A stretch of 64,000 bases of DNA from contig DAOUJI010000031.1 of the NCBI GenBank assembly GCA_034422875.1, positions 31,604 to 95,603 of the forward strand. Reading direction: 5' to 3'. Shown in pieces: positions 1 to 64,000 of the stretch. The position numbers were made by a program, and so were the translations under genes. The notes beneath the pieces are model-generated. The model saw only the letters and a program-made list of their open reading frames with translations. It had not been told where the DNA came from and searched no databases. Each line of letters opens with the position of its first letter. The first letter of the stretch is position 1. The DNA comes from Dehalococcoidia bacterium. GTDB taxonomy: Bacteria; Chloroflexota; Dehalococcoidia; Lucifugimonadales; JAGWBF01.

Positions 1-1
1 T

Positions 2-1942
2 CCTGCCATCGTCTACTCGGTCCAGTCCGGAGACCGTGTCGTCGTGTCCACCAACACCATCAACCTGCAGGAACAACTTCTGAAAAAAGACATCCCCGAC
101 TTGGTGAGGCTGCTGGAGGACGGCGGCATGATTCCCAGAGGAGAGTTCAAGGTCGCCTCGCTGAAAGGCCGGGCGAACTACATGTGTCTCAGGCGTTGGG
201 AGCAGATGGCCCGGTCCGAGTCCCTGAACGTCAACGAGGCCAGGCTTCTGAGCAAAACGCTCCTCTGGCTCCAGGAGACGGAGACGGGAGACAGGGCCGA
301 AATCAACCTTGCCGGACGGGACGCCTTCACGTGGAACCGAATCTCTTCGGCGGAGGCCGGCCAATGCACCGGGACCAGGGGAGAGGGACCCTGCTTCCTC
401 CGCTCCGCAAGGGACAAAGCGGAAGGCGCCCACATCGTGGTCATCAACCACGCCCTGCTCCTCTCCGATTTGGCGATCGACGGCGGCGTCCTGCCGGAAT
501 ACCAACACATCATTATCGACGAGGCCCACAACCTGGAAGAGGGCGCAACCCGGCAGCTGGGGTTCCAAGTGGCAGAGACCCGGATAGACGACACTCTGGA
601 GGCTTTGGCTCGTATCCTGACCGAAGTCAGCGTTCTGCTAAACGCCCCCACGGTTTCGCCGGAACAGCGGCAACTTGGCAGAGACATGGTGGAGGCGTTC
701 CAGCCCAGGTGGGCCGGTCGAATGAGGGAGAGGTGGGCCAGACTTTGGAACCAGATAGACTCCTTCCTTATGAACCATGCCCAGAACGGTGATTCGGACC
801 AGTTGAGAATCACCCGAGGGACCCGTTCACAGCCTGCGTGGTCCGAGGTCGAGCTTAACTGGGAGAACGTGGACGCTGTCCTCGGCGAGGCCAGCCGGTT
901 GTGCGACAACTTAGCGAATTTACTAGACAACATTGACGTCGAGGGACCCATCACCCCTGAGAGCGTTGTCCTCGACTTATCCGGCTGGGAAGAGAACCTT
1001 TGGGTGTTGCGCGACAGGCTGAAGACCCTCCTGGGTGTCGCGCCCCAGGAAGAACGGATCGACTGGATTACACGGGAGCGAGTCAGAGGAGGGGATGCTT
1101 CCAAGTCCGCCATCGTCATGAACTCGGCGCCACTGCACGTGGGCCGGGAATTGGACTCCAAGCTGTTCTCTCAGAAGAGCTCGGTGGTCTTGACCAGCGC
1201 TACGCTGACCGTAGGGGGCGAATTTAGCTACACCCGTGAGCGGACCGGACTGCAAGGAGCTGACGAACTGACCGTGGGGTCGCCCTTTGACTACCAAAAG
1301 GCAGCCCTGCTGATGGTCCCGGAAGACATGCCCAACCCGGACTCTTTCGGATACCAGGAGGCTCTGGAAAACCTGCTGGTCTCGCTTGCCCATGCCCTGG
1401 CAGGCCGAACATTGGCCCTCTTCACCTCCCACGCATCTCTGAGGAAGACGGCCCAGGCTATACGGGGCGCGGTGGAGGCTGAGGGTATCCGAGTCCTCGC
1501 CCAAGGAATCGACGGTTCGCCAGCCCAGATAATGAGAAGTTTCAGCTCCAGCACTGACGGCATAATCCTTGGCACCAGCAGCTTCTGGGAGGGAGTGGAC
1601 CTGTCTGACGGAGCCTTGAAAGCCCTGGTCATCGCCAGACTTCCCTTTAATGTGCCCACCGACCCAATCTTCTCCGCCCGATCCGAAGGCTATGAGGAGC
1701 CGTTCACCCAGTACGCCATACCCCAGGCCGCCCTCCGGTTCAGGCAAGGCTTCGGCAGGCTCATCCGCGGCAGCGGGGACAGGGGAAGTGTCGTCGTGGC
1801 GGACAAGCGCATCACTTCCAGGTCCTACGGCAAGATATTTCTCAGATCGCTTCCGCCGGTGACATTCAAAAAGCCTCCGTTGAGCGCGGTGGCCGATGAG
1901 GCCGCTTTATGGGCGGCGGGAGTCATGGAGCCACAGCCGTGA
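2..1942 (+). CDS. dinG: DinG/XPD-family ATP-dependent DNA helicase (5' end outside window)
   Basis: The frame stays open to the window edge; upstream of the GTG at 44 it reads ...GDRVVVSTNTINLQEQL. It has a DEAH box (IIIDEAHNLEE), a Cys-rich FeS-type insert (MCLRRW...GQCTG...GPCFL) and C-terminal helicase motifs (LTSATL, FWEGVDL, GFGRLIR). Confidence 0.85.
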   Translation, partial: PAIVYSVQSGDRVVVSTNTINLQEQLLKKDIPDLVRLLEDGGMIPRGEFKVASLKGRANYMCLRRWEQMARSESLNVNEARLLSKTLLWLQETETGDRAEINLAGRDAFTWNRISSAEAGQCTGTRGEGPCFLRSARDKAEGAHIVVINHALLLSDLAIDGGVLPEYQHIIIDEAHNLEEGATRQLGFQVAETRIDDTLEALARILTEVSVLLNAPTVSPEQRQLGRDMVEAFQPRWAGRMRERWARLWNQIDSFLMNHAQNGDSDQLRITRGTRSQPAWSEVELNWENVDAVLGEASRLCDNLANLLDNIDVEGPITPESVVLDLSGWEENLWVLRDRLKTLLGVAPQEERIDWITRERVRGGDASKSAIVMNSAPLHVGRELDSKLFSQKSSVVLTSATLTVGGEFSYTRERTGLQGADELTVGSPFDYQKAALLMVPEDMPNPDSFGYQEALENLLVSLAHALAGRTLALFTSHASLRKTAQAIRGAVEAEGIRVLAQGIDGSPAQIMRSFSSSTDGIILGTSSFWEGVDLSDGALKALVIARLPFNVPTDPIFSARSEGYEEPFTQYAIPQAALRFRQGFGRLIRGSGDRGSVVVADKRITSRSYGKIFLRSLPPVTFKKPPLSAVADEAALWAAGVMEPQP

Positions 1943-2838
1943 CCGACGCTCCGGTAACGCTCCACATAGACCAGCCCTTCGACCTGACGTCCTCCCTGAA
2001 CAGCGGTCAGTCCCATCGATGGGAGCGGACCGACAGCCCATATGGGCCTTCCCAAGAATGGCGCCTTGGCATGATGCTGGGCCACTTGATCCAGGTCCGG
2101 CAGGTCTCGGGCAACGGCACGGGCGGAGCATCCTTGGAGCTAAGGTCGGACCCGCCACGAGCCCCCGGCGACTTGACGTCATTGGTGAGACGTTACTTCC
2201 GGCTCGACGATGACATAGAGGGGATTTACCAGCGAATCTCTTCCGACCCACGAGTTGCGGAGATGGTGCAGCAGTACAAGGGATTACGGCTCCTCCGCCT
2301 GGATCCCTGGGAATGTTTCGTCTCTTTTATTTGTTCCGCGAACTCCAACATCCCCCGGATCCACCAGAACATGGAGTCGATGGCCACCTCTTTCGGCGAG
2401 CCTCTGACAATCGACGGACAAGTGCGCTATTCCTTCCCGTCGCCTGAGAAGTTAGCCGAGGTGGGAGAACAGCCTCTACGCGACCTGGGGCTGGGGTTCA
2501 GGGCGAAGTACGTAGCAGCAGGCTCCCGTATGGTGGCGGGCGGAGACCTGGACTTGGACGAACTGACAACGGTTCCCTACGCTGAGGCCAAGGAACGCCT
2601 CATGACCGTTCCGGGCATCGGCCCCAAGGTGGCGGACTGCATACTTCTACATTCCCTGGACAAGCTGGAGGCTTTCCCTATCGATGTTTGGGTGCGCAGG
2701 GCACTGAGCGAGTGGTACTTCCCCGGCATGAAGCCCCCCACTGACAGGGTTATGTTGGAATGGGCCCAGGACTACTTCGGCGACCTGGGCGGCTACTCCC
2801 AACTCTACCTCTTCCACGGTCGCCGCCTCCAGAAGTAA
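1909..2838 (+). CDS. ogg: 8-oxoguanine DNA glycosylase / AP lyase (HhH-GPD, OGG1 type)
   Basis: HhH-GPD motif VPGIGPKVADCILLH with the catalytic-Lys context, followed by FPIDVWV (Asp). A more likely start is the GTG at 1939, which forms a GTGA start/stop overlap with dinG. Confidence 0.8.
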   Translation: MGGGSHGATAVTDAPVTLHIDQPFDLTSSLNSGQSHRWERTDSPYGPSQEWRLGMMLGHLIQVRQVSGNGTGGASLELRSDPPRAPGDLTSLVRRYFRLDDDIEGIYQRISSDPRVAEMVQQYKGLRLLRLDPWECFVSFICSANSNIPRIHQNMESMATSFGEPLTIDGQVRYSFPSPEKLAEVGEQPLRDLGLGFRAKYVAAGSRMVAGGDLDLDELTTVPYAEAKERLMTVPGIGPKVADCILLHSLDKLEAFPIDVWVRRALSEWYFPGMKPPTDRVMLEWAQDYFGDLGGYSQLYLFHGRRLQK

Positions 2839-2981
2839 GAGGCGGCTTCAACGCCCAGTCTCCGTTCTTTTGAGCCTCCGGACGCCCTACTACGACATAA
2901 CAGCATTGACCACAGAACGGTTGGCAGCGTATCTTTGACTCGTGGGTAGGAAACTCTCATTACGGACTGGGAGAGGACGGT

Positions 2982-3260
2982 ATGGCTAGCCGCACTTATG
3001 GCCCTGGGGAAATCACCGCCTTGGGAGAAGCTATCTACCGTGAACAAATCCAGCCTCAAGTTGGACTGGTCGAAACCGGCACGTTCGTAGTCATCGATGT
3101 CGAGTCCGGCGATTATGAGATCGACGACAGAGACGCCACAGCCACCCGACGATTGTTGGAACGGAGACCCGACGCCGTGACCTATGGACTGCGCGTAGGC
3201 TATCGCGCGGCATACCGTAGCCCACAAGGAGATAGACGATGGCGACTCGAACTCCCGTAA
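2982..3260 (+). CDS. small hypothetical protein (92 aa)
   Basis: The ORF has protein-like composition (…GTFVVIDVESGDYEIDDRD…RPDAVTYGLRVGY). It overlaps the next gene start by 22 nt. I recognise no domain with certainty. Confidence 0.45.
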   Translation: MASRTYGPGEITALGEAIYREQIQPQVGLVETGTFVVIDVESGDYEIDDRDATATRRLLERRPDAVTYGLRVGYRAAYRSPQGDRRWRLELP

Positions 3261-4093
3261 TCGATGTCCAAGTGCATGCCTACGAGCGGGACCGGCCGGA
3301 GCGCCCTTGGGTCGGGCACCTGGTGGGTCCCGATGAGGTTACCGGTGATGATATGGTGGCAGCCATGGACGCCGTCGGCGTTGACGGCGCTTTGCTGGTC
3401 TCGCCGTACACCATGTACCGCTACGACCCCAGCTACGCGCTTGAGGTTTACGACAAACATCCGGACCGGTTCGGCCTTATCAAGCCATTTGACCCCGAGT
3501 CGGAGACTGTGGCTGACGAGATGGCTGAGTGGGCGAGCAAGCCAGGTGTGGTCGGAGCGCGCCTAATGTTCTGGGGACATCCGTACGAACCGGACCATCC
3601 CGGTCTCAATCGCATACTCGCAGGCGGGGCCAAAGCCGGCTTTCCGGTGAACGTCATGTGCTCGGGCCAGCTTCCCCTCTTGCTGGAGCTTGCTCGCCGT
3701 AATCCAGACACCCAGATCGTGATCGACCACCTGGGCATAGCACAACCCTTCTACCCACCGCCGCCACCGGAGCCGTTTGGCGATTTACCCAACGTGCTTG
3801 CGCTGGCGGAACTGGACAACGTAGCCATCAAGATTTCCGGGACCTGCACTCTGTCTCATGAGCCGTTCCCGTACCCGGACATCTGGGAACCTTTGGGGAG
3901 AGTGTTCGACGCGTTCGGTTTCGACAGGTGCATGTGGGGCACCGACTGGACACGTGCGGTGAAGCTGTTGACCTATGAGCAGGGTGTTGAAGCATTCAGG
4001 GTGACGGACCGGCTCTCGGATTCAGACCGGTCGGCCCTCATGGGCGGAACGCTGGCGAAGATTTACAACTGGGCGCCTGTTATAAGAGAGTAG
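3239..4093 (+). CDS. amidohydrolase-2 family metal-dependent hydrolase
   Basis: N-terminal VIDVQVHAY metal-binding motif, internal VIDHLG, and a C-terminal WGTDW…LMGGTLAKIY typical of the amidohydrolase_2 (ACMSD-like) fold. Confidence 0.8.
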   Translation: MATRTPVIDVQVHAYERDRPERPWVGHLVGPDEVTGDDMVAAMDAVGVDGALLVSPYTMYRYDPSYALEVYDKHPDRFGLIKPFDPESETVADEMAEWASKPGVVGARLMFWGHPYEPDHPGLNRILAGGAKAGFPVNVMCSGQLPLLLELARRNPDTQIVIDHLGIAQPFYPPPPPEPFGDLPNVLALAELDNVAIKISGTCTLSHEPFPYPDIWEPLGRVFDAFGFDRCMWGTDWTRAVKLLTYEQGVEAFRVTDRLSDSDRSALMGGTLAKIYNWAPVIRE

Positions 4094-4122
4094 GTTGGTG
4101 ACGGGCCGCTGCCCACCCGCTC

Positions 4123-5187
4123 CTACCAGGACTTCAGGACCGGCAGCACTTCTTCCGCAAAGAGCTTCAGGCCTCGCTCGGCGACGTCGTAAGGCGTCCC
4201 TCCGAACCGGAAGGCGACGTTCCACTCGAAATCGCCCAGCAGGGCCCGGCGTTCCTCAAGACCCCGTAGAATCTTGTCCGGGGTGCCCCAACTGGCGGCC
4301 TTCATAAAACCTTCCACAGCCCCATCGAGACCAGCCGCGCGTGCGATTTCAGCCTTCTGCTGATAAGCGTTGTAACCCTTCACCGCCTTGAAGTGGTCGC
4401 TGAGGAACTCGTAGTGGTAGAAATTGCTCTCCACAAACTTGCCCTGGTACTGACGCGCCTCGTCTTCACACTGCTCAAGGTCAGGACCGCATATGACGAA
4501 CTCGGTGAGCATCAAGGCCGGAGGCTCCGTTCCGTGAAATTCACGGTGCAAGGCTCGGCCCCGCTCGATCCCCGGCATCCGCATTTCCCAGGGACGGTCA
4601 GCGAACATAACAATGTGCGCGCCCAGTTTGGCCGCTGAGAGGACGGAATCGTCGCTGGCGGCAACGGCGTAGATGCGCCCGTCGAAGGAATGCTGCGGTC
4701 GAGGACGTATCTCCGTCCGGGGCTGCTTGTAGTAGGGCCCGTTTCCCTCGATGAAGCCTGTCCTGAGTGCTTCGACAATCATTGGCGCAGCTTCGTCGAA
4801 ACGCTCCCTCGATTCGTCCATGCTGATGCCGAACATCTCGAACTCTCGCCGCGCCAGGCCTCGCCCGAACCCCAGCCGGAGCCGGCCGTTGCTCAACATG
4901 TCGAGAACGGCTGCGTTCTCCGCAACCCGCAACGGGTTATGCCACGGGAGTATCACGGCGGCCGTGCCCACGTCGACGTTGGGGTGCTTGGCTGCAACGT
5001 GGGTCATAAGATGGAGATTGTCAGGCACGAAGGAGTAATCGTTGAAGTGGTGCTCCGCCGACCAGAGGCAATCGAAACCCGAGTCAGCGGCGATCTCAGC
5101 CAGCCGCAACTCCTCTTCCCACATCTGGCCGTCCGAGCCCTCTTCCCAGCCGTAGCTGGAGAAGATCATCATCATTCCTACATCCAT
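4123..5187 (-). CDS. LLM-class (luciferase-like) flavin-dependent oxidoreductase
   Basis: The motifs AEIAADSGFDCLWSAEHHF, LPWHNPLRVAENAAVLD and LGFGRG are characteristic of bacterial luciferase-like monooxygenases. Confidence 0.85.
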   Translation of the reverse strand: MDVGMMMIFSSYGWEEGSDGQMWEEELRLAEIAADSGFDCLWSAEHHFNDYSFVPDNLHLMTHVAAKHPNVDVGTAAVILPWHNPLRVAENAAVLDMLSNGRLRLGFGRGLARREFEMFGISMDESRERFDEAAPMIVEALRTGFIEGNGPYYKQPRTEIRPRPQHSFDGRIYAVAASDDSVLSAAKLGAHIVMFADRPWEMRMPGIERGRALHREFHGTEPPALMLTEFVICGPDLEQCEDEARQYQGKFVESNFYHYEFLSDHFKAVKGYNAYQQKAEIARAAGLDGAVEGFMKAASWGTPDKILRGLEERRALLGDFEWNVAFRFGGTPYDVAERGLKLFAEEVLPVLKSW

Positions 5188-5235
5188 CCAACTGCTCCTT
5201 CCGAATCGTTCAAGTTACACCCAGTGCGCCGGGAA

Positions 5236-6078
5236 TCAATAGCTGGGCTTGGTGGAGTACGGGGTCAACTGGAGTTCGTGGGTCCAGCAGGACTTGTCCT
5301 GAGTATGCAGATAGTAGAAAGCCTCGGCTATCTTGACGGGGTTCATCACCAACTCAGGCTGCTGCTGGACACGGGGGAGGGCTCTCGTGCCTGGAGAGTC
5401 TATGGTGCCGTCGATTACCACGTTGGCGACGTGCACGCCGTACTCGGAATACTCCTCCGTCAACGCCTGGGCCAGCGTGCGCATCAACACCCTCGGGTAG
5501 TAGAGCGACTGTCCGGTGTACCGCTTTCTCCCACGCAACGACTGCGAGTTGTTGGAAAACAGAATGGAGCCTTCGCCCCGCTCCCGCATGGCGGGCAACA
5601 CCTCCTGGGCAACCAGGAAGGGACCGCTGCTGGAGATGTGCTGAGCAGTCTCTAATATCTCGTAGGGAATGTATTCCAGCAGTTCTTGTTCCGGCGGAAG
5701 GTCGCGCCCCTCCAGGTAGCCCGCGTTGTAGACCAGCACGTTTGGGTCTCCAGCCTGCTCCCGGATCTCGGCAAAGGCGTTGGATATAGAGTCCCGGGAC
5801 GCCAGGTCCAGCTCCACGATTATGCTTTCGCCGCCCTGTTCCCGGATCGCTGCCTCCAACGGCGCCGCGTTGGCGGTGCTGCGGGTGGTCAACACGGTGA
5901 AGAAGCCCTCTTGCGCAAACTTCTGGGAGATGGCTCCTCCCACTCCCCAGCGTACGCCGACGGGCAGGTCGCTGTCGTCAATGGCCCTGCCGTGGGCCAG
6001 ATGGGTGTTGCGGCCGTCTGCCTGCCACTTGGACGTCGCCCCTATCACGACGGCGACGGGTTTACAGTTCGAGTTCAT
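5236..6078 (-). CDS. atypical SDR-family oxidoreductase
   Basis: Rossmann start VAVVIGATS…GVGGAISQKFAQEG and an NAG motif (VYNAGY). The Gly-rich loop carries an insertion of about 26 aa, and YxxxK is replaced by YYPRVLMR. Confidence 0.6.
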   Translation of the reverse strand: MNSNCKPVAVVIGATSKWQADGRNTHLAHGRAIDDSDLPVGVRWGVGGAISQKFAQEGFFTVLTTRSTANAAPLEAAIREQGGESIIVELDLASRDSISNAFAEIREQAGDPNVLVYNAGYLEGRDLPPEQELLEYIPYEILETAQHISSSGPFLVAQEVLPAMRERGEGSILFSNNSQSLRGRKRYTGQSLYYPRVLMRTLAQALTEEYSEYGVHVANVVIDGTIDSPGTRALPRVQQQPELVMNPVKIAEAFYYLHTQDKSCWTHELQLTPYSTKPSY

Positions 6079-6324
6079 GTCCGATTCCTTTCGTATGGAT
6101 GTCGACTACCTGTGATCACTGACAAATGAGCCTGTTAACGGCGGTTATCCTGTCTGCGTGACAGAAATCCATGAGGCTACTGGTGTGCCAGCATAGAGAG
6201 TGCTCCAAGGAGGACAAACTTCAGGTCGCACCAACAAGATTTGACATGCCAGATTCAGCAGTTAGTCCAGCAAGTGAACTCCAGTCTTTTAAGGGTCGCA
6301 GGACAAAGACCCATCGGTATCTGT

Positions 6325-8436
6325 TTAGTCATATGGACGTTCCTTGACGGAAATCGTATCCTCGGGACCCTTCTGAACGGATGGTACGGACGACAACATA
6401 GACTCTATGTCTTCCGGGAATTTTACTCCGTTGATTTTTTCAAAGGTTGCAACGTTCGAATGTTCCTCACTAAATTCCGACACAATGTCGATCCCCATAT
6501 TTTGAGCGGCCGTCAAGTCTGCTTTAGCCAACTCCCACTCGGACAGGTGTAACCAAACCTGACTCCGATTGTAATAGGCACATGAATCATTCTCATTTAA
6601 TTCGAGAGCCCGGTCGAAGTCCCGTTTAGCATGTTCAAAATCACGTTTGCCTATATAGGCACTACCACGATTGCAATAAGCGTTGGAATCGTCGCTATTC
6701 AGGTCTATAGCCCTATCGTAATCATAGATTGCCCCGTCAAAATCGTCTTGATTTATGTATATCGTACCTCGATTGAAACGAGCACCGTAATGCTCTGGTT
6801 CCAGTTCTATGACTCGGTCGTAATCCCGAAGGGCTCGATCGAAATCACCTTTGCTGATATAAGCCGTACCTCGGTCGTAGTGAGCCTCAACATCGTTCTG
6901 ATCAAGCTCTATCACAAGATCAAAATCTTTGATTGCACTGTCGAAATTGCCTATTCTAAGATAGACCATGGCCCGATTGGAATAAGCATGGGCATGATTG
7001 GGGTCCAGCTCAATAGCCTTGGTAAAGCTCTGCTCCGCTAGATCAAAATCGCCTTTGCGAAGGTAAGCACTCCCTCTATTGCAATAAGCATGGACATTTC
7101 TCGAATCAAGCTCTATAGCCCGGTCAAAGTCACTGATGGCAAGGTTAAAGTCATCTTGACTGAGGCGTGAAATGGCCCGGTAATAATAGCCAGAAGAATT
7201 GTTCGGGTCCAATCCAATCAAACTGTCGCAGTCCTGTATGGCTAGTGTGAATTCGGTCTTGTTAACATACGCAACGGCTCGGTATTGATAACCATACGAG
7301 TTGCCTGGATCCAATTCAATCAACTTGCAACAGTCCTGAATGGCTAGGTCAAATTCATTTTTGTTGACATAGGCAACGGCGCGATGATGATAAGCACTAA
7401 CATCCCGTGGATCTAACTCTATTGCCTGGCTGTAGTCTCTTATAGCTCGATCGATTTCACCTTTGCTAATGTAAGCATCACCACGATGGTAATAGACATG
7501 GGAATATCTGGGGTTCAAATCTATCGCTTGGTTATAGTCGTGAATTGCATGGTCTATATCGCCCGTACCTCTATACACATTGCCCCGGAGGATATAGGCG
7601 TGGTCCATTCGAGGGTCGAATTCGATGGCTTCTGTATAGTGTTCGATCGCTTGTTCGTAGTTACCTTCCTCGGCCCGGGTCACTCCAAGAGTAACCTCTG
7701 CGTTGGCTCTATAACGGACATTCTCTAGCCTAATAAAGCCATGTAGATCATTGAATACAGTTTCAGGAAATACGCCGTGGCAATTGCGGAGGTAACGAAG
7801 TATCGGTTGTTTTAGGTCTTTGGAAATGTCGACAACATCGTAGTCTTCTATCACTCCCTCTGGTGGGAGCACGAAGATGCTGTGTTGAGCAATAACACGA
7901 TTAGCAGTTCTCCGTGGTTCTTTGATATAGGTGGTCATTGCACCATCTTTTCGCAACAAAATAACTCGTGCGTCTCGGGTGGGTGCTGCATAGCAAGCAA
8001 AAAACAATGCAATGAGATAGTTCGTTGTGAAGTCTATTAAGTTTGTCTTCCCTCCATAGTGTTGCAATTGGCTCAGGATTTCGAGGTCATCGGTCTCGTC
8101 TGTGTATTCCCTGGCTCTATCCAGGATGCTTTCCTGGATGCTTTCTGCATCAAAATGAGAGGCAAGCCCAACCCCTTCGTATTGCCTGTATAAACTTGAC
8201 GACACCTGATCATAACATTCAGATTCACCACGAAATATGAACTGACCGCTATGTGACATCTTGGTGAGTCTATTAGCGATTTGAAGAACTTCGTCTAGCC
8301 TGTCATCATCCTGATAGGTTGTGTTCGGTTGATTCATATCGGCCCAGTGACCCCCATAGATTCTTCGATCGCAATCCAGTATAGGTAATCGTAGTTGACA
8401 AAGAAACCCAGTGTGTCGGACATGACGCCAAACCAC
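6325..8436 (-). CDS. FRG-domain protein fused to about 12 tetratricopeptide repeats
   Basis: The N-terminal region carries the eponymous FIFRGESECYDQVSSSLYR motif plus LQHYGGKTNLIDFT. Residues about 245-648 are tandem 34-aa TPRs (consensus …AI.DYD.AIELDP…AY.NRG.AY..KGDFD). The gene is distinctly AT-richer than its flanks. A likelier start is the ATG at 8337 (MNQPNTT…). Confidence 0.8.
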   Translation of the reverse strand: MVWRHVRHTGFLCQLRLPILDCDRRIYGGHWADMNQPNTTYQDDDRLDEVLQIANRLTKMSHSGQFIFRGESECYDQVSSSLYRQYEGVGLASHFDAESIQESILDRAREYTDETDDLEILSQLQHYGGKTNLIDFTTNYLIALFFACYAAPTRDARVILLRKDGAMTTYIKEPRRTANRVIAQHSIFVLPPEGVIEDYDVVDISKDLKQPILRYLRNCHGVFPETVFNDLHGFIRLENVRYRANAEVTLGVTRAEEGNYEQAIEHYTEAIEFDPRMDHAYILRGNVYRGTGDIDHAIHDYNQAIDLNPRYSHVYYHRGDAYISKGEIDRAIRDYSQAIELDPRDVSAYHHRAVAYVNKNEFDLAIQDCCKLIELDPGNSYGYQYRAVAYVNKTEFTLAIQDCDSLIGLDPNNSSGYYYRAISRLSQDDFNLAISDFDRAIELDSRNVHAYCNRGSAYLRKGDFDLAEQSFTKAIELDPNHAHAYSNRAMVYLRIGNFDSAIKDFDLVIELDQNDVEAHYDRGTAYISKGDFDRALRDYDRVIELEPEHYGARFNRGTIYINQDDFDGAIYDYDRAIDLNSDDSNAYCNRGSAYIGKRDFEHAKRDFDRALELNENDSCAYYNRSQVWLHLSEWELAKADLTAAQNMGIDIVSEFSEEHSNVATFEKINGVKFPEDIESMLSSVPSVQKGPEDTISVKERPYD
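6493..7704 (-). repeat. tandem 102-bp coding repeats (TPR array) inside the FRG gene
   Basis: About 12 consecutive 34-codon units share the (E/D)L(D/N)P…AY..RG…Y pattern. The periodicity is visible in both protein and DNA. Confidence 0.8.
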
Positions 8437-8559
8437 GCCCTTATCACGCGATCGATCTGTTACTGTTCCTAGTCCGAACAGGTCGGAAATCGCTGACCCA
8501 AACGGAATTGAGTGACACCCGATGCGAAGATATGACGGTTAGCTTGCCCCTGGCCTACC

Positions 8560-9534
8560 CTACCCCACAGGCGGGAGGCCGGCCTGTTCGCGGACCATGC
8601 TGAGGTATTCGACCATGCCCGTTTCCATGGTGTACTTGGCGTGGAAGCCCAGGTCTTCCACCAGGCGGCGGTTGCTCATCAGCTGGAGAGGGTCCTTCAT
8701 AGGCTCTTGGGACACCGTGATCTGGGCGTCGGGCAGCAGGTCGCGGACGTGGGCGGTCAACTCGCCCATCAGCCTGCGTTCCGACCGCATGTTGAAGACC
8801 CTGTGGGCCGGGTCTGGGAACGTCAGGGCGAGGTACCACACCTCGGCGGCGTCTGCTGCGTATATCCAGTCGGTGGGAGTGTCGTCGGCAGGCATCTCGA
8901 TAGGTTCGCCCAAGGCGGCAAGCTCAGGCTGTACCAGAAAGTGGGGCGTTTCGGGTATGGGCGTCAGATGGCTGGCGTATGACCCGCGCCATCCACGGCC
9001 AAGGCCGAAGACTGTGGTTGGTCTGACGGCCACGTAATCCAGCCCGTGGGCCACGCGGTACTCCTCGGCAATCTTCTCGCCCCAGTGCTTGCAAGCTGAG
9101 TAGAGACCCTTTGGCTGAGGAGGCACGTCCTCGTCAACCTCTTCCAGGGGGTTGGGGTTGCCCCGGTAGACGGCGGCGGAGCTGGCATAGACCACCCGCT
9201 TCACTCCGTGGATGCGGCACGCCTCGAATACGTTGGCCGTGCCCATGCATTGCACCCTGAGATAGGGCACCATCTTCTCTTCCACGGCCCCGCCAAGTAT
9301 GGCGGCAAGGTGGACCACCCTGTCGATGTCGTACCGCTCCATTGTGAGCAGTAGCTCGTGGGGCTCCAGAATGTCCCCCTGGACGACGGTGACCTCGTCA
9401 CGTATATCGGTGATGTTGGACAACCTGGGATACATGTCGAACAGGACGAGTCCCTTTTCGCCCTTTTCCCGCACCATGTGGTGGGCCAGGTATGAGCCCA
9501 GGAATCCCGTGCCGCCGGTGATCATTACAGCCAT
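8560..9534 (-). CDS. NAD-dependent epimerase/dehydratase (extended SDR)
   Basis: N-terminal VMITGGTGFLGSYLAHHM and a YSACKHWGE (YxxxK) motif. The length is 324 aa. Confidence 0.8.
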   Translation of the reverse strand: MAVMITGGTGFLGSYLAHHMVREKGEKGLVLFDMYPRLSNITDIRDEVTVVQGDILEPHELLLTMERYDIDRVVHLAAILGGAVEEKMVPYLRVQCMGTANVFEACRIHGVKRVVYASSAAVYRGNPNPLEEVDEDVPPQPKGLYSACKHWGEKIAEEYRVAHGLDYVAVRPTTVFGLGRGWRGSYASHLTPIPETPHFLVQPELAALGEPIEMPADDTPTDWIYAADAAEVWYLALTFPDPAHRVFNMRSERRLMGELTAHVRDLLPDAQITVSQEPMKDPLQLMSNRRLVEDLGFHAKYTMETGMVEYLSMVREQAGLPPVG

Positions 9535-9542
9535 AGGTCCAC

Positions 9543-10673
9543 CTATTCAACACCGTAATATTGGGCGCAGTTGTCCCAGAGAATCATCCGCTTGTCCTCG
9601 TCGCTGATGGGCAATGTCAGGAAGCTTTGGACCGCTTCCGGGAACTTGGAGTCGGGGTGAGGGTAGTCAGTGGAGAAGACCAGTCCCTTGTTGCCCATGT
9701 AGTCGATGGTGTACTTCACCGGCTCCTCGTCAGGCTCAACCGAGACGAAGCACTGCCGCTTGAAGTATTCGCTGGGGGCCATCTTGAGTTCCGGGGCGTG
9801 CACGTCGCCCAGCCGCTCCCAGTGCTCGTCCAGCCGCCAGAAGAGGAAGGGCACCCATGAGCAGTTGCCCTCCAGGAACGCTACTTTCATGTTGGGGTGA
9901 CGCTCCAGGATGCCGCCGCCAGTGAAGCTGGCCACGGCCAGCATCTGCTCCGCCGGGTGGCTGAAGGTGTGGCGCAGCATCCCGTTTTCCCCAAACTGCT
10001 TCCCGACGAAGGGCAACGCGGCGCCAGCGCCTTCGTGGAACCCCAACGGCACACGCAGTTCCTCGATGGCGTCCCACAGGGGTTCGTAGTAGGGGTCGTA
10101 CCAGTTGCGGTCGTTCACCAGGTTGGGGCGCAGGAACACGGCCTTGAATCCCAGTTCATTGACGCAGCGCTGGGTTTCCGACACCGCGTCCTCGACGTCG
10201 AAGGGCGATATCATACCGGCCCCCAAGAGGCGGTCGGGGTCCTTCTGGCAGAAGTCGTAGAGCCAGTTGTTGTAGGCACGGGCGATGGCTGCTGCCAACC
10301 TCGGCTCCAAGTCGGGTACGGTCAGGGCGAACAGCCCGCGAGAAGGATAGAGCACCGCCACGTCAATGCCTTCCTGGTCCATGCCGTCCAACTGGACTTC
10401 CGGCGTCCAGCCCCTCTCCTCGAAGGGCCTGTACCGGGTCTCGTTCTTTACGAAGTCGGTCGAGCCCCGCCGCTGGTAGGTGTCCCGGTAGACCTCCTGG
10501 GTCCTTCCCCAGACCTTGCCGTCAGGGCCGACCATCTGAAGGTCGGCAATCTTGTCCGTCTTGCCGACGGGGGCTTGGCTCTTGAACTCCGGGTCTATGT
10601 ACCGCTGCCACAAATCGGGCGGCTCCAGCACGTGCATGTCGCTGTCCAGGACTTTGAAGCCGTCTCTCACCAT
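9543..10673 (-). CDS. amidohydrolase-2 family protein (ACMSD-like decarboxylase/hydrolase)
   Basis: The motifs VLDSDMHVLEP, FHEGAG, FSTDYPHPD and C-terminal ILWDNCAQYYG match the amidohydrolase_2 pattern. Confidence 0.8.
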   Translation of the reverse strand: MVRDGFKVLDSDMHVLEPPDLWQRYIDPEFKSQAPVGKTDKIADLQMVGPDGKVWGRTQEVYRDTYQRRGSTDFVKNETRYRPFEERGWTPEVQLDGMDQEGIDVAVLYPSRGLFALTVPDLEPRLAAAIARAYNNWLYDFCQKDPDRLLGAGMISPFDVEDAVSETQRCVNELGFKAVFLRPNLVNDRNWYDPYYEPLWDAIEELRVPLGFHEGAGAALPFVGKQFGENGMLRHTFSHPAEQMLAVASFTGGGILERHPNMKVAFLEGNCSWVPFLFWRLDEHWERLGDVHAPELKMAPSEYFKRQCFVSVEPDEEPVKYTIDYMGNKGLVFSTDYPHPDSKFPEAVQSFLTLPISDEDKRMILWDNCAQYYGVE

Positions 10674-10750
10674 GTTTCACTCCAATTTCAAAGTTGCCAC
10701 ATTATACCCAAGGGTCTACCCACAATCCACACGGGCGTCCCTAATACAAC

Positions 10751-10946
10751 CCCCTCTCCCTTGACGCGAGAGGGTTGGGGTGAGGGTGGCATCCCGCCCT
10801 CCCTGACAATCATTCTCCGTTCGCCCTGAGCTTGTCGAAGGGCTTCGCCACCGTCCCGTCCCACACTGGTTTTCGGCCTTCGCCGGAAAGACGGGTATGG
10901 GGCCTCTGTTCCTCCCAGCCTAACCTTCCCCCAAGGGGGGAAGGGA
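10751..10946. repeat. cluster of short GC-rich palindromic (REP/MITE-like) elements in a 299-bp intergenic spacer
   Basis: Three hairpins are present. The first is CCCTCTC-N9-GAGAGGG followed by TTGGGGTGAGGGTGG (10751-10789). The second is CGCCCTGAGCTTGTCGAAGGGCTTCG (10822-10847). The third is CCTTCCCCCAAGGGGGGAAGGGA (10924-10946). Related copies occur at 13775-13809 and 44151-44248. Confidence 0.7.
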
Positions 10947-10972
10947 CATTGCCACGCGACTCGTCGAGACGC

Positions 10973-11923
10973 TTACTCGACGTCAGGGTGGGTGGAGATG
11001 AACCTGGACGACTTCTGGGGGTCTACCTGCGGGGCCCTGACCTCCACGCCGGAGGCCTCTTCCTGGAGCTTGAAGATGATGGTGCTGTCCAGGTGTCCCC
11101 AGCCCCGGTTCATGGCTTCCATAGCCCTTTGGAGACCCAGGTTGGCGATAGGCATGGGCACATTGAATTCGCGTCCCAGCTCAGTAGCCAGGGTGATGTC
11201 CTTGAAGGACAGTTCCAAGGCGAACGTCGCGTCGTACTGGTCTCTGAAGACCTTGGAGGGCAGGTTCTCGTGTAGGTAGCTCATACGGCCCAGGGCGCCC
11301 CTTCTGACGCACTCCCATAGGGCCTCCGCCTCAACACCTGCCTTGACGCCCAGCGTCAGTCCTTCGGCAATGGCCATCCGTACGCCGTGGCTGGTCATGT
11401 TGTGCACCAGTTTGGCTATAGCGCCGGCGCCTACCTCTCCGGCATAGAACACCTTGTCTCCCATCGCGTCATACATGGGCTTTATCTTGTCGAATATCTC
11501 CCTGGGGCCTCCCACCATGATGGCCAGGTTCCCCGACGCGGCGCCCGACTTGCCGCCGCTGACCGGCGCGTCCATCACGTAGGCGCCCTTCTCCCGGAAC
11601 TTGGGTTCGATTTCTCGGATGAGAGTCGGGCGGCTGGTGGACATGTCCACGTACACACAGCCCGGCTTGATCCCTTCCAGCACTCCGTTGGCGCCGAGGG
11701 CGACGGCCTCGACTTCCTTGGGACCGGGGAGGGACGTAAAGACCACGTCGCACCGCTCGGCCACGTCCGCCGGTGAGTTCCCAAGGCGGGCTCCACGTTC
11801 CAGGTAAGGTCTGGTGGCGCCTTCCCGTAGGTCGTGCACAACCATGTTGTATCCAGCTTGTTGAAGGTTCGCCGCCATTCCGGAGCCCATGTTGCCCAGT
11901 CCTATGTAGCCTACGTTTTCCAT
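10973..11923 (-). CDS. NAD(P)-dependent oxidoreductase, 3-hydroxyisobutyrate/6-phosphogluconate dehydrogenase-like
   Basis: VGYIGLGNMGSGMAANL dinucleotide fold and DAPVSGG motif. I chose the start at 11923 because it is preceded by AGGAGG; the ORF track starts at 11953. Confidence 0.8.
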   Translation of the reverse strand: MENVGYIGLGNMGSGMAANLQQAGYNMVVHDLREGATRPYLERGARLGNSPADVAERCDVVFTSLPGPKEVEAVALGANGVLEGIKPGCVYVDMSTSRPTLIREIEPKFREKGAYVMDAPVSGGKSGAASGNLAIMVGGPREIFDKIKPMYDAMGDKVFYAGEVGAGAIAKLVHNMTSHGVRMAIAEGLTLGVKAGVEAEALWECVRRGALGRMSYLHENLPSKVFRDQYDATFALELSFKDITLATELGREFNVPMPIANLGLQRAMEAMNRGWGHLDSTIIFKLQEEASGVEVRAPQVDPQKSSRFISTHPDVE

Positions 11924-11980
11924 ATCGCCCTCCTTATTCCTGCGTTGCATCATCCGAGACCGGAATGAATCCGGCCCAGT

Positions 11981-13018
11981 CTACGGATTCAGGATTAGCT
12001 TGCCGAAGAAGTTGAGACCCTCCATGGCCTCGTGGGCCTCTGACGCTTTTTCCAACGGAAAGACCTGGTGTATGGCCGGTTTAATTTTCCCAACGTTCAG
12101 CATATGGGTTATCTCCCGCATGTCCTTGTGGGACCCCATGAAGAGACCGAACACGGTGATCGCTTTGGTGAACATCATTCCCAAGTGAAGGTCCGCACGA
12201 TATCCTGTAGTGACGCCGCAGTTGCCGTATCTGCCGCCCCTCTTGAGGGATGCGAACGCCGCAGGGAAGAATTCGGCGCCGACGTGGTCCACAACCACGT
12301 CCACACCCTCTCCGTTCGTGATTTCTTTGATCCGCTCCGCGATGTCCTCTTCCTTGTAGTTGATAACCTCATCGGCGCCCAGTTCCCTGGCCTTGGCTGC
12401 CTTTTCCTCGGAGCTGGTAGTGGCTATCACCCTGGCTCCTATGACGTCCTTGGCCACCTGGATGGCGGCGGCTCCCACACCGGCAGAGGCAGACAGCGCC
12501 AAGACCGTTTCCCACGGCTGCAACTGGGCGTGACGGACTACCATGTTCCAGACAGGAAGATAGGTTGTTGGTACGGCGGCGGCCTCATCGTAAGCCACCG
12601 TATCAGCGATAGGGACTGCGTTCTCCTGCGGCACCGTCACGTACTCGGCGTAGCTGCCGTCGGCCTGGGAACCGAGCATGGTTGAGCGGCTGCACAGGTC
12701 ATCTTTGCCAGTCAGACAATAGGAGCAGCGGCCGCAGCTGATTCGCGGATTGATTATGACACGGTCTCCCGGTTTCAGGCCGTTCACGCCGGGGCCAACT
12801 TCCGCTATGTCACCTGCGGAGTCCCCTCCCAGCACCAGAGGCGGGGGGAACTCCCTCCTCATGCCCCGGACGCCCGCTCTCGTATAGACATCCAGCCGGT
12901 TAAGGGATGCAGCCTTTACTCTTACGGTCACGAAGTTGGGTTGAATAGCCGGGTCCGGCCGTTCGCCGTATACGAGGGCTTCAGGGCCGCCGTGGGACTC
13001 GATGTAGACTGCCTTCAT
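11981..13018 (-). CDS. zinc-type alcohol dehydrogenase / quinone oxidoreductase (MDR family)
   Basis: GGDSAGDIAEVGPGV, the structural-zinc Cys cluster CGRCSYCLTGKDDLC and the nucleotide-binding ASAGVGAAAIQ motif. Confidence 0.8.
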   Translation of the reverse strand: MKAVYIESHGGPEALVYGERPDPAIQPNFVTVRVKAASLNRLDVYTRAGVRGMRREFPPPLVLGGDSAGDIAEVGPGVNGLKPGDRVIINPRISCGRCSYCLTGKDDLCSRSTMLGSQADGSYAEYVTVPQENAVPIADTVAYDEAAAVPTTYLPVWNMVVRHAQLQPWETVLALSASAGVGAAAIQVAKDVIGARVIATTSSEEKAAKARELGADEVINYKEEDIAERIKEITNGEGVDVVVDHVGAEFFPAAFASLKRGGRYGNCGVTTGYRADLHLGMMFTKAITVFGLFMGSHKDMREITHMLNVGKIKPAIHQVFPLEKASEAHEAMEGLNFFGKLILNP

Positions 13019-13069
13019 TCCAGCCTCCTTGGCACAGCGTTTCTAGTCATTCCGCCTACGCCGTAGACG

Positions 13070-13282
13070 CTATTCCCCTTCCTGGAGAGTCCTGTAGCAG
13101 TTGGTGCACAGGAACACGAGGGCCAGGGCTTCTTCATGGCTTGCCATCTGGCCGCACCGGGGTATGTCCGGGTCGGACTTCCAGGGTTGGTGAAACCTGC
13201 CGCCGCACATCTGGCAGCCCGCCTGATGATAGTCGTCCAGGACTCCCTGGCAAACGACGCATATTTCTCCCATGTCGACCAA
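13070..13282 (-). CDS. Cys-rich mini-protein (70 aa, putative zinc ribbon)
   Basis: Paired CxxC motifs (CVVCQG…CQMCGG…C…CTNC). It starts 3 nt after the cca stop, so it is probably co-transcribed. Confidence 0.5.
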   Translation of the reverse strand: MVDMGEICVVCQGVLDDYHQAGCQMCGGRFHQPWKSDPDIPRCGQMASHEEALALVFLCTNCYRTLQEGE

Positions 13283-13285
13283 AGG

Positions 13286-14638
13286 CTAGCCTCTCTTTAC
13301 CATGATGCGCTTTCTGGCGAGAGCGGTCTCTTCTTCCCGCGACCTGATCTGGCCAGTGATGCGGGCGTCTTTCAGTTCCTTGATTAGGTCCCCCATCATC
13401 GGACCCTGTACAGCGCCCAGTGCGGCGAGGTCTCGGCCTGTGAGAACTGGTCTGACATTCCTCCAGGACCGGAGATACTCGCGCAACGTGCACGCCACGT
13501 CAGCGTCGGGCGTCATGATGGACACAGCCTCTATGCTTTCGTGTGAGCGGGCGTCCAGCCATTCAGCCAAGTCTTGAGGGGACATGGCCGACAACTCTTG
13601 CGCCGACCGAGCGGCCACCTCCACGGTGTCCGTCACCGTCTTGGCCCATCGGCTGGGCATATTCAGACGCTGAATTATAGCCGTTCCGTCGTCGGATGAC
13701 ACTCCGTATACCATCATGGCGAGCCAAAGCAACCGGCCCGGCATACCGGAGCCCCGACTGATATCCTCGCGTGGCCCTCTCTCCCCTTGGGAGAGTGTTG
13801 GGGTGAGGGCTGCCCCCAGCGACGTATGGATTGCACTCAGGAGGCCCAACTCACGGAAGCGGCTTAAGGTTTTCAGCGGGTGTGGCTCATAAAAGGCCCG
13901 GTCGATTTCGTTGCGCACCCTGTCTCCGCTCACTGTGTCCAGCGACCTATTCCCGACTGCATCAATGAGCCAGTAGTTCGTTTCCTTCTCCAGCGACAAC
14001 TCCAACCTGACTTCGTACCTGGCAGCCCTGAATAGCCGTGTGGGATCGTCTACGAAACTGTTGGGATAAAGAGCACGGACCACCCCTGCTTCCAAGTCAT
14101 GCTTCCCGCCCAACGGGTCCAGCAGAGTTCCCGCGTCTTCGCCGGTCAGCGGCAAGGCCACGGCGTTTATTGTGAAGTCGCGACGCTTGAGGTCGGAGAC
14201 TATGTCGGATGGAGAAACCTTGGGCAAGGCGCCTGGCCTGGAGTACGCCTCCGTGCGGGCTGTCGCAACGTCGATGCGGTCACCGCCCAGTTGCAACGTA
14301 GCGACACCGAACCTGAGGTGGGACTTGAGCTTGGCCCCGGTCCTGGTTGAGATTTCAGACGCTAACTGGATTGCGTCGCCTTCAACCGCCATGTCCAGCT
14401 CGGTCAGAGGCGCTTGCCGGAGAAGGTCACGAATGCTCCCCCCCACCAGGAAGAGGGGCATCCCGAGGCCCTGTGACGTAGAAACGACGGCCTGAAACAA
14501 GGGCAGACAGGATGCAGGCAGCGAAGATTCCAGGCGGGAAAGCAAGTGTGAATCAGTTGGGAGCGTCCTCATGGGGAACAGCCCCATTATAGCACAACCG
14601 TCGAAACCGACCGGAGAAACCATTTGTAGCAGGGACAT
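13286..14638 (-). CDS. cca: CCA-adding enzyme / tRNA nucleotidyltransferase (poly(A) polymerase family)
   Basis: LFLVGGSIRDLL and DFTINA motifs of class-II nucleotidyltransferases. The true start is probably internal (for example MRTLPT… near 14572), because the GG motif is usually about 25 aa from the N-terminus. Confidence 0.8.
   Translation of the reverse strand: MSLLQMVSPVGFDGCAIMGLFPMRTLPTDSHLLSRLESSLPASCLPLFQAVVSTSQGLGMPLFLVGGSIRDLLRQAPLTELDMAVEGDAIQLASEISTRTGAKLKSHLRFGVATLQLGGDRIDVATARTEAYSRPGALPKVSPSDIVSDLKRRDFTINAVALPLTGEDAGTLLDPLGGKHDLEAGVVRALYPNSFVDDPTRLFRAARYEVRLELSLEKETNYWLIDAVGNRSLDTVSGDRVRNEIDRAFYEPHPLKTLSRFRELGLLSAIHTSLGAALTPTLSQGERGPREDISRGSGMPGRLLWLAMMVYGVSSDDGTAIIQRLNMPSRWAKTVTDTVEVAARSAQELSAMSPQDLAEWLDARSHESIEAVSIMTPDADVACTLREYLRSWRNVRPVLTGRDLAALGAVQGPMMGDLIKELKDARITGQIRSREEETALARKRIMVKRG
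13775..13809. repeat. REP-like palindromic element lying in frame inside cca
   Basis: CCCTCTCTCCCCTTGGGAGAGTGTTGGGGTGAGGG is the same family as 10751-10789. It is translated on the minus strand as …LTPTLSQGERG…. Confidence 0.6.
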
Positions 14639-14656
14639 TTGTATTTGATTTCACAA
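14639..14656. promoter_or_regulatory. candidate Rex operator (half-degenerate)
   Basis: TTGTATT-TGAT-TTCACAA compared with the Rex consensus TTGTGAA-N4-TTCACAA. The spacing is correct, the right half-site is perfect and the left is 4/7. It sits in the cca/rex divergent region just upstream of a -35 box. Confidence 0.35.
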
Positions 14657-14661
14657 ATTGA

Positions 14662-14691
14662 TTGACCAGGACATAATGTTAATCTTAGAAT
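14662..14691 (+). promoter_or_regulatory. candidate sigma70-type promoter for rex
   Basis: TTGACC (14662-14667), an 18-nt spacer, then TAGAAT (14686-14691), about 110 nt upstream of rex. Confidence 0.35.
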
Positions 14692-14801
14692 TTGGTTAGA
14701 TGCATTCTGATTCTTGGTCGATGGTGACCTGCTAGTCAGCTGATGGTCCAAGCGCCAATTCGACGCTCCGCTTCCGACCAAGGGATGTAAAGGCTGTTTC
14801 C

Positions 14802-15464
14802 GTGTCGATGTCATACCGGCCCATAAACATTGAAGTTCCGGGCGACGTACCGGAAGTTGTCATAATGCGGCTTCCCCAGTACATCCGCGTCCTGGAACTG
14901 CTGGAGGCAGACGGGGCTGAAATGGTCAGCTCTCAACAGCTGGGCGATATGCTGCAAGTCACACCCGCACAAATCAGGAAGGACTTGAGCTATTTCGGGC
15001 GTTTCGGGAAACAGGGCAGAGGATACAGCGTAAGCCGACTCCAGGCCGAGCTCAAGGACATCATGGGGCTGAACCGCCAGTGGAACGTGCTGCTGGTGGG
15101 AGTCGGGAGGCTTGGACGGGCCATCATAGGCTACCCTGGATTCGCACCCGAGGGGTTCAAGATAGCTGCGGCTTTCGACGCCAACCGTCGGATGGTCGGG
15201 AGATTAGTCGGAGACCTGAAAGTCCGCTCTATGGACGACCTGAACGACGTCGTGGGAGAGTTGGACATCCGCATAGGGATCGTGGCTGTTCCCGGCAGAT
15301 ACGCACAGAAAGTCATCGACCGATTGGTGGAATGCGGCGTGTTGGCTATCATGAACTATGCGCCCATAACGCCTCAGACGAGGGACGGCGTAAAGATTAG
15401 GAATATAGACCCGGTGCTCTCGCTGCAGACGATGACTTACTATCTGCTGACCGAGAGGCCGTAA
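14802..15464 (+). CDS. rex: redox-sensing transcriptional repressor Rex
   Basis: N-terminal RLPQYIRVLELL winged-helix motif and the Rossmann motif LLVGVGRLGRAI. Confidence 0.9.
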   Translation: MSMSYRPINIEVPGDVPEVVIMRLPQYIRVLELLEADGAEMVSSQQLGDMLQVTPAQIRKDLSYFGRFGKQGRGYSVSRLQAELKDIMGLNRQWNVLLVGVGRLGRAIIGYPGFAPEGFKIAAAFDANRRMVGRLVGDLKVRSMDDLNDVVGELDIRIGIVAVPGRYAQKVIDRLVECGVLAIMNYAPITPQTRDGVKIRNIDPVLSLQTMTYYLLTERP

Positions 15465-15472
15465 GCAGTAAG

Positions 15473-15904
15473 CTAAGACTGGGCCTGGGGAGGGGCCGCG
15501 CGCGGACGCCTTCTCCGTGCGATGCGGACACGAACTTCCGCTCTGCGCACCGCAGCCACAGCGCGTTCCAAGTCCAGGTCGGAGGTGCGGTTGGCAAGCC
15601 GTTCCTGCGCCCGTTGGACCGCAACCTGTGCCCTCTGCTCGTCGATTTCGTCGTCCCTTTCGCAGGCGTCCGCCAGAATCATCACCCTGTTGGCGATGAC
15701 TTCCATGAACCCGCCGGACACTGCAAGGTACGTTTCTTCGCCGTCCTTGCGGAGCATGATCTCGCCAGGCTGCAAAGCCGTCATCAGCGGAGCGTGGTTC
15801 GGGAGAATGCCCAACTCGCCCTCCATCCCCGGGGCCGTGAGCACGTCTACGTCGTCTGAGTAGACCTCCCGTTCGGCTGTGATTATCTCGACTCGCATGG
15901 GCAT
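15473..15904 (-). CDS. atpC: F1 ATP synthase subunit epsilon
   Basis: It is the last gene of the atp operon. The sequence …VEIITAEREVYSDDVDVLTAPGMEGELGILPNHAPLMTAL… is typical of epsilon. Confidence 0.9.
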   Translation of the reverse strand: MPMRVEIITAEREVYSDDVDVLTAPGMEGELGILPNHAPLMTALQPGEIMLRKDGEETYLAVSGGFMEVIANRVMILADACERDDEIDEQRAQVAVQRAQERLANRTSDLDLERAVAAVRRAEVRVRIARRRRPRAAPPQAQS

Positions 15905-15910
15905 GACAGC

Positions 15911-17359
<1,449 letters not shown>

Positions 17360-18223
17360 CTATCCTTCCAGGGCGGCGGCCCCGCCTATGATGTCCAGCA
17401 GTTCGTTGGTTATGCTCTCCTGGCGGACCTTGTTGGCCACCAGCGTCAAATCGGAGGCCATTTCGTTGGCGCTGTCGGTGGCGCTCCGCATGGCCACCAT
17501 TCTGGCCGACTGTTCCGACGCGTTTAGCTCCAGCAGCGCGTGGTATATCTCCATCTCCACGAACCTGGGAAGCAGAGAGCCAAGCACGGTCAAGCTGTCG
17601 GGTTCGTATATGTATCCGACACGACTCTCAGACGAGAGTTCTGCAGGCTCTATGGGCAGCAGCTTTTGCACAACCGGCCTCTGGAGCGTGGTGTTTACGA
17701 AATCGGCGTATCCCAGGTACACCTCGTCAACTTCTCCGTCGGTGAACTGGTCGCACACCATGCCGGAAATGGGAGTGGTGTCCGCCACCGTGGGCCGGTC
17801 GCCCATGTTGATGAACACGGCCTTCACGTCCTGGCCGTATCTGACCATGAAGTCTCGACCCTTGCGCCCGACGGTGATGAGGCTCACCGGGGCTTCCTGC
17901 TCGGCGATGAATTGGGCCGCCCTCCGGTTCAGGTTGGAATGGAGTCCTCCACAAAGGCCCCTGTCAGGCGACATAAGGACCAGCAATGACCGGTTCACGG
18001 GCCTGACCTCCAGCAACGGATGAGGAGCTCCCGACTCCTCGCCGGGTTGGGCTGCCAGGTCGGCGATCACCGCGCTTATCTTTTCCGCATAGGGCCGTCC
18101 GGCAAGCACTGAACTCTGGGCGCGCCGCATCTTGGACGCGGCGATCATCTCCATCGCCTTGGTCACCTTGCCGGTGTTTTCGATGCTGCGGATTCGCCGC
18201 TTTATCTGTCTTAAGCTTGGCAT
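17360..18223 (-). CDS. atpG: F1 ATP synthase subunit gamma
   Basis: MPSLRQIKRRIRSIENTGKVTKAMEMIAASKMRRAQ at the N-terminus and ITNELLDIIGGAAAL at the C-terminus. Confidence 0.95.
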   Translation of the reverse strand: MPSLRQIKRRIRSIENTGKVTKAMEMIAASKMRRAQSSVLAGRPYAEKISAVIADLAAQPGEESGAPHPLLEVRPVNRSLLVLMSPDRGLCGGLHSNLNRRAAQFIAEQEAPVSLITVGRKGRDFMVRYGQDVKAVFINMGDRPTVADTTPISGMVCDQFTDGEVDEVYLGYADFVNTTLQRPVVQKLLPIEPAELSSESRVGYIYEPDSLTVLGSLLPRFVEMEIYHALLELNASEQSARMVAMRSATDSANEMASDLTLVANKVRQESITNELLDIIGGAAALEG

Positions 18224-18238
18224 GGCATCTGGCTGCTG

Positions 18239-19762
<1,524 letters not shown>

Positions 19763-19790
19763 GCTTTACCTCCCGGTGTGTCGACCGGGT

Positions 19791-20342
19791 TCACGCCCCG
19801 GCCTCCATTGTCTCTCTTTGCAGTTGCCTGCCCATTCTGTCCAGACGGGCCTTGGCGCTTCCGTCGATAAGTTTGTCGCCGACCCGCATGACCAGTCCGC
19901 CCAATATTTCCGGGTCCACCTGGGTATGAAGCTCGACTTCCTTCTGGAGCAGCCCTTCCAGAAAATTCTTGACCCGGTCTTTCTCGGCGTCGTCCAAGTC
20001 CACTGCGGACCAGACTTCCACGTCCTCCCTGCCCCGCCTCTGGTTCAAGAGCCTGAGGTACCACATTTCCACCTGGTCAACCTGGTCGGTGAGGCCCCTG
20101 GAAATGAGAAGGGACACCAGGTTCTGGACTATGGGGTCTGTAGACCCAAAGGCCTGGCTGATGACCTGCAACTTGTTGGCCAGAGGAACCTTAGCGTGCT
20201 GCAGGAAGGACCTGAGCTCCTCTTCCTGGACGGCCTCGGATATGGCCGACAGGTCTCCCGCCCATTCGTCAACCAGATCTCTCTCCACGGCCAAGTCGAA
20301 TATGGCCTGAGCGTATCTCTTTCCTGAGGTGCTCTTGGGCAT
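19791..20342 (-). CDS. atpH: F1 ATP synthase subunit delta (OSCP)
   Basis: Its position lies between atpF and atpA. The sequence runs from RYAQAIFDLA… to …GGLVMRVGDKLIDGSAKARL. Confidence 0.9.
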   Translation of the reverse strand: MPKSTSGKRYAQAIFDLAVERDLVDEWAGDLSAISEAVQEEELRSFLQHAKVPLANKLQVISQAFGSTDPIVQNLVSLLISRGLTDQVDQVEMWYLRLLNQRRGREDVEVWSAVDLDDAEKDRVKNFLEGLLQKEVELHTQVDPEILGGLVMRVGDKLIDGSAKARLDRMGRQLQRETMEAGA

Positions 20343-20351
20343 GGTCGGGCG

Positions 20352-20852
20352 CTACTCCCTGGGAATCCTTTCGCCTTCTTCAAGGACCTGAGCTATCAGC
20401 TCGCTGTGGGCCGTCCGGTCAAGGGAGCGCTGGATTACCCGCTCGGCGGCGGTCATGGCCAGATCGGCGAAATGGCTCCTGACCTCGGCCACTGCGGCGT
20501 CCCGTTCCCGCTGAATCTCGTCCCGGGCCCTGGCCACCAGCGCATCCGCATCCTGGCGGGCGCGGACTTCCTCTTGCTCCCTGAACTGCTCTGCGGCAAC
20601 CCTGGCCTGGTCCAGCAGCCGCTGGCCTTCCACTCTCGCCTCGTTTATCTGACGCTGCGTGTCGGCCTGGGAAGCCGCAGCTTCCTCGCGTGCTTTGTCT
20701 GCGGCCTCAAGGCTTTCCTTAATCCGTTCCGACCTCTGGTCGATCATCCTCAAGATAGGCTTATAGGCGACCAGGTAGAGCAACACCAGAAGTACGGTGA
20801 AGTTCACCAAATAGATAATTAGTGTAGGAACGTGAAGTCCTAAGCTCTCCAC
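20352..20852 (-). CDS. atpF: Fo ATP synthase subunit b
   Basis: A single N-terminal TM helix followed by a long charged coiled coil (…EARVEGQRLLDQARVAAEQ…), at the expected position in the operon. Confidence 0.9.
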   Translation of the reverse strand: MESLGLHVPTLIIYLVNFTVLLVLLYLVAYKPILRMIDQRSERIKESLEAADKAREEAAASQADTQRQINEARVEGQRLLDQARVAAEQFREQEEVRARQDADALVARARDEIQRERDAAVAEVRSHFADLAMTAAERVIQRSLDRTAHSELIAQVLEEGERIPRE

Positions 20853-20881
20853 GGCTCACCCCTACTTTGACGTTGTTCTGC

Positions 20882-21205
<324 letters not shown>

Positions 21206-21304
21206 CTAGTCTTGCCTGGACGAATAGATTGCGTAGATGCCGCCCAGTGCGGCGGCGGCTATTCCCACGGTTGCGGCTGCTATCAAGAGCACGATTACGT
21301 CCAC
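21206..21304 (-). CDS. unannotated 32-aa single-TM ORF between atpB and atpE
   Basis: A GTG start lies 6 nt after a perfect AGGAGG (plus-strand cctcct, 21311-21316). The translation is MDVIVLLIAAATVGIAAAALGGIYAIYSSRQD, with the TAG stop at 21206-21208. The ORF is below the 60-aa cutoff of the ORF track. Confidence 0.45.
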   Translation of the reverse strand: MDVIVLLIAAATVGIAAAALGGIYAIYSSRQD

Positions 21305-21332
21305 GACTTTCCTCCTAAGGCGAACCTACGCC

Positions 21333-22445
21333 CTAATGTCCCTCTTCCTCATGATGATGGGGGGTCATTGCCACTGCTGCAAACACCAAGGTCAGTCCGG
21401 CGAATATCAGCGCCTGTATAAACCCGACCAACAACTCCAGTCCATACACGAGCAGAGTTGCCACGAAAGGCACCAGGAACGCCGATATAAGGACCAATAT
21501 CTCTCCGGCGGTCATGTTCCCGAAAAGCCTGAAAGTGAAGCTGATGACCCTCACGAATTCGCTGAAGGCTTCAAGAGGGCCTATAAAAGCGAAGTCCAGG
21601 AACCCCTGGAACGCTTCAAGGAACCTGCCCCGGAACAGGCCGACTATGCCGCGCTTGAGGCTCCCCACACGGATGAACTTGCCAAAGTAGGGGAACTTTA
21701 TCAGCCACAGGCCCAGGAACTCCACAAACACGAAGGACACCAGCGCCAGGGCCAAAGGCATGTTCAGATCGGTGCCCGCGGGCCGGAGCAGGTGTATGGT
21801 TATGGTCTCGTCACCGAATTTCCAGAAACCGCCCTCTCCGTAGCCCAGGGCCTGGTACAGCGGAAGCAGCCCGATCCAGGCATTGAACATAACGAACAGG
21901 AATATCGTGGCAATGACGGGAAACACCAGGCGTCCCTTATCTTTGCCTACGACGCTCTCTACGAAGTTCAGCAGCGCCTCTATGATCCCCTCAAGCACAT
22001 TCTGGAAGCGGCCGGGGACAAGCTGCATCCGACGTGTCCCGATTACAAAGACGATAATTAACAGCGCCGATACAACCCAGGCTGAAAGGATGGTGTTGCT
22101 TATGACGAACCCTTCCGGGAAGGGGCCGTCATGCACCAGGGTTTCGCCGTCCTGTCCCGTCCGCTCGCCATGGAAGTCGTGGATGTCTTCCGGGTGGACC
22201 TTCTCCTCGTGCTCGGCGTCGAGGAAGTCCAGGTAGCGTTGGCGCTCACTGAAGGGGAAAACGGTCTGGGCCGGCAGGTGGATGGACGGTTCGGGGATGA
22301 TGCCTACGGCGGTCTTGCCCGCCTCTTTGTCTTCGCTGGACTGCGTGAAGGCAGCGCCGATGGAGCCGGTGATGATTCCTGCAAGAAACAGAGCCACCAA
22401 GGCTAACAGCCCTAGAATGACTAATCTCTTGGTCCCTGCCGACAC
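21333..22445 (-). CDS. atpB: Fo ATP synthase subunit a (unusually long, 370 aa)
   Basis: The conserved stator-Arg region is present (SFTFRLFGNMTAGEILV), at the expected operon position. It carries an extra N-terminal TM helix, a soluble insert of about 100 aa, and a C-terminal HHHEEEGH tail. Confidence 0.9.
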   Translation of the reverse strand: MSAGTKRLVILGLLALVALFLAGIITGSIGAAFTQSSEDKEAGKTAVGIIPEPSIHLPAQTVFPFSERQRYLDFLDAEHEEKVHPEDIHDFHGERTGQDGETLVHDGPFPEGFVISNTILSAWVVSALLIIVFVIGTRRMQLVPGRFQNVLEGIIEALLNFVESVVGKDKGRLVFPVIATIFLFVMFNAWIGLLPLYQALGYGEGGFWKFGDETITIHLLRPAGTDLNMPLALALVSFVFVEFLGLWLIKFPYFGKFIRVGSLKRGIVGLFRGRFLEAFQGFLDFAFIGPLEAFSEFVRVISFTFRLFGNMTAGEILVLISAFLVPFVATLLVYGLELLVGFIQALIFAGLTLVFAAVAMTPHHHEEEGH

Positions 22446-22676
22446 TTAGGGGTTACCCCCCTTTTCGCCGGTGTCCTTATCGTTTTCCTTCAGCATTGGT
22501 TGGACCAGCTTATATACTCCGTAAAAGGCGGCGGCGGTTCCCACCAAGACACCCAAGAGTGTAAACAGGGGACGAGTTCCTGTCAGGTGATCCAGCCCAA
22601 GGCCTCCGAGGACTCCTACCACTATGCAGGATGCAACGTACCAGCCTAAGCCCACGAAGCGGAGGGCTGTTCCCAA
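22446..22676 (-). CDS. AtpZ/AtpI-like small membrane protein of the atp operon
   Basis: A 76-aa, two-TM protein (FVGLGWYVASCIVVGVLGGLGLD…LLGVLVGTAAAFYGVYKL). It abuts the atpB start with no gap. Confidence 0.7.
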   Translation of the reverse strand: MGTALRFVGLGWYVASCIVVGVLGGLGLDHLTGTRPLFTLLGVLVGTAAAFYGVYKLVQPMLKENDKDTGEKGGNP

Positions 22677-22784
22677 AGGGCGCCCCCTTCAAAAACCTAG
22701 CGAATCCTATCACTTACCCTTGGGCAAGTCAACAGGATTCCTGTCAACGGAGGTTGGCTCGAAACAAGGCCGGAGCAAACAGCG

Positions 22785-23345
22785 TCAAGAGCTGCTTTGA
22801 GGCTTTTCGAAGTCTTCCAGGTCCAGGCTGTTGATGAAGTCGGTGAAGGCGGACATGCGCCGGAGGTCCTCTTCCTTGACGTCAGGGGCCTCTCCCTCTG
22901 CACCGGCCACGGGCTCTCCCGGCAGGATGGGTTTCCCCGTCTCCTTGTCCATCAATATGCCGGCCTTTTCAAGCACCTGGTCCTCAGCGTATATGGGCAC
23001 GTCCACCCTGACGGCAAGCGCTATGGCGTCGCTGGGACGGGAGTCGATTTCCATATTGTTGCCGTTCACGCTGATGGTTATCTTCGCGTAGAAAGTGTCG
23101 CTCTCCAGGCCGCTCACCAGTATGTGGCTTACCGAGGCGCCCAACGTTTCCAGCACCGACCTGAGCAGGTCGTGGGTCAGGGGGCGGGGCACGGCGATGT
23201 CCTGGAGTTTGACTGCGATGGCGTCCGCTTCGGCCGGCCCTATCCAGATTGGCAGATACCTGTCGGAGTCCTTCTCCTTCAGGATGACTACCCTCTGGTA
23301 GTTCATCATGCTTACTCTTATGCTGTCGATCACCATCTCCGGCAT
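22785..23345 (-). CDS. bifunctional nuclease (DNase/RNase, BFN/DUF151) family protein
   Basis: VVILKEKDSDRYLPIWIGPAEADAIAVKLQ…PRPLTHDLL matches the bifunctional-nuclease domain signature. Confidence 0.75.
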   Translation of the reverse strand: MPEMVIDSIRVSMMNYQRVVILKEKDSDRYLPIWIGPAEADAIAVKLQDIAVPRPLTHDLLRSVLETLGASVSHILVSGLESDTFYAKITISVNGNNMEIDSRPSDAIALAVRVDVPIYAEDQVLEKAGILMDKETGKPILPGEPVAGAEGEAPDVKEEDLRRMSAFTDFINSLDLEDFEKPQSSS

Positions 23346-23458
23346 CAGCGGGGAGCCTCCAAAACGGGTTCAGTGAGCGTTGACCGTGGGAATCATTTTA
23401 GTCGTGCCGTCGTTTGAGTGTCAACCCGAACCGAGTCAAAACAGGCGTCGTTGGGGAC

Positions 23459-25912
23459 CTATGAAGCGTCGTTTTTTTGGATATACGCATAGAATTCGGA
23501 ACTCCACCATTCGTTGTCAAGACGCCTGTCCAGGAAGTAGCCCAGGGCGTCGTCCCAAGCCTCCAGGTCCGTCACCACGTCCTTGAAATAGGAGAAGTCC
23601 TCCTTCAGTTCATGCCCAATGTTCTCTTCCTTTCTGGCCTCGCCGGCCCTGCGATAGCTGTTTTCCGGGAACCACAGGAGGTTCTTCAACCGGTCGGAAC
23701 GTTGGAAGTCCGACAAGTGTTTCCCGTCCCGGCCTGAATGATTGTCGTTAAGGACGATGGCCTGAGCGGCGGGCGGCCCGTCCAGAGCGTTGCAGTAGCT
23801 CTGATAGCCGTCTTCTGACTCCGTCTTGTAGCACTTGAAGACCGCGCTCCCGTTCTTCTGCTCCCACCGCACATACCAGTTCATGGGATACCAGACCTCG
23901 TAGTCGATTTCCACAGCTTCTCGAGGGGCCTGGTCCGTGAGGACTCCCTCGTTAAGCGAATCAACAGCGGACACAATGTCGGCGCTCCCCTGCGCATACA
24001 CCAGCAATTCAATGGGATCGTCATCGTAGCTGTAGCTCGCCCTGAAAGAGACAAAGACGCTGAACCCCAGCAACAGGGCTGCCACACCCAGCCCCGCGGC
24101 GGCGGCGCTCAGCTTAATGGGAGTACTGGCCAGCACGTACAGCAGACCCGCTATCATGCCGCAGACTACGCCCAGAAGCCCCCATTGCTGCCATGACGTC
24201 AGGTCCCCGGTCCCGGTGTATTTCTGGAGCAGGTATACCCCGGACAGGAGAATGAGCGGCGCAAGGGCCATGGGTGTTAAGGCCGCCCCTCCTAGCGCCT
24301 TGCTCCACCGTATATTGTCGATCAGGCGGCCCAGGAACATGCCCGCCAGGAAGATGAAGGGAACCGCCATGTTCACAAGAAGCCAGGGCATCTTCTCTGA
24401 CGCCACTGTGTAGGCCAGCAGCGTCGCCAGAGCCCAGAACCCCAGGACCGCTCCGAAGAGGTTACCCCTTTTAATGAAGTAGATGACAGCGATCCCGCCG
24501 AATATCAGAGGTAAAAACTCGTATATCGAACCTATCATGAAATGGTAGAACCAGGGCTGGCCGCCCCGGGCCACGTCCTGCTGCTCCACCCAGTATCCCA
24601 AGCCCTGCCAGGAGCCCGTATACAGGCCGCCGAACCTGTTGCACAGGCTATGGAAGGCGCTTCCGACTTCTGTGGGACAGAAGCCATGACTCTGAGTAAA
24701 GAAACCGAATACGCTGGTGTAGAAGAAGGTCCACACCAGATAGAAGATTCCGGCGCTTATCAGCCAGACCCTCCACGCCCACGCCAGACCGATGACCACG
24801 GACACCAGGAGAGCGGTGAACAGCACAATGAAGGTGACCAGGTAGTCCCGCCCGATCACCCCCGTGGGGAAGGCAAGGAACAAATAGACCAGTGTGACGG
24901 CGACGGTGAGCGGGACCGTCAGCTGCGCCAGCTGTCTTCCGGTGCGAGTGAAGGCAGTCGCCCCAAGGGGGACAAGGAAGAGGGCCGCAGCCGCCACGGC
25001 ATTGGCGGCCACTGGAATGGGAATAATTGGGAAGTTGATGAAGGGCGGCTGCCAGACGGGAAGCCCTACCTCGGTCACGCCGTCACTCACCAGGTTGACG
25101 CTGCTCAATGCATGTAACGGGATAGCCGCGAGGGCGGACCACTGAGGCAGAGTCAGAGTGATCATGAAAAGCAGGAACACTGGAGCGCGGCTGAGATCCT
25201 GCAACCGTATCTTCTTAGACGCCCATGCGACCAGCTCCGGCAGGGACATCAGGAACAAGGCGGCCCCGAATATTCCCACGACGATGTAGCTGGTCTCCTT
25301 GCTGGCGAATATCAGCGCCAGCAGGGCCGAGGCTACATACAGATACCGGTTTTTTCCCTCATCCAGATATTTCCACATCATCAGGAGAAGGGCCGAGGCA
25401 AAAAAGGCTATGAGTATGTCGTTGCGTCCGAACCTGCTGAAATACATCAGGCTGGGGGACAGCGCCAGCAGCACGGAAGTGACCAGAGCTCCGGCCCTGC
25501 CCATATAGTGGCGGAAGAAATAGGGCAGCATTGCAAGGCCCGCTCCAAACAGCACGTAACCGAGCCGGGACGTGAAGTCGGAGTCGCCGAATATCTTGAA
25601 GATGAAGGCGACCATGTGCACCTGGAAAGGGCCGTGCATCCAGGGGCTGTGCGAGTACCCTTCGCCCTGCGCCATGCGCCAGGAATAATGGACGTGGAGG
25701 CTTTCGTCGTAGTGCATGGTGCGGCCGTCCAGGTCCCATAGCCTGAGCCCAAGCGCCACCGCCGTAATTAGAAGGAAAAGCGCAAGCTCCCACCCCAAGC
25801 GGGGCTTTAGGTCTTCCCACGCGCGGTGCACGAGGGAGGGTTTGGACTCCGGCGCTTCCGAAGTGATGTTATCCTGATCGACCATTTTCCCGGTGAATAA
25901 CCTCTGACTCAA
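23459..25912 (-). CDS. large polytopic GT-C/ArnT-like membrane protein (TIGR03663-like family)
   Basis: 817 aa with more than 12 predicted TM segments, an N-terminal RLWDLDGRTMHYDESLH motif (like PMT/ArnT glycosyltransferases) and a soluble C-terminal domain. It overlaps the upstream partner by 44 nt. Confidence 0.65.
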   Translation of the reverse strand: MSQRLFTGKMVDQDNITSEAPESKPSLVHRAWEDLKPRLGWELALFLLITAVALGLRLWDLDGRTMHYDESLHVHYSWRMAQGEGYSHSPWMHGPFQVHMVAFIFKIFGDSDFTSRLGYVLFGAGLAMLPYFFRHYMGRAGALVTSVLLALSPSLMYFSRFGRNDILIAFFASALLLMMWKYLDEGKNRYLYVASALLALIFASKETSYIVVGIFGAALFLMSLPELVAWASKKIRLQDLSRAPVFLLFMITLTLPQWSALAAIPLHALSSVNLVSDGVTEVGLPVWQPPFINFPIIPIPVAANAVAAAALFLVPLGATAFTRTGRQLAQLTVPLTVAVTLVYLFLAFPTGVIGRDYLVTFIVLFTALLVSVVIGLAWAWRVWLISAGIFYLVWTFFYTSVFGFFTQSHGFCPTEVGSAFHSLCNRFGGLYTGSWQGLGYWVEQQDVARGGQPWFYHFMIGSIYEFLPLIFGGIAVIYFIKRGNLFGAVLGFWALATLLAYTVASEKMPWLLVNMAVPFIFLAGMFLGRLIDNIRWSKALGGAALTPMALAPLILLSGVYLLQKYTGTGDLTSWQQWGLLGVVCGMIAGLLYVLASTPIKLSAAAAGLGVAALLLGFSVFVSFRASYSYDDDPIELLVYAQGSADIVSAVDSLNEGVLTDQAPREAVEIDYEVWYPMNWYVRWEQKNGSAVFKCYKTESEDGYQSYCNALDGPPAAQAIVLNDNHSGRDGKHLSDFQRSDRLKNLLWFPENSYRRAGEARKEENIGHELKEDFSYFKDVVTDLEAWDDALGYFLDRRLDNEWWSSEFYAYIQKNDAS

Positions 25913-28313
25913 AAGGCATTCGCTCGTATATCACTACGCCGCCCCACTGTCCTGCGGGTTTCAAGAATGAACCGAATTCGCCTAATTCCAGCGGACCGTA
26001 TTTCGACCGCTCCCTTGGCCCGGCGTACACGTACCGTACATCGTAAGCTTCCAGCAACTGGCGGACCCGCACAGAATCCTGGCTGGTGTAAATCTCTTCC
26101 ACCAGTTTCTCCCGCTCGCCCAATATATCCAGGTGTCCCCTCCATTGGCGTTGGTGTCCCGGCCAGTTCAATAGAGTGGCCAGTCCAGTGGACGCAGCCA
26201 CCCTACCGTGGTCCGTATAACTGCCTCCAACAGCCTCTACTATCCGGCCTCTCGGCGCTTCATCCCTCAGCCAAAGGATTGCCGAATACTCGTCAGGGCT
26301 GGAGCGCTTCAGGTAGTCCAGGCCGTCCAAAGAGCCTCCGCCACCGCGTATGTACACGTCCCTGGCCGAGGCCACGGGGAAGTATAACGCTCCAAGAATC
26401 AAGACTGCCACTATGCCCAACCACGCAACTCGGACCATATTCGTAGATCGGGGAGACATAACGCTTGTAGAGGGCGGGACCGGTTGTTCCTCGTTTGTGT
26501 CGTCCGATTCATCCTGGGCGTCGCCCGTCCGGCGCCATACGTAGTACAGGCCAACGGCCGACACGACGCCCAGCAGTATCCACGCCTGGTAGTACAGTTT
26601 GAAGATGGTGTTCATACGGGTGCCGAACAGGTCCGACAGGTAGAAGAGTTCGGACCCCATGAGCAAGTAGAAAGCCAGCGCCGCCAGGACGAGCAAATAG
26701 GAAACTGCCGGGTTGGCGCCGGTGCGTTCCCTCAGGGCGAGGGTGTAGAGCGCCGCTCCGACGATGACCATCGCCGGAATCAGGCGGGCAAACCTGACGG
26801 CTATGTCGCCCAAAGCATCCCCAACGCCGCCGTCGAAGGGACTAACCGCCAGCTTTGTTGCCACCCAAAGCACGAAGGGCAGAATCGCTATAGCCGTGAC
26901 CCAACCCAGCAGGCTGGGGTTCCTCCCGGCAATCCCAGGGGTCCGCAGAGCCTGCTTTATCATGAACCCGCCAACGATAGCCAGAGGAAGCCCCCATATC
27001 ATTACGAAGTGGATGGGCCGCGTGCTCATTGCATCCTTAACGGGGAGTATGCCCGACGCCTGGCTGCTCAAATCAGCATAAAAGGGCAAATAGGCGATAA
27101 CAGCGATAGCCAGTACGGGAACCAGCCACCCAAGCATAGGCGCCAACGCCCGCACACTGATTCCTCGGCTCCCGACGGCCTTGGCGGCCACCGCGATCGC
27201 CAATAACGCAGCCATGACCGGGAAGTCCCAGATGTTTATGAAAGCCAGCCCGCCCATGAGCAGCCCTATAGCGATTCCCTCCCACGGGTGGGCCAGCAAC
27301 CTCCTGAAATCCACGTCTTCTCTGGACAGGAACAGATTGAGAATCAGTGCCAGGCTAAGCGCTATGAACGGCAGCGAGTTGACATGGGCGTGCAAGTCGC
27401 CCAGCAAGAAACTGAAGAACGGGACCTCGGTAATGGTGTAGTCCAGGCTTACGCCCTCAACCACGGTGTCGATTATCCTGGACGAACGCCACCACCAGAA
27501 GTAGCTGTCCGGGAAGAAACCTCGGGTCGCGGTGGTGTTTTCGTCCAGGCCTTTTATGCCCAGCCAGTCCCAGAACCCAGGTCCGCCAAGGCCGACGGCA
27601 TTGACAAGCTCCGCCACTCCCTCCAGGTTTCCCACAACCAATATGAACAGGGGAGCTGCAAAGGCGAATGGGATGGCCAGTTTGATGCCGGCTCCCATAA
27701 TGCGGACCAAGTTCAAAGCCAGGCAAAAGGCTCCCCCCGCAGCCAGCGCCGCTATCAGGGCTATGGAGAGGTTATAAGACACACTGGAGGGGATGGCCGT
27801 TAGCTTAGTCAGGAACGCCATCATGAAGTGGCCGAAATAGTAGTAGCTGATGGAGTGACCGGACAGCCAGTGGTCTTCAGGCGGAAAGCTTTCGCTCTTG
27901 AGGATCGAATTGAGAAAGCCGAAGTCCATGGGCTGCTCGGTGTGGTTGATGGCCGGAGCAAAGGACGCCAACGCAACCCATATGATGAAGAACGCCAGGA
28001 AGACGGACTCCGCCGCGATGATGGCTGTCCGTTCCCGCTTCAAGAAGGCCAAGACATCCGGCCCGTTTCTCCAGAGAATCATGGCCGACGGCACAGCGAG
28101 GGCTGCCACAACCAACACTGCGGCCCACTGGAGGTTGGGGAGGACTCCCGCCAGTCCCAACGCCCAGAACAGATAGGACGCAAGAAGCAGGCCGATAACC
28201 TTGGAGAAGATGATGCCCCGGTCAGGCAAGGATCCAAGCAGCCGGTACGTCATCGGCAAGGTGACGATGCCGACCACCTCGATAGCGACAAGCCAGATTA
28301 GCGCTTGGTGCAA
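25869..28313 (-). CDS. DUF2298 / YYY-motif membrane protein (Chloroflexota-Archaea family, TIGR03662-like)
   Basis: 814 aa and polytopic, with the diagnostic HSISYYYFGH motif and a C-terminal soluble domain (DGLDYLK…AILWLR…GHQRQWRG). Confidence 0.7.
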   Translation of the reverse strand: MHQALIWLVAIEVVGIVTLPMTYRLLGSLPDRGIIFSKVIGLLLASYLFWALGLAGVLPNLQWAAVLVVAALAVPSAMILWRNGPDVLAFLKRERTAIIAAESVFLAFFIIWVALASFAPAINHTEQPMDFGFLNSILKSESFPPEDHWLSGHSISYYYFGHFMMAFLTKLTAIPSSVSYNLSIALIAALAAGGAFCLALNLVRIMGAGIKLAIPFAFAAPLFILVVGNLEGVAELVNAVGLGGPGFWDWLGIKGLDENTTATRGFFPDSYFWWWRSSRIIDTVVEGVSLDYTITEVPFFSFLLGDLHAHVNSLPFIALSLALILNLFLSREDVDFRRLLAHPWEGIAIGLLMGGLAFINIWDFPVMAALLAIAVAAKAVGSRGISVRALAPMLGWLVPVLAIAVIAYLPFYADLSSQASGILPVKDAMSTRPIHFVMIWGLPLAIVGGFMIKQALRTPGIAGRNPSLLGWVTAIAILPFVLWVATKLAVSPFDGGVGDALGDIAVRFARLIPAMVIVGAALYTLALRERTGANPAVSYLLVLAALAFYLLMGSELFYLSDLFGTRMNTIFKLYYQAWILLGVVSAVGLYYVWRRTGDAQDESDDTNEEQPVPPSTSVMSPRSTNMVRVAWLGIVAVLILGALYFPVASARDVYIRGGGGSLDGLDYLKRSSPDEYSAILWLRDEAPRGRIVEAVGGSYTDHGRVAASTGLATLLNWPGHQRQWRGHLDILGEREKLVEEIYTSQDSVRVRQLLEAYDVRYVYAGPRERSKYGPLELGEFGSFLKPAGQWGGVVIYERMPFESEVIHRENGRSG

Positions 28314-28390
28314 TTCAATCCGGTTTGGCTATTCGTTGATATGATGATGGGCCTCGGTCGAAAGAACGGCTTCTCATCGTCGCCGGAGCG

Positions 28391-29350
28391 TCAGTCAGAA
28401 GCCGGTTCCAATATTGCGTCTACAAACTCTTCGGGGTCGAACACGGCCATATCTTCCAGTTTTTCCCCTGTCCCAATGAACAGAATGGGCAGGCCCAGGC
28501 TCTCTCTTACCGCCAGTACTATGCCGCCCTTGGCGGTTCCGTCAAGCTTGGCCAGAAACACGCCGGTGCAACCCACAGCCTCGGTGAAGGACTTGGCCTG
28601 GGCAAGCCCGTTATGGCCGGTGGTTGCGTCTAGAATCAGCAGGACCTGGTGGGGAGCTGCGGAGTCCAGCCGCCCGATCACCCTCACTATCTTCTTGAGC
28701 TCTTCCATCAGGTTGGACTTTGTGTGGAGGCGCCCAGCCGTGTCGATAATGAGCACGTCGGCTTTCCGCGCTCTGGCCGCCTGGAACGCGTCGAAGGCCA
28801 CTGCTCCGGGGTCCGCCCCCTGCCGATGGCTGATGACGTCAACGCCGACACGTTGTCCCAGAGCCTGGAGTTGCTCTATAGCCGCGGCGCGGAAGGTGTC
28901 TCCTGCTCCGAGCAGCACCCGTTTTCCGGATTCCTGAAAGTGGTGTGCCAGCTTGGCTATGCTGGTGGTCTTGCCGGCCCCGTTGACCCCCACTACCAAA
29001 ACCACGAGGGGTGTTTCCGAAAGCTCGGCATCGGCATCGAAGTCCGATGGAGAATCGCTCTTCAGTCCGGCCAGCAGTTCCAGCTTCAATGCGTCGAACA
29101 CCTGTTGGGGGTCGTTGTATCTCATGTCGGTGGTGACGGTCCGGAGACGGCCCACCAGTTCGAGAGACGTCTCTACACCCACGTCCGCCGAAATCAGGAC
29201 TTCTTCCAGTTCCTCCCATACGCTGTCGTCGAGTTGGGATGACCGGAGGACTCCCATGATTTTCCCGAACCACGTGTCCCTGGACTTGCGTACGCCCTGC
29301 TGGGTGCGCTCTTTCGTTTCGTTGGGGTCTCTTCTCAGGAAACGGAGCAT
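28391..29350 (-). CDS. ftsY: signal recognition particle receptor FtsY
   Basis: SRP-GTPase motifs GVNGAGKTTSIAKLA, DTAGRLH, TKLDGTAKGG and GTGEKLEDM. Confidence 0.95.
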   Translation of the reverse strand: MLRFLRRDPNETKERTQQGVRKSRDTWFGKIMGVLRSSQLDDSVWEELEEVLISADVGVETSLELVGRLRTVTTDMRYNDPQQVFDALKLELLAGLKSDSPSDFDADAELSETPLVVLVVGVNGAGKTTSIAKLAHHFQESGKRVLLGAGDTFRAAAIEQLQALGQRVGVDVISHRQGADPGAVAFDAFQAARARKADVLIIDTAGRLHTKSNLMEELKKIVRVIGRLDSAAPHQVLLILDATTGHNGLAQAKSFTEAVGCTGVFLAKLDGTAKGGIVLAVRESLGLPILFIGTGEKLEDMAVFDPEEFVDAILEPASD

Positions 29351-29365
29351 GACGTTTCGGCGCTC

Positions 29366-30088
29366 CTACGTGGGAGAGGACTTGAAATGTTTGAACCCGT
29401 TCTCCGCAGCCAGCTTCTCGGCGTCGGACTTGCGCCTGCCGTGTCCCTTGCCCACAACCTCTCCGTCTACCGTGACCTCCACGTTGAAGAGCTTTTCATG
29501 GTCTGGGCCTTGGACGTCGACTAACCTGTATCTGGGTGAACTCATCCCATGCCGCTGCACCAATTCCTGGAGTCTGGACTTGGGGTCCTCCGGCACGGCT
29601 CCACCAGCCAGAAGAGCTTCAAACTCATCCTCTATGGAGGAGAGAACGAACCGCTTGGCCGCTTCGTGGCCGCCGTCGAGAAAGACGGCTCCGACCACGG
29701 CTTCGAAGGCCGCAGCCAGGTTTGACTCACGCTCCCGTCCTCCAGTGGACTCCTCTCCCCTGCCCAACTTCAACGACTGCCCCAGGTCCATCTTTCGGGC
29801 GACCTTTGCCAGCGACGTTCCGCGCACCAGAGCTGAGCGCAACTTGGTCAACTCGCCTTCAGGCAAGTCGGGCCTCTGATGGTAAAGTTCGGCGGTGACA
29901 ATGAGGTTCAACTCGGAATCACCCAGGAACTCCAGCCGTTCGTAGGAATCCCGAGAGCTCTTAGCCGCCCGGTCTTCGTTGACATAGGAAGGATGCACCA
30001 GGGCTTGTTCCAGCAGAGCCGGGTCTTTGAACCGCAGCCCCAGCTTCGTCTCCAACAATGTACGCTTAAAGGGCCAACCTTTGGGCAA
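29366..30088 (-). CDS. rnc: ribonuclease III
   Basis: RNase III signature ERLEFLGDSELNL plus a C-terminal dsRBD (…GKGHGRRKSDAEKLAA). Confidence 0.95.
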   Translation of the reverse strand: MPKGWPFKRTLLETKLGLRFKDPALLEQALVHPSYVNEDRAAKSSRDSYERLEFLGDSELNLIVTAELYHQRPDLPEGELTKLRSALVRGTSLAKVARKMDLGQSLKLGRGEESTGGRERESNLAAAFEAVVGAVFLDGGHEAAKRFVLSSIEDEFEALLAGGAVPEDPKSRLQELVQRHGMSSPRYRLVDVQGPDHEKLFNVEVTVDGEVVGKGHGRRKSDAEKLAAENGFKHFKSSPT

Positions 30089-30244
30089 GCGTTACCTCCG
30101 AAGAGAATCCTCTGGCGACCGATATCGCAAGGGTGAGCAATTGCATATGAGTTTGGGGCTAGCGGCCCTCGCCGTGGATTCTATCACCCGTGCCTTGAAT
30201 AGCAAAGAAAGGGCTCCGGTGCGTCTCGGCTATCCAAAGGCGAC

Positions 30245-30859
30245 TCACGAACTCGTCGCGGCCAGCATCTCCTCGGTGATTTCGGCCAGCTTTTCCTCGT
30301 TCAGCGGACCTTGCCACAGTCTGTACAGGTCGCCGTCGGCCGTGATGAACGCCGTGGCGGGTATGCCCAATACTCTGTACTTCTTGACTATGTCCGCGTC
30401 ATCGGTGTATCCCGCCGGGAAGGTGATTCCCAGTTCTTCCAATAGGGCTCTCCCGTCGTCCCTGGCGCCGAGACCGAACACACCTCCGACGTCGAGGCCG
30501 AACATATTAATCTGGTCATTGTGAGTGTCGTAGAAGGCCTGAAAGTCCGGAAGTTCCGCCCTGCAGGGGGGACACAGGCCGCCCCAGAAATTAAGCGCCA
30601 GGGGTTTCCCCTGAAGGTCGCTCAGTTGCAGCATTTCCCCGCCCAGAACATCCGAACCCTGGTATGCGTTCAAGGTGAAGTCCGGGGCCGGTTTCAAGTC
30701 GAGAGCGTTATCCTCGACCTCCGTGGTAAAGGTTGGCGTCGCGTCCCCTCCGCCTGAGCCGCCGCAGGCCCCGGCGACCGACATCAGCGCCATAGCCGCA
30801 GCAAAGGCTAGAACCCATGCCAATGTTGGAAAACGTAAGCGGAGGCTCGACTTTGACAT
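30245..30859 (-). CDS. TlpA-like thiol:disulfide oxidoreductase lipoprotein
   Basis: A signal peptide with lipobox (SVAGAC) and a thioredoxin fold with the motif WGGLCPPCRAELP. Confidence 0.8.
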   Translation of the reverse strand: MSKSSLRLRFPTLAWVLAFAAAMALMSVAGACGGSGGGDATPTFTTEVEDNALDLKPAPDFTLNAYQGSDVLGGEMLQLSDLQGKPLALNFWGGLCPPCRAELPDFQAFYDTHNDQINMFGLDVGGVFGLGARDDGRALLEELGITFPAGYTDDADIVKKYRVLGIPATAFITADGDLYRLWQGPLNEEKLAEITEEMLAATSS

Positions 30860-30941
30860 ATGCGAGAAGACTTCCTTCCTGATGGACTATACGTTCCTGG
30901 GTGGATCGACCCTGCGAGAGGCGATGTGTTCCCTACTATTT

Positions 30942-32351
30942 TTACGCCTTTGGGACGCCGACGGTTCCATCCGCTCCAGTGGGAATCTGTGAGACCATCT
31001 CGAAGTATCTTACCAAAGCCCTCATGCCCCCTGAAGCCTGGCCCCAGTCGAAATATTCGTTGGGGCCGTGATAACTGTGCTCTGGAAGGCTGAGACCTAT
31101 GAAGGTTATGGGGGCGTCCAAAAGTTCCTGCATGGTCACCACAGCTCCGATGGACCCTCCCTCTCGAATGAAGGCCGGACTCTTGCCGAAACCGTGCCTG
31201 ATAGCCTCCCGAGCGGCGTCGGAATAAGGCCCTTGGAACTGGCCCAGATAGGGCTTTAGGGAGCCGGCGTCCTCCACTTTCACGTCGGGGTTGAGTTCTC
31301 CCACACGGCGAGTCAGCAGCTCCATTACTTCAGCAGGGTCCTGGTTAGGCACCAGCCTCATGCTGACCTTGGCCTCGGCCCTTGGCGGCACTACGGTCTT
31401 GATGCCCGGCCCGGTATAGCCGCCCGCGATGCCGTGGACCTCGAACGTCGGTTCGCACCAGATTCTCTTCACCACGTCGGCAGTGTCCCGGGTCCGCATA
31501 GTGGTCAGCCCATGGGCGCCGGTGAACTTGTCCAGATCGAAACCGGACGCCAGGAAATTCTCAAGCTCATCGTCGGCGACGGGTTCCACTGCTCCATAGA
31601 ACCCCGGAATCGACACCGCGCCGGTCCCGGCGTCGTAAAGCTCCGCTATGAGCTTACATAACTCACCCAATGGGTTCCGTGCGGCTCCGCCTGTGAGACC
31701 CGAGTGAGCGTCCTTTTCTGCAGTCTCCAGAAGCAGCCGCGCTCCCTGCATTCCCCGCAGCCCGTATGGAATGGCCGGCACATCCCTCGACAACCAGACT
31801 GTATCGGACACCAGGACAGAGTCGGTGTTCAGGAGTTCACGGTTCGACTGGATGAAGTGAGCGAAGTTTGGGCTGCCCACTTCCTCCTCAAGCTCCCACA
31901 CAAACTGGATATTTAGAGGAAGTCCTTGCTGCCGGGCAAACCTGGCCGCAAACAATGCAGTCAGGGCGGGTCCCTTGTCGTCGGTGCACCCACGTCCCAG
32001 GTACCGGTCTTCTTCGATGGCAAACGTGAACGGGTCTCGGACCCATTCGGGCTCCTGGGCAGGCTGGACATCGATGTGGTTGTAGATGGTGAGGGTTGGA
32101 TGAGAAGCCGAAGAGTCCATCTTTCCCCAGACCACAGGGTGGCCCTGAGTTTCCACTATCTGGGCGTCAGCTCCAAAGGAATGGAGGACTTGGGCTGCTG
32201 CCTCGGCGCCCCGTCTTACCTCACCGGCCCGCTCCGGGTCGGAGGAGATAGTAGGTATCTGGACGAGGTCCGCCAGGACGGTCTCGAACTCCCCTTTTAC
32301 GTCTGATATATAGCTTTCCAAGTCTCGCGCGGGACTTGTGGAGCTGGTCAT
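30942..32351 (-). CDS. M20-family dipeptidase/metallopeptidase
   Basis: Metal-ligand contexts YNHIDVQPA, GRGCTDDKGP and EEEVGS. The length of 469 aa fits M20A/ArgE-like dipeptidases. Confidence 0.8.
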   Translation of the reverse strand: MTSSTSPARDLESYISDVKGEFETVLADLVQIPTISSDPERAGEVRRGAEAAAQVLHSFGADAQIVETQGHPVVWGKMDSSASHPTLTIYNHIDVQPAQEPEWVRDPFTFAIEEDRYLGRGCTDDKGPALTALFAARFARQQGLPLNIQFVWELEEEVGSPNFAHFIQSNRELLNTDSVLVSDTVWLSRDVPAIPYGLRGMQGARLLLETAEKDAHSGLTGGAARNPLGELCKLIAELYDAGTGAVSIPGFYGAVEPVADDELENFLASGFDLDKFTGAHGLTTMRTRDTADVVKRIWCEPTFEVHGIAGGYTGPGIKTVVPPRAEAKVSMRLVPNQDPAEVMELLTRRVGELNPDVKVEDAGSLKPYLGQFQGPYSDAAREAIRHGFGKSPAFIREGGSIGAVVTMQELLDAPITFIGLSLPEHSYHGPNEYFDWGQASGGMRALVRYFEMVSQIPTGADGTVGVPKA

Positions 32352-32494
32352 GTCATCCCTCCCCCAATAGATGGAAATCGTAGCCTATCAGAGGGCAGTC
32401 CAGGTGTCCAGAAACAATGTCAGACTGGTTTGACTCCAAAATCAGCCCGTTGGTACACTTCCGACACACGTCGCCGCAACTTACCGGGAGGGCC

Positions 32495-33418
32495 ATGAGA
32501 CCGGGGTTGTTGAAAGCCGTCAAAATAGGGTTGCCCATCGTCGTAGTTTTGCTGGTCGTCATCTACGGGCTGGTCTCCTACATGATTGTCTCGGGGATAG
32601 CAAACGTCGACCGCACCGAACAGGAAGACCATCCCAACAACTACGACTTGCCTTACGAGGACGTGGACTTCCTCTCCCGTGACGGAGAAGTGAACCTGAG
32701 CGGCTGGCACGTCTATGACCCTTCAACCGAAAAACAGCCGACGCTCATAATAGTCCACGGGGTCAACAGCAATAGGGCCGGGGGGAATAGAGTGGCGCTG
32801 GCGGGACTGCTGTTCGCCAGAGGGTACGACAGCCTTATGTTCGACTTGAGGGCTCACGGTCTTTCCGAAGGCGACAACTCCACCTATGGCCACGAAGAAC
32901 GGTGGGACGTGTTGGGCGCATTCGACTATTTGATGGACGTGGGGGTCGCGGAGAGACACATCGCAGTGCTGGGTGTGTCGATGGGCGCCGGGGCTTCGCT
33001 GATAGCGTTGGAGGAGGAACCGCGCATCAGGGCTCTGATAGTGGACGGCCCCTACGCCAACGCATCGGAGCTTGTGAACAATGAAGCCGCTCGAAGGACT
33101 CCTCTTCCCAAATGGATTATGCCGATCTTCAACCCCACGATAAACATAATGGGTGGCGGCATATATGGTGTTGACATCGGCGCTCTGAAACCCGAGGAGT
33201 CCGCGCGGAATATTCTGTACCCGATACTGGTTATACATGGAGACGGAGACGAGCGCGTTCCCGTCGAGCACGGAATCAGAGTGCACCATAACGCCCACCC
33301 GGACAGCCAGATTTGGGTGGTGCGTGGGGTCGACCACGCGGCGGCTTTCGAGAACCACCCAGCGGAGTATGTGGACCGGGTGATTGCGTATCTCGAGTCC
33401 CGCTTGGGCCCACAATAA
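32495..33418 (+). CDS. membrane-anchored alpha/beta hydrolase
   Basis: An ATG preceded by GGGAGG, an N-terminal TM helix, nucleophile elbow GVSMGAG and the IHGDGDERVP/GVDHA triad context. The ORF track starts at 32417. Confidence 0.75.
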   Translation: MRPGLLKAVKIGLPIVVVLLVVIYGLVSYMIVSGIANVDRTEQEDHPNNYDLPYEDVDFLSRDGEVNLSGWHVYDPSTEKQPTLIIVHGVNSNRAGGNRVALAGLLFARGYDSLMFDLRAHGLSEGDNSTYGHEERWDVLGAFDYLMDVGVAERHIAVLGVSMGAGASLIALEEEPRIRALIVDGPYANASELVNNEAARRTPLPKWIMPIFNPTINIMGGGIYGVDIGALKPEESARNILYPILVIHGDGDERVPVEHGIRVHHNAHPDSQIWVVRGVDHAAAFENHPAEYVDRVIAYLESRLGPQ

Positions 33419-33478
33419 AAGAGTACGCCTCAATAGAGACGCACCCTTTAGCAGCGCCTTAACGTATATAGAGCGGGA

Positions 33479-33751
33479 CTACCTGGTGTTCTTCAGTTCG
33501 GACATGTCCCGGTCTTTGAAGTAGTCGTAGTTCTTCCCGATGTATTCCGCCCACTCGGTGGGGACCGAGTCCTCGGCGAATATCGCCGTCACCGGGCACA
33601 CCGGCTCACAGGCTGCGCAGTCGATGCACTCGTCTGGGTGGATGTAGTACATGTCGTCTTCGTCGGTGGTGTATATGCAGTCCACCGGGCAGACATCCAC
33701 ACACGCTGCGTCCTTTACGCCTACACAAGGTTCTGAAATGATGTAAGTCAT
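33479..33751 (-). CDS. fdxA: 7Fe-type ferredoxin ([3Fe-4S][4Fe-4S])
   Basis: Cys patterns CVGVKDAACVDVCP and CIDCAACEPVCP. Confidence 0.85.
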   Translation of the reverse strand: MTYIISEPCVGVKDAACVDVCPVDCIYTTDEDDMYYIHPDECIDCAACEPVCPVTAIFAEDSVPTEWAEYIGKNYDYFKDRDMSELKNTR

Positions 33752-33933
33752 CTGTTAACGGACCTCCGCTGCAATCAGTGTCGCCGGGCGAGCAGGGAAT
33801 TCTCCCCCTAATCCAGAGGCAATATTATAACACGGGTTTGTCGCCCGTGCAGGCAATTGACAACCAGAAAAAGCCGACTCTGGAAGTTCGGAAAGACCAA
33901 TCGGCGATGAGCCTACCGGAAACACCTGTGCCT

Positions 33934-34350
33934 CTAGGCTGTGCGGGCGTTGTCCAGGTATTCCTGGAGGATGACTGCGGCCGAGGCGGCGTCCAAGTCC
34001 CCCTTGGACCTGGAAGGGCTCCGGCCTGCCTCGACCATCAGCCGCTGGGCCTCGGCAGTGGAGAAACGCTCGTCCTGGGTCTCAACCTGGAGTTCTGTGC
34101 TTGAAGACAACTCCTGGATGAACCTGGACACCTTCCGGGCCTGAGGGCCAAGGGTCCCGTTCAAGGAGACAGGCATGCCGACCAGTATTGTCTGAGCGTC
34201 AACCGACTTAGCTTCATCGGCGACTCTCGCGACGTCGACCCGCAGGTTCTTTCGCATAATATGACCGATGGGCCGGGCGAGTGAGCCTGTCGGATCGCTG
34301 AGTGCCATACCTATACGGCGGTCGCCGACGTCCAGGCACAAGACCCTCAC
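33934..34350 (-). CDS. ruvX: Holliday-junction resolvase-like nuclease RuvX/YqgF
   Basis: The LCLDVGDRRIGMALSD motif. Its start overlaps the alaS stop by 4 nt. Confidence 0.9.
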   Translation of the reverse strand: MRVLCLDVGDRRIGMALSDPTGSLARPIGHIMRKNLRVDVARVADEAKSVDAQTILVGMPVSLNGTLGPQARKVSRFIQELSSSTELQVETQDERFSTAEAQRLMVEAGRSPSRSKGDLDAASAAVILQEYLDNARTA

Positions 34351-36983
34351 TTCCCCAGCCCTTTCCGCACCAGCTCCGGCGTCGCCCGCAGAGCATCGTC
34401 CAGCTTGTCGGGGTCTCTGCCGCCGGCCTGGGCCATGTCTGGCCTGCCGCCGCCACCGCCGCCCATTATTTGAGCCGCCTCTTTGACGATGTTCCCGGCG
34501 TGGAGTCCCGCGTCCACAAGGTCTCTGGTTACCATAGCCATGAGCGCCGGCCGCCCGTCGGACACCGACCCCAGGACGATTACGCCGCTGGACAGCTTGT
34601 CCCTGAGCCAGTCGCCCATCTCCCGTATCGCGTCGGAGCTGGCGGCGGAAGTGCGCACGGCAAGCACCTTGACGCCGTCCACGTCCTGCACCTTCGGAAG
34701 CGCTTCTTCCGCTTCGGCTTTGAGGTTCATGCGCTCCAGGGACTCCAACCTCTTGCGGAGGTTGTCCCAGTCCTGGAGAAAACTGTCCAGCCGGCTCTCC
34801 AGGTCCACGGAAGCCGTCTGGAGCTTCTGAGCCAAAGAGTCGATCAGGGTAGACCGTTCGACGAACAACTCATGCGCGACACGGCCAGTAACCGCCTCTA
34901 TCCTTCTCATCCCCCCGCCAATTCCGGAGTCTCCTATGACGAACAGCGGGCCCACCTCACCAGTGTGGTGAACATGGGTGCCGCCGCACACCTCGACGCT
35001 GAAGGTGTCTCCCCCACTGGACATTTCCACGACCCGCACCACATCCCCATAGCGGTCTCCAAAGAAGGCCAACGCGCCGTCTTCCACGGCCTGGGTGAGG
35101 CTGGACTCCCGTACGCTCACCTGCAGGTTGTCCATGATTTTGTCGTTGACCAATGACTGAATGTCCATCTGCTCTTCCCTGGACAGCGGACCGACGTGGC
35201 TGTAATCGAAACGCAGCCGGTCGGGAGCAACGTAAGAGCCGGCCTGACGCACGTGGGGACCAAGAGTCTGGCGCAGGGCCGCGTGCAGGAGGTGGGTCCC
35301 GCTGTGGTTGCGAGCGGCGTCGGCCCTGGACCTTGCCTCTACAACCGCTTCCACACGGTCGCCCAGGGAAAGGCCTCCCCGCTCGACGACGCCCTCGTGG
35401 ACAATAAGTCCAGCCACGGGCGCATGGGTGTGTTCGACTCGAACCGACCCATTGGGGGCGGTAATTACGCCAGAGTCACCGACCTGGCCTCCGCCCTCAG
35501 GGTAGAAGGGCGTGTCCTGGAGCACGACCTCCACTTTCTTTCCTTCGGAGGCGTGGCCAACCGGTGCGTCGTCTTCCAACAGAGCCACTACCACCGAGGC
35601 CCGGGAGAGGCCCTCGTACCCGACGAATTGCACGGCATCGACGCCCAGGTCTTCGTATGTGGTCAGTTTCTCCATGCCGCCCACGAATACATGAGCCGAA
35701 CGCGCCCGTTCCCGCTGGGCTTCCATCTCCCTCTCGAACCCCTCCATGTCCACGGTAAGGCCTCTTTCGGAGGCGATCTCCGAGGTCAATTCGGGAGGGA
35801 ACCCGTAGGTGTCAGACAGGGTAAACGCATCGGACCCGGAAAGCACGCCGACGCCTTTGTGCGCCTCCAGCAGTCCTTCCAGGATGCCCATGCCCCGTTC
35901 GTAGGTCTGGGCAAAGCGTTCCTCCTCCTGGCTGACTACCCTCTGGATGAAGGAGCGGTTGGCCGACAGTTCAGGGTAGGCGCTCTGGAAGCGGTCCACG
36001 GCAGAGTCGGCAATGTGCGCAAAGAAGGCTTGGTCGAGACCCAGACGCTTGCCGTATCTGATCGCCCGGCGTATGACCCGCCTCAGCACATAACCCCGGC
36101 CTGCATTGCCGGGGACGACTCCGTCGTTGATGAGGAAGGCCACCGCACGCCCATGTTCGGCCACCACACGCAATGCGTAATCAGTTTCGGAGTCCTGGGC
36201 GTAGGGCTTTCCGCTCAACTCGACGGCTCGGTCCAGAATGGGCCGCAGGAGGTCTGTCTCGTATACGCTGGTCTTTTGCTGGAGAACGGCCGCCGCCCGC
36301 TCCAGGCCCATGCCTGTGTCGATGCTGGGAGCTGGCAGCGGAGTGCGGGAGCCGTCCACGCTCTGGTAGTACTGCATGAACACCAGGTTCCAAAGCTCCA
36401 CGAACCGCTCACATTCGTGGTTGGGATGGCAGCCGGGTTGGCCGCAGCCACGCTCGATGCCTCCGTCGTAATGTATCTCGCTGCAGGGTCCGCAAGGCCC
36501 TTCGATGCCGGCAGGGCCCCACCAGTTGTCCTCGTCACCGTACCTGAATATCCGCTCCACGGGAACGCCGACGCCTTCATTCCATAGTTTGAAAGCCTCT
36601 TCATCATCAAGGTATATGGTCACAAAGAGCCGCTCGGGTTCCAGCTTGAAATGCTGAGTGACAAATTCCCAGGACCAGTCCACCGCCTCCGGTTTGAAGT
36701 AGTCTCCGACGGAGAAGTTGCCCAACATCTCGAAGAAGGTCAGGTGCTTGTGGTCGCCAACTTCTTCCACGTCGGATGTGCGGAAGCTCTTCTGAACCGA
36801 GGTGAGACGCTTGGCCGGCGGAGTGGTCTCGCCCATGAAGTAGGGCTTGAAGGGGACCATTCCAGCGCTGGTGAACAGCAGTGTGGGGTCTCCCGAGGGA
36901 ATCAAAGAAGCGCTTGGGACAATAGTGTGCGCTTTGTCCTGGAAGAACTCCAAGAAGACCCGGCGAATATGGTCTCCGTCCAT
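34347..36983 (-). CDS. alaS: alanine--tRNA ligase
   Basis: FLEFFQDKAHTIVPSASLIP and FTSAGMVPFKPYF class-II motifs, the editing-domain HxxxH (HSGTHLLH), and a length of 878 aa. Confidence 0.95.
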   Translation of the reverse strand: MDGDHIRRVFLEFFQDKAHTIVPSASLIPSGDPTLLFTSAGMVPFKPYFMGETTPPAKRLTSVQKSFRTSDVEEVGDHKHLTFFEMLGNFSVGDYFKPEAVDWSWEFVTQHFKLEPERLFVTIYLDDEEAFKLWNEGVGVPVERIFRYGDEDNWWGPAGIEGPCGPCSEIHYDGGIERGCGQPGCHPNHECERFVELWNLVFMQYYQSVDGSRTPLPAPSIDTGMGLERAAAVLQQKTSVYETDLLRPILDRAVELSGKPYAQDSETDYALRVVAEHGRAVAFLINDGVVPGNAGRGYVLRRVIRRAIRYGKRLGLDQAFFAHIADSAVDRFQSAYPELSANRSFIQRVVSQEEERFAQTYERGMGILEGLLEAHKGVGVLSGSDAFTLSDTYGFPPELTSEIASERGLTVDMEGFEREMEAQRERARSAHVFVGGMEKLTTYEDLGVDAVQFVGYEGLSRASVVVALLEDDAPVGHASEGKKVEVVLQDTPFYPEGGGQVGDSGVITAPNGSVRVEHTHAPVAGLIVHEGVVERGGLSLGDRVEAVVEARSRADAARNHSGTHLLHAALRQTLGPHVRQAGSYVAPDRLRFDYSHVGPLSREEQMDIQSLVNDKIMDNLQVSVRESSLTQAVEDGALAFFGDRYGDVVRVVEMSSGGDTFSVEVCGGTHVHHTGEVGPLFVIGDSGIGGGMRRIEAVTGRVAHELFVERSTLIDSLAQKLQTASVDLESRLDSFLQDWDNLRKRLESLERMNLKAEAEEALPKVQDVDGVKVLAVRTSAASSDAIREMGDWLRDKLSSGVIVLGSVSDGRPALMAMVTRDLVDAGLHAGNIVKEAAQIMGGGGGGRPDMAQAGGRDPDKLDDALRATPELVRKGLGK

Positions 36984-37096
36984 TGTCTCCTCTATCAGGT
37001 TCGCAGGCAGGCGGTAGGGCTCTCGAATCAGTGTAACTATATCGAAAGGGCGCCGCCTAGTCCATTAACCCTATGTCGCATAAGCAGGTAAACCGA

Positions 37097-37125
37097 TTGA
37101 CCGCCCTGTCGGGTTTCTCTACAAT
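37097..37125 (+). promoter_or_regulatory. near-consensus sigma70-type promoter
   Basis: TTGACC (37097-37102), a 17-nt spacer, then TACAAT (37120-37125), 34 nt upstream of the SWIM ORF and upstream of tRNA-Gly. Confidence 0.5.
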
Positions 37126-37158
37126 CAAAAGACGGGCCACTTTATCCAAGGAGCCGGA

Positions 37159-37410
37159 ATGCACTCTAGTCTAGTCAGCAAGATCGAAAAGGCACGGATT
37201 TACGCTGAGGAACGGGACAGAATCAGCATCAAGTGTTTCAGCGCTTCATTTCGAGGCAATCACAACAGCTATGAAGTGAGCTACGAGGACGGCCAGTGGA
37301 GCTGTTCATGCTACTTCTTCGCAAACCATCAGACCTGCAGCCACACCATGGCCTTGGAGCGAATATTACAGGGCATGGTGCCTCAAACGGCGGTGTCGGA
37401 GCAGGTGTAG
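37159..37410 (+). CDS. SWIM zinc-finger mini-protein (83 aa)
   Basis: CxCx(n)CxH pattern: WSCSCYFFANHQTCSHTMAL. Confidence 0.6.
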   Translation: MHSSLVSKIEKARIYAEERDRISIKCFSASFRGNHNSYEVSYEDGQWSCSCYFFANHQTCSHTMALERILQGMVPQTAVSEQV

Positions 37411-37421
37411 TCAGACTGCGT

Positions 37422-37496
37422 GCGGGCGTAACTCAGTGGTAGAGTGTCTGCTTCCCAAGCAGAAAGTCGAGGGTTCGAATCCCTTCGCCCGCTCCA
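37422..37496 (+). tRNA. tRNA-Gly (anticodon CCC), CCA encoded
   Basis: Cloverleaf by eye: acceptor GCGGGCG/CGCCCGC, anticodon stem TCTGC/GCAGA with loop TTCCCAA, T-arm GAGGG-TTCGAAT-CCCTT, and a terminal TCCA. Confidence 0.9.
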
Positions 37497-37546
37497 CACA
37501 TTTCAACTGACGGCCGCCCTATTAGCCCGCACCAGGCGCCCCTGGG

Positions 37547-38341
37547 CTAACCCATCAGCTTGGGGTCAATCTGCATCAAGGACACGTGGGCTCCCTGCGG
37601 GTCCCTGATTAAGCAAATACGGCCCACGTCCTCTATGTCCATCGGGGGCATCACTTCGCTGGCGCCCATATCGTTAGCGCTCTTCAGAGAGTCGTCCAGG
37701 CCAGCTACGGCGATGTAGATGGACCAGTGGGGAGGAAGCTCACCCCATTCCTTCTTGATTTCCAACATGCCGCAGGCAGACTGGTCGCCCAGCCTGTATT
37801 CGAAGTACTCTCCCCCAGGGCTTGGACCGCTTCGGACCGACCACCCGAACAGGCCGCCATAGAATCGGGAAGCGACGTCCGTGTCGTTCGTGTACAACTC
37901 GTTCCAAGCCAGAGCTCCGGGCTCCCCGAACAGCTCGGCTCCGATGTTCTCCTTGGGCTGCCATACACTGAAGACGGCGCCCGTCGGGTCTTGCAGCACG
38001 GACATCCGACCGGAGTCGAAGACATCGAAGGGACCCATGATCAGATTGCCGCCCAGGTCCTTGGCTCTGGCCGTGGAAGCGTCGGCGTCGTCCACGGTGA
38101 AGTAGCTCTGCCAGAAGGGCTGGCCGCCGGACTGTGCCATCATTGAGTCGTCCATCTGGAACATGGCACAGACGTTTTTGCCGCCCTTGTTCAACATGAC
38201 GTAGAAGCCCTGTTCTCCCATAGGCATTTCCACGAAGTCCAATCCCAGCAATTGGGTGTAGAACTTCTTGGAACCCTCTACGTCCGGCGTGGCCAGGTCT
38301 GCCCAGCTGAACATTCCAGGTTGGTGTTTGGTTATTTCCAT
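37547..38341 (-). CDS. two-domain VOC (glyoxalase/bleomycin-resistance/dioxygenase) family protein
   Basis: Two repeats of the βαβββ module signature (FSWADLATPD…FYTQLLG and WNELYTNDTDVASRFYGGLFGW). Confidence 0.75.
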   Translation of the reverse strand: MEITKHQPGMFSWADLATPDVEGSKKFYTQLLGLDFVEMPMGEQGFYVMLNKGGKNVCAMFQMDDSMMAQSGGQPFWQSYFTVDDADASTARAKDLGGNLIMGPFDVFDSGRMSVLQDPTGAVFSVWQPKENIGAELFGEPGALAWNELYTNDTDVASRFYGGLFGWSVRSGPSPGGEYFEYRLGDQSACGMLEIKKEWGELPPHWSIYIAVAGLDDSLKSANDMGASEVMPPMDIEDVGRICLIRDPQGAHVSLMQIDPKLMG

Positions 38342-38404
38342 TGGTCCTCTCTCAAGTGGAGTCCGGCCGTAGTCGGACTTGTCGGGACTGGCAGCGTATA
38401 GACC

Positions 38405-38749
38405 CTAAAGGGCTTGTTCGCCTTCCTCACCCGTGCGTACTCGGATGGCGTTGTCCACGCCGGTAATGAAAATCTTGCCGTCGCCGATTTCTCCCGTGCG
38501 GGAGTGTTCGATGATGGTGTCTACCGCCTTACGAGTGTCCTCGTTCTTGACCACCAGTTCCAGCTTCACCTTGGGCAGCATGTCCACCACGTAACGCCCC
38601 GTTCCCCTGGGCCCGCCGGTCATGACACCCCTCTGAACGCCTCGTCCTGTGACGTGGACCACGTTCAGCCCTACGAGGCCCACCTCGGCAAGGGCGTTCG
38701 TCACTGCGTTGAGCCTGTCGGGTCTGATGATAGCCTCAATTTTGTTCAT
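38405..38749 (-). CDS. P-II family signal-transduction protein with non-canonical T-loop
   Basis: MNKIEAIIRP…GDGKIFITGVDNAIRVRTGE is the classical P-II fold. The T-loop reads GRGVQRGVMTGGPRGTGRYVVD and lacks the GlnB-type ELYRGAEY segment. Confidence 0.8.
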   Translation of the reverse strand: MNKIEAIIRPDRLNAVTNALAEVGLVGLNVVHVTGRGVQRGVMTGGPRGTGRYVVDMLPKVKLELVVKNEDTRKAVDTIIEHSRTGEIGDGKIFITGVDNAIRVRTGEEGEQAL

Positions 38750-38913
38750 GCCCTTCCCCCATTCGTAGATACTGCGTTATGGCCGCACCCAATTAATCTT
38801 ATTACCTCGTGAGCCTACCTTTAGAATACGCTGTCAGCCTGGAATCCTCAAGTACCCTCGTAAAGACCTGATGGCGCCGTGAATCGAATTGGGAGTTATA
38901 ATAGCGTCCGCTT

Positions 38914-39900
38914 ATGAATGACCTCGTCACAGCCCTGCTCATCTTCTTTGCCAGCGCCGTCGCAGTGGTCGTGAGCGGGTCAGTACTGGCCAAGTACGGC
39001 GACGAGTTGGCCGAACGGAAGGGCTGGGGCCAACTCTGGGTGGGAACGATTCTTCTAGCGGCTGCTACGTCGCTGCCGGAACTTATCGCCAATATCACGG
39101 CTGCCTGGCGAGACGAACCCGGGCTGGCAGTGGGCAACATATTCGGCGCGAACATGGTCAACATGTTCTTCATGGCCGCCATCGCTTTGGCATTCGGAAT
39201 CGGACGGTTCTTCGGCTCACTCGCTCCACAACACAGGCTGCTGGCTGGCGTCGCCCTCTCAGTCACCGCGTTGACGGTGGTCCTGGGTGCGTCAGGCCTC
39301 GGCGTTTCGGTGTTCAAGGTCGGACTGGGCTCGGCGATCATTCTCGCAGCATATCTGGCGGGCGTTCGTATCCTATACGTCAACAGACCTGTGGCGTCTG
39401 GCGACGCCGCCGTCAAGGAATATAAAAGGCCCTTAGCATGGACCTGGGCGTTCCTTGGCGCGGCGGCCCTGTGCATATTGGTCGCCGCTCCTGCAATGAC
39501 CTACAGCGTCGAGCAGATTGCGGACGCCACCGGTCTCGCCACCAGCTTCCTGGGAGTTCTTGCAGTCGCCATCGTTACTGCACTCCCGGAAACGGCCACG
39601 TCTGTCGCTGCAACTCGCCTGGGGTCCCCCGACCTTGCGGTGGGCAACGTCTTTGGCAGCTGCGCATTCAACGTGGCGGCTCTGGCCGTGGCCGACCCCT
39701 TCTACAGGCAGGGAGTGCTTGTGTCAAGCATGGGCCCGGAGCATATCGCCGCGGGTGTGGCTGCCGTGGCCCTGATGGCGGCGGGCGGGGTCTTGATTTA
39801 CACTCGTGGCGCACACCGCATCCTGAGCGCCAAACCCATAGCCGGTCTGATGTTGATTGGCTACGCCGGGGCCATATTCCTGGTCTACCGCCTGAGCTAG
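38914..39900 (+). CDS. Ca2+/Na+ antiporter (CaCA family, YrbG-like)
   Basis: Two alpha-repeat motifs (GTILLAAATSLPELIANI and VAIVTALPETATSV) in a protein of about 10 TM segments. Confidence 0.8.
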   Translation: MNDLVTALLIFFASAVAVVVSGSVLAKYGDELAERKGWGQLWVGTILLAAATSLPELIANITAAWRDEPGLAVGNIFGANMVNMFFMAAIALAFGIGRFFGSLAPQHRLLAGVALSVTALTVVLGASGLGVSVFKVGLGSAIILAAYLAGVRILYVNRPVASGDAAVKEYKRPLAWTWAFLGAAALCILVAAPAMTYSVEQIADATGLATSFLGVLAVAIVTALPETATSVAATRLGSPDLAVGNVFGSCAFNVAALAVADPFYRQGVLVSSMGPEHIAAGVAAVALMAAGGVLIYTRGAHRILSAKPIAGLMLIGYAGAIFLVYRLS

Positions 39901-40328
39901 ACCGTCGGGGGGCCAAGTCCTCCATAGGAGGCTGGTTGGGCTTCGTCCTCACCCGGCCAGGGCGGACAGGTGAAACAGAGAAATCTCAAGCCGTCAGGAC
40001 CTGCGGCGAACTGGAAACTCCATCGCTTCGGAATCGTCAAAGCGTCTCCGGGTCCAACTTCCACCGGTTGCACCTGATCAGGCTTTTCGTCCGGAGGGCA
40101 TCGCCATACCCGGCCGTAACCCTCCAATACGTACCAGAGCTCTTCCACGGTGCGGTGCCACACGGGACGGGACACCTGCCCAGCCTCCAATGTGACTTCA
40201 ACTAAGGACGCCTTGGAGGCCGCTTCCGTGGCGCCCAGCAGCAGACGTATTTCGGAGCCGTCAGGGGCAAACGTGTCCGGGGACTCAGACCGGTGGCCTA
40301 AAGGAGGTGGGATGTTTTCGGCAGACAC
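39897..40328 (-). CDS. cupin-domain protein
   Basis: Cupin motif VWHRTVEELWYVLEGYGRVW…GDALTIP. Confidence 0.65.
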   Translation of the reverse strand: MSAENIPPPLGHRSESPDTFAPDGSEIRLLLGATEAASKASLVEVTLEAGQVSRPVWHRTVEELWYVLEGYGRVWRCPPDEKPDQVQPVEVGPGDALTIPKRWSFQFAAGPDGLRFLCFTCPPWPGEDEAQPASYGGLGPPTV

Positions 40329-40335
40329 ATTCCAC

Positions 40336-41502
40336 CTACAGGAAAGGTTTGAGCTGGACTTCCTTCAGAGCCGGTATCACCTCGCTGCCCAGCAACTCAA
40401 TCGATCTCAGCACGTCTTCCTGGGGCATGGGGCCGTCGTTGCCGTAGATGTGAATGTAGCCGGGGTTCAGCCGCTCAATGACCATCCTTAGCTTGCGTAT
40501 CACAGTGTCCGGGCTGCCGACTATGATATTGTCCAGTTCAAGCAAGTCCTCATAGCCAACCTGGTCGTTGAAGCCGCCCCCCATCGCCTGGCGGTCAGCT
40601 TTCAGGGCCATAGCCTCCCTAGTCTGGTAACCGGGAGGGTCGTTGTGCTCCCGCGGCCCGCGGCCCTTGTGGGCGCTGGTCCACATAAAGTTGCGGCCAA
40701 TCTCCTTTGCCTTCTCATCGGTGTCGGCGCAGAACACGCGTATCAGATAGCCGAAATGCTCCGGCCCAGCTCGGAAACCGTACTCCTTGGCCACATCTAC
40801 GTAGGTGTCCCGCAGCCACTCGGTGATGTGGAGAAGGGCGCCCAGGTTCATGTAGGGATACCCGTTCCTGGCGGCCCAGTAGACGCTTTCGGGGCTGCCA
40901 GTCCCGGGAAACCATATTGGCGGATGGGGTTTCTGGACGGGGACCACCCAGGGATTGACCACGCGGTGGTGATAATACTTCCCCTCGTACCTGAACGGGC
41001 CTGGCTTGGTCCAGCATTCGATAATCAGGTCGTGGGCCTCCTGAAACCGGTCCCAGTTCTCGGTAGGGTCGATTCCCCCGTGGAGGCTCTCCACAGCCAG
41101 CCCCCGGACGAACCCAGAAATCAATCGTCCTCCCGAATAGAGGTCGAGTATCGCCAGTTCCTCGGCCATACGCACCGGGTCGTGGATGGCGATTACGTTG
41201 CCCAGAATTGCGATCTTGACGTTCTTGGTCACCTTGCTGATTACGGCTGCGTCCAAGTTCACTGCAGCCTTCATGCACCAGTAAGACGAATGGTGCTCGT
41301 TGGTCATGATTCCGTCGAACCCGACCTGGTCCGCCGAGGCGTACTGTTCGTGGTACTCGTTGTACAGCTTTACCCCCTGCTGAGGGTCGAAATGAGTGTT
41401 GGGAAAGTCCAGCCTTCCCGACGGGTACTGGTTCAGGTCTTCTTCTGTAACGATGGAATAGGGCTGCTCGGTGAAATAGAAGAAATCGACGGTCTCTTTC
41501 AT
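40336..41502 (-). CDS. LLM-class flavin-dependent oxidoreductase
   Basis: The motifs GFDGIMTNEHH, HDPVRMAEELAILD and GRLISGFVRG. Confidence 0.8.
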   Translation of the reverse strand: MKETVDFFYFTEQPYSIVTEEDLNQYPSGRLDFPNTHFDPQQGVKLYNEYHEQYASADQVGFDGIMTNEHHSSYWCMKAAVNLDAAVISKVTKNVKIAILGNVIAIHDPVRMAEELAILDLYSGGRLISGFVRGLAVESLHGGIDPTENWDRFQEAHDLIIECWTKPGPFRYEGKYYHHRVVNPWVVPVQKPHPPIWFPGTGSPESVYWAARNGYPYMNLGALLHITEWLRDTYVDVAKEYGFRAGPEHFGYLIRVFCADTDEKAKEIGRNFMWTSAHKGRGPREHNDPPGYQTREAMALKADRQAMGGGFNDQVGYEDLLELDNIIVGSPDTVIRKLRMVIERLNPGYIHIYGNDGPMPQEDVLRSIELLGSEVIPALKEVQLKPFL

Positions 41503-41765
41503 TGGTTTTCGTCCTACTGATAGAAAATCCTGGGTGCCTTTACGGCGCCCGTGCAGACTGCGGCTTGAACTGTGCTCCGAATTAGGCGGCTCGAATGTAC
41601 CAGCTTACGCCCCCTGGCACAAGCCGAAGACTGTAGACAAGTCCTTGTGACTGGGCTTAAATCAAGAGGAGTTGGAGACGTCCCAGTTGACTATCGACCA
41701 GGCTACCGTACTGCTGTAGACTTGGCTCACAAACGGCAGATCCTCGTTTTTGATAGGAGGTATCC

Positions 41766-42200
41766 ATGCTGAACGCTGTGAAACTCGTCGCTGGAATCTA
41801 CATGATAGCCCTGGCTGTCGTGGTGGCCGGACACCTCCTTGCCACGCAGGTCTACGACGCTGGACTGACCGGCACGGCGTTGACCGTTTGGAGAGTGCTG
41901 GACCCGATGATGGTCGTTGGCGTGGCCATGGCGCTTATAGTCGCGGCCTGCAGGAAGCGTTGCGTCTGCAACGACATGACTGACAAGTCAGTCAATCGGG
42001 AGTGGCTGGAGGCGAACTTCACCTTCTACTTCTCCGGTGCGTTGCTGCTGGCTCTCCTTTGGAACTGGTTCGGAGTGGAGTGGTCTAATCCCACCACGTC
42101 AAGCGCTCTGCTGTGGGTGATCACTGACTCGACGCTTCCCTTCCTGATGGGTTCCACTTCTTTCCGGCTTATCCGGGAGGCCACGGCCAAACCGGGGTAG
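41766..42200 (+). CDS. 4-TM membrane protein of unknown function
   Basis: Four hydrophobic helices with GGAGG 6 nt upstream of the ATG. Its stop lies 11 nt before the HigA-like gene. Confidence 0.55.
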   Translation: MLNAVKLVAGIYMIALAVVVAGHLLATQVYDAGLTGTALTVWRVLDPMMVVGVAMALIVAACRKRCVCNDMTDKSVNREWLEANFTFYFSGALLLALLWNWFGVEWSNPTTSSALLWVITDSTLPFLMGSTSFRLIREATAKPG

Positions 42201-42211
42201 AAAGGGGAATC

Positions 42212-42520
42212 ATGCCTGAGAAAGCAACGATGCAGAACCCTCCCCATCCAGGGGAGATTGTGAGGTGGGAATGCCTTGAGCCGCTGGGGTTGACGGTGAC
42301 CAAGGCGGCTAAAGGTCTAGGCGTAACCCGCCAGGCGCTGTCGGACCTGGTTAACGAAAGGGCTGGCATTTCAGTGGAGATGTCCATCCGACTATCCAAG
42401 GCGTTCGGGTCCTCTCCCGAGACCTGGCTGGGGATGCAGACCGCCTACGATCTCTGGCAGGCCCGGGATCGAGCCGATCAAATCAAGGTCGAAAGATTCG
42501 CAACGCCAAACCTGGTTTAA
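42212..42520 (+). CDS. higA: HigA-family antitoxin-type XRE HTH protein
   Basis: HPGEIVRWECLEPLGLTVTKAAKGLGVTRQALSDLVNERAGISVEMSIRLSKAFGSSPETWLGMQ is the canonical HigA/VapI signature. Confidence 0.8.
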   Translation: MPEKATMQNPPHPGEIVRWECLEPLGLTVTKAAKGLGVTRQALSDLVNERAGISVEMSIRLSKAFGSSPETWLGMQTAYDLWQARDRADQIKVERFATPNLV

Positions 42521-42601
42521 CCCAATCTGCCTTGACGCCTCGGTCTCCCAAGTTACAATTGCCTGGAAGGTCTAGCTTCCGGTCAAGAAGGAGAAACTGC
42601 A

Positions 42602-43345
42602 ATGCCGTTCTATACAAGGGGAGATGTCCGCATCCACTATGAGGAGGTCGGTTCCGGTTTTCCGCTTCTCGCGACCCCAGGCGGGGGCTTGAACTCCGTG
42701 ATGAGCAATTGGCCCGGACAGGTGTTCAACGCCATGGAGGAGTTCAAGAACGACTTCCGTTGCATCACCATGGACCAGCGAAACGCAAACGGCGGGGAGT
42801 CCAGCGGTCCGGTCCAGGTCAACGACCCCTGGGGTGCTTTCGCCGACGACCAACTGGGGTTGATGGACCATCTCGGCATTCAGGAGTTCTTGTTCATAGG
42901 CTACTGCATCGGAGGCCCTTTTGCGCTCAAGCTCATTGAACGGGCTCCGGAGCGCGTCAAAGCCGCCGTGCTGTGCCAACCGGTTGGACATGCAAGTGCA
43001 ACACCGGACGCCATGTATGACAGCGGCCGCGATGTCTGGGGCCCGGAACTGTGCTCGCGGCGTCCTGACGTAACGATGGATACGGTTGAACAATACTTGC
43101 ACAACCTTTACCGGGTGCAGCCGGACTTCGTGTACAGTGTTTCGCGGGACTTCGCACGCTCGTGCCAGACACCGATGCTGGTCATGCCCGACGACACGCC
43201 AGCGCACTCCTACGAGGCTGCTATGGACGTGGTGGCGTTGGCACCCAAGGCACAGGTGACGGAGTATCCCTGGAAAGAGTCAGAGGATATAAAGGCCAAG
43301 ACGATCGAGCAGGTGCGTGAGTTCCTCAAGGCCCATCAACCATAG
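42602..43345 (+). CDS. alpha/beta hydrolase with Cys in the nucleophile elbow
   Basis: The motif HYEEVGSGFPLL…FIGYCIGGPFAL has G-x-C-x-G where G-x-S-x-G is expected. A late Asp/His context is present (MPDDTPAHS). Confidence 0.7.
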   Translation: MPFYTRGDVRIHYEEVGSGFPLLATPGGGLNSVMSNWPGQVFNAMEEFKNDFRCITMDQRNANGGESSGPVQVNDPWGAFADDQLGLMDHLGIQEFLFIGYCIGGPFALKLIERAPERVKAAVLCQPVGHASATPDAMYDSGRDVWGPELCSRRPDVTMDTVEQYLHNLYRVQPDFVYSVSRDFARSCQTPMLVMPDDTPAHSYEAAMDVVALAPKAQVTEYPWKESEDIKAKTIEQVREFLKAHQP

Positions 43346-43362
43346 GAAGTGACCGCACTGCC

Positions 43363-43686
43363 TTGAACTACCAGGATTGCCGGCGCCTGTTGGCAGACAT
43401 GGGGATTTGGTCTCCGCCGCGCCCAGGACCGCGCAACCGGAGACTGCGCAGGGGACACCGTGACGGGCATCCTATTCCAGGTGTCTACCTCAACGAAACC
43501 GCTGACGGTGCAGCCTATCTGACCCTCAACAGCAGATGCCTCCTGAAAGCGGATGTAGAACTTTGGTTGGACCTGCCCGTCGATTCGGTGGCTGAATGGG
43601 ACAAGGCCCATCGGAACATCTACCCACCGACTGGTAAAGAGCGGGATGCGCTCCATCAATTGCTCTCAGGCAGCGGTAGGAGCTAG
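43363..43686 (+). CDS. hypothetical protein (strand and start uncertain)
   Basis: A TTG-initiated ORF whose C-terminal two-thirds look protein-like. An equally long antisense ORF (43336-43659) exists, and third-position GC does not discriminate between them. Confidence 0.25.
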   Translation: MNYQDCRRLLADMGIWSPPRPGPRNRRLRRGHRDGHPIPGVYLNETADGAAYLTLNSRCLLKADVELWLDLPVDSVAEWDKAHRNIYPPTGKERDALHQLLSGSGRS

Positions 43687-43757
43687 GGGAAATCGGAGTC
43701 GCAGTTCCTATGGCGTCGCGTTGGGCCGGTTCAGTCTCAACTCTGCGGGTCGAGAGG

Positions 43758-43997
43758 CTAGGATAGACTTCCCAGCTTGTTTGCGAGGTCGCGCCCAGAG
43801 GTGATAGGCGTCAAGGGTCTGCCGTCGGCTCGATAAAGCTCGATCGCTTCTTCAACTATCCGGCAGAGTTCCTGGAACACTTGCTCCTCGTCGGAGCCAT
43901 GACATCCACCGTAGATCAGGCCCGGGGTGCTGCCGACGTAGCACTGATCGTCCTCGGACCATTCAACTATTTTGGCGTACCGAGCGCTATCCTTCAT
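43758..43997 (-). CDS. hicB: HicB-like antitoxin domain protein (orphan)
   Basis: YAKIVEWSEDDQCYVGSTPGLIYGGCHGSDEEQVFQELCRIVEEAIELY matches the HicB N-terminal (RNase H-like partial fold) pattern. No DNA-binding tail and no intact hicA are present. Confidence 0.65.
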   Translation of the reverse strand: MKDSARYAKIVEWSEDDQCYVGSTPGLIYGGCHGSDEEQVFQELCRIVEEAIELYRADGRPLTPITSGRDLANKLGSLS

Positions 43998-44150
43998 TTC
44001 TGGACTCCTCGATGGCGGCCTGTAGTGGAGTCAAGTGAACATGTGGCGATGAATCACGCGCTGGACACGTCACAAAAATGGCTGGCCAAAGGCGGCTTTA
44101 ACCAGAACCTTCGAGTTGGTGGTGAAATTCTAAGGAACCTCTGCACAAAT

Positions 44151-44248
44151 CCCCTCGCCCCTGGTGGGAAAGGGTTAGGGTGAATGGGAATTTCCCGGCA
44201 GCAAGCTATCACCCCCATCCTAGCCTTCCCCCGTCAAGGGGGAAGGGA
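44151..44248. repeat. second bipartite copy of the palindromic repeat family
   Basis: CCCCTCGCCCCTGGTGGGAAAGGGTTAGGGTGAATGGG (44151-44188) and CCTTCCCCCGTCAAGGGGGAAGGGA (44224-44248). The order and motifs match 10751-10946. It lies at the GC-rich/AT-rich transition. Confidence 0.6.
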
Positions 44249-44351
44249 CTTATTCAGAGCTTCCCTAAGACCCCAACAAAGGTAGTGACTGCACCTCACT
44301 CTCATGACCATTGGACCCTGGGAATTTCATGGCCGCCCAAGCGACTTCTGT

Positions 44352-45236
44352 CTATGTGTAAATCTCGCTTAGCCGTGCAAACAGTCGATGCTGACTTAAC
44401 GCCTCGCTGTTCAATGCCGAGTCCAGGACTCCCAGTATGGAACGTTCTCCCCGCCTATACCCCCGCCAGTGGTAACGGTGGTGAAGATACCACCCCACAA
44501 GTTCGAGATAATCGTCGCTGTGAATCACCTTGCGCTCGTCGTCCAATTGGATGGTACCAAGCTCAGTACATGTGGACTCAAATCTCGCTTGTTCGTTAGT
44601 CTTCCCATTACTCTGCAGGCAACGACCCACAAAGTCAGGTCTATCGAAATCTACCCCCGACTCCACAATGGAGCAGCATCTTGTAAGCCACAAGATTGAC
44701 ATTCCCAACCCCAACAATTGGTTGGCCGTTCGGATCACAAAGAGGTCCTTGAGAATGGGCATCAACCAAGAGAATATCTTGTCGACATCCTCGTCGTTTA
44801 GTCCCAAATCCAATAATGGCCCGTCTATGAAAAAGCTCTTCTCACATGTGTATATATCAACGCTAGTGTAATCGGTGTAAAGGAGGTACTTTAAGGCTGT
44901 GAAGGAGTTCAATATGAAGTCGAAATCGCTGTCGACGATACACCTCACACGAGGCAACTCAAAGCTAAATCTCGAGTCGAGTTCTATAGCAAGGGCAATT
45001 ACTCTATTACGATTGCCTTCCCCTAAACCATATGATTCGACAGTATGTCGGCTGACTTCAATTGAATCTATTGGGAATACCGTAACATCCCTATGTCCAA
45101 GGTCGTTCAAGTATTGCAAGTAAATCCTTCGGTCGCGGATACCTTCGACATAGAGATCGCGAAGCTCGGGCTCCAAGGCGTATCTGGCAGCCAGCTCATC
45201 GATGGTCCTACGCTCAATACCGTACTCATCGGACAT
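44352..45236 (-). CDS. DUF4435/TOPRIM-like putative nuclease effector (AriB-like)
   Basis: The sequence DLYVEGIRDRRIY (the conserved Glu context) and RCIVDSDFDFIL (a DxD acidic cluster) give the layout of DUF4435/OLD-type Toprim domains. Its start shares one nucleotide with the upstream stop (TAATG). The gene is AT-rich. Confidence 0.65.
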   Translation of the reverse strand: MSDEYGIERRTIDELAARYALEPELRDLYVEGIRDRRIYLQYLNDLGHRDVTVFPIDSIEVSRHTVESYGLGEGNRNRVIALAIELDSRFSFELPRVRCIVDSDFDFILNSFTALKYLLYTDYTSVDIYTCEKSFFIDGPLLDLGLNDEDVDKIFSWLMPILKDLFVIRTANQLLGLGMSILWLTRCCSIVESGVDFDRPDFVGRCLQSNGKTNEQARFESTCTELGTIQLDDERKVIHSDDYLELVGWYLHHRYHWRGYRRGERSILGVLDSALNSEALSQHRLFARLSEIYT

Positions 45237-46624
45237 TACGGCGTAAGCCTATGGACGTGTTCCATGTGTTTTGTTAATAATTCAATAGAGTGAGTCGCCA
45301 TTAGAAACTGGCATTTTGAGGTTTCGCTCAACTCTAGTAAGCTATCTACGAGGTTCCTCTGCCATTTGATATTCAAAGACAACTCCGGTTCGTCAATTAT
45401 GAATAACGGAGACCGACGACTTGGTGTAATCGTGTTCAAAAACAACAAAAGCAGATGTTGTTCACCGGAGGAGAGTCGATCTGGCCTAAGTGTGCCATCT
45501 GGCAAAGATATTGTTAAGCCGTCGAAAACATTAAACTCCACGCACTTATCGGAAAAGTATCCATTGATGGTTTCAACGAACGAATTGATCAGTTCATAAA
45601 CGTTCTGATGAGCGTTCAACCGAGCCTCTTGTCCGTCCAAGAACGAGCTCAGGAGTTGAACAACAACTGGGAGAGTCGTTGGGTTGGCATTCTCTAAACT
45701 TTCTGACAGGGCCTCAACGTTCATCGCCGAGCCCAATCCGAACCGTTCAAAGTTCCTGCTTGTCGAACCAAGTCTTTGAAGATCTTTGTCTATCTTGGCT
45801 ACTTCTTCAGCTAATGCTTCTCGTTCAGGTGCATTAGCCGATGCGATAGTATTGAGAATATCGACGTACACTTGCCTGGCATCAGTTTCCCCTACAGAGG
45901 ATGCTCGCATCACTTCTCTGTTTAATGCTTGCTCCGTTCTGCGAATAGACTCAAGGAGAGTTGATTCACGACCAACGTCAGTAGGGTCGTTCAACATAAA
46001 TAAACCATCATCTACTAAAACGCCACCTCTATGTTCGTAGACATATGGAAAAGTGGGTGAACGACGGCTCCTCCATTCCCTCCTCGGAACTGCGTCGCCT
46101 TCCAAGTCTCTGGTGTCGCCCAAGTAAAATACATCTAACTCCAGTTCAGATATCTTCTCAGCCAAGGCTTCAGCCTGCGGGGAAATAGAATCAGAGGACA
46201 CTCCTCCTGTTTCAGGGTCAGTGTCGATTCTTGCCACTTCGGGCTGCCCTTCTCCTATCTTAAACTCAAGAGTAAAACCGCCTACAAGCTCTTTTTCCTG
46301 TCTCGTCGCAGTTATGCGGGAAGAATCTGAAAAAACGATGTCGAACCGTCGAAACGGGGTTCTAGCGACATATGTCCTATGTCCTCTGTTGTCGCTCGCT
46401 GACAAGAGATGGAAAATTAATTTCAGGATCGTCGTTTTACCTGTTCCGTTGTCCCCGTAGAGGAGGCAGACCCTGGGCGTTTCAGGGTTGGCAACGTCTT
46501 TGTCGATGGGGATTTCGTAGTCATATCGACCAAACAAATTCTCGACTTCTATTTTGGAAATCGCTCGGGGCACACTTCCTCCATCATGTTCTGCGAGACG
46601 TCTTTTTTCAGACCAGAGGACCAT
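45236..46624 (-). CDS. ABC/SMC-like AAA ATPase (AriA-like)
   Basis: Walker A YGDNGTGKTT, signature-like LSSGEQHLL, Walker B LFIIDEPELSLN and H-loop MATHS, with a helical insert of about 250 aa between the N and C lobes. The ORF track extends to 46783; I prefer the ATG at 46624 (MVLWSEKRR…ISKIEVENLFG). Confidence 0.7.
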   Translation of the reverse strand: MVLWSEKRRLAEHDGGSVPRAISKIEVENLFGRYDYEIPIDKDVANPETPRVCLLYGDNGTGKTTILKLIFHLLSASDNRGHRTYVARTPFRRFDIVFSDSSRITATRQEKELVGGFTLEFKIGEGQPEVARIDTDPETGGVSSDSISPQAEALAEKISELELDVFYLGDTRDLEGDAVPRREWRSRRSPTFPYVYEHRGGVLVDDGLFMLNDPTDVGRESTLLESIRRTEQALNREVMRASSVGETDARQVYVDILNTIASANAPEREALAEEVAKIDKDLQRLGSTSRNFERFGLGSAMNVEALSESLENANPTTLPVVVQLLSSFLDGQEARLNAHQNVYELINSFVETINGYFSDKCVEFNVFDGLTISLPDGTLRPDRLSSGEQHLLLLFLNTITPSRRSPLFIIDEPELSLNIKWQRNLVDSLLELSETSKCQFLMATHSIELLTKHMEHVHRLTP

Positions 46625-46827
46625 TATACACGAGGCTTCGTTAATCCGATGAGATGGACCCGGCAGATCGGACGAGCAGCTAAATGAGAGTCCCGCTCCT
46701 AAACTGAGGGCAGCGGTTGCTGTCGAGAAGGAGCAGGAAATGTCGCAATAGCGCAGGAAGCGCAGCCCAGGTTTCACAGCCAAGGTGGCTCTGGAAGCAC
46801 TTAGGGGCTAGGAGGCAGTGGCCCAGT

Positions 46828-46901
46828 TGGCTGCCCGGCCAGGATTCGAACCTGGGTCAGAGGATCCAAAGTCCCCTGTGATACCACTACACCACCGGGC
46901 A
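46828..46901 (-). tRNA. tRNA-Gln (anticodon TTG), CCA encoded
   Basis: Reverse complement: TGCCCGG-TG-GTGTAGTGGTATCAC-A-GGGGA-CTTTGGA-TCCTC-TGAC-CCAGG-TTCGAAT-CCTGG-CCGGGCA-G-CCA. The U1:A72 pair is typical of bacterial tRNA-Gln. Confidence 0.9.
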
Positions 46902-47012
46902 TTCCAGTAACATCCCATTATCGCATAGGCAGGACGCAGGTTCCATGCGCCCTTGCTGCAAGTCGGCGGTGGGCCGGGAGGTGTTGGGAAAAACCGTGCC
47001 AGTGCAAGTATA

Positions 47013-48299
47013 ATGCGTCCCAGCATGCTCAGGTCTGCGGCAGCTCTCTTCACGGGATACGCATGGGTCATACTGTTGGTGGCTGTGCTCATCAACCTAG
47101 TGACCCAGGTAGGTCGCAACGCCTATTCAGTTACGGGTCCCGACCTCAGCGACAGTCTGAGTCTCTCCTATGGCCAGCTTGGGGCTCTGCTGACGTCATA
47201 TTCCATACTGTTGATGGCCGGGGCTTTCGCTTTCGGAGCCTTGGCCTCCAGGTACGGAGCCCGGCTTATCGTCGCGGGCGGGGCGTTCATAGGCGCCCTG
47301 GCAATGGTAGGCATAGGACTGTCCGAGAACTTCGCCGTCGCCGTTGTCGCCAGCGGAGTGCTCGGTCTATCGTCCGCGGCAGCCACCACTCCGGTGATGG
47401 GCATGCTGGCGTCCTGGTTCTCGACGGAACGCAGAGGCGCCGCCGCCGGTCTCGCAGCAGCCGGGGGTGGAGTAAGTTTCATCGTTATCGGGGCCATAAC
47501 TCCTGAGTTGGTCGAACGCAACCCGGTGGACGGGTGGCGACACACCTGGTGGGCTCTGGCTGTCATCTCCGGCGTTATTGGTCTTGTCGCCTTGGCCTTT
47601 TTGCGGGAGCAGCCGGGCGGGAGGAGCTTGCCAACTAGAGGAATAAGCAACTGGCCGATAGAGGTATACAAGAACAGGATGGTCTGGACCGTTGCAGCCG
47701 TTGCATTCTGCGCTGGAGCCAGCATCGGACTGTACACCACGTTTTTTGGCGTGTTCCTTGAAGAACACGGAGTTAGCGTTGCCACAACCGGCTGGCTCTT
47801 CCAGCTCATCGGCGTGCTTTCCATCATCAGCGGCATCGTCTGGGGCTACGGCTCTGACCGAATAGGCAGGAGGATGGGATTTCTTCTTTCCTTCGTGGCC
47901 TTCGGCGTAGGCTCCATCATTTTCCTGCAAGTCAACGAATTGGTCGGCTTCGTAATCTCCTCTATACTGGTGGGGTTCACGATCCGAGCTGCATACACCA
48001 TATGCGCGGCCTCCGCCGGCGACTACGTGCCCCACCGCTTCTCCCCCGCCGCGTTCGGCTTGATGGGAGTAGGAGCTGGTTTCGGGCAAGCCATCGGGCC
48101 ATACATCGGAGGAGAGATCGCTGACATTACCGGAGACATAGGCTGGGCCTACATACTGGCTATCGCCGCAGCGGCGTTGGGGGCAGTCATATCTATAGCG
48201 CTGCGCAGACCCCAAACAGTTCCGGCGGAGGCTCCATCAAGGGATAGCGTCTCACAGGAGACGCCAGTTTTAGCAGAACATGGAGGAACAGATGGCTAA
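47013..48299 (+). CDS. MFS transporter
   Basis: About 12 TM segments and the MFS loop motif (WFSTERRGAAAGL…). The ORF track starts at 46953; the ATG at 47013 gives a typical N-terminus. Confidence 0.8.
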   Translation: MRPSMLRSAAALFTGYAWVILLVAVLINLVTQVGRNAYSVTGPDLSDSLSLSYGQLGALLTSYSILLMAGAFAFGALASRYGARLIVAGGAFIGALAMVGIGLSENFAVAVVASGVLGLSSAAATTPVMGMLASWFSTERRGAAAGLAAAGGGVSFIVIGAITPELVERNPVDGWRHTWWALAVISGVIGLVALAFLREQPGGRSLPTRGISNWPIEVYKNRMVWTVAAVAFCAGASIGLYTTFFGVFLEEHGVSVATTGWLFQLIGVLSIISGIVWGYGSDRIGRRMGFLLSFVAFGVGSIIFLQVNELVGFVISSILVGFTIRAAYTICAASAGDYVPHRFSPAAFGLMGVGAGFGQAIGPYIGGEIADITGDIGWAYILAIAAAALGAVISIALRRPQTVPAEAPSRDSVSQETPVLAEHGGTDG

Positions 48300-50625
48300 C
48301 GGAGCGCTGGATGGAGTTCGCGTGCTTGACTTCGGACATTACATTCCTGGACCGTTGCTCGGAATGTTCCTGTCGGACCAGGGGGCGAGTGTGACCAAGG
48401 TGGAACGCCCAGGGGGCGACCCCGCCAGAAAACATCCCGCCTTTGCAACCTGGAACAGGGGAAAGCAGTCGGTGGTGTTGGACCTCAAGACGGAAGCAGG
48501 ACAGACACACGCCAGGACGCTGGCCGCCGACTCCGACGTGGTGATAGAGAATTTCAGGCCAGGCGTGGCCGACCGTCTGGGAATCGGGTATGAAACCCTG
48601 TCGGCAGCTAACCCCAGACTAATCTACTGCTCCCTACCCGGATTCGGTGAGGGCAGCCCGCACAGACAAAGCCGTGGCTGGGAACCCATCGTAAGCGCCG
48701 CGACCGGCCTCTACGAACCCGCCAGAGATTCCGACGGCCCGGTTTACACGCCCGTCCCCGCAGCCAGCACATTCAGCGCAATTATCGGAGCGGTTTCAGT
48801 AACTATGGCTCTCATAGCCCGCCGCCGCAACGGCAAGGGACAGCGGATCGAGGTCCCTCTCCATAGCGCCATATTCGCGGCCATGGGGCGCAGGCTGTCG
48901 CTGGTCCCAGGCCCCGAACAGCTCGACCAGTTCCAGATAGCCCGCTGGATAATGAACCACCAATATCAATGCAAGGACGGAAGATGGGTCCAGCACCACG
49001 GCATGTTCGCCCGTTTCTTCCACCGCTTCCTGAACGAGGCGGGCCATCCTGAATGGATTGAAGACACCACTGGACTGTTGGGCGAGGAAGTGGACGATGC
49101 CACGGGGAGAATGTGGCTGGAGAGGTTCGAAGAGGTATTCCGTCAACGGACTGCGGAACAGTGGGAGGCCGACATAAGCAGGGCCGGCGGGGCTTGCGTC
49201 ATGTGTCGGACCGTGGACGAGTGGCTGGAACACGACCACGCCAAGGCAACCGGCATGGTGGTGGAGGTGGATGACGCAACGCTGGGTCCCATGAAGCAGC
49301 CCGGCCTGCAAGTGCGGCTCCACGGCACGCCAGGTGAGGTCCAGGGAAGGGCTCCCTTGCTCGGAGAACACTCCAGCGAAGCCCTTGGCAGTCCTAACAC
49401 CCCGTCTGACGATTCAGCAGCGGGAGCCTCCATGGAAGAAATCATGAGTGCACTCCAGGGGATCAAGGTCCTGGACCTATGCCTTATCCTCGCCGGGCCA
49501 ACCTGCGGACGCACGCTTGCCGAGTTTGGAGCGGAGGTCATCAAGATAGACGACCCTGAGCGGCCATATGACATAACTCAGACCGTGGACGTGAACCGCG
49601 GCAAGAAGAGCCTCATGCTGGACCTGAAGACGGAGAAGGGCAAGGAGGTCTTCTGGAAGCTGCTGGAAGACGCCGACGTGGTGGTTGAGAACAACCGCGC
49701 CGGGGCCATGGAACGTATGGGCCTGGGATACGAGGATATCAAGAAACGCAGGCCGGACATCATCTACGCTTCCATGAACACCTACGGTTACGGAGGACCA
49801 TGGACCGACCGGGCGGGATGGGAGCAGCTTGCTCAAGCAGCCACCGGCATACAGGTGCGCCAGGGAGGACGCGACGGAGCTCCCACCGTGATTCACTACA
49901 CGATAAACGACTACGGCACCGGTATATCGGGAGCATTTGCCGTGGCGCTGGCCCTATACCACCGCAACAAGACCGGCGAGGGCCAGTCGGTCAGCGGGGC
50001 CTTATCCTATACGGCGTGCACCATGCAGTCGCCCTTCTTCCTAGACTATGAGGGCCATCAGCGGAATGAGACGGAAGGGCTGCAATCCAGGGGAAGCTCC
50101 GCTCTGTCGAGCCTGTACAAGGCCGCCGACGGTTGGTTCTACCTCCACGCGCCTGACGAGGAGTCCTGGTCCCGACTGACCAGCGTTGATGGCTTGCCCC
50201 ATCTGGTGGAGGACGAACGGTTCTCCACAGCTGAAACCCGCTCGAACAACGACTCTGCCCTTGGCGCCGAGCTGGCTGCTGCCTTCGCCCAAAGAGAACG
50301 GGCCGAGTGGCTTACAGCCCTGCAGGCCGCAGGCGTCAGCGCAATAGAGAACCTGAGCATTCCCGAATTCAGGGACGATGCTTATGTGCGGCAGGCGGGC
50401 CTCATAGTGAACCGTGTGCTTCCGGCATTGGGCATGGTAGACCACCTTGGAGTCGCGGCCCGGCTTTCTGGAACGCCCGCCCTGCTGGGAGATCCCTCCC
50501 CGGTGCTCGGTGAGCACACCGACGAGATACTCCGTTATGCTGGTTACACAGAAGCTGAGATAGCCGAGATGAAGGCCCAAGGCGTCGCCGTCCAGACCAT
50601 GGACTATCCAGGGAAGCGTGTCTAG
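48292..50625 (+). CDS. tandem fusion of two family-III CoA-transferase (CaiB/BaiF/Frc-like) modules
   Basis: Two copies of the N-terminal signature are present: LDGVRVLDFGHYIPGPLLGMFLSDQGASVTKVERPGGDP and LQGIKVLDLCLILAGPTCGRTLAEFGAEVIKIDDPERP. The ATG at 48292 is preceded by GGAGG. Confidence 0.8.
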   Translation: MANGALDGVRVLDFGHYIPGPLLGMFLSDQGASVTKVERPGGDPARKHPAFATWNRGKQSVVLDLKTEAGQTHARTLAADSDVVIENFRPGVADRLGIGYETLSAANPRLIYCSLPGFGEGSPHRQSRGWEPIVSAATGLYEPARDSDGPVYTPVPAASTFSAIIGAVSVTMALIARRRNGKGQRIEVPLHSAIFAAMGRRLSLVPGPEQLDQFQIARWIMNHQYQCKDGRWVQHHGMFARFFHRFLNEAGHPEWIEDTTGLLGEEVDDATGRMWLERFEEVFRQRTAEQWEADISRAGGACVMCRTVDEWLEHDHAKATGMVVEVDDATLGPMKQPGLQVRLHGTPGEVQGRAPLLGEHSSEALGSPNTPSDDSAAGASMEEIMSALQGIKVLDLCLILAGPTCGRTLAEFGAEVIKIDDPERPYDITQTVDVNRGKKSLMLDLKTEKGKEVFWKLLEDADVVVENNRAGAMERMGLGYEDIKKRRPDIIYASMNTYGYGGPWTDRAGWEQLAQAATGIQVRQGGRDGAPTVIHYTINDYGTGISGAFAVALALYHRNKTGEGQSVSGALSYTACTMQSPFFLDYEGHQRNETEGLQSRGSSALSSLYKAADGWFYLHAPDEESWSRLTSVDGLPHLVEDERFSTAETRSNNDSALGAELAAAFAQRERAEWLTALQAAGVSAIENLSIPEFRDDAYVRQAGLIVNRVLPALGMVDHLGVAARLSGTPALLGDPSPVLGEHTDEILRYAGYTEAEIAEMKAQGVAVQTMDYPGKRV

Positions 50626-51235
50626 CGAAGGTCCTCCTTTGAACGCCACAGGGCATCCAGTGTTCACAATTGGACACTCCAATCACTCCCTGGACACGTT
50701 TCTTTCGTTGCTGGGAACACATGGAGTTGACTTCGTCGCAGACGTTCGTTCGGCGCCCTATAGCCGGTGGGTCCCCCATTTCAACAAGACCTCTTTGGAT
50801 GCTGCTTTGAAAAAGGCTGGGGTAGCGTACGAATACGTGGGCGAGGAACTGGGAGGCAGACCGGCCGACCCTTCCTGTTATGACGAGAACGGCCAGGTGA
50901 TTTACAACATGGTGGCCGCAACCGGTTCATTCCAGGATGCCCTCAGCGTCGTGATGCACTCAGCCTATGAGCGGCGGACCGCTCTTATGTGCGCAGAGAA
51001 GGAACCGCTGGAATGCCACCGGACGTTGCTGGTTGCCAAGGCACTCACGGAGCAGGGGATAGCTGTCGAGCACATCCTCGCCGACGGCGGGATGGAAAGC
51101 TACGACGAGGCTCTAGACAGACTGTTGGACACCTTCAAGCTGCCACGAAACGGAGATATGTTCCGCACCCGGGGCGACGTGGTAGCCGAGGCGTTTACAC
51201 TCCAAGCGAAGAAGGTCGCCTACGTCCGGCAATAG
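50618..51235 (+). CDS. DUF488-family protein
   Basis: FTIGHSNHSLDTFLSLLGTHGVDFVADVRSAPYSRWVPHF…CAEKEPLECHR is the DUF488 signature. The GTG start overlaps the upstream stop. Confidence 0.75.
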   Translation: MSSEGPPLNATGHPVFTIGHSNHSLDTFLSLLGTHGVDFVADVRSAPYSRWVPHFNKTSLDAALKKAGVAYEYVGEELGGRPADPSCYDENGQVIYNMVAATGSFQDALSVVMHSAYERRTALMCAEKEPLECHRTLLVAKALTEQGIAVEHILADGGMESYDEALDRLLDTFKLPRNGDMFRTRGDVVAEAFTLQAKKVAYVRQ

Positions 51236-51368
51236 CACGGTGCTCGCTGCAAGTCAATAGGTCGAAGTCTTTGTCCTAGAGATGCCGCCCTGACAAACCC
51301 GCCTTGACAAGCACACGGTGTTGCGATGTTAGACTGAACACAGGACAGGGAGGAAGGGGAAACACTCA

Positions 51369-51686
51369 ATGCAGGTCAACAGGGACGAATTTGACGAAAT
51401 AAAGACCACAGTGGACCATCACGATGAAGCCATTAGCTCCTTGAATCTGCTCGTTTCGACCGCGGCTGAGGTGATGAGGCAAGGTTTTACAACGATGGAG
51501 AACGGCTTCAGCGACATCAACAGGTCCATGGTGGGGATAAGACAAGACCTTGCCGGCATGAGAAGGGAATTGACAGGTGCTCGGGGTGATCTAGCGACGA
51601 TGCGGGCCGACATTAGGGACATAAAGGACGGCATGAGCAACAACGGCAGGGGGCAGAGCTCCGGGAACGGCGAAAACCCACCGTAG
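51369..51686 (+). CDS. small coiled-coil hypothetical protein
   Basis: A 105-aa ORF with repeated R.DLa.MR heptad-like pattern (IRQDLAGMRRELTGARGDLATMRADIRDIKDGM). GGAGG-like purines (GGGAGGAAGGGGA) lie upstream. Confidence 0.5.
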   Translation: MQVNRDEFDEIKTTVDHHDEAISSLNLLVSTAAEVMRQGFTTMENGFSDINRSMVGIRQDLAGMRRELTGARGDLATMRADIRDIKDGMSNNGRGQSSGNGENPP

Positions 51687-51746
51687 TAAGAACTCCCGGC
51701 GGCATCCGTGACACCTCCGTGAGGTCTAGTTGCGGGATAACCGCCC

Positions 51747-52910
51747 TTACAGATCGTCTGGCGCGCCGACGGGCACCTTGTGGAGCTCCGGCAGTACCTC
51801 TTTGGCGAACAGCGAGACGCTCTCCTTGGCCGTGTCCAGCGACATACCGCCGAACATCTCCTTGGGGTTGGTCATCCGGCGGATGTAGTCCAGCTTTTCC
51901 AGACACATTTCGGGAGTGCCCCAGACCTGTGTCTGGGTGTACTCTCCCGACCTACCGGAAGACCACTGGTCAGGGGTGCCCGTGTTCCTCTGGTTGACTT
52001 GTTGACCCCGCTTCCCCGCCTGGATTGCCTCAGCCCTCTCGGCATAGTGTTCATATCCCTCGACCGCTCTGAAGTGGTCGGGATCGTCGGACTCGTAATG
52101 CTTCAGAGAGGTGTAGGACATGTTGGGCATGTAAACCCCCGCGCCCTCCCGGGCTTCCTTCTCCGTTGCGGCGCAGTATACGAACACTCCGGTTATTGGC
52201 TGTCTCGGAGGCATTCCGATTTCGGCGCGCATGGCGTTGAAGTTCAGCACGTCCTCCCGGTAGTCTTCCCATTCCTTCTGAGGAATTATCATCATGCCCA
52301 GCCCGGCCTTGGCAGCGGCCAGCACGGAGGGTGTGCTGTTGGCGGCGCTGTACATGTGGTCCACTAGGTCCTTAGAGCGGGGCTGGGGACGGATGCTCAT
52401 CTCCGGTATCTGGAAGAACTTGCCTTGGTAGGAGAACCTCTCCTGGGTCAGAGCCAGCCTCACCACATCATAGGCTTCCCTGAACCGGTCTCTCGACTCG
52501 CCCATAGGTATGCGGAAGCTCTCGAACTCCACACGTCCGGCGCCTCTGCCGAACCCCACCTGGAGGGGACGTCCTTCCAGCATGATGTCCAGCATCGCGA
52601 TCTGCTCCGCCACTCGAATAGGGTCGTGCCAGGGGAGGACCACGACCATGCTGGCCAAGCCTATTCGCTTAGTCCGACCCGCAAAATAGGTGAGCAACTT
52701 CAATGCGTCAGGGATAAGCTCGTAGGGAGTGAAATGGTGCTCGACGGAGTAGAGCATGTCGTACCCCAGGTCCTCCACCATGTCGCCCAACTCCAGGTCA
52801 TCCAGGACCGCACTGTGGTCGGGGACTTCCTGGGGCTTGTCAAAGTCCTTGGCAAGATACCTGGGCCAGTCTGCGAAGTTCTGTGCGAAAAGCGACACTC
52901 CGAATTTCAT
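51747..52910 (-). CDS. LLM-class flavin-dependent oxidoreductase (paralog of 59235-60368)
   Basis: It starts at MKFGVSLFAQNFADWPRY. I trimmed the 516-aa ORF to the ATG at 52910 by comparison with the paralog. Motifs: YSVEHHFTPY and LPWHDPIRVAEQIAMLD. Confidence 0.85.
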   Translation of the reverse strand: MKFGVSLFAQNFADWPRYLAKDFDKPQEVPDHSAVLDDLELGDMVEDLGYDMLYSVEHHFTPYELIPDALKLLTYFAGRTKRIGLASMVVVLPWHDPIRVAEQIAMLDIMLEGRPLQVGFGRGAGRVEFESFRIPMGESRDRFREAYDVVRLALTQERFSYQGKFFQIPEMSIRPQPRSKDLVDHMYSAANSTPSVLAAAKAGLGMMIIPQKEWEDYREDVLNFNAMRAEIGMPPRQPITGVFVYCAATEKEAREGAGVYMPNMSYTSLKHYESDDPDHFRAVEGYEHYAERAEAIQAGKRGQQVNQRNTGTPDQWSSGRSGEYTQTQVWGTPEMCLEKLDYIRRMTNPKEMFGGMSLDTAKESVSLFAKEVLPELHKVPVGAPDDL

Positions 52911-53079
52911 GCGATTGCCCTCTTGAATAAATTGACCTGGGAACGTTACGAGATTGTGCCAAGTATGTGATTGCCGACGCTGGATGTCAAGCCAGCGGTG
53001 ACTAGACTGACATTTGCTCTTTGACTCTACCGCCCATGCGTTACTAGCATGAATGCAGCAATCTATGGGGAGAGTATAC

Positions 53080-54603
53080 ATGCTGGGTAAGGTGAAGACG
53101 TGCGCCGTACAGGGTCTGGACGGATACATAGTGGAAGTGGAAGTGGACATCGCTCCAGGCTTGCCTTGTTTCAACATAGTGGGCCTGCCGGATACCGCAG
53201 TACAGGAAGCCAAGGAGAGAGTCAGGGCCGCCATCAGAAACTCAGGGTGCGAGTTTCCCATGAGGCGAATCGCAGTGAACCTGGCCCCGGCCGACACTCG
53301 AAAGGCAGGGCCTTCCTACGACCTCCCCATCGCCCTGGGGATTCTCATGAGTTCCGGCCAGCTGCCCGAAACATCCGACTCCTCCCTATTTCTGGGTGAG
53401 CTATCCCTGGACGGAAGCCTGAAGCACACCAGCGGCATACTGTCCATGACCTCAGCCGCCAGGGACCAGGGTTTCAGCAACATCTACGTGCCGTCTCCGG
53501 ACGCCAACGAAGCCGCTCTGCTGAACGACATATCAGTGCTTCCTACAAGCAATCTTGGCCAGCTTTTGTGCCATTTGAAAGACGGCGAGTCCATCGCTCC
53601 TCATGAGGGTTCCACTCCCAACCTGGATCAGGTAGAAGTCGCTTCGTGCGGGGCCGACCTCTGCCACATCAAGGGACAGGAGCACGCTAAACGGGCGTTG
53701 GAAGTGGCTGCAGCCGGTGGACATAACCTCATGCTCACCGGGCCTCCGGGCAGCGGCAAGACCCTGTTGGCCCGCTCGATGTCCACCATTCTTCCAAGAA
53801 TGACCCTCGAAGAGTCACTGGAGGTCACCAAAATATACAGCATTGCCGGATTGCTCCCTCCTGACCAGCCCTTGGTGCATCAAAGACCGTTCAGGGCCCC
53901 ACACTACACCATATCCAACGCTGGCCTGGTTGGCGGAGGGCGCATGCCCAGGCCTGGTGAGATAACTTTGAGCCACCGAGGCATACTCTTCCTGGACGAG
54001 CTGCCGGAGTTCGGCCACCCGGCGCTGGAGTCCCTGCGCCAGCCCCTGGAAGACAAGACTGTGACTATCACCCGCGTCGGCGGCACCACCACTTATCCAG
54101 CCAATTTCTCCCTTGTGGGAGCCATGAATCCCTGCCCGTGCGGGTTCTTAAGCCACCCCGTTCGTCCATGCGTATGCTCGCCCCACATGGTCTCCCGCTA
54201 TCAGAAGAGAATCAGCGGCCCCCTCATGGACCGCATAGACATTTTCATTGAGGCGCCGCCCGTGGAATACGAAAAGCTGGTCGACTCCGGCAAGGGGGAG
54301 ACCTCGGAGGCGGTGCAGCAACGTGTCGAGGCTGCCAGGACCCTCCAGCAAGAACGCTTCAGCGGCACAACCTATCTATCCAATTCCGACATCGGACCGG
54401 CGGATATCTGGAGGTTCTGCCCCTCGGAAGAAAAGGCCAGGGCCCTTTTGCAAAAAGCCATGAACCAGTTGAACCTCTCGGCGCGGGCCTTCCACAAGAT
54501 GCTCAAGTTGTCCCGCACTATCGCTGACTTGGCCGGCGTCGAAACGATTACGGTGGAACACGTCGCCGAGGCGCTCCAATACAGGCATAGGGGCATGGCG
54601 TAG
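53080..54603 (+). CDS. comM: YifB/ComM-family Mg-chelatase-like AAA+ ATPase
   Basis: N-terminal Lon-protease-like domain (…VEVDIAPGLPCFNIVGLPDTAVQEAKERV), Walker A GPPGSGKT and the LFLDELPEF motif. Confidence 0.9.
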   Translation: MLGKVKTCAVQGLDGYIVEVEVDIAPGLPCFNIVGLPDTAVQEAKERVRAAIRNSGCEFPMRRIAVNLAPADTRKAGPSYDLPIALGILMSSGQLPETSDSSLFLGELSLDGSLKHTSGILSMTSAARDQGFSNIYVPSPDANEAALLNDISVLPTSNLGQLLCHLKDGESIAPHEGSTPNLDQVEVASCGADLCHIKGQEHAKRALEVAAAGGHNLMLTGPPGSGKTLLARSMSTILPRMTLEESLEVTKIYSIAGLLPPDQPLVHQRPFRAPHYTISNAGLVGGGRMPRPGEITLSHRGILFLDELPEFGHPALESLRQPLEDKTVTITRVGGTTTYPANFSLVGAMNPCPCGFLSHPVRPCVCSPHMVSRYQKRISGPLMDRIDIFIEAPPVEYEKLVDSGKGETSEAVQQRVEAARTLQQERFSGTTYLSNSDIGPADIWRFCPSEEKARALLQKAMNQLNLSARAFHKMLKLSRTIADLAGVETITVEHVAEALQYRHRGMA

Positions 54604-54726
54604 ACGAATCCGCCCATCGCAAAAATTCAGTCTGAACCAGCGGGTTTGCGCATTGTTGTTTTGCTTGACACTGAGAGTTGGGGATAAATAGAATGCAAAA
54701 ACCCTCGGCCCGCAAAGGACTGGACC

Positions 54727-55947
54727 ATGGCGATCGCCATCCACGACGACATCTTCGCTCCTGACGTAACGGCCGATCCATACTCCTACTTTGGACGCCT
54801 CCGGGAGGAAGACCCCATCCACTGGAACGAAAAGTACGAGATATGGATCGTCACCAGCTACAAGGACCTCACCTGGGTGGCCAGGCGTCCAGAGCTTTTC
54901 TCGTCAGAAGTCCGGCAGCGAGACCACCGGCCCCCGTTCCCTCCCATCGCTGAAGAGGACAGGGAGCTCTACGAGTACGTAAAACACCAGCAGGCCATAC
55001 GGATGATTCAACAGGACCCGCCCAAGCACACGGCGATGCGGCGGGCCGTCCACGGATACTTCACTCCCACATCCATGGAAAAGTGGCGCCCTATGATTAA
55101 ATACGCCATCAAAGAGCTGTTGGACGACGTAGAGGGCAAGGGCAGGATGGAAGTGATGACTGAGTTCGCCACACCCCTGCCGCTCCTGGTGATAGCGCAG
55201 CTAATGGGCATGCCCCAGCAAGACCGCTTGTTTATCCGCGAAATGGCCAAGAAACTCATCGATCTGGCACGGCCCAACAAAGACCGCGCCCGGACCGCCG
55301 CCGAGTCCCACAAAGAGCTCATACAGTACCTTGACCCCATCGTTGAAGAGAGGGTGAAGAACCCCGGAGATGACCTTCTCTCGGTCGTGTGCCAGGGCGA
55401 GAAGACAGGCGCCTTCAACAGGGAAGAGACTATCTCGAACGCGCTGTTGTTGCTGCTGGCAGGCCACGAGACAACCATCAACCTGATTTGCAACGGGACG
55501 CTCACGTTCAGCCGCAACCCGGACCAGTGGGACCTGCTTAGGGAGAACCCTGCGGAACGGACGGTGCGGGCTACGGAAGAGTGTCTACGCTATGAGCCGC
55601 CGGTGAAGGGGATCGAGCGGATCGCGGCCCAGGATGTGGAACTGGGCGGCAAGACCATCAAGTACAACGACCGCCTGATATGGATGATCGCGTCGGCCAA
55701 CCGGGACCCACGCATGTTTCCAGACCCGGACACATTCGACATAGCCCGATACCCCAACCCCCACGTGGCCTTTGGGTCGGGCATACACCACTGCCTGGGC
55801 GCCTACCTGGCCCGCCTGGAAGGGCAGGAAGCCTTTGCCGCCCTCGCCGAGCGGTTCCCACGACTAGAGCTGTTGACCGACGACGTGGAGTACCACGCAC
55901 ATCTACATGGACGTTCACTTAAGGAGCTGCACATCGGCTGGAACTGA
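54727..55947 (+). CDS. cytochrome P450
   Basis: I-helix LLLLAGHETT, ExxR (EECLRY) and heme loop FGSGIHHCLGAYLARLE. Confidence 0.9.
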   Translation: MAIAIHDDIFAPDVTADPYSYFGRLREEDPIHWNEKYEIWIVTSYKDLTWVARRPELFSSEVRQRDHRPPFPPIAEEDRELYEYVKHQQAIRMIQQDPPKHTAMRRAVHGYFTPTSMEKWRPMIKYAIKELLDDVEGKGRMEVMTEFATPLPLLVIAQLMGMPQQDRLFIREMAKKLIDLARPNKDRARTAAESHKELIQYLDPIVEERVKNPGDDLLSVVCQGEKTGAFNREETISNALLLLLAGHETTINLICNGTLTFSRNPDQWDLLRENPAERTVRATEECLRYEPPVKGIERIAAQDVELGGKTIKYNDRLIWMIASANRDPRMFPDPDTFDIARYPNPHVAFGSGIHHCLGAYLARLEGQEAFAALAERFPRLELLTDDVEYHAHLHGRSLKELHIGWN

Positions 55948-56015
55948 CCTCCTATCTTGACGCGGTTTGGATAGGGAACCCTTCAAAGCTGCTCTATTGG
56001 AAAGGGACTGACTAT

Positions 56016-57233
56016 ATGGTTACCGCAATCGACGAAGACCTATTCGGTGCAGAGGTCACGGCTGACCCATACTCCTATTACGGGAGGCTCCGGGAAGAGG
56101 AACCCGTATATTGGAACACGAAGCACGAAGTATGGGTCATGACCAACTACAAGGACCTCACGTGGATTGCCAGGCATCCAGAATTCTTCTCGTCGGAAGT
56201 CCGTCGTAGGGACCGCCGTGAGCCGTATCCTCCCATTCCAGAAGACCAAAAAGAGATGTATGCGGCTATCCGGCGGAGCCAAACCAATCAGGTGATTCAG
56301 AAAGACCCTCCCAGGCACACCGAAGTTCGCCGTGTCATACACGGGTACTTTACTCCTAAGTCCATGGAAAAGTGGCGGCCCATGATAAAAGACGCCATCA
56401 AGTTCCTGCTTGACCAGGCCGAAGAAAACGGCCAGATGGAGATGATGAAGGACTTCGCCACTCCCCTGCCGCTTCTCGTCATATCGGAGCTCATGGGCAT
56501 GCCCGAGGAGGACCGTCCCTTCCTCCGTGAGATGGCCAAGCGGCTGCTGGATGTGGCCACTCCCTCGGAAAACCGCGCCAAGTCCACGTTCAACGCACGC
56601 AAGGAGTTGAGCAGCTACTTGAACCCATTCGCGGACGAGCGGATAGAGAACCCCGGCGACGACCTTCTCTCTCTTCTGTGCCAGGGCGAGAAAGCGGGCA
56701 TCATAAACAGGGAAGAGGTCCTCACCAACTCGATGCTTCTGCTGCTGGCGGGGCACGAAACGACCATCAACCTGATATGCAACGGCACACTGTCGTTTAT
56801 CCGTCACCCCGACCAATGGGACCTGTTCAGGGAAAATCCCGCGGAAAAGACTGTTCGAGCGACGGAAGAGTGCCTGCGCTATGACTCTCCGATAAAGGGA
56901 ATCGAGCGAATCGCCGCCCAGGACGTGGAGTTGGGCGGGAAGGTTATCAAAGAATACGACCGGTTGATATGGATGATTGCCTCAGCCAACCGGGACCCTA
57001 ACATGTTCCCTGAGCCCGACACGTTCGACATTGACCGCTACCCGAATCCTCACGTCGCTTTCGGCTCAGGGGTGCACCACTGCCTGGGCGCCTATCTGGC
57101 CCGGCTGGAAGGGCAGGAGGCCTTTCTGGCTCTGGCCGAGAGGTTCCCGCGCTTAGAACTATTGGAAGAGGTGGAGTACCACCCGCACATCAACAACCGG
57201 ACGGCGAAGGGCCTTCACATCACCTGGAACTAG
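56016..57233 (+). CDS. cytochrome P450 (tandem paralog)
   Basis: The same motifs (LLLLAGHETT, EECLRY, FGSGVHHCLGAYLARLE). It is colinear with the preceding gene and roughly 70% identical by eye. Confidence 0.9.
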   Translation: MVTAIDEDLFGAEVTADPYSYYGRLREEEPVYWNTKHEVWVMTNYKDLTWIARHPEFFSSEVRRRDRREPYPPIPEDQKEMYAAIRRSQTNQVIQKDPPRHTEVRRVIHGYFTPKSMEKWRPMIKDAIKFLLDQAEENGQMEMMKDFATPLPLLVISELMGMPEEDRPFLREMAKRLLDVATPSENRAKSTFNARKELSSYLNPFADERIENPGDDLLSLLCQGEKAGIINREEVLTNSMLLLLAGHETTINLICNGTLSFIRHPDQWDLFRENPAEKTVRATEECLRYDSPIKGIERIAAQDVELGGKVIKEYDRLIWMIASANRDPNMFPEPDTFDIDRYPNPHVAFGSGVHHCLGAYLARLEGQEAFLALAERFPRLELLEEVEYHPHINNRTAKGLHITWN

Positions 57234-57294
57234 AGCCCTCACGATATTCCCAAGTACATATGGACCGGCTGTCGACGCAAAAAGGCAGCCGGTC

Positions 57295-57666
57295 TTATAT
57301 TTGGCGGCCGATTACGAAACCCAGTCCCACCGCCGCCAGTCCTGCTACCAAGCTGACCCCTACGTTCAGAACAGCCGTATGAATCGAGCCTTCTTTGGCC
57401 AAGTCGAACGTAGCCCACATGAGCGTGGAAAAGGTGGTGAAGCTGCCCAGGAACCCGACCGACAGGAGGAGCAGTACGTCGAGGTTGAAATTGCTCCGGT
57501 TTAACGCCATGGCGAAAAGAATTCCCAAAGCGAAACTGCCAGCTACGTTGGCGGTCATGGTGGCGCCTATTGGAGACCACTTGAGTTCCGTGAAGAGGAC
57601 GTTGACGCCGTAGCGGGCCAGTGCTCCTGCGGCGCCGCCGCCTATCACCAGCAGGACCTCTTTCAA
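57295..57666 (-). CDS. crcB: fluoride ion channel CrcB/FluC
   Basis: A 123-aa protein with 4 TM segments and the motifs GGAAGALARY and GFLGSFTTFSTL. It overlaps the upstream MFS gene by 4 nt. Confidence 0.9.
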   Translation of the reverse strand: MKEVLLVIGGGAAGALARYGVNVLFTELKWSPIGATMTANVAGSFALGILFAMALNRSNFNLDVLLLLSVGFLGSFTTFSTLMWATFDLAKEGSIHTAVLNVGVSLVAGLAAVGLGFVIGRQI

Positions 57667-59051
57667 CGACTCAACCCGTCGCGGTCGGGACCATCGGATT
57701 GCGGCTGCTCGGGCAGATTCCCGTCAATAGACGCGGGGTTGGGAGGAGCCGGTTTCTTGGCGAACAGGAACAGGAAGGCGCCGAACAGTGTGATGCCTAC
57801 CATCACCTCTATAGGCAGGATGAACCCGCCTTCACCCACCCGGTCCCTGTACCAACCCGTCAAAAGAGGCGCCGCGATCAACGTCACGCTCATCACCACC
57901 ATGGACAATCCGAGAATCATCGGAAACGACTTGCGCCCGAAATAGTCTCCGCGCACTGCCGTGGTCAAGGGGCTCCGAAGTCCGTTTCCCATACCGAAAA
58001 AGACCGCAAAAACGTAGGTCATCTCCACGGCGTGGGTCCTGGTGAGGGCCAGGGCCGACAGGCCCATGATAATCGTTGACACGAACATCAACACATTCTT
58101 CGGAAACCGGTCGCCCAGATATCCTCCCACAAGCTGAAAGGCTGTCCACACGGCCAGATACGTGATTATCACCCTGCCCGCTAATTGGGTGGTAAGCCCG
58201 TGACTTTCCTCATAGTCCTCGAACATGAGCCCAAGGTTGGCAACGATGGTGACCACAAGCGTAGTGGTGAGGGCATGCCCCAGGGCAAGGTGCCAGAAGG
58301 CGGGTGTCTTCAGCGCCTGCCGGACTGTAAATGCAGGTTCGGGGGAACTCGGACCTGGGCTGACTGTCCCTCCGGAGATTGTTCCGTCGTCCATGGTCCC
58401 GTTGGAATCACCGTCCGGAAGCTCGCCATGTTCCTCTGGCCGGTTTTTCAGGAAGAGGAACATGGGCACAGCGATCGCCAACAGAATGACTCCAATCACC
58501 CTGGCCGTTTCCCGCCACAGGTCCGCCTCGTTAGGGTCAATGGCCCAGGCAAGGACGAATAACACAGGAATGGCTATGAGCCTGGTGATGACGCTGGATA
58601 CTCCGATGGCGGTTGACCGATTTCGTATGAACCAATTGTTGATGCAGGTCATTATGGCCAGCCATGCGCCGACTCCTATCCCAAGGGAGATGATGATGTA
58701 AGAGAAGTAGAAGAACCACAAGCTCTCGATGAAACTGAACAGCAGCCAGCCGGTTCCCATGATGAACATCCCTACCAGCACCATGCGCCGGCTGCCTAAC
58801 CTGGTGACAAGCCATCCCTCTATTGGACCCATGAGCCCGCCCTCCATGCGGGCGAATATCCAGGCCAGGTTTAGCTGAGTGACCGTCCATCCGAACTCGT
58901 CCTTCAACGCGACGTTCCAGATGCTCAACGCTTCGAAATAGGGAGCGATGACTACAGCGAGGAAGACACCGGAAACCCCTACCAGCCACCAGCCGTAGAA
59001 GGTCCCCCCAGTGCGGCGGAACCCCAGTATTTGTTGGACCAACTGAGCCAT
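57663..59051 (-). CDS. MFS transporter
   Basis: About 12 TM segments with a central hydrophilic loop, co-directional with and overlapping crcB. Confidence 0.75.
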   Translation of the reverse strand: MAQLVQQILGFRRTGGTFYGWWLVGVSGVFLAVVIAPYFEALSIWNVALKDEFGWTVTQLNLAWIFARMEGGLMGPIEGWLVTRLGSRRMVLVGMFIMGTGWLLFSFIESLWFFYFSYIIISLGIGVGAWLAIMTCINNWFIRNRSTAIGVSSVITRLIAIPVLFVLAWAIDPNEADLWRETARVIGVILLAIAVPMFLFLKNRPEEHGELPDGDSNGTMDDGTISGGTVSPGPSSPEPAFTVRQALKTPAFWHLALGHALTTTLVVTIVANLGLMFEDYEESHGLTTQLAGRVIITYLAVWTAFQLVGGYLGDRFPKNVLMFVSTIIMGLSALALTRTHAVEMTYVFAVFFGMGNGLRSPLTTAVRGDYFGRKSFPMILGLSMVVMSVTLIAAPLLTGWYRDRVGEGGFILPIEVMVGITLFGAFLFLFAKKPAPPNPASIDGNLPEQPQSDGPDRDGLSR

Positions 59052-59072
59052 CAGGCCCCTATTCTATACCTT

Positions 59073-59129
59073 CGGAGGACTAAGCGTCGTTGCGGAGGAC
59101 TAAGACGGTTGCCAGTTCACAGGCCAGTT
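59073..59129 (-). promoter_or_regulatory. direct-repeat-rich leader upstream of the MFS-crcB pair
   Basis: CGGAGGACTAAG occurs twice (59073-59084 and 59093-59104; 20-bp period). GCCAGTT occurs twice (59111-59117 and 59123-59129). An ATGGGA-TTCG-TCCCAT hairpin lies at 59142-59157. Confidence 0.3.
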
Positions 59130-59181
59130 GCCATCACGAGGATGGGATTCGTCCCATGCTTTGTACAGTCCAGAATTAAGT

Positions 59182-59211
59182 AAAGGCGCCTGCTTTTCAG
59201 CAGACGCCTTT
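59182..59211 (-). terminator. candidate intrinsic terminator after the LLM gene
   Basis: A 12-bp stem AAAGGCG(C/U)CUGC with a 6-nt loop, perfect in the minus-strand RNA if one G·U pair is allowed. It is followed by ACUUAAUU and lies 24 nt downstream of the stop at 59235. Confidence 0.45.
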
Positions 59212-59234
59212 CCATTTTGCGGTGAATTCACCGG

Positions 59235-60368
59235 TTAAGTCTTGGGAACGCCGGTTATCGGGTCCAGCACCGGGTCCTCATGGAGGGCCGGCAGCACCTC
59301 TTTTGCGAAGAGCTCAAGGCTCTTTCTGGCCTTCTCGGCCGGCATCCCGCCAAACCGGGACATCCCGAACATCTCTATGGGTTTGACGGCCTCCTGGATT
59401 CTGCGCAGCTTCTCCAGGCACTGCTCGGGAGTGCCTATGACCTGGGTGTCGTCCTGGGATGCTCTGGGGTCGCCCCTGTTAATCCTCTCGGCGGCGTCGG
59501 CATACACCTCATATCCCTTGGTGGCCCGGAAGTGGCTCGCTTCGTCGAACTCATAGTGCCTGGTGGCGGTCCAGTTCATGTTGGGCATGTACTCCCTGAC
59601 ACCCTGCTCGACCTCGGCCTCGGTCTCCGCACAGTACATGAAGCATCCAACGGCGGGGTTTCGCGGCTCCAGCCCCTTCGCGACGCGTGTGGAGTTGTAG
59701 AAGTCCAGGTCCTTGATGTGGTCTTCCCATGACTTCTGGGGGATGATCATAAGGCCGGCGCCCGACTCCGCGGCGGCTTCGATGCTGGCGTTGGTGATGG
59801 AAGAGATGTAAATCCGTTCAGGCAGGTCCTTGGACAACGGCTGCGGGCGTATGCTCATCTCCGGGACTTTGAAGATGTTGCCGTCATAGGAGAACCGCTC
59901 TTGGCTGAGGGCCAGCGTGATAATTTCCTGGGCCTCCTTGAAACGCTCTCTGGACTCGGACATTGGGATGTTGAAGGTCTCAAACTCCACTCTGGCGGCG
60001 CCCCTGCCGAATCCCAAAGTTATTGGACGGCCCTTGAGCATCACGTCCAGCATGGCTATCTGCTCGGCGACCCGGATGGGGTCGTGCCAGGGCAGGACCA
60101 CCACCATGGTGGCCATGCCCACCTTCTCGGTCCTACCGGCGAAGTAGGTCAGGAACTGGAGGGCGTCGGGCATCAGCTCGTAGGGCGTGAAGTGGTGTTC
60201 AGTGGCCCAGATGGCGTCATATCCCAGGCTCTCCGACAGATCGGCCAACTCCAAGTCTTCCAGGAAGATTTCGTGGTCTGGTTGAATGGGAGGCTTGGAG
60301 AAGTCCCCCGACAGATACCGGTCCCAGTCACTGTAGTTTTGCGCAAAAACGGATACTCCAAATTTCAT
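59235..60368 (-). CDS. LLM-class flavin-dependent oxidoreductase
   Basis: The motifs MKFGVSVFAQNYSDWDRY, WATEHHFTPY and LPWHDPIRVAEQIAMLD. Confidence 0.85.
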   Translation of the reverse strand: MKFGVSVFAQNYSDWDRYLSGDFSKPPIQPDHEIFLEDLELADLSESLGYDAIWATEHHFTPYELMPDALQFLTYFAGRTEKVGMATMVVVLPWHDPIRVAEQIAMLDVMLKGRPITLGFGRGAARVEFETFNIPMSESRERFKEAQEIITLALSQERFSYDGNIFKVPEMSIRPQPLSKDLPERIYISSITNASIEAAAESGAGLMIIPQKSWEDHIKDLDFYNSTRVAKGLEPRNPAVGCFMYCAETEAEVEQGVREYMPNMNWTATRHYEFDEASHFRATKGYEVYADAAERINRGDPRASQDDTQVIGTPEQCLEKLRRIQEAVKPIEMFGMSRFGGMPAEKARKSLELFAKEVLPALHEDPVLDPITGVPKT

Positions 60369-60416
60369 TGCCGCCTCCTCAATTACTGAAATGCTGGCAT
60401 AAAAGCAACGATGGGC

Positions 60417-61016
60417 CTAGCTAGACTGCTGACCCCACTTGTCAAAGTGGGTCACCTCTTCGACGGGCCGCCGATTGTTGGGGCCGTATCTTACGCCGTC
60501 GGGGTATCCCAACGGGAGAAGGCAAATCGTCTCCCAGTCGTCAGGCATTCCCAAGTCTCGCTTCAACTCCGCCTCGAAGGACTTCTGGCGTGTCACAAGG
60601 GCGCTGGCCAGACCTAGACCTCTGGCCGCCAGCAGTATATTTTGCACTGTGGGGTATATGGAAGAACCGGCAGGGCCTGCTCCGGCTTTGGTCTCCTGGC
60701 ACACAAGAATGTAGGCAGGAACGTCTTCCATGTGCTCAGCCAGGTGTAAGGCGCCCCGGTACATGATCGTCTCGGACTTGTTGAGGTTCGGCGGCGGCGT
60801 GATGGGGTGCTGCCGGGAGTATTCCCCAATCTTCCTGCGCTGCTCAGCGTCTCTGATTACCACGAATCCCCAACCTTGAGAATTGCTGCCGCTTGGAGCT
60901 CTGATTCCTGCGTCCAAGATCTTCCAGATCAGGTTGTCATCCACTGGGTCGGGCTTGAAATATCGGAGAGCCCTCTGGGAGTAGATAGCTTCAAACAGGC
61001 CGATGTCTTCTGCCAT
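60417..61016 (-). CDS. nitroreductase-family protein
   Basis: The sequence RALRYFKPDPVDDNLIWKILDAGIRAPSGSNSQGWGFVVI. Confidence 0.85.
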   Translation of the reverse strand: MAEDIGLFEAIYSQRALRYFKPDPVDDNLIWKILDAGIRAPSGSNSQGWGFVVIRDAEQRRKIGEYSRQHPITPPPNLNKSETIMYRGALHLAEHMEDVPAYILVCQETKAGAGPAGSSIYPTVQNILLAARGLGLASALVTRQKSFEAELKRDLGMPDDWETICLLPLGYPDGVRYGPNNRRPVEEVTHFDKWGQQSS

Positions 61017-61161
61017 GCCAGTCCTCCTTTCGGTCCATTCCGCACCATATTACTCCCAAGCCAACACTGTGTCCAATCAGGTGCGCAGGGGCAAAGCCGG
61101 AGAGGGCGCCCGTCGTTCCTCATAGGTCTCTAAAGACGTGATAAGAGCCTATGTGGGCTTC

Positions 61162-61191
61162 TTGGGATATAGAAACAGGGCCGATTATAAT
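61162..61191 (+). promoter_or_regulatory. candidate promoter
   Basis: TTGGGA, an 18-nt spacer, then TATAAT (61186-61191), 48 nt upstream of the GTG at 61239. Confidence 0.3.
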
Positions 61192-61238
61192 CGCTGCGTA
61201 ATCATATTTTTCTTTTTCTCATCCAAAGGAGGTTCAAG

Positions 61239-61940
61239 GTGACCGATTCAGGAAGGATTCTGCAAGCTTCAAAAGTCATCGGATGCTTCGAAGAAATTAT
61301 GGACGGCAATCTCATGCTGGCCAACGGCTCAGAAGAAGGTCCCGAGGCTGTCTCGACCCACTTCGACGTGACCATCGACTTCGTCGACGAGTGGCTGGGG
61401 CGGAATGTCGAGGCCCTTATCATCAACAACGTTTGCGTCCGGCTGACCGACAAGGAAAACGGCCTGACTTATCCCGAAGTGACCACGGTCCCGGCAATGG
61501 GAGACGCTGAGGAAGCCGACGAAACTCCCACTGTCGACTCCCACGAGCACGACGACGACTCTGAGCACACCGAAGTCTCCGCCGAAGCGGCAGTGATGGA
61601 AGTCACCGAAGCGGACGAGGAAGAGGAAGCCCCCAACGAGACTCCGGCGATTGCCGCGTTCGAACTCTCCCGCCAGGCCTCCCTGTTGGAGACGCCCGAG
61701 TCCGAGGAAGCTGAGGAAGAGGAAGCTCCAGCCTCAGAAGAGTCGGAGGAGACGCCCAGCATTGCGGCCGAAGTTGAGAAACCTGAAGAACGGCGCATCG
61801 TGTGGCCTCCATTCGAAGACGAGGAAGAGGAGGATGCGCCTGCGGAGGCGCCTTCCCACTCCTATGCGCTGTCTCAGTCCAGTTCCGAGCCCAGAACGGA
61901 CGACTATCGGAGCAGTGAAACCGAGCACTTCAGGTTCTAA
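61239..61940 (+). CDS. hypothetical protein with a small N-terminal domain and a long acidic low-complexity tail
   Basis: A GTG start lies 6 nt after AGGAGG. The C-terminal 150 aa or so is E/D-rich, with recurring EEE(E)AP…(S/A)IAA units. Confidence 0.55.
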   Translation: MTDSGRILQASKVIGCFEEIMDGNLMLANGSEEGPEAVSTHFDVTIDFVDEWLGRNVEALIINNVCVRLTDKENGLTYPEVTTVPAMGDAEEADETPTVDSHEHDDDSEHTEVSAEAAVMEVTEADEEEEAPNETPAIAAFELSRQASLLETPESEEAEEEEAPASEESEETPSIAAEVEKPEERRIVWPPFEDEEEEDAPAEAPSHSYALSQSSSEPRTDDYRSSETEHFRF

Positions 61941-62107
61941 GGAGCCTGAATTCGAGTCTGCCCTTTCTGGGGTGGCCTCTGCCCGTTCGTCCAACAGGCT
62001 CTTGATCCGCGCCGCTTGGCCGCCTTCATGTCCGACGTGGTATAGTGTCCGAGAGCTATAGCGTAAGCTGCCGTTTGACATAAAGCTGATTCGGAGGCGT
62101 TTGAGAC

Positions 62108-63052
62108 ATGACTATGCGACTCGGTCAAGGAAGCCACGTTTTCGAGCCTGTGCCGGACTGGGAGAAGCTGCCCCAGGGTTGGACTTTCCAGGAATGTCCT
62201 GGGGTCGCCGTAGACTCCCAGGACAACGTCTATGTGTTGACCAGGGGTGAGCACCCCATCATCGTTTTCGACCGGGACGGCAACTTCATCAGGTCCTTCG
62301 GCGAGGGACTCTTCAGCGACAGGACCCACGGCCTGTACATATCGGAGGACGACCGGTTGGTCGCCGCCGACGACGGAATCCACACCATCCAGGTCTTCAA
62401 CCTCGAGGGTGAAAAACTGATGGAGATCGGGGAACGGAACCACCCCGCCCCCAAGTGGTCCGGCCAACCCTTCAACCGCCCCACCTCGGGCGCAATCAGG
62501 CCTGCCAACGGAGACTTCTACATATCCGACGGCTACGGAAACTCCCGCATCCACGTCTATTCTCCCCAGGGCGAGTACAAGTTCTCGTGGGGTGAGCCAG
62601 GCATTGACGCCGGTCAGTTCATACGCCCCCACAACATCGCCGTGGACGAGGATGACCGCATATATGTCGTGGACCGGGAAGCCCACCGCATCCAGCTATT
62701 CGATCCCGAGGGGAACTTCCTGACCATGTGGAACAACATCCACCGGCCAGACGCGATGGTGCTGCGCCACGGCCACATCTACGTGGGCGAGCTCAATGGC
62801 ATGGGCGGAGTGGACGACGCGCCCGGACTTGGGCACAGGGTCAGCATTTACGACCTGGACGGCAATATGGTCTCCCGATTCGGTGACCCTGAAGAGGGTG
62901 AGGAGCCCCACCAGTTCATAGCTCCCCACGGCATCGCGGTCGACTCACGGGGTGACTTGTACGTGAGCGAGGTCTCCTACACTATTCGCGGCCAGCACAG
63001 GAACCCACCCCAGGAGCTGAAGAGCCTCCGCAAGTTCCGGCTGGCGGCGTAG
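62108..63052 (+). CDS. NHL-repeat beta-propeller protein (PAL-like)
   Basis: Six-fold recurrence of the G…F..P.G(I/V)AVD..(D/G).(I/V)YV.D motif (for example GQFIRPHNIAVDEDDRIYVVDREAHRIQLF). Confidence 0.75.
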   Translation: MTMRLGQGSHVFEPVPDWEKLPQGWTFQECPGVAVDSQDNVYVLTRGEHPIIVFDRDGNFIRSFGEGLFSDRTHGLYISEDDRLVAADDGIHTIQVFNLEGEKLMEIGERNHPAPKWSGQPFNRPTSGAIRPANGDFYISDGYGNSRIHVYSPQGEYKFSWGEPGIDAGQFIRPHNIAVDEDDRIYVVDREAHRIQLFDPEGNFLTMWNNIHRPDAMVLRHGHIYVGELNGMGGVDDAPGLGHRVSIYDLDGNMVSRFGDPEEGEEPHQFIAPHGIAVDSRGDLYVSEVSYTIRGQHRNPPQELKSLRKFRLAA

Positions 63053-63110
63053 CGGGGCCTCAGAGAGCTTCAGGACATGTGGCGGCCCGTGGCTGTCTTC
63101 AGAAGCGTCT

Positions 63111-63533
63111 CTAGCGGTCCACCAACTCGATCCTGTCGGCGTAACGCCGGAAGTCTGCCGCGTTGAACGTAAGCAGCCTGCGCTCGCCGTGAGCCAGCAT
63201 GGTCGCGACTATGTTGGCATCGTGAATCTGGCACCCACCTACTGGAACTTCACGACAGAGGTCGATCAACGTCTGAGTCACTGCTGGACCGTCCTCCAAT
63301 ATCTCGAATGCGCGAACCAATCTACTAGCGTCATCAATCGCTTCAGCCAACGTCATGGGGGTAAGCCAGGTTTGGGGCCGAGTGACGGTGGATAAGTATT
63401 CACGGACAACCTGACGGCTTATTCGCATTGGTTCGAGGCTCAGAAAGCCTTGTTTCAATCGCACCCTGGCGAAGTCGTGGCCCGGAGCATGGGTAATTCG
63501 GGAGCGTACGAGGACGTTAGTGTCTACGAACAA
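63111..63533 (-). CDS. vapC: PIN-domain toxin VapC
   Basis: MFVDTNVLV start, the acidic residues of the PIN fold (D5, E…, D near HDANIVATM, FNAADF), and a length of 140 aa. Confidence 0.8.
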   Translation of the reverse strand: MFVDTNVLVRSRITHAPGHDFARVRLKQGFLSLEPMRISRQVVREYLSTVTRPQTWLTPMTLAEAIDDASRLVRAFEILEDGPAVTQTLIDLCREVPVGGCQIHDANIVATMLAHGERRLLTFNAADFRRYADRIELVDR

Positions 63534-63537
63534 CAGG

Positions 63538-63939
63538 CTAGACCCTGTCCTCGTATATGTCCTCTCTTCTGAGACTCAGACCTTCCGGCCATACCAGCGT
63601 GGGGTGGACGGGCCACACAGTATCCAGAATCGACGTGAGAACGGTATCGCGCCGCTTCCGTCTGAGCAACAGAGTCTCAGCGTCCATGTCGACCTCTGCC
63701 GTCTCCCATCCGGCAGCACACCAAGCGAGGGCATGGCTGTGGCCTCCGCCGCTCTGATTTGCCCACCATGGTCGGTGAAGGCGGGCAGACGGGGGCAGAT
63801 GGAAACCAATGATTGCTTCTATCTCACTGAAGGTGGTCCGCCACTCCTGGGCTTGAAGACCACAAAGGTGACTATAAAGTCTCCGGTATTTTCCCCGGAG
63901 CGCCGTCCCGCGATGACTTTGGCGCTGCTCTATCGACAT
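63538..63939 (-). CDS. putative cognate antitoxin, atypical 133-aa two-part protein
   Basis: It ends 4 nt before vapC. The N-part carries the motif FSEIEAIIGFHLPPSARLHRPWWANQ…HALAWCAAGW. The C-terminal tail is …WPEGLSLRREDIYEDR. Confidence 0.45.
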   Translation of the reverse strand: MSIEQRQSHRGTALRGKYRRLYSHLCGLQAQEWRTTFSEIEAIIGFHLPPSARLHRPWWANQSGGGHSHALAWCAAGWETAEVDMDAETLLLRRKRRDTVLTSILDTVWPVHPTLVWPEGLSLRREDIYEDRV

Positions 63940-64000
63940 TTTGCCTCCAGTACCCCCAACGAGACCTCTGGAACAACCGCTAGAAGATGGCCAGCGGATT

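Follow-up and report, generated by a model that had tools for sequence, protein, structure and literature searches.

Does a pair of adjacent genes from an uncultured Dehalococcoidia bacterium encode a PARIS-type anti-phage module, and where does it part from the E. coli system? The pair lies within the 64,000-nucleotide stretch of DNA analysed here (the window), in which an original prediction had recognised an AriA/AriB-like architecture. The upstream gene (45236-46573, minus strand) encodes an ABC/SMC-type ATPase of 445 residues and the downstream gene (44352-45236, minus strand) a predicted DUF4435/Toprim nuclease of 294 residues. The stop/start overlap that had been predicted between these two minus-strand genes was read in the sequence as TAATG at 45234-45238 (minus strand), one base being common to the TAA of the ariA-like gene (45238-45236) and the ATG of the ariB-like gene (45236-45234). 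This overlap suggests that the two genes are translationally coupled. The pair had been assigned the span 44352-46783, which stands except for the ATPase start. The maximal ATPase ORF does cover 45236-46783 on the minus strand (515 aa from a TTG codon), and its 70 extra codons reach a tRNA-Gln gene, crossing a conserved TGTATAAT box. However, close ATPase homologues share the N-terminus MPRAISKIEV, which corresponds in the window to a GTG at 46573 and gives a protein of 445 aa, so that this GTG and not the TTG at 46783 is most likely the start codon. All the motifs quoted in the prediction were found: GDNGTGKTT, LSSGEQ, LFIIDEPE and ATHS in the ATPase, VEGIRDRRIY and CIVDSDFDF in the 294-aa protein. 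Their residues are invariant or nearly so in 63 ATPase and 135 partner homologues and therefore do not form a chance pattern.

The ATPase motifs were located, in the numbering of the 445-residue protein, at G40-T48 (Walker A), S368-E371 (signature), D394-E395 (Walker B and catalytic residue) and H428 (H-loop), and all are intact in the alignment of the 63 homologues. Pfam matches were obtained with AAA_21 (3.8e-20, 73.6 bits) and AAA_15 (2.8e-18, 67.1 bits), exceeding the respective thresholds of 27 and 32 used for PARIS by Rousset 2022. The best PADLOC models were those of AriA (6.3e-25), and the best phmmer match in the PDB was likewise an AriA chain, 8ux9_B (E 4e-14), aligned end to end (residues 25-464 against 4-438). 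A Foldseek search of the PDB with the AF2 model of the ATPase (pLDDT 83) returned AriA chains for all of its 16 best matches, with E-values from 1.2e-18 to 1.2e-11 and TM scores of 0.61-0.70. The first fold other than AriA was an Smc head (E 8e-11), and SMC, Rad50 and retron PtuA trailed AriA by about seven orders of magnitude, the PtuA structures appearing as distant matches with E-values of about 1e-9 to 1e-10 compared to 1e-18 for AriA. The split ABC/SMC layout proposed earlier was confirmed, but not the helical insert of about 250 aa: Walker A and the signature motif are separated by about 320 residues, of which only about 135 (205-339) are helical or coiled-coil in the AF2 model. According to the model and the alignment, the remainder is made of a beta-rich lobe and a disordered, poorly conserved loop (166-202). 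Conservation is lowest in blocks 101-140 and 161-200. A published report describes low conservation for the AriA surfaces that face the trigger, and by analogy these blocks may form a putative sensor region.

Assignment of the 294-aa protein required its homologues and its predicted fold. Taken alone, it matched no Pfam family at E<=1, NCBIfam and PHROGs scans gave no usable match, and phmmer retrieved nothing relevant from the PDB; the PADLOC AriB model PDLC02983 matched it with an E-value of 4.6e-5. PF14491 (DUF4435) was matched by 24 of 48 homologues (best 4.5e-13) and PADLOC AriB models by 36 of the 48, while AbiLii and other nuclease models matched none of them at E<=1e-3, bar one stray weak match to PDC-M38B. 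A profile built on these 48 sequences did not find AriB in the PDB; with a profile of 135 sequences AriB ranked first, at an E-value of 0.42 that is not significant alone. An hhalign comparison with an E. coli AriB fragment gave an E-value of 2.7e-5 and a probability of 74%. The AF2 model of the protein (pLDDT 93.3) had only two significant Foldseek matches in the PDB, both AriB chains (8ux9_A and 8v46_D, E 3.9e-7 and 7.9e-7), over the full length with about 310 aligned columns and moderate TM scores of 0.55-0.57. We thus base the DUF4435/AriB assignment on the PADLOC AriB model, the homologues and the predicted fold, not on a Pfam match of the protein itself. The DUF4435/Toprim identity advanced in the original prediction accordingly holds at the level of family and fold, but not for the 294-aa protein alone against Pfam. 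Sequence identity to the E. coli PARIS proteins is just 15-19%. The 2022 MacSyFinder rule for PARIS, a detection rule rather than a biological feature, asks for a partner scoring at least 27 bits on Pfam PF14491; as the 294-aa protein has no Pfam match, the locus is missed under this rule.

The 294-aa protein contains an acidic cluster formed by E31, D35, D102, D104, D122, D127 and D242. E31 (in VEGIRDRRIY) and D102/D104 (in CIVDSDFDF) are 71 residues apart, in agreement with the predicted Glu...DxD spacing of about 70 aa. In hhalign and HMM alignments, E31, D35, D102, D104 and D127 fall on E26, D30, D88, E90 and E122 of E. coli AriB, which are described as its two-metal site (PMC11464382), the acidic residues of the metal site (E, D, DxD/E, E/D) being common to both proteins. 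Among the 135 relatives, E31, D102 and D104 are invariant, D35 is found in 131, and an acidic residue (E or D) occupies position 127 in all. Two further aspartates are conserved, D242 being invariant and D122 nearly so (129/135); D122 is aligned opposite Leu117 of E. coli AriB, and the alignments stop short of D242. The NR motif of E. coli AriB (N66-R67) is present as N75-R76. In contrast, K60 and K64, the anticodon-loop "tweezers" required for E. coli AriB function, have no conserved counterpart in the family of the 294-aa protein, where the equivalent segment (63-74) is five residues longer and highly variable. In E. coli PARIS, an AriA hexamer holds AriB monomers in a 6:3 complex and arginines of AriB helix alpha-2 touch AriA. 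E31 of the 294-aa protein is closely followed by arginines at positions 34, 36 and 37, with K or R at position 36 in 81 of the 135 relatives; with regard to an AriA contact this is suggestive only.

Compared with PARIS of E. coli B185 (PDB 8UX9, 8V45-8V49), the window pair has the same co-oriented two-gene operon with the ATPase first. The two ATPases (464 aa for AriA, 445 aa here) are of similar length and align end to end, each with a helical insert, AriA being the best fold match; AriB (about 305 aa) and the 294-aa protein share the same overall DUF4435/Toprim fold. The ATPases differ in region 101-200, at about the position of insertion IS1 in E. coli AriA; this region is different here and partly disordered. 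By sequence, profile and predicted fold, the closest relatives of both proteins are PARIS components, with a clear gap to the next ones. This supports the PARIS-like reading, and the locus is a divergent member of this known family, which according to Rousset 2022 (PMC9122126) occurs in about 5% of prokaryotic genomes.

ABC ATPases are paired with Toprim-type nucleases in other defence systems as well, and the window pair could belong to one of these (AbiL, MADS3-4, or a class 1-3 OLD, Gabija or retron effector) instead of PARIS, in which case it might act on DNA or answer another signal, for instance RecBCD inhibition or retron msDNA. The ATPase does match the PADLOC models AbiLi (2.3e-13), mad3 (3.1e-14), PtuA (1.8e-17) and ATPase-Toprim_I-B (3.8e-15), these systems have AAA_15/21 ATPases in common and are phylogenetically intertwined according to the literature, and the sequence links of the 294-aa protein to E. 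coli AriB are weak. We nevertheless consider this reading very unlikely: the ATPase scores clearly best with AriA models and structures, and the partner and its family match AriB models only, save for the single PDC-M38B match mentioned above. AbiL (AbiLi with the RloB/Toprim-like AbiLii) and MADS3-4 resemble the pair in combining an AAA_15/21 ATPase with a separate Toprim-type partner, but for the window ATPase AbiLi and mad3 are outscored by AriA. Membership in AbiL was rejected on the partner, as no AbiLii/RloB-type match was obtained for the 294-aa protein (E<=1) or for 48 family members (E<=1e-3). P2 Old, GajA and the retron Eco8 effector (class 1-3 OLD) also join an ABC ATPase to Toprim two-metal acidic chemistry, but there the two are fused and accompanied by a GajB helicase or a retron RT, whereas here the genes are separate and adjacent to neither. 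Indeed, no fusion, UvrD-like helicase, HNH gene or RT adjoins the pair in the window or at the other loci. Although the PDB contains OLD and GajA structures, none of them was a significant fold match for the 294-aa model; OLD 6p74 showed just a weak sequence match to the ATPase (E 0.004). Gabija and class 1-2 OLD were rejected on these grounds, the genes being separate and a helicase ORF adjacent neither in the window nor at homologous loci, and so was Septu/retron PtuAB, as the partner is Toprim/DUF4435-like and not an HNH protein (PtuB).

How did this PARIS-family pair reach its present position? The host had been described as Chloroflexota-like, and the flanks of the pair are indeed about 83% identical to Dehalococcoidia MAGs. 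Comparison by blastn with four related Dehalococcoidia MAGs (L008-L011) revealed an inserted cassette of 2,749 bp at 44079-46827, which none of the four has at the orthologous site. In L008, window positions 44075 and 46828 are contiguous and the empty site reads AAAAATGGCTGCCCGG. The pair is thus not a core gene set, so that the objection foreseen in the original prediction does not apply on this point. The GC content of the cassette is 48.6%, versus 58.1% and 60.1% for its flanks. Its right junction coincides with the 3' end of an intact tRNA-Gln(UUG) gene (46828-46901, minus strand; ARAGORN, Rfam tRNA 64.3 bits), also present in the four relatives without the cassette. The ends of the cassette are ambiguous by a junction repeat of 6-9 bp, TGGCTG(G/C)CC, whose left copy lies at 44079-44087 and whose right copy (46828-46836) is the tRNA-Gln 3' end. 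No long direct repeat of the tRNA 3' end of the att type was found, this junction repeat being all there is, and no integrase or transposase ORF is present within the insert. The repeat is short enough that it may reflect microhomology and not a true att site; the cassette ends are not conserved in copies L002 and L014. We rejected a functional link between a tRNase-like effector and the adjacent tRNA-Gln gene: this gene is undamaged and also occurs in relatives that lack the cassette, and is therefore just the insertion site. E. coli PARIS, by comparison, resides in a P4 satellite hotspot.

The cassette appears to carry its own expression signals. The extended -10-like box TGTATAAT (46623-46630, minus strand) precedes the GTG start by about 50 nt and is also found in L013, a 92%-identical copy of the cassette. 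A generic sigma-70 scan called no promoter on the coding strand, passing over this box because it has no good -35, and we read it as a putative promoter element solely from its conservation in this one copy. At the downstream end of the cassette, a terminator-like hairpin followed by a T-run (44082-44105, minus strand) was identified as a consensus match only and overlaps the left junction. The 3' untranslated part contains a secondary insertion of 132 bp (44135-44266), absent from L013, with a palindrome, CCTTCCCCCGTCAAGGGGGAAGG, at 44224-44246. A 41-nt stretch of this insertion is 90% identical in an unrelated locus (L001) and occurs once in the window. An Rfam scan of the cassette and its flanks matched the tRNA and nothing else.

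At ten of ten other loci, the ATPase gene lies directly upstream of the nuclease gene, abutting or overlapping it. The identities of the two proteins to their homologues drop in parallel (ATPase/nuclease, in %: 94/88, 87/83, 86/78, 67/64, 50/45 and about 33/30). Among these loci are some from Streptomyces, Pirellulaceae, Latescibacterota and Acidobacteriota as well as one on a viral contig, and the neighbours of these copies include an integrase fragment, transposases, MmeI/type ISP RM, HicB and PIN genes. The cassette recurs in unrelated contexts rich in mobile elements and RM systems, and its distribution is accessory and mobile. Only four distant loci were found in GTDB representative genomes, and the pair is in no close relative there; viral contigs yielded one distant locus, plasmid and cultured-phage records did not match the pair, and an exact-sequence look-up of the window protein in an assembly index returned no record. 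HigA-like and HicB-like genes are located in the same stretch as the cassette. E. coli PARIS is similarly accessory, horizontally mobile and found near other defence and TA genes. Taking fold, family and insertion site together, we regard it as very likely that the locus is a two-gene anti-phage module of the PARIS family (class 4 OLD-like), horizontally acquired directly downstream of tRNA-Gln.

A minimal two-gene mobile unit that brings along a promoter-like box and a terminator-like hairpin could also be a mainly selfish, TA-like addiction cassette, with the nuclease as toxin and the ATPase as its protein antitoxin; post-segregational killing would maintain the unit and no dedicated phage sensing would take place in this host. 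PARIS is TA-like in mechanism, AriA has been named "antitoxin" by PDB depositors, HigA-like and HicB-like genes share the stretch, and no phage trigger is known for the lineage. However, complete ATPase catalytic motifs and a large, fast-varying surface fit a sensor engaged in an arms race and would be superfluous for a simple antitoxin, the copies cluster with RM systems, and phage sensing has been proven for the homologous system of E. coli (literature), which together make an addiction cassette highly improbable. Lastly, the idea of a housekeeping ABC protein for DNA repair or chromosome maintenance (RecF/RecN/SbcC/SMC-like), or else of a transporter ATPase, followed by an unrelated accessory ORF, can be considered effectively refuted, despite weak matches to SMC_N (1.2e-10), ABC_tran (2.1e-5), RecF and transporter NBD models and homologues named "EcfA2" in some JGI records: these matches are partial and cover just the Walker A or the signature/Walker B ends, the full-length phmmer and Foldseek matches are to AriA and not to transporter or repair ABC families, a permease partner gene is missing, and the gene, of foreign GC content, is absent together with its partner from the four close relatives.

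For the PARIS-family module a working mechanism can be proposed by analogy with PARIS of E. coli B185 (Burman 2024; Deep 2024; Belukhina 2025), from which we infer complex formation, trigger sensing and an RNA target for the window pair. Oligomerisation of the 445-aa ATPase, mediated by its helical insert, would create a scaffold on which 294-aa Toprim nuclease monomers are kept inactive, close to the ATP sites. Binding of a phage protein to the variable ATPase surface, in an ATP-dependent manner, would release the nuclease, which would then dimerise and, by means of a two-metal site formed by E31, D35, D102, D104 and D127, nick the anticodon stem-loops of host tRNAs. Translation would stop and the infection would be aborted. 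As the original prediction reasonably suggested, the trigger and the exact RNA target probably differ from those of E. coli; there the trigger is Ocr-like, which is not to be assumed for the window pair. The AriB-like clade of about 290 aa comprises about 1,800 clusters at 50% identity, almost all from uncultured bacteria. Because the lysine "tweezers" are missing, D242 is invariant, D122 is kept in 129 of 135 relatives and the putative trigger-binding regions of the ATPase and of E. coli AriA are unrelated, we tentatively raise the possibility, without favouring it, that this clade is a functionally distinct branch of PARIS that cuts other tRNAs or another RNA and senses a class of phage proteins not so far known to trigger PARIS.

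The locus provides a concrete and cleanly delimited PARIS-type example in the Dehalococcoidia, a class whose phages have hardly been studied by experiment. It also draws attention to a divergent AriB clade that the Pfam DUF4435 model overlooks in part: only half of the sampled members match it, and the window protein not at all. Surveys relying on DUF4435 therefore undercount PARIS in environmental lineages. The empty-site comparison shows that a self-contained cassette of 2.7 kb, made of a promoter-like element, ariA, ariB and a terminator-like element, moves alone, and such a unit lends itself readily to synthesis and testing. A trigger or tRNA target other than those of E. coli PARIS would widen the known sensing and targeting range of the family, the overall working picture being unchanged. 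Should the clade prove to be a distinct branch of PARIS, it would offer a handle on the phage biology of the Dehalococcoidia.

The pair was read as two minus-strand ORFs (46783 to 44352) with one base in common: the TAA stop of the ATPase ORF (45238-45236) and the ATG start of the 294-aa protein gene (45236-45234) share position 45236, which confirmed the stop/start overlap of the original prediction. The first ORF can be extended to 515 aa when begun at a TTG. Among close homologues the length is 443-445 aa and the N-terminus reads MPRAISKIEV, corresponding to GTG 46573 of the window; the longer ORF crosses a conserved TGTATAAT box (46630-46623, minus strand) that a 92%-identical cassette copy elsewhere also has. 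For these two reasons we took the ATPase as a 445-aa protein (46573-45236, minus strand); the predicted gene and its motifs stood, but its start was moved from the TTG to the GTG. Every motif quoted for the two proteins was found: GDNGTGKTT, LSSGEQ, LFIIDEPE and ATHS in the ATPase, VEG (E31) and CIVDSDFDF (D102 and D104) in the 294-aa protein. Among 63 aligned homologues of the ATPase, its motif residues vary hardly or not at all. All 135 aligned relatives of the 294-aa protein have E31, G32, D102, D104 and D242, and nearly all have D35, D122 (129 of 135), Y129 and R169; at position 127 each has either E or D.

The ATPase is a homologue of AriA, the ATPase of PARIS (phage anti-restriction induced system, AriA/AriB). 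It matched the Pfam families AAA_21 (3.8e-20) and AAA_15 (2.8e-18) along with many partial P-loop families, and its top PADLOC models were those of AriA (6.3e-25), followed by PtuA, ATPase-Toprim_I-B, mad3 and AbiLi. Against all PDB sequences, E. coli AriA ranked first (8ux9_B and 8v45_A, E 4e-14), query residues 25-464 being aligned onto 4-438 of 464; transporter nucleotide-binding domains, retron PtuA and OLD matched at the motif ends only (E 1e-5 to 1e-2). An AF2 model computed from the 63 homologues (pLDDT 83; residues 166-202 form a disordered loop) retrieved AriA chains as its best 16 Foldseek matches in the PDB (E 1.2e-18 to 1.2e-11, TM 0.6-0.7 for the best), before an Smc head (8e-11) and then retron PtuA and Rad50. 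Helices 205-339 of the model form the helical insert, and blocks 101-140 and 161-200, partly disordered, are the most variable of the family.

The partner is a divergent AriB/DUF4435-type Toprim protein. As a single query it matched no family in Pfam, NCBIfam or PHROG scans and no PDB sequence; it matched the PADLOC AriB model PDLC02983 over residues 27-135 (4.6e-5). A 90%-clustered database yielded 52 relatives. Among the 48 that were aligned, 24 matched DUF4435 in Pfam (best 4.5e-13), 36 matched PADLOC AriB models (best 1.7e-14) and none matched AbiLii-type or other nuclease models. The AF2 model of the 294-aa protein (pLDDT 93.3, pTM 0.89) had exactly two significant fold matches in the PDB, both AriB (8ux9_A, E 3.9e-7; 8v46_D, E 7.9e-7), each aligned over about 310 columns at TM 0.55-0.57; the third-ranked match had an E of 0.2. 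AriB also ranked first, though not significantly (E 0.42), when a profile of the 135 relatives was compared with the PDB, and when hhalign compared this profile with a fragment of E. coli AriB taken from the alignment, it gave E 2.7e-5 and a probability of 74%. The DUF4435/Toprim assignment was thus supported through the PADLOC AriB model, the relatives and the predicted fold, but the Pfam match expected for the protein itself was absent.

Both of these profile alignments gave the same residue correspondence. E31, D35, N75-R76, D102, D104 and D127 of the 294-aa protein pair with E26, D30, N66-R67, D88, E90 and E122 of E. coli AriB, residues described as a two-metal Toprim site in a protein whose E26A mutant has lost defence (PMC11464382; PMC12409363). 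D122 pairs with Leu117, and D242 has no identified counterpart because both alignments stop short of it. The proteins also differ in the segment matching the K60/K64 helix of E. coli AriB, which is required for defence and, in a published model, grips the anticodon loop: in the 294-aa protein family this segment is five residues longer, highly variable and devoid of conserved lysines.

In all ten other retrieved loci encoding a relative of the 294-aa protein (including Streptomyces, Pirellulaceae, Latescibacterota and Acidobacteriota genomes and one IMG/VR contig), an ATPase relative lies directly upstream on the same strand. Identities of the two proteins to those of the window drop in parallel, from 94/88% down to about 30/30%, in line with published co-evolution of ariA and ariB.

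We then compared the insertion site among relatives. The flanking MFS-transporter gene, used as a query, retrieved four Dehalococcoidia MAGs that are collinear with the window on both sides (about 83% identity) and all lack 44076-46827; a core gene, the alternative raised at the outset, would not be missing at the matching site in four of four relatives. In one of them (L008), the equivalent of 44075 runs straight into tRNA-Gln. The insert (2,749 bp, 48.6% GC against 58-60% in the flanks) contains no integrase. TGGCTG(G/C)CC, the sequence at the 3' end of tRNA-Gln, marks its two ends; this short repeat may represent either a vestigial att core or microhomology alone. The closest copy, 92% identical, occupies a 2,750-bp Logan contig (L013, SRR31984834_1330352; ATPase 94% and partner 88% identical) with an OmpR-like C-terminus upstream and no tRNA. 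Since these flanks differ, the likeness in length appears coincidental, or the assembly may have broken where the site is polymorphic. Copies 83-85% identical have as neighbours either transposases (IS21, IS110 and DDE) together with a type ISP RM gene or a second AAA_15-type pair; next to a 67%-identical copy lie part of an integrase gene, transposases, HicB and an RM gene of MmeI type. Another of the four relatives (L011) has instead, at a neighbouring position in this variable region, a split N6-methyltransferase/type IIG-like gene. This pattern is the signature of a hotspot for defence or mobile cargo, the opposite of a core gene, and the pair is accessory and horizontally acquired.

The stretch that varies among relatives (41700-44075) lies between an alpha/beta-hydrolase gene and tRNA-Gln. 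It holds an HTH_3/HigA-like 102-aa gene (42212-42520) with no obvious HigB partner and a 79-aa ORF (43758-43997) read as HicB-like from its sequence, with no Pfam match; in L011 it has an insert of about 3 kb (6427-9411) that carries the split gene, which has an NPPF motif. The 3' UTR of the cassette contains a 132-bp element (44135-44266) with a perfect palindrome, CCTTCCCCCGTCAAGGGGGAAGG, at 44224-44246. The element is not in L013 and must have entered the window's copy secondarily; 41 nt of it recur at 90% identity in an unrelated contig (L001, 15945-15985), which suggests a small dispersed (MITE/REP-like) repeat. A DUF488 gene (PF04343, 3.8e-22; 50618-51235), 4 kb from the cassette, is apparently outside the insertion, because its segment aligns with L008 and L011. 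In the contig with an 83%-identical copy (L002), a second ATPase gene (468 aa, AAA_15/AAA_21/AAA_23/SMC_N) lies 3.4 kb downstream and is followed by an abutting 210-aa ORF without Pfam match (7692-9730 for the two); they may form a different ABC-ATPase-based defence pair on the same island. The second low-GC patch of the window (about 6000-8500, GC 0.47 vs about 0.60) holds a single 703-aa ORF (6325-8436, minus strand), whose product combines an FRG domain at its N-terminus (PF08867, 1.1e-13) with a long array of TPRs. The N-terminus matches 13 PADLOC "PDC-S15" candidate-defence models (best 6.2e-21), and the gene is a possible second defence candidate, here of one gene, gained by horizontal transfer.

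The pair probably works as PARIS of E. coli B185 does. The ATPase would oligomerise through its helical insert and keep nuclease monomers inactive close to its ATP sites until the ATP-dependent binding of a phage protein sets the nuclease free; the nuclease would then dimerise and nick host tRNA anticodon stem-loops by two-metal catalysis, leading to translation arrest. For the complex, the trigger and the substrate, we infer by analogy throughout. The variable ATPase blocks, consistent with the poor conservation reported for trigger-facing surfaces of AriA, together with the unlike K60/K64 segment, suggest a specificity unlike that of E. coli PARIS.

The analysis shows that the two proteins are homologous to AriA and AriB, that their motifs are intact, that the genes form an operon and occur as a pair, and that the cassette is mobile. 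AbiL, Gabija/OLD, Septu/retron and ATPases of repair or transport were rejected, as the locus lacks a defining feature of each. The testable features of PARIS were found: the ATPase is of AriA type, its Toprim partner is of AriB/DUF4435 type and keeps the catalytic acids, and the two genes are adjacent and co-evolve. The one mismatch is that the partner escapes the original Pfam-threshold detection rule for PARIS; this is a limit of the Pfam model and not a missing biological feature. AriA/AriB homology, predicted folds and pairing support the PARIS-like reading. Clustered at 50% identity, the partner's clade comprises 1,844 clusters with a cut-off of E<=1e-3 and 813 with one of E<=1e-30, almost wholly metagenome-derived, and a literature search of limited scope found no paper specifically on PARIS in Dehalococcoidia. 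Since these features are present, and PARIS has been reported from diverse clades, in 5.2% of the prokaryotic genomes surveyed (PMC9122126), the locus is a new, divergent member of this family. On present evidence it is not mechanistically surprising; it is a tidy, portable example of PARIS from an under-studied lineage, and it exposes a gap in PARIS detection.
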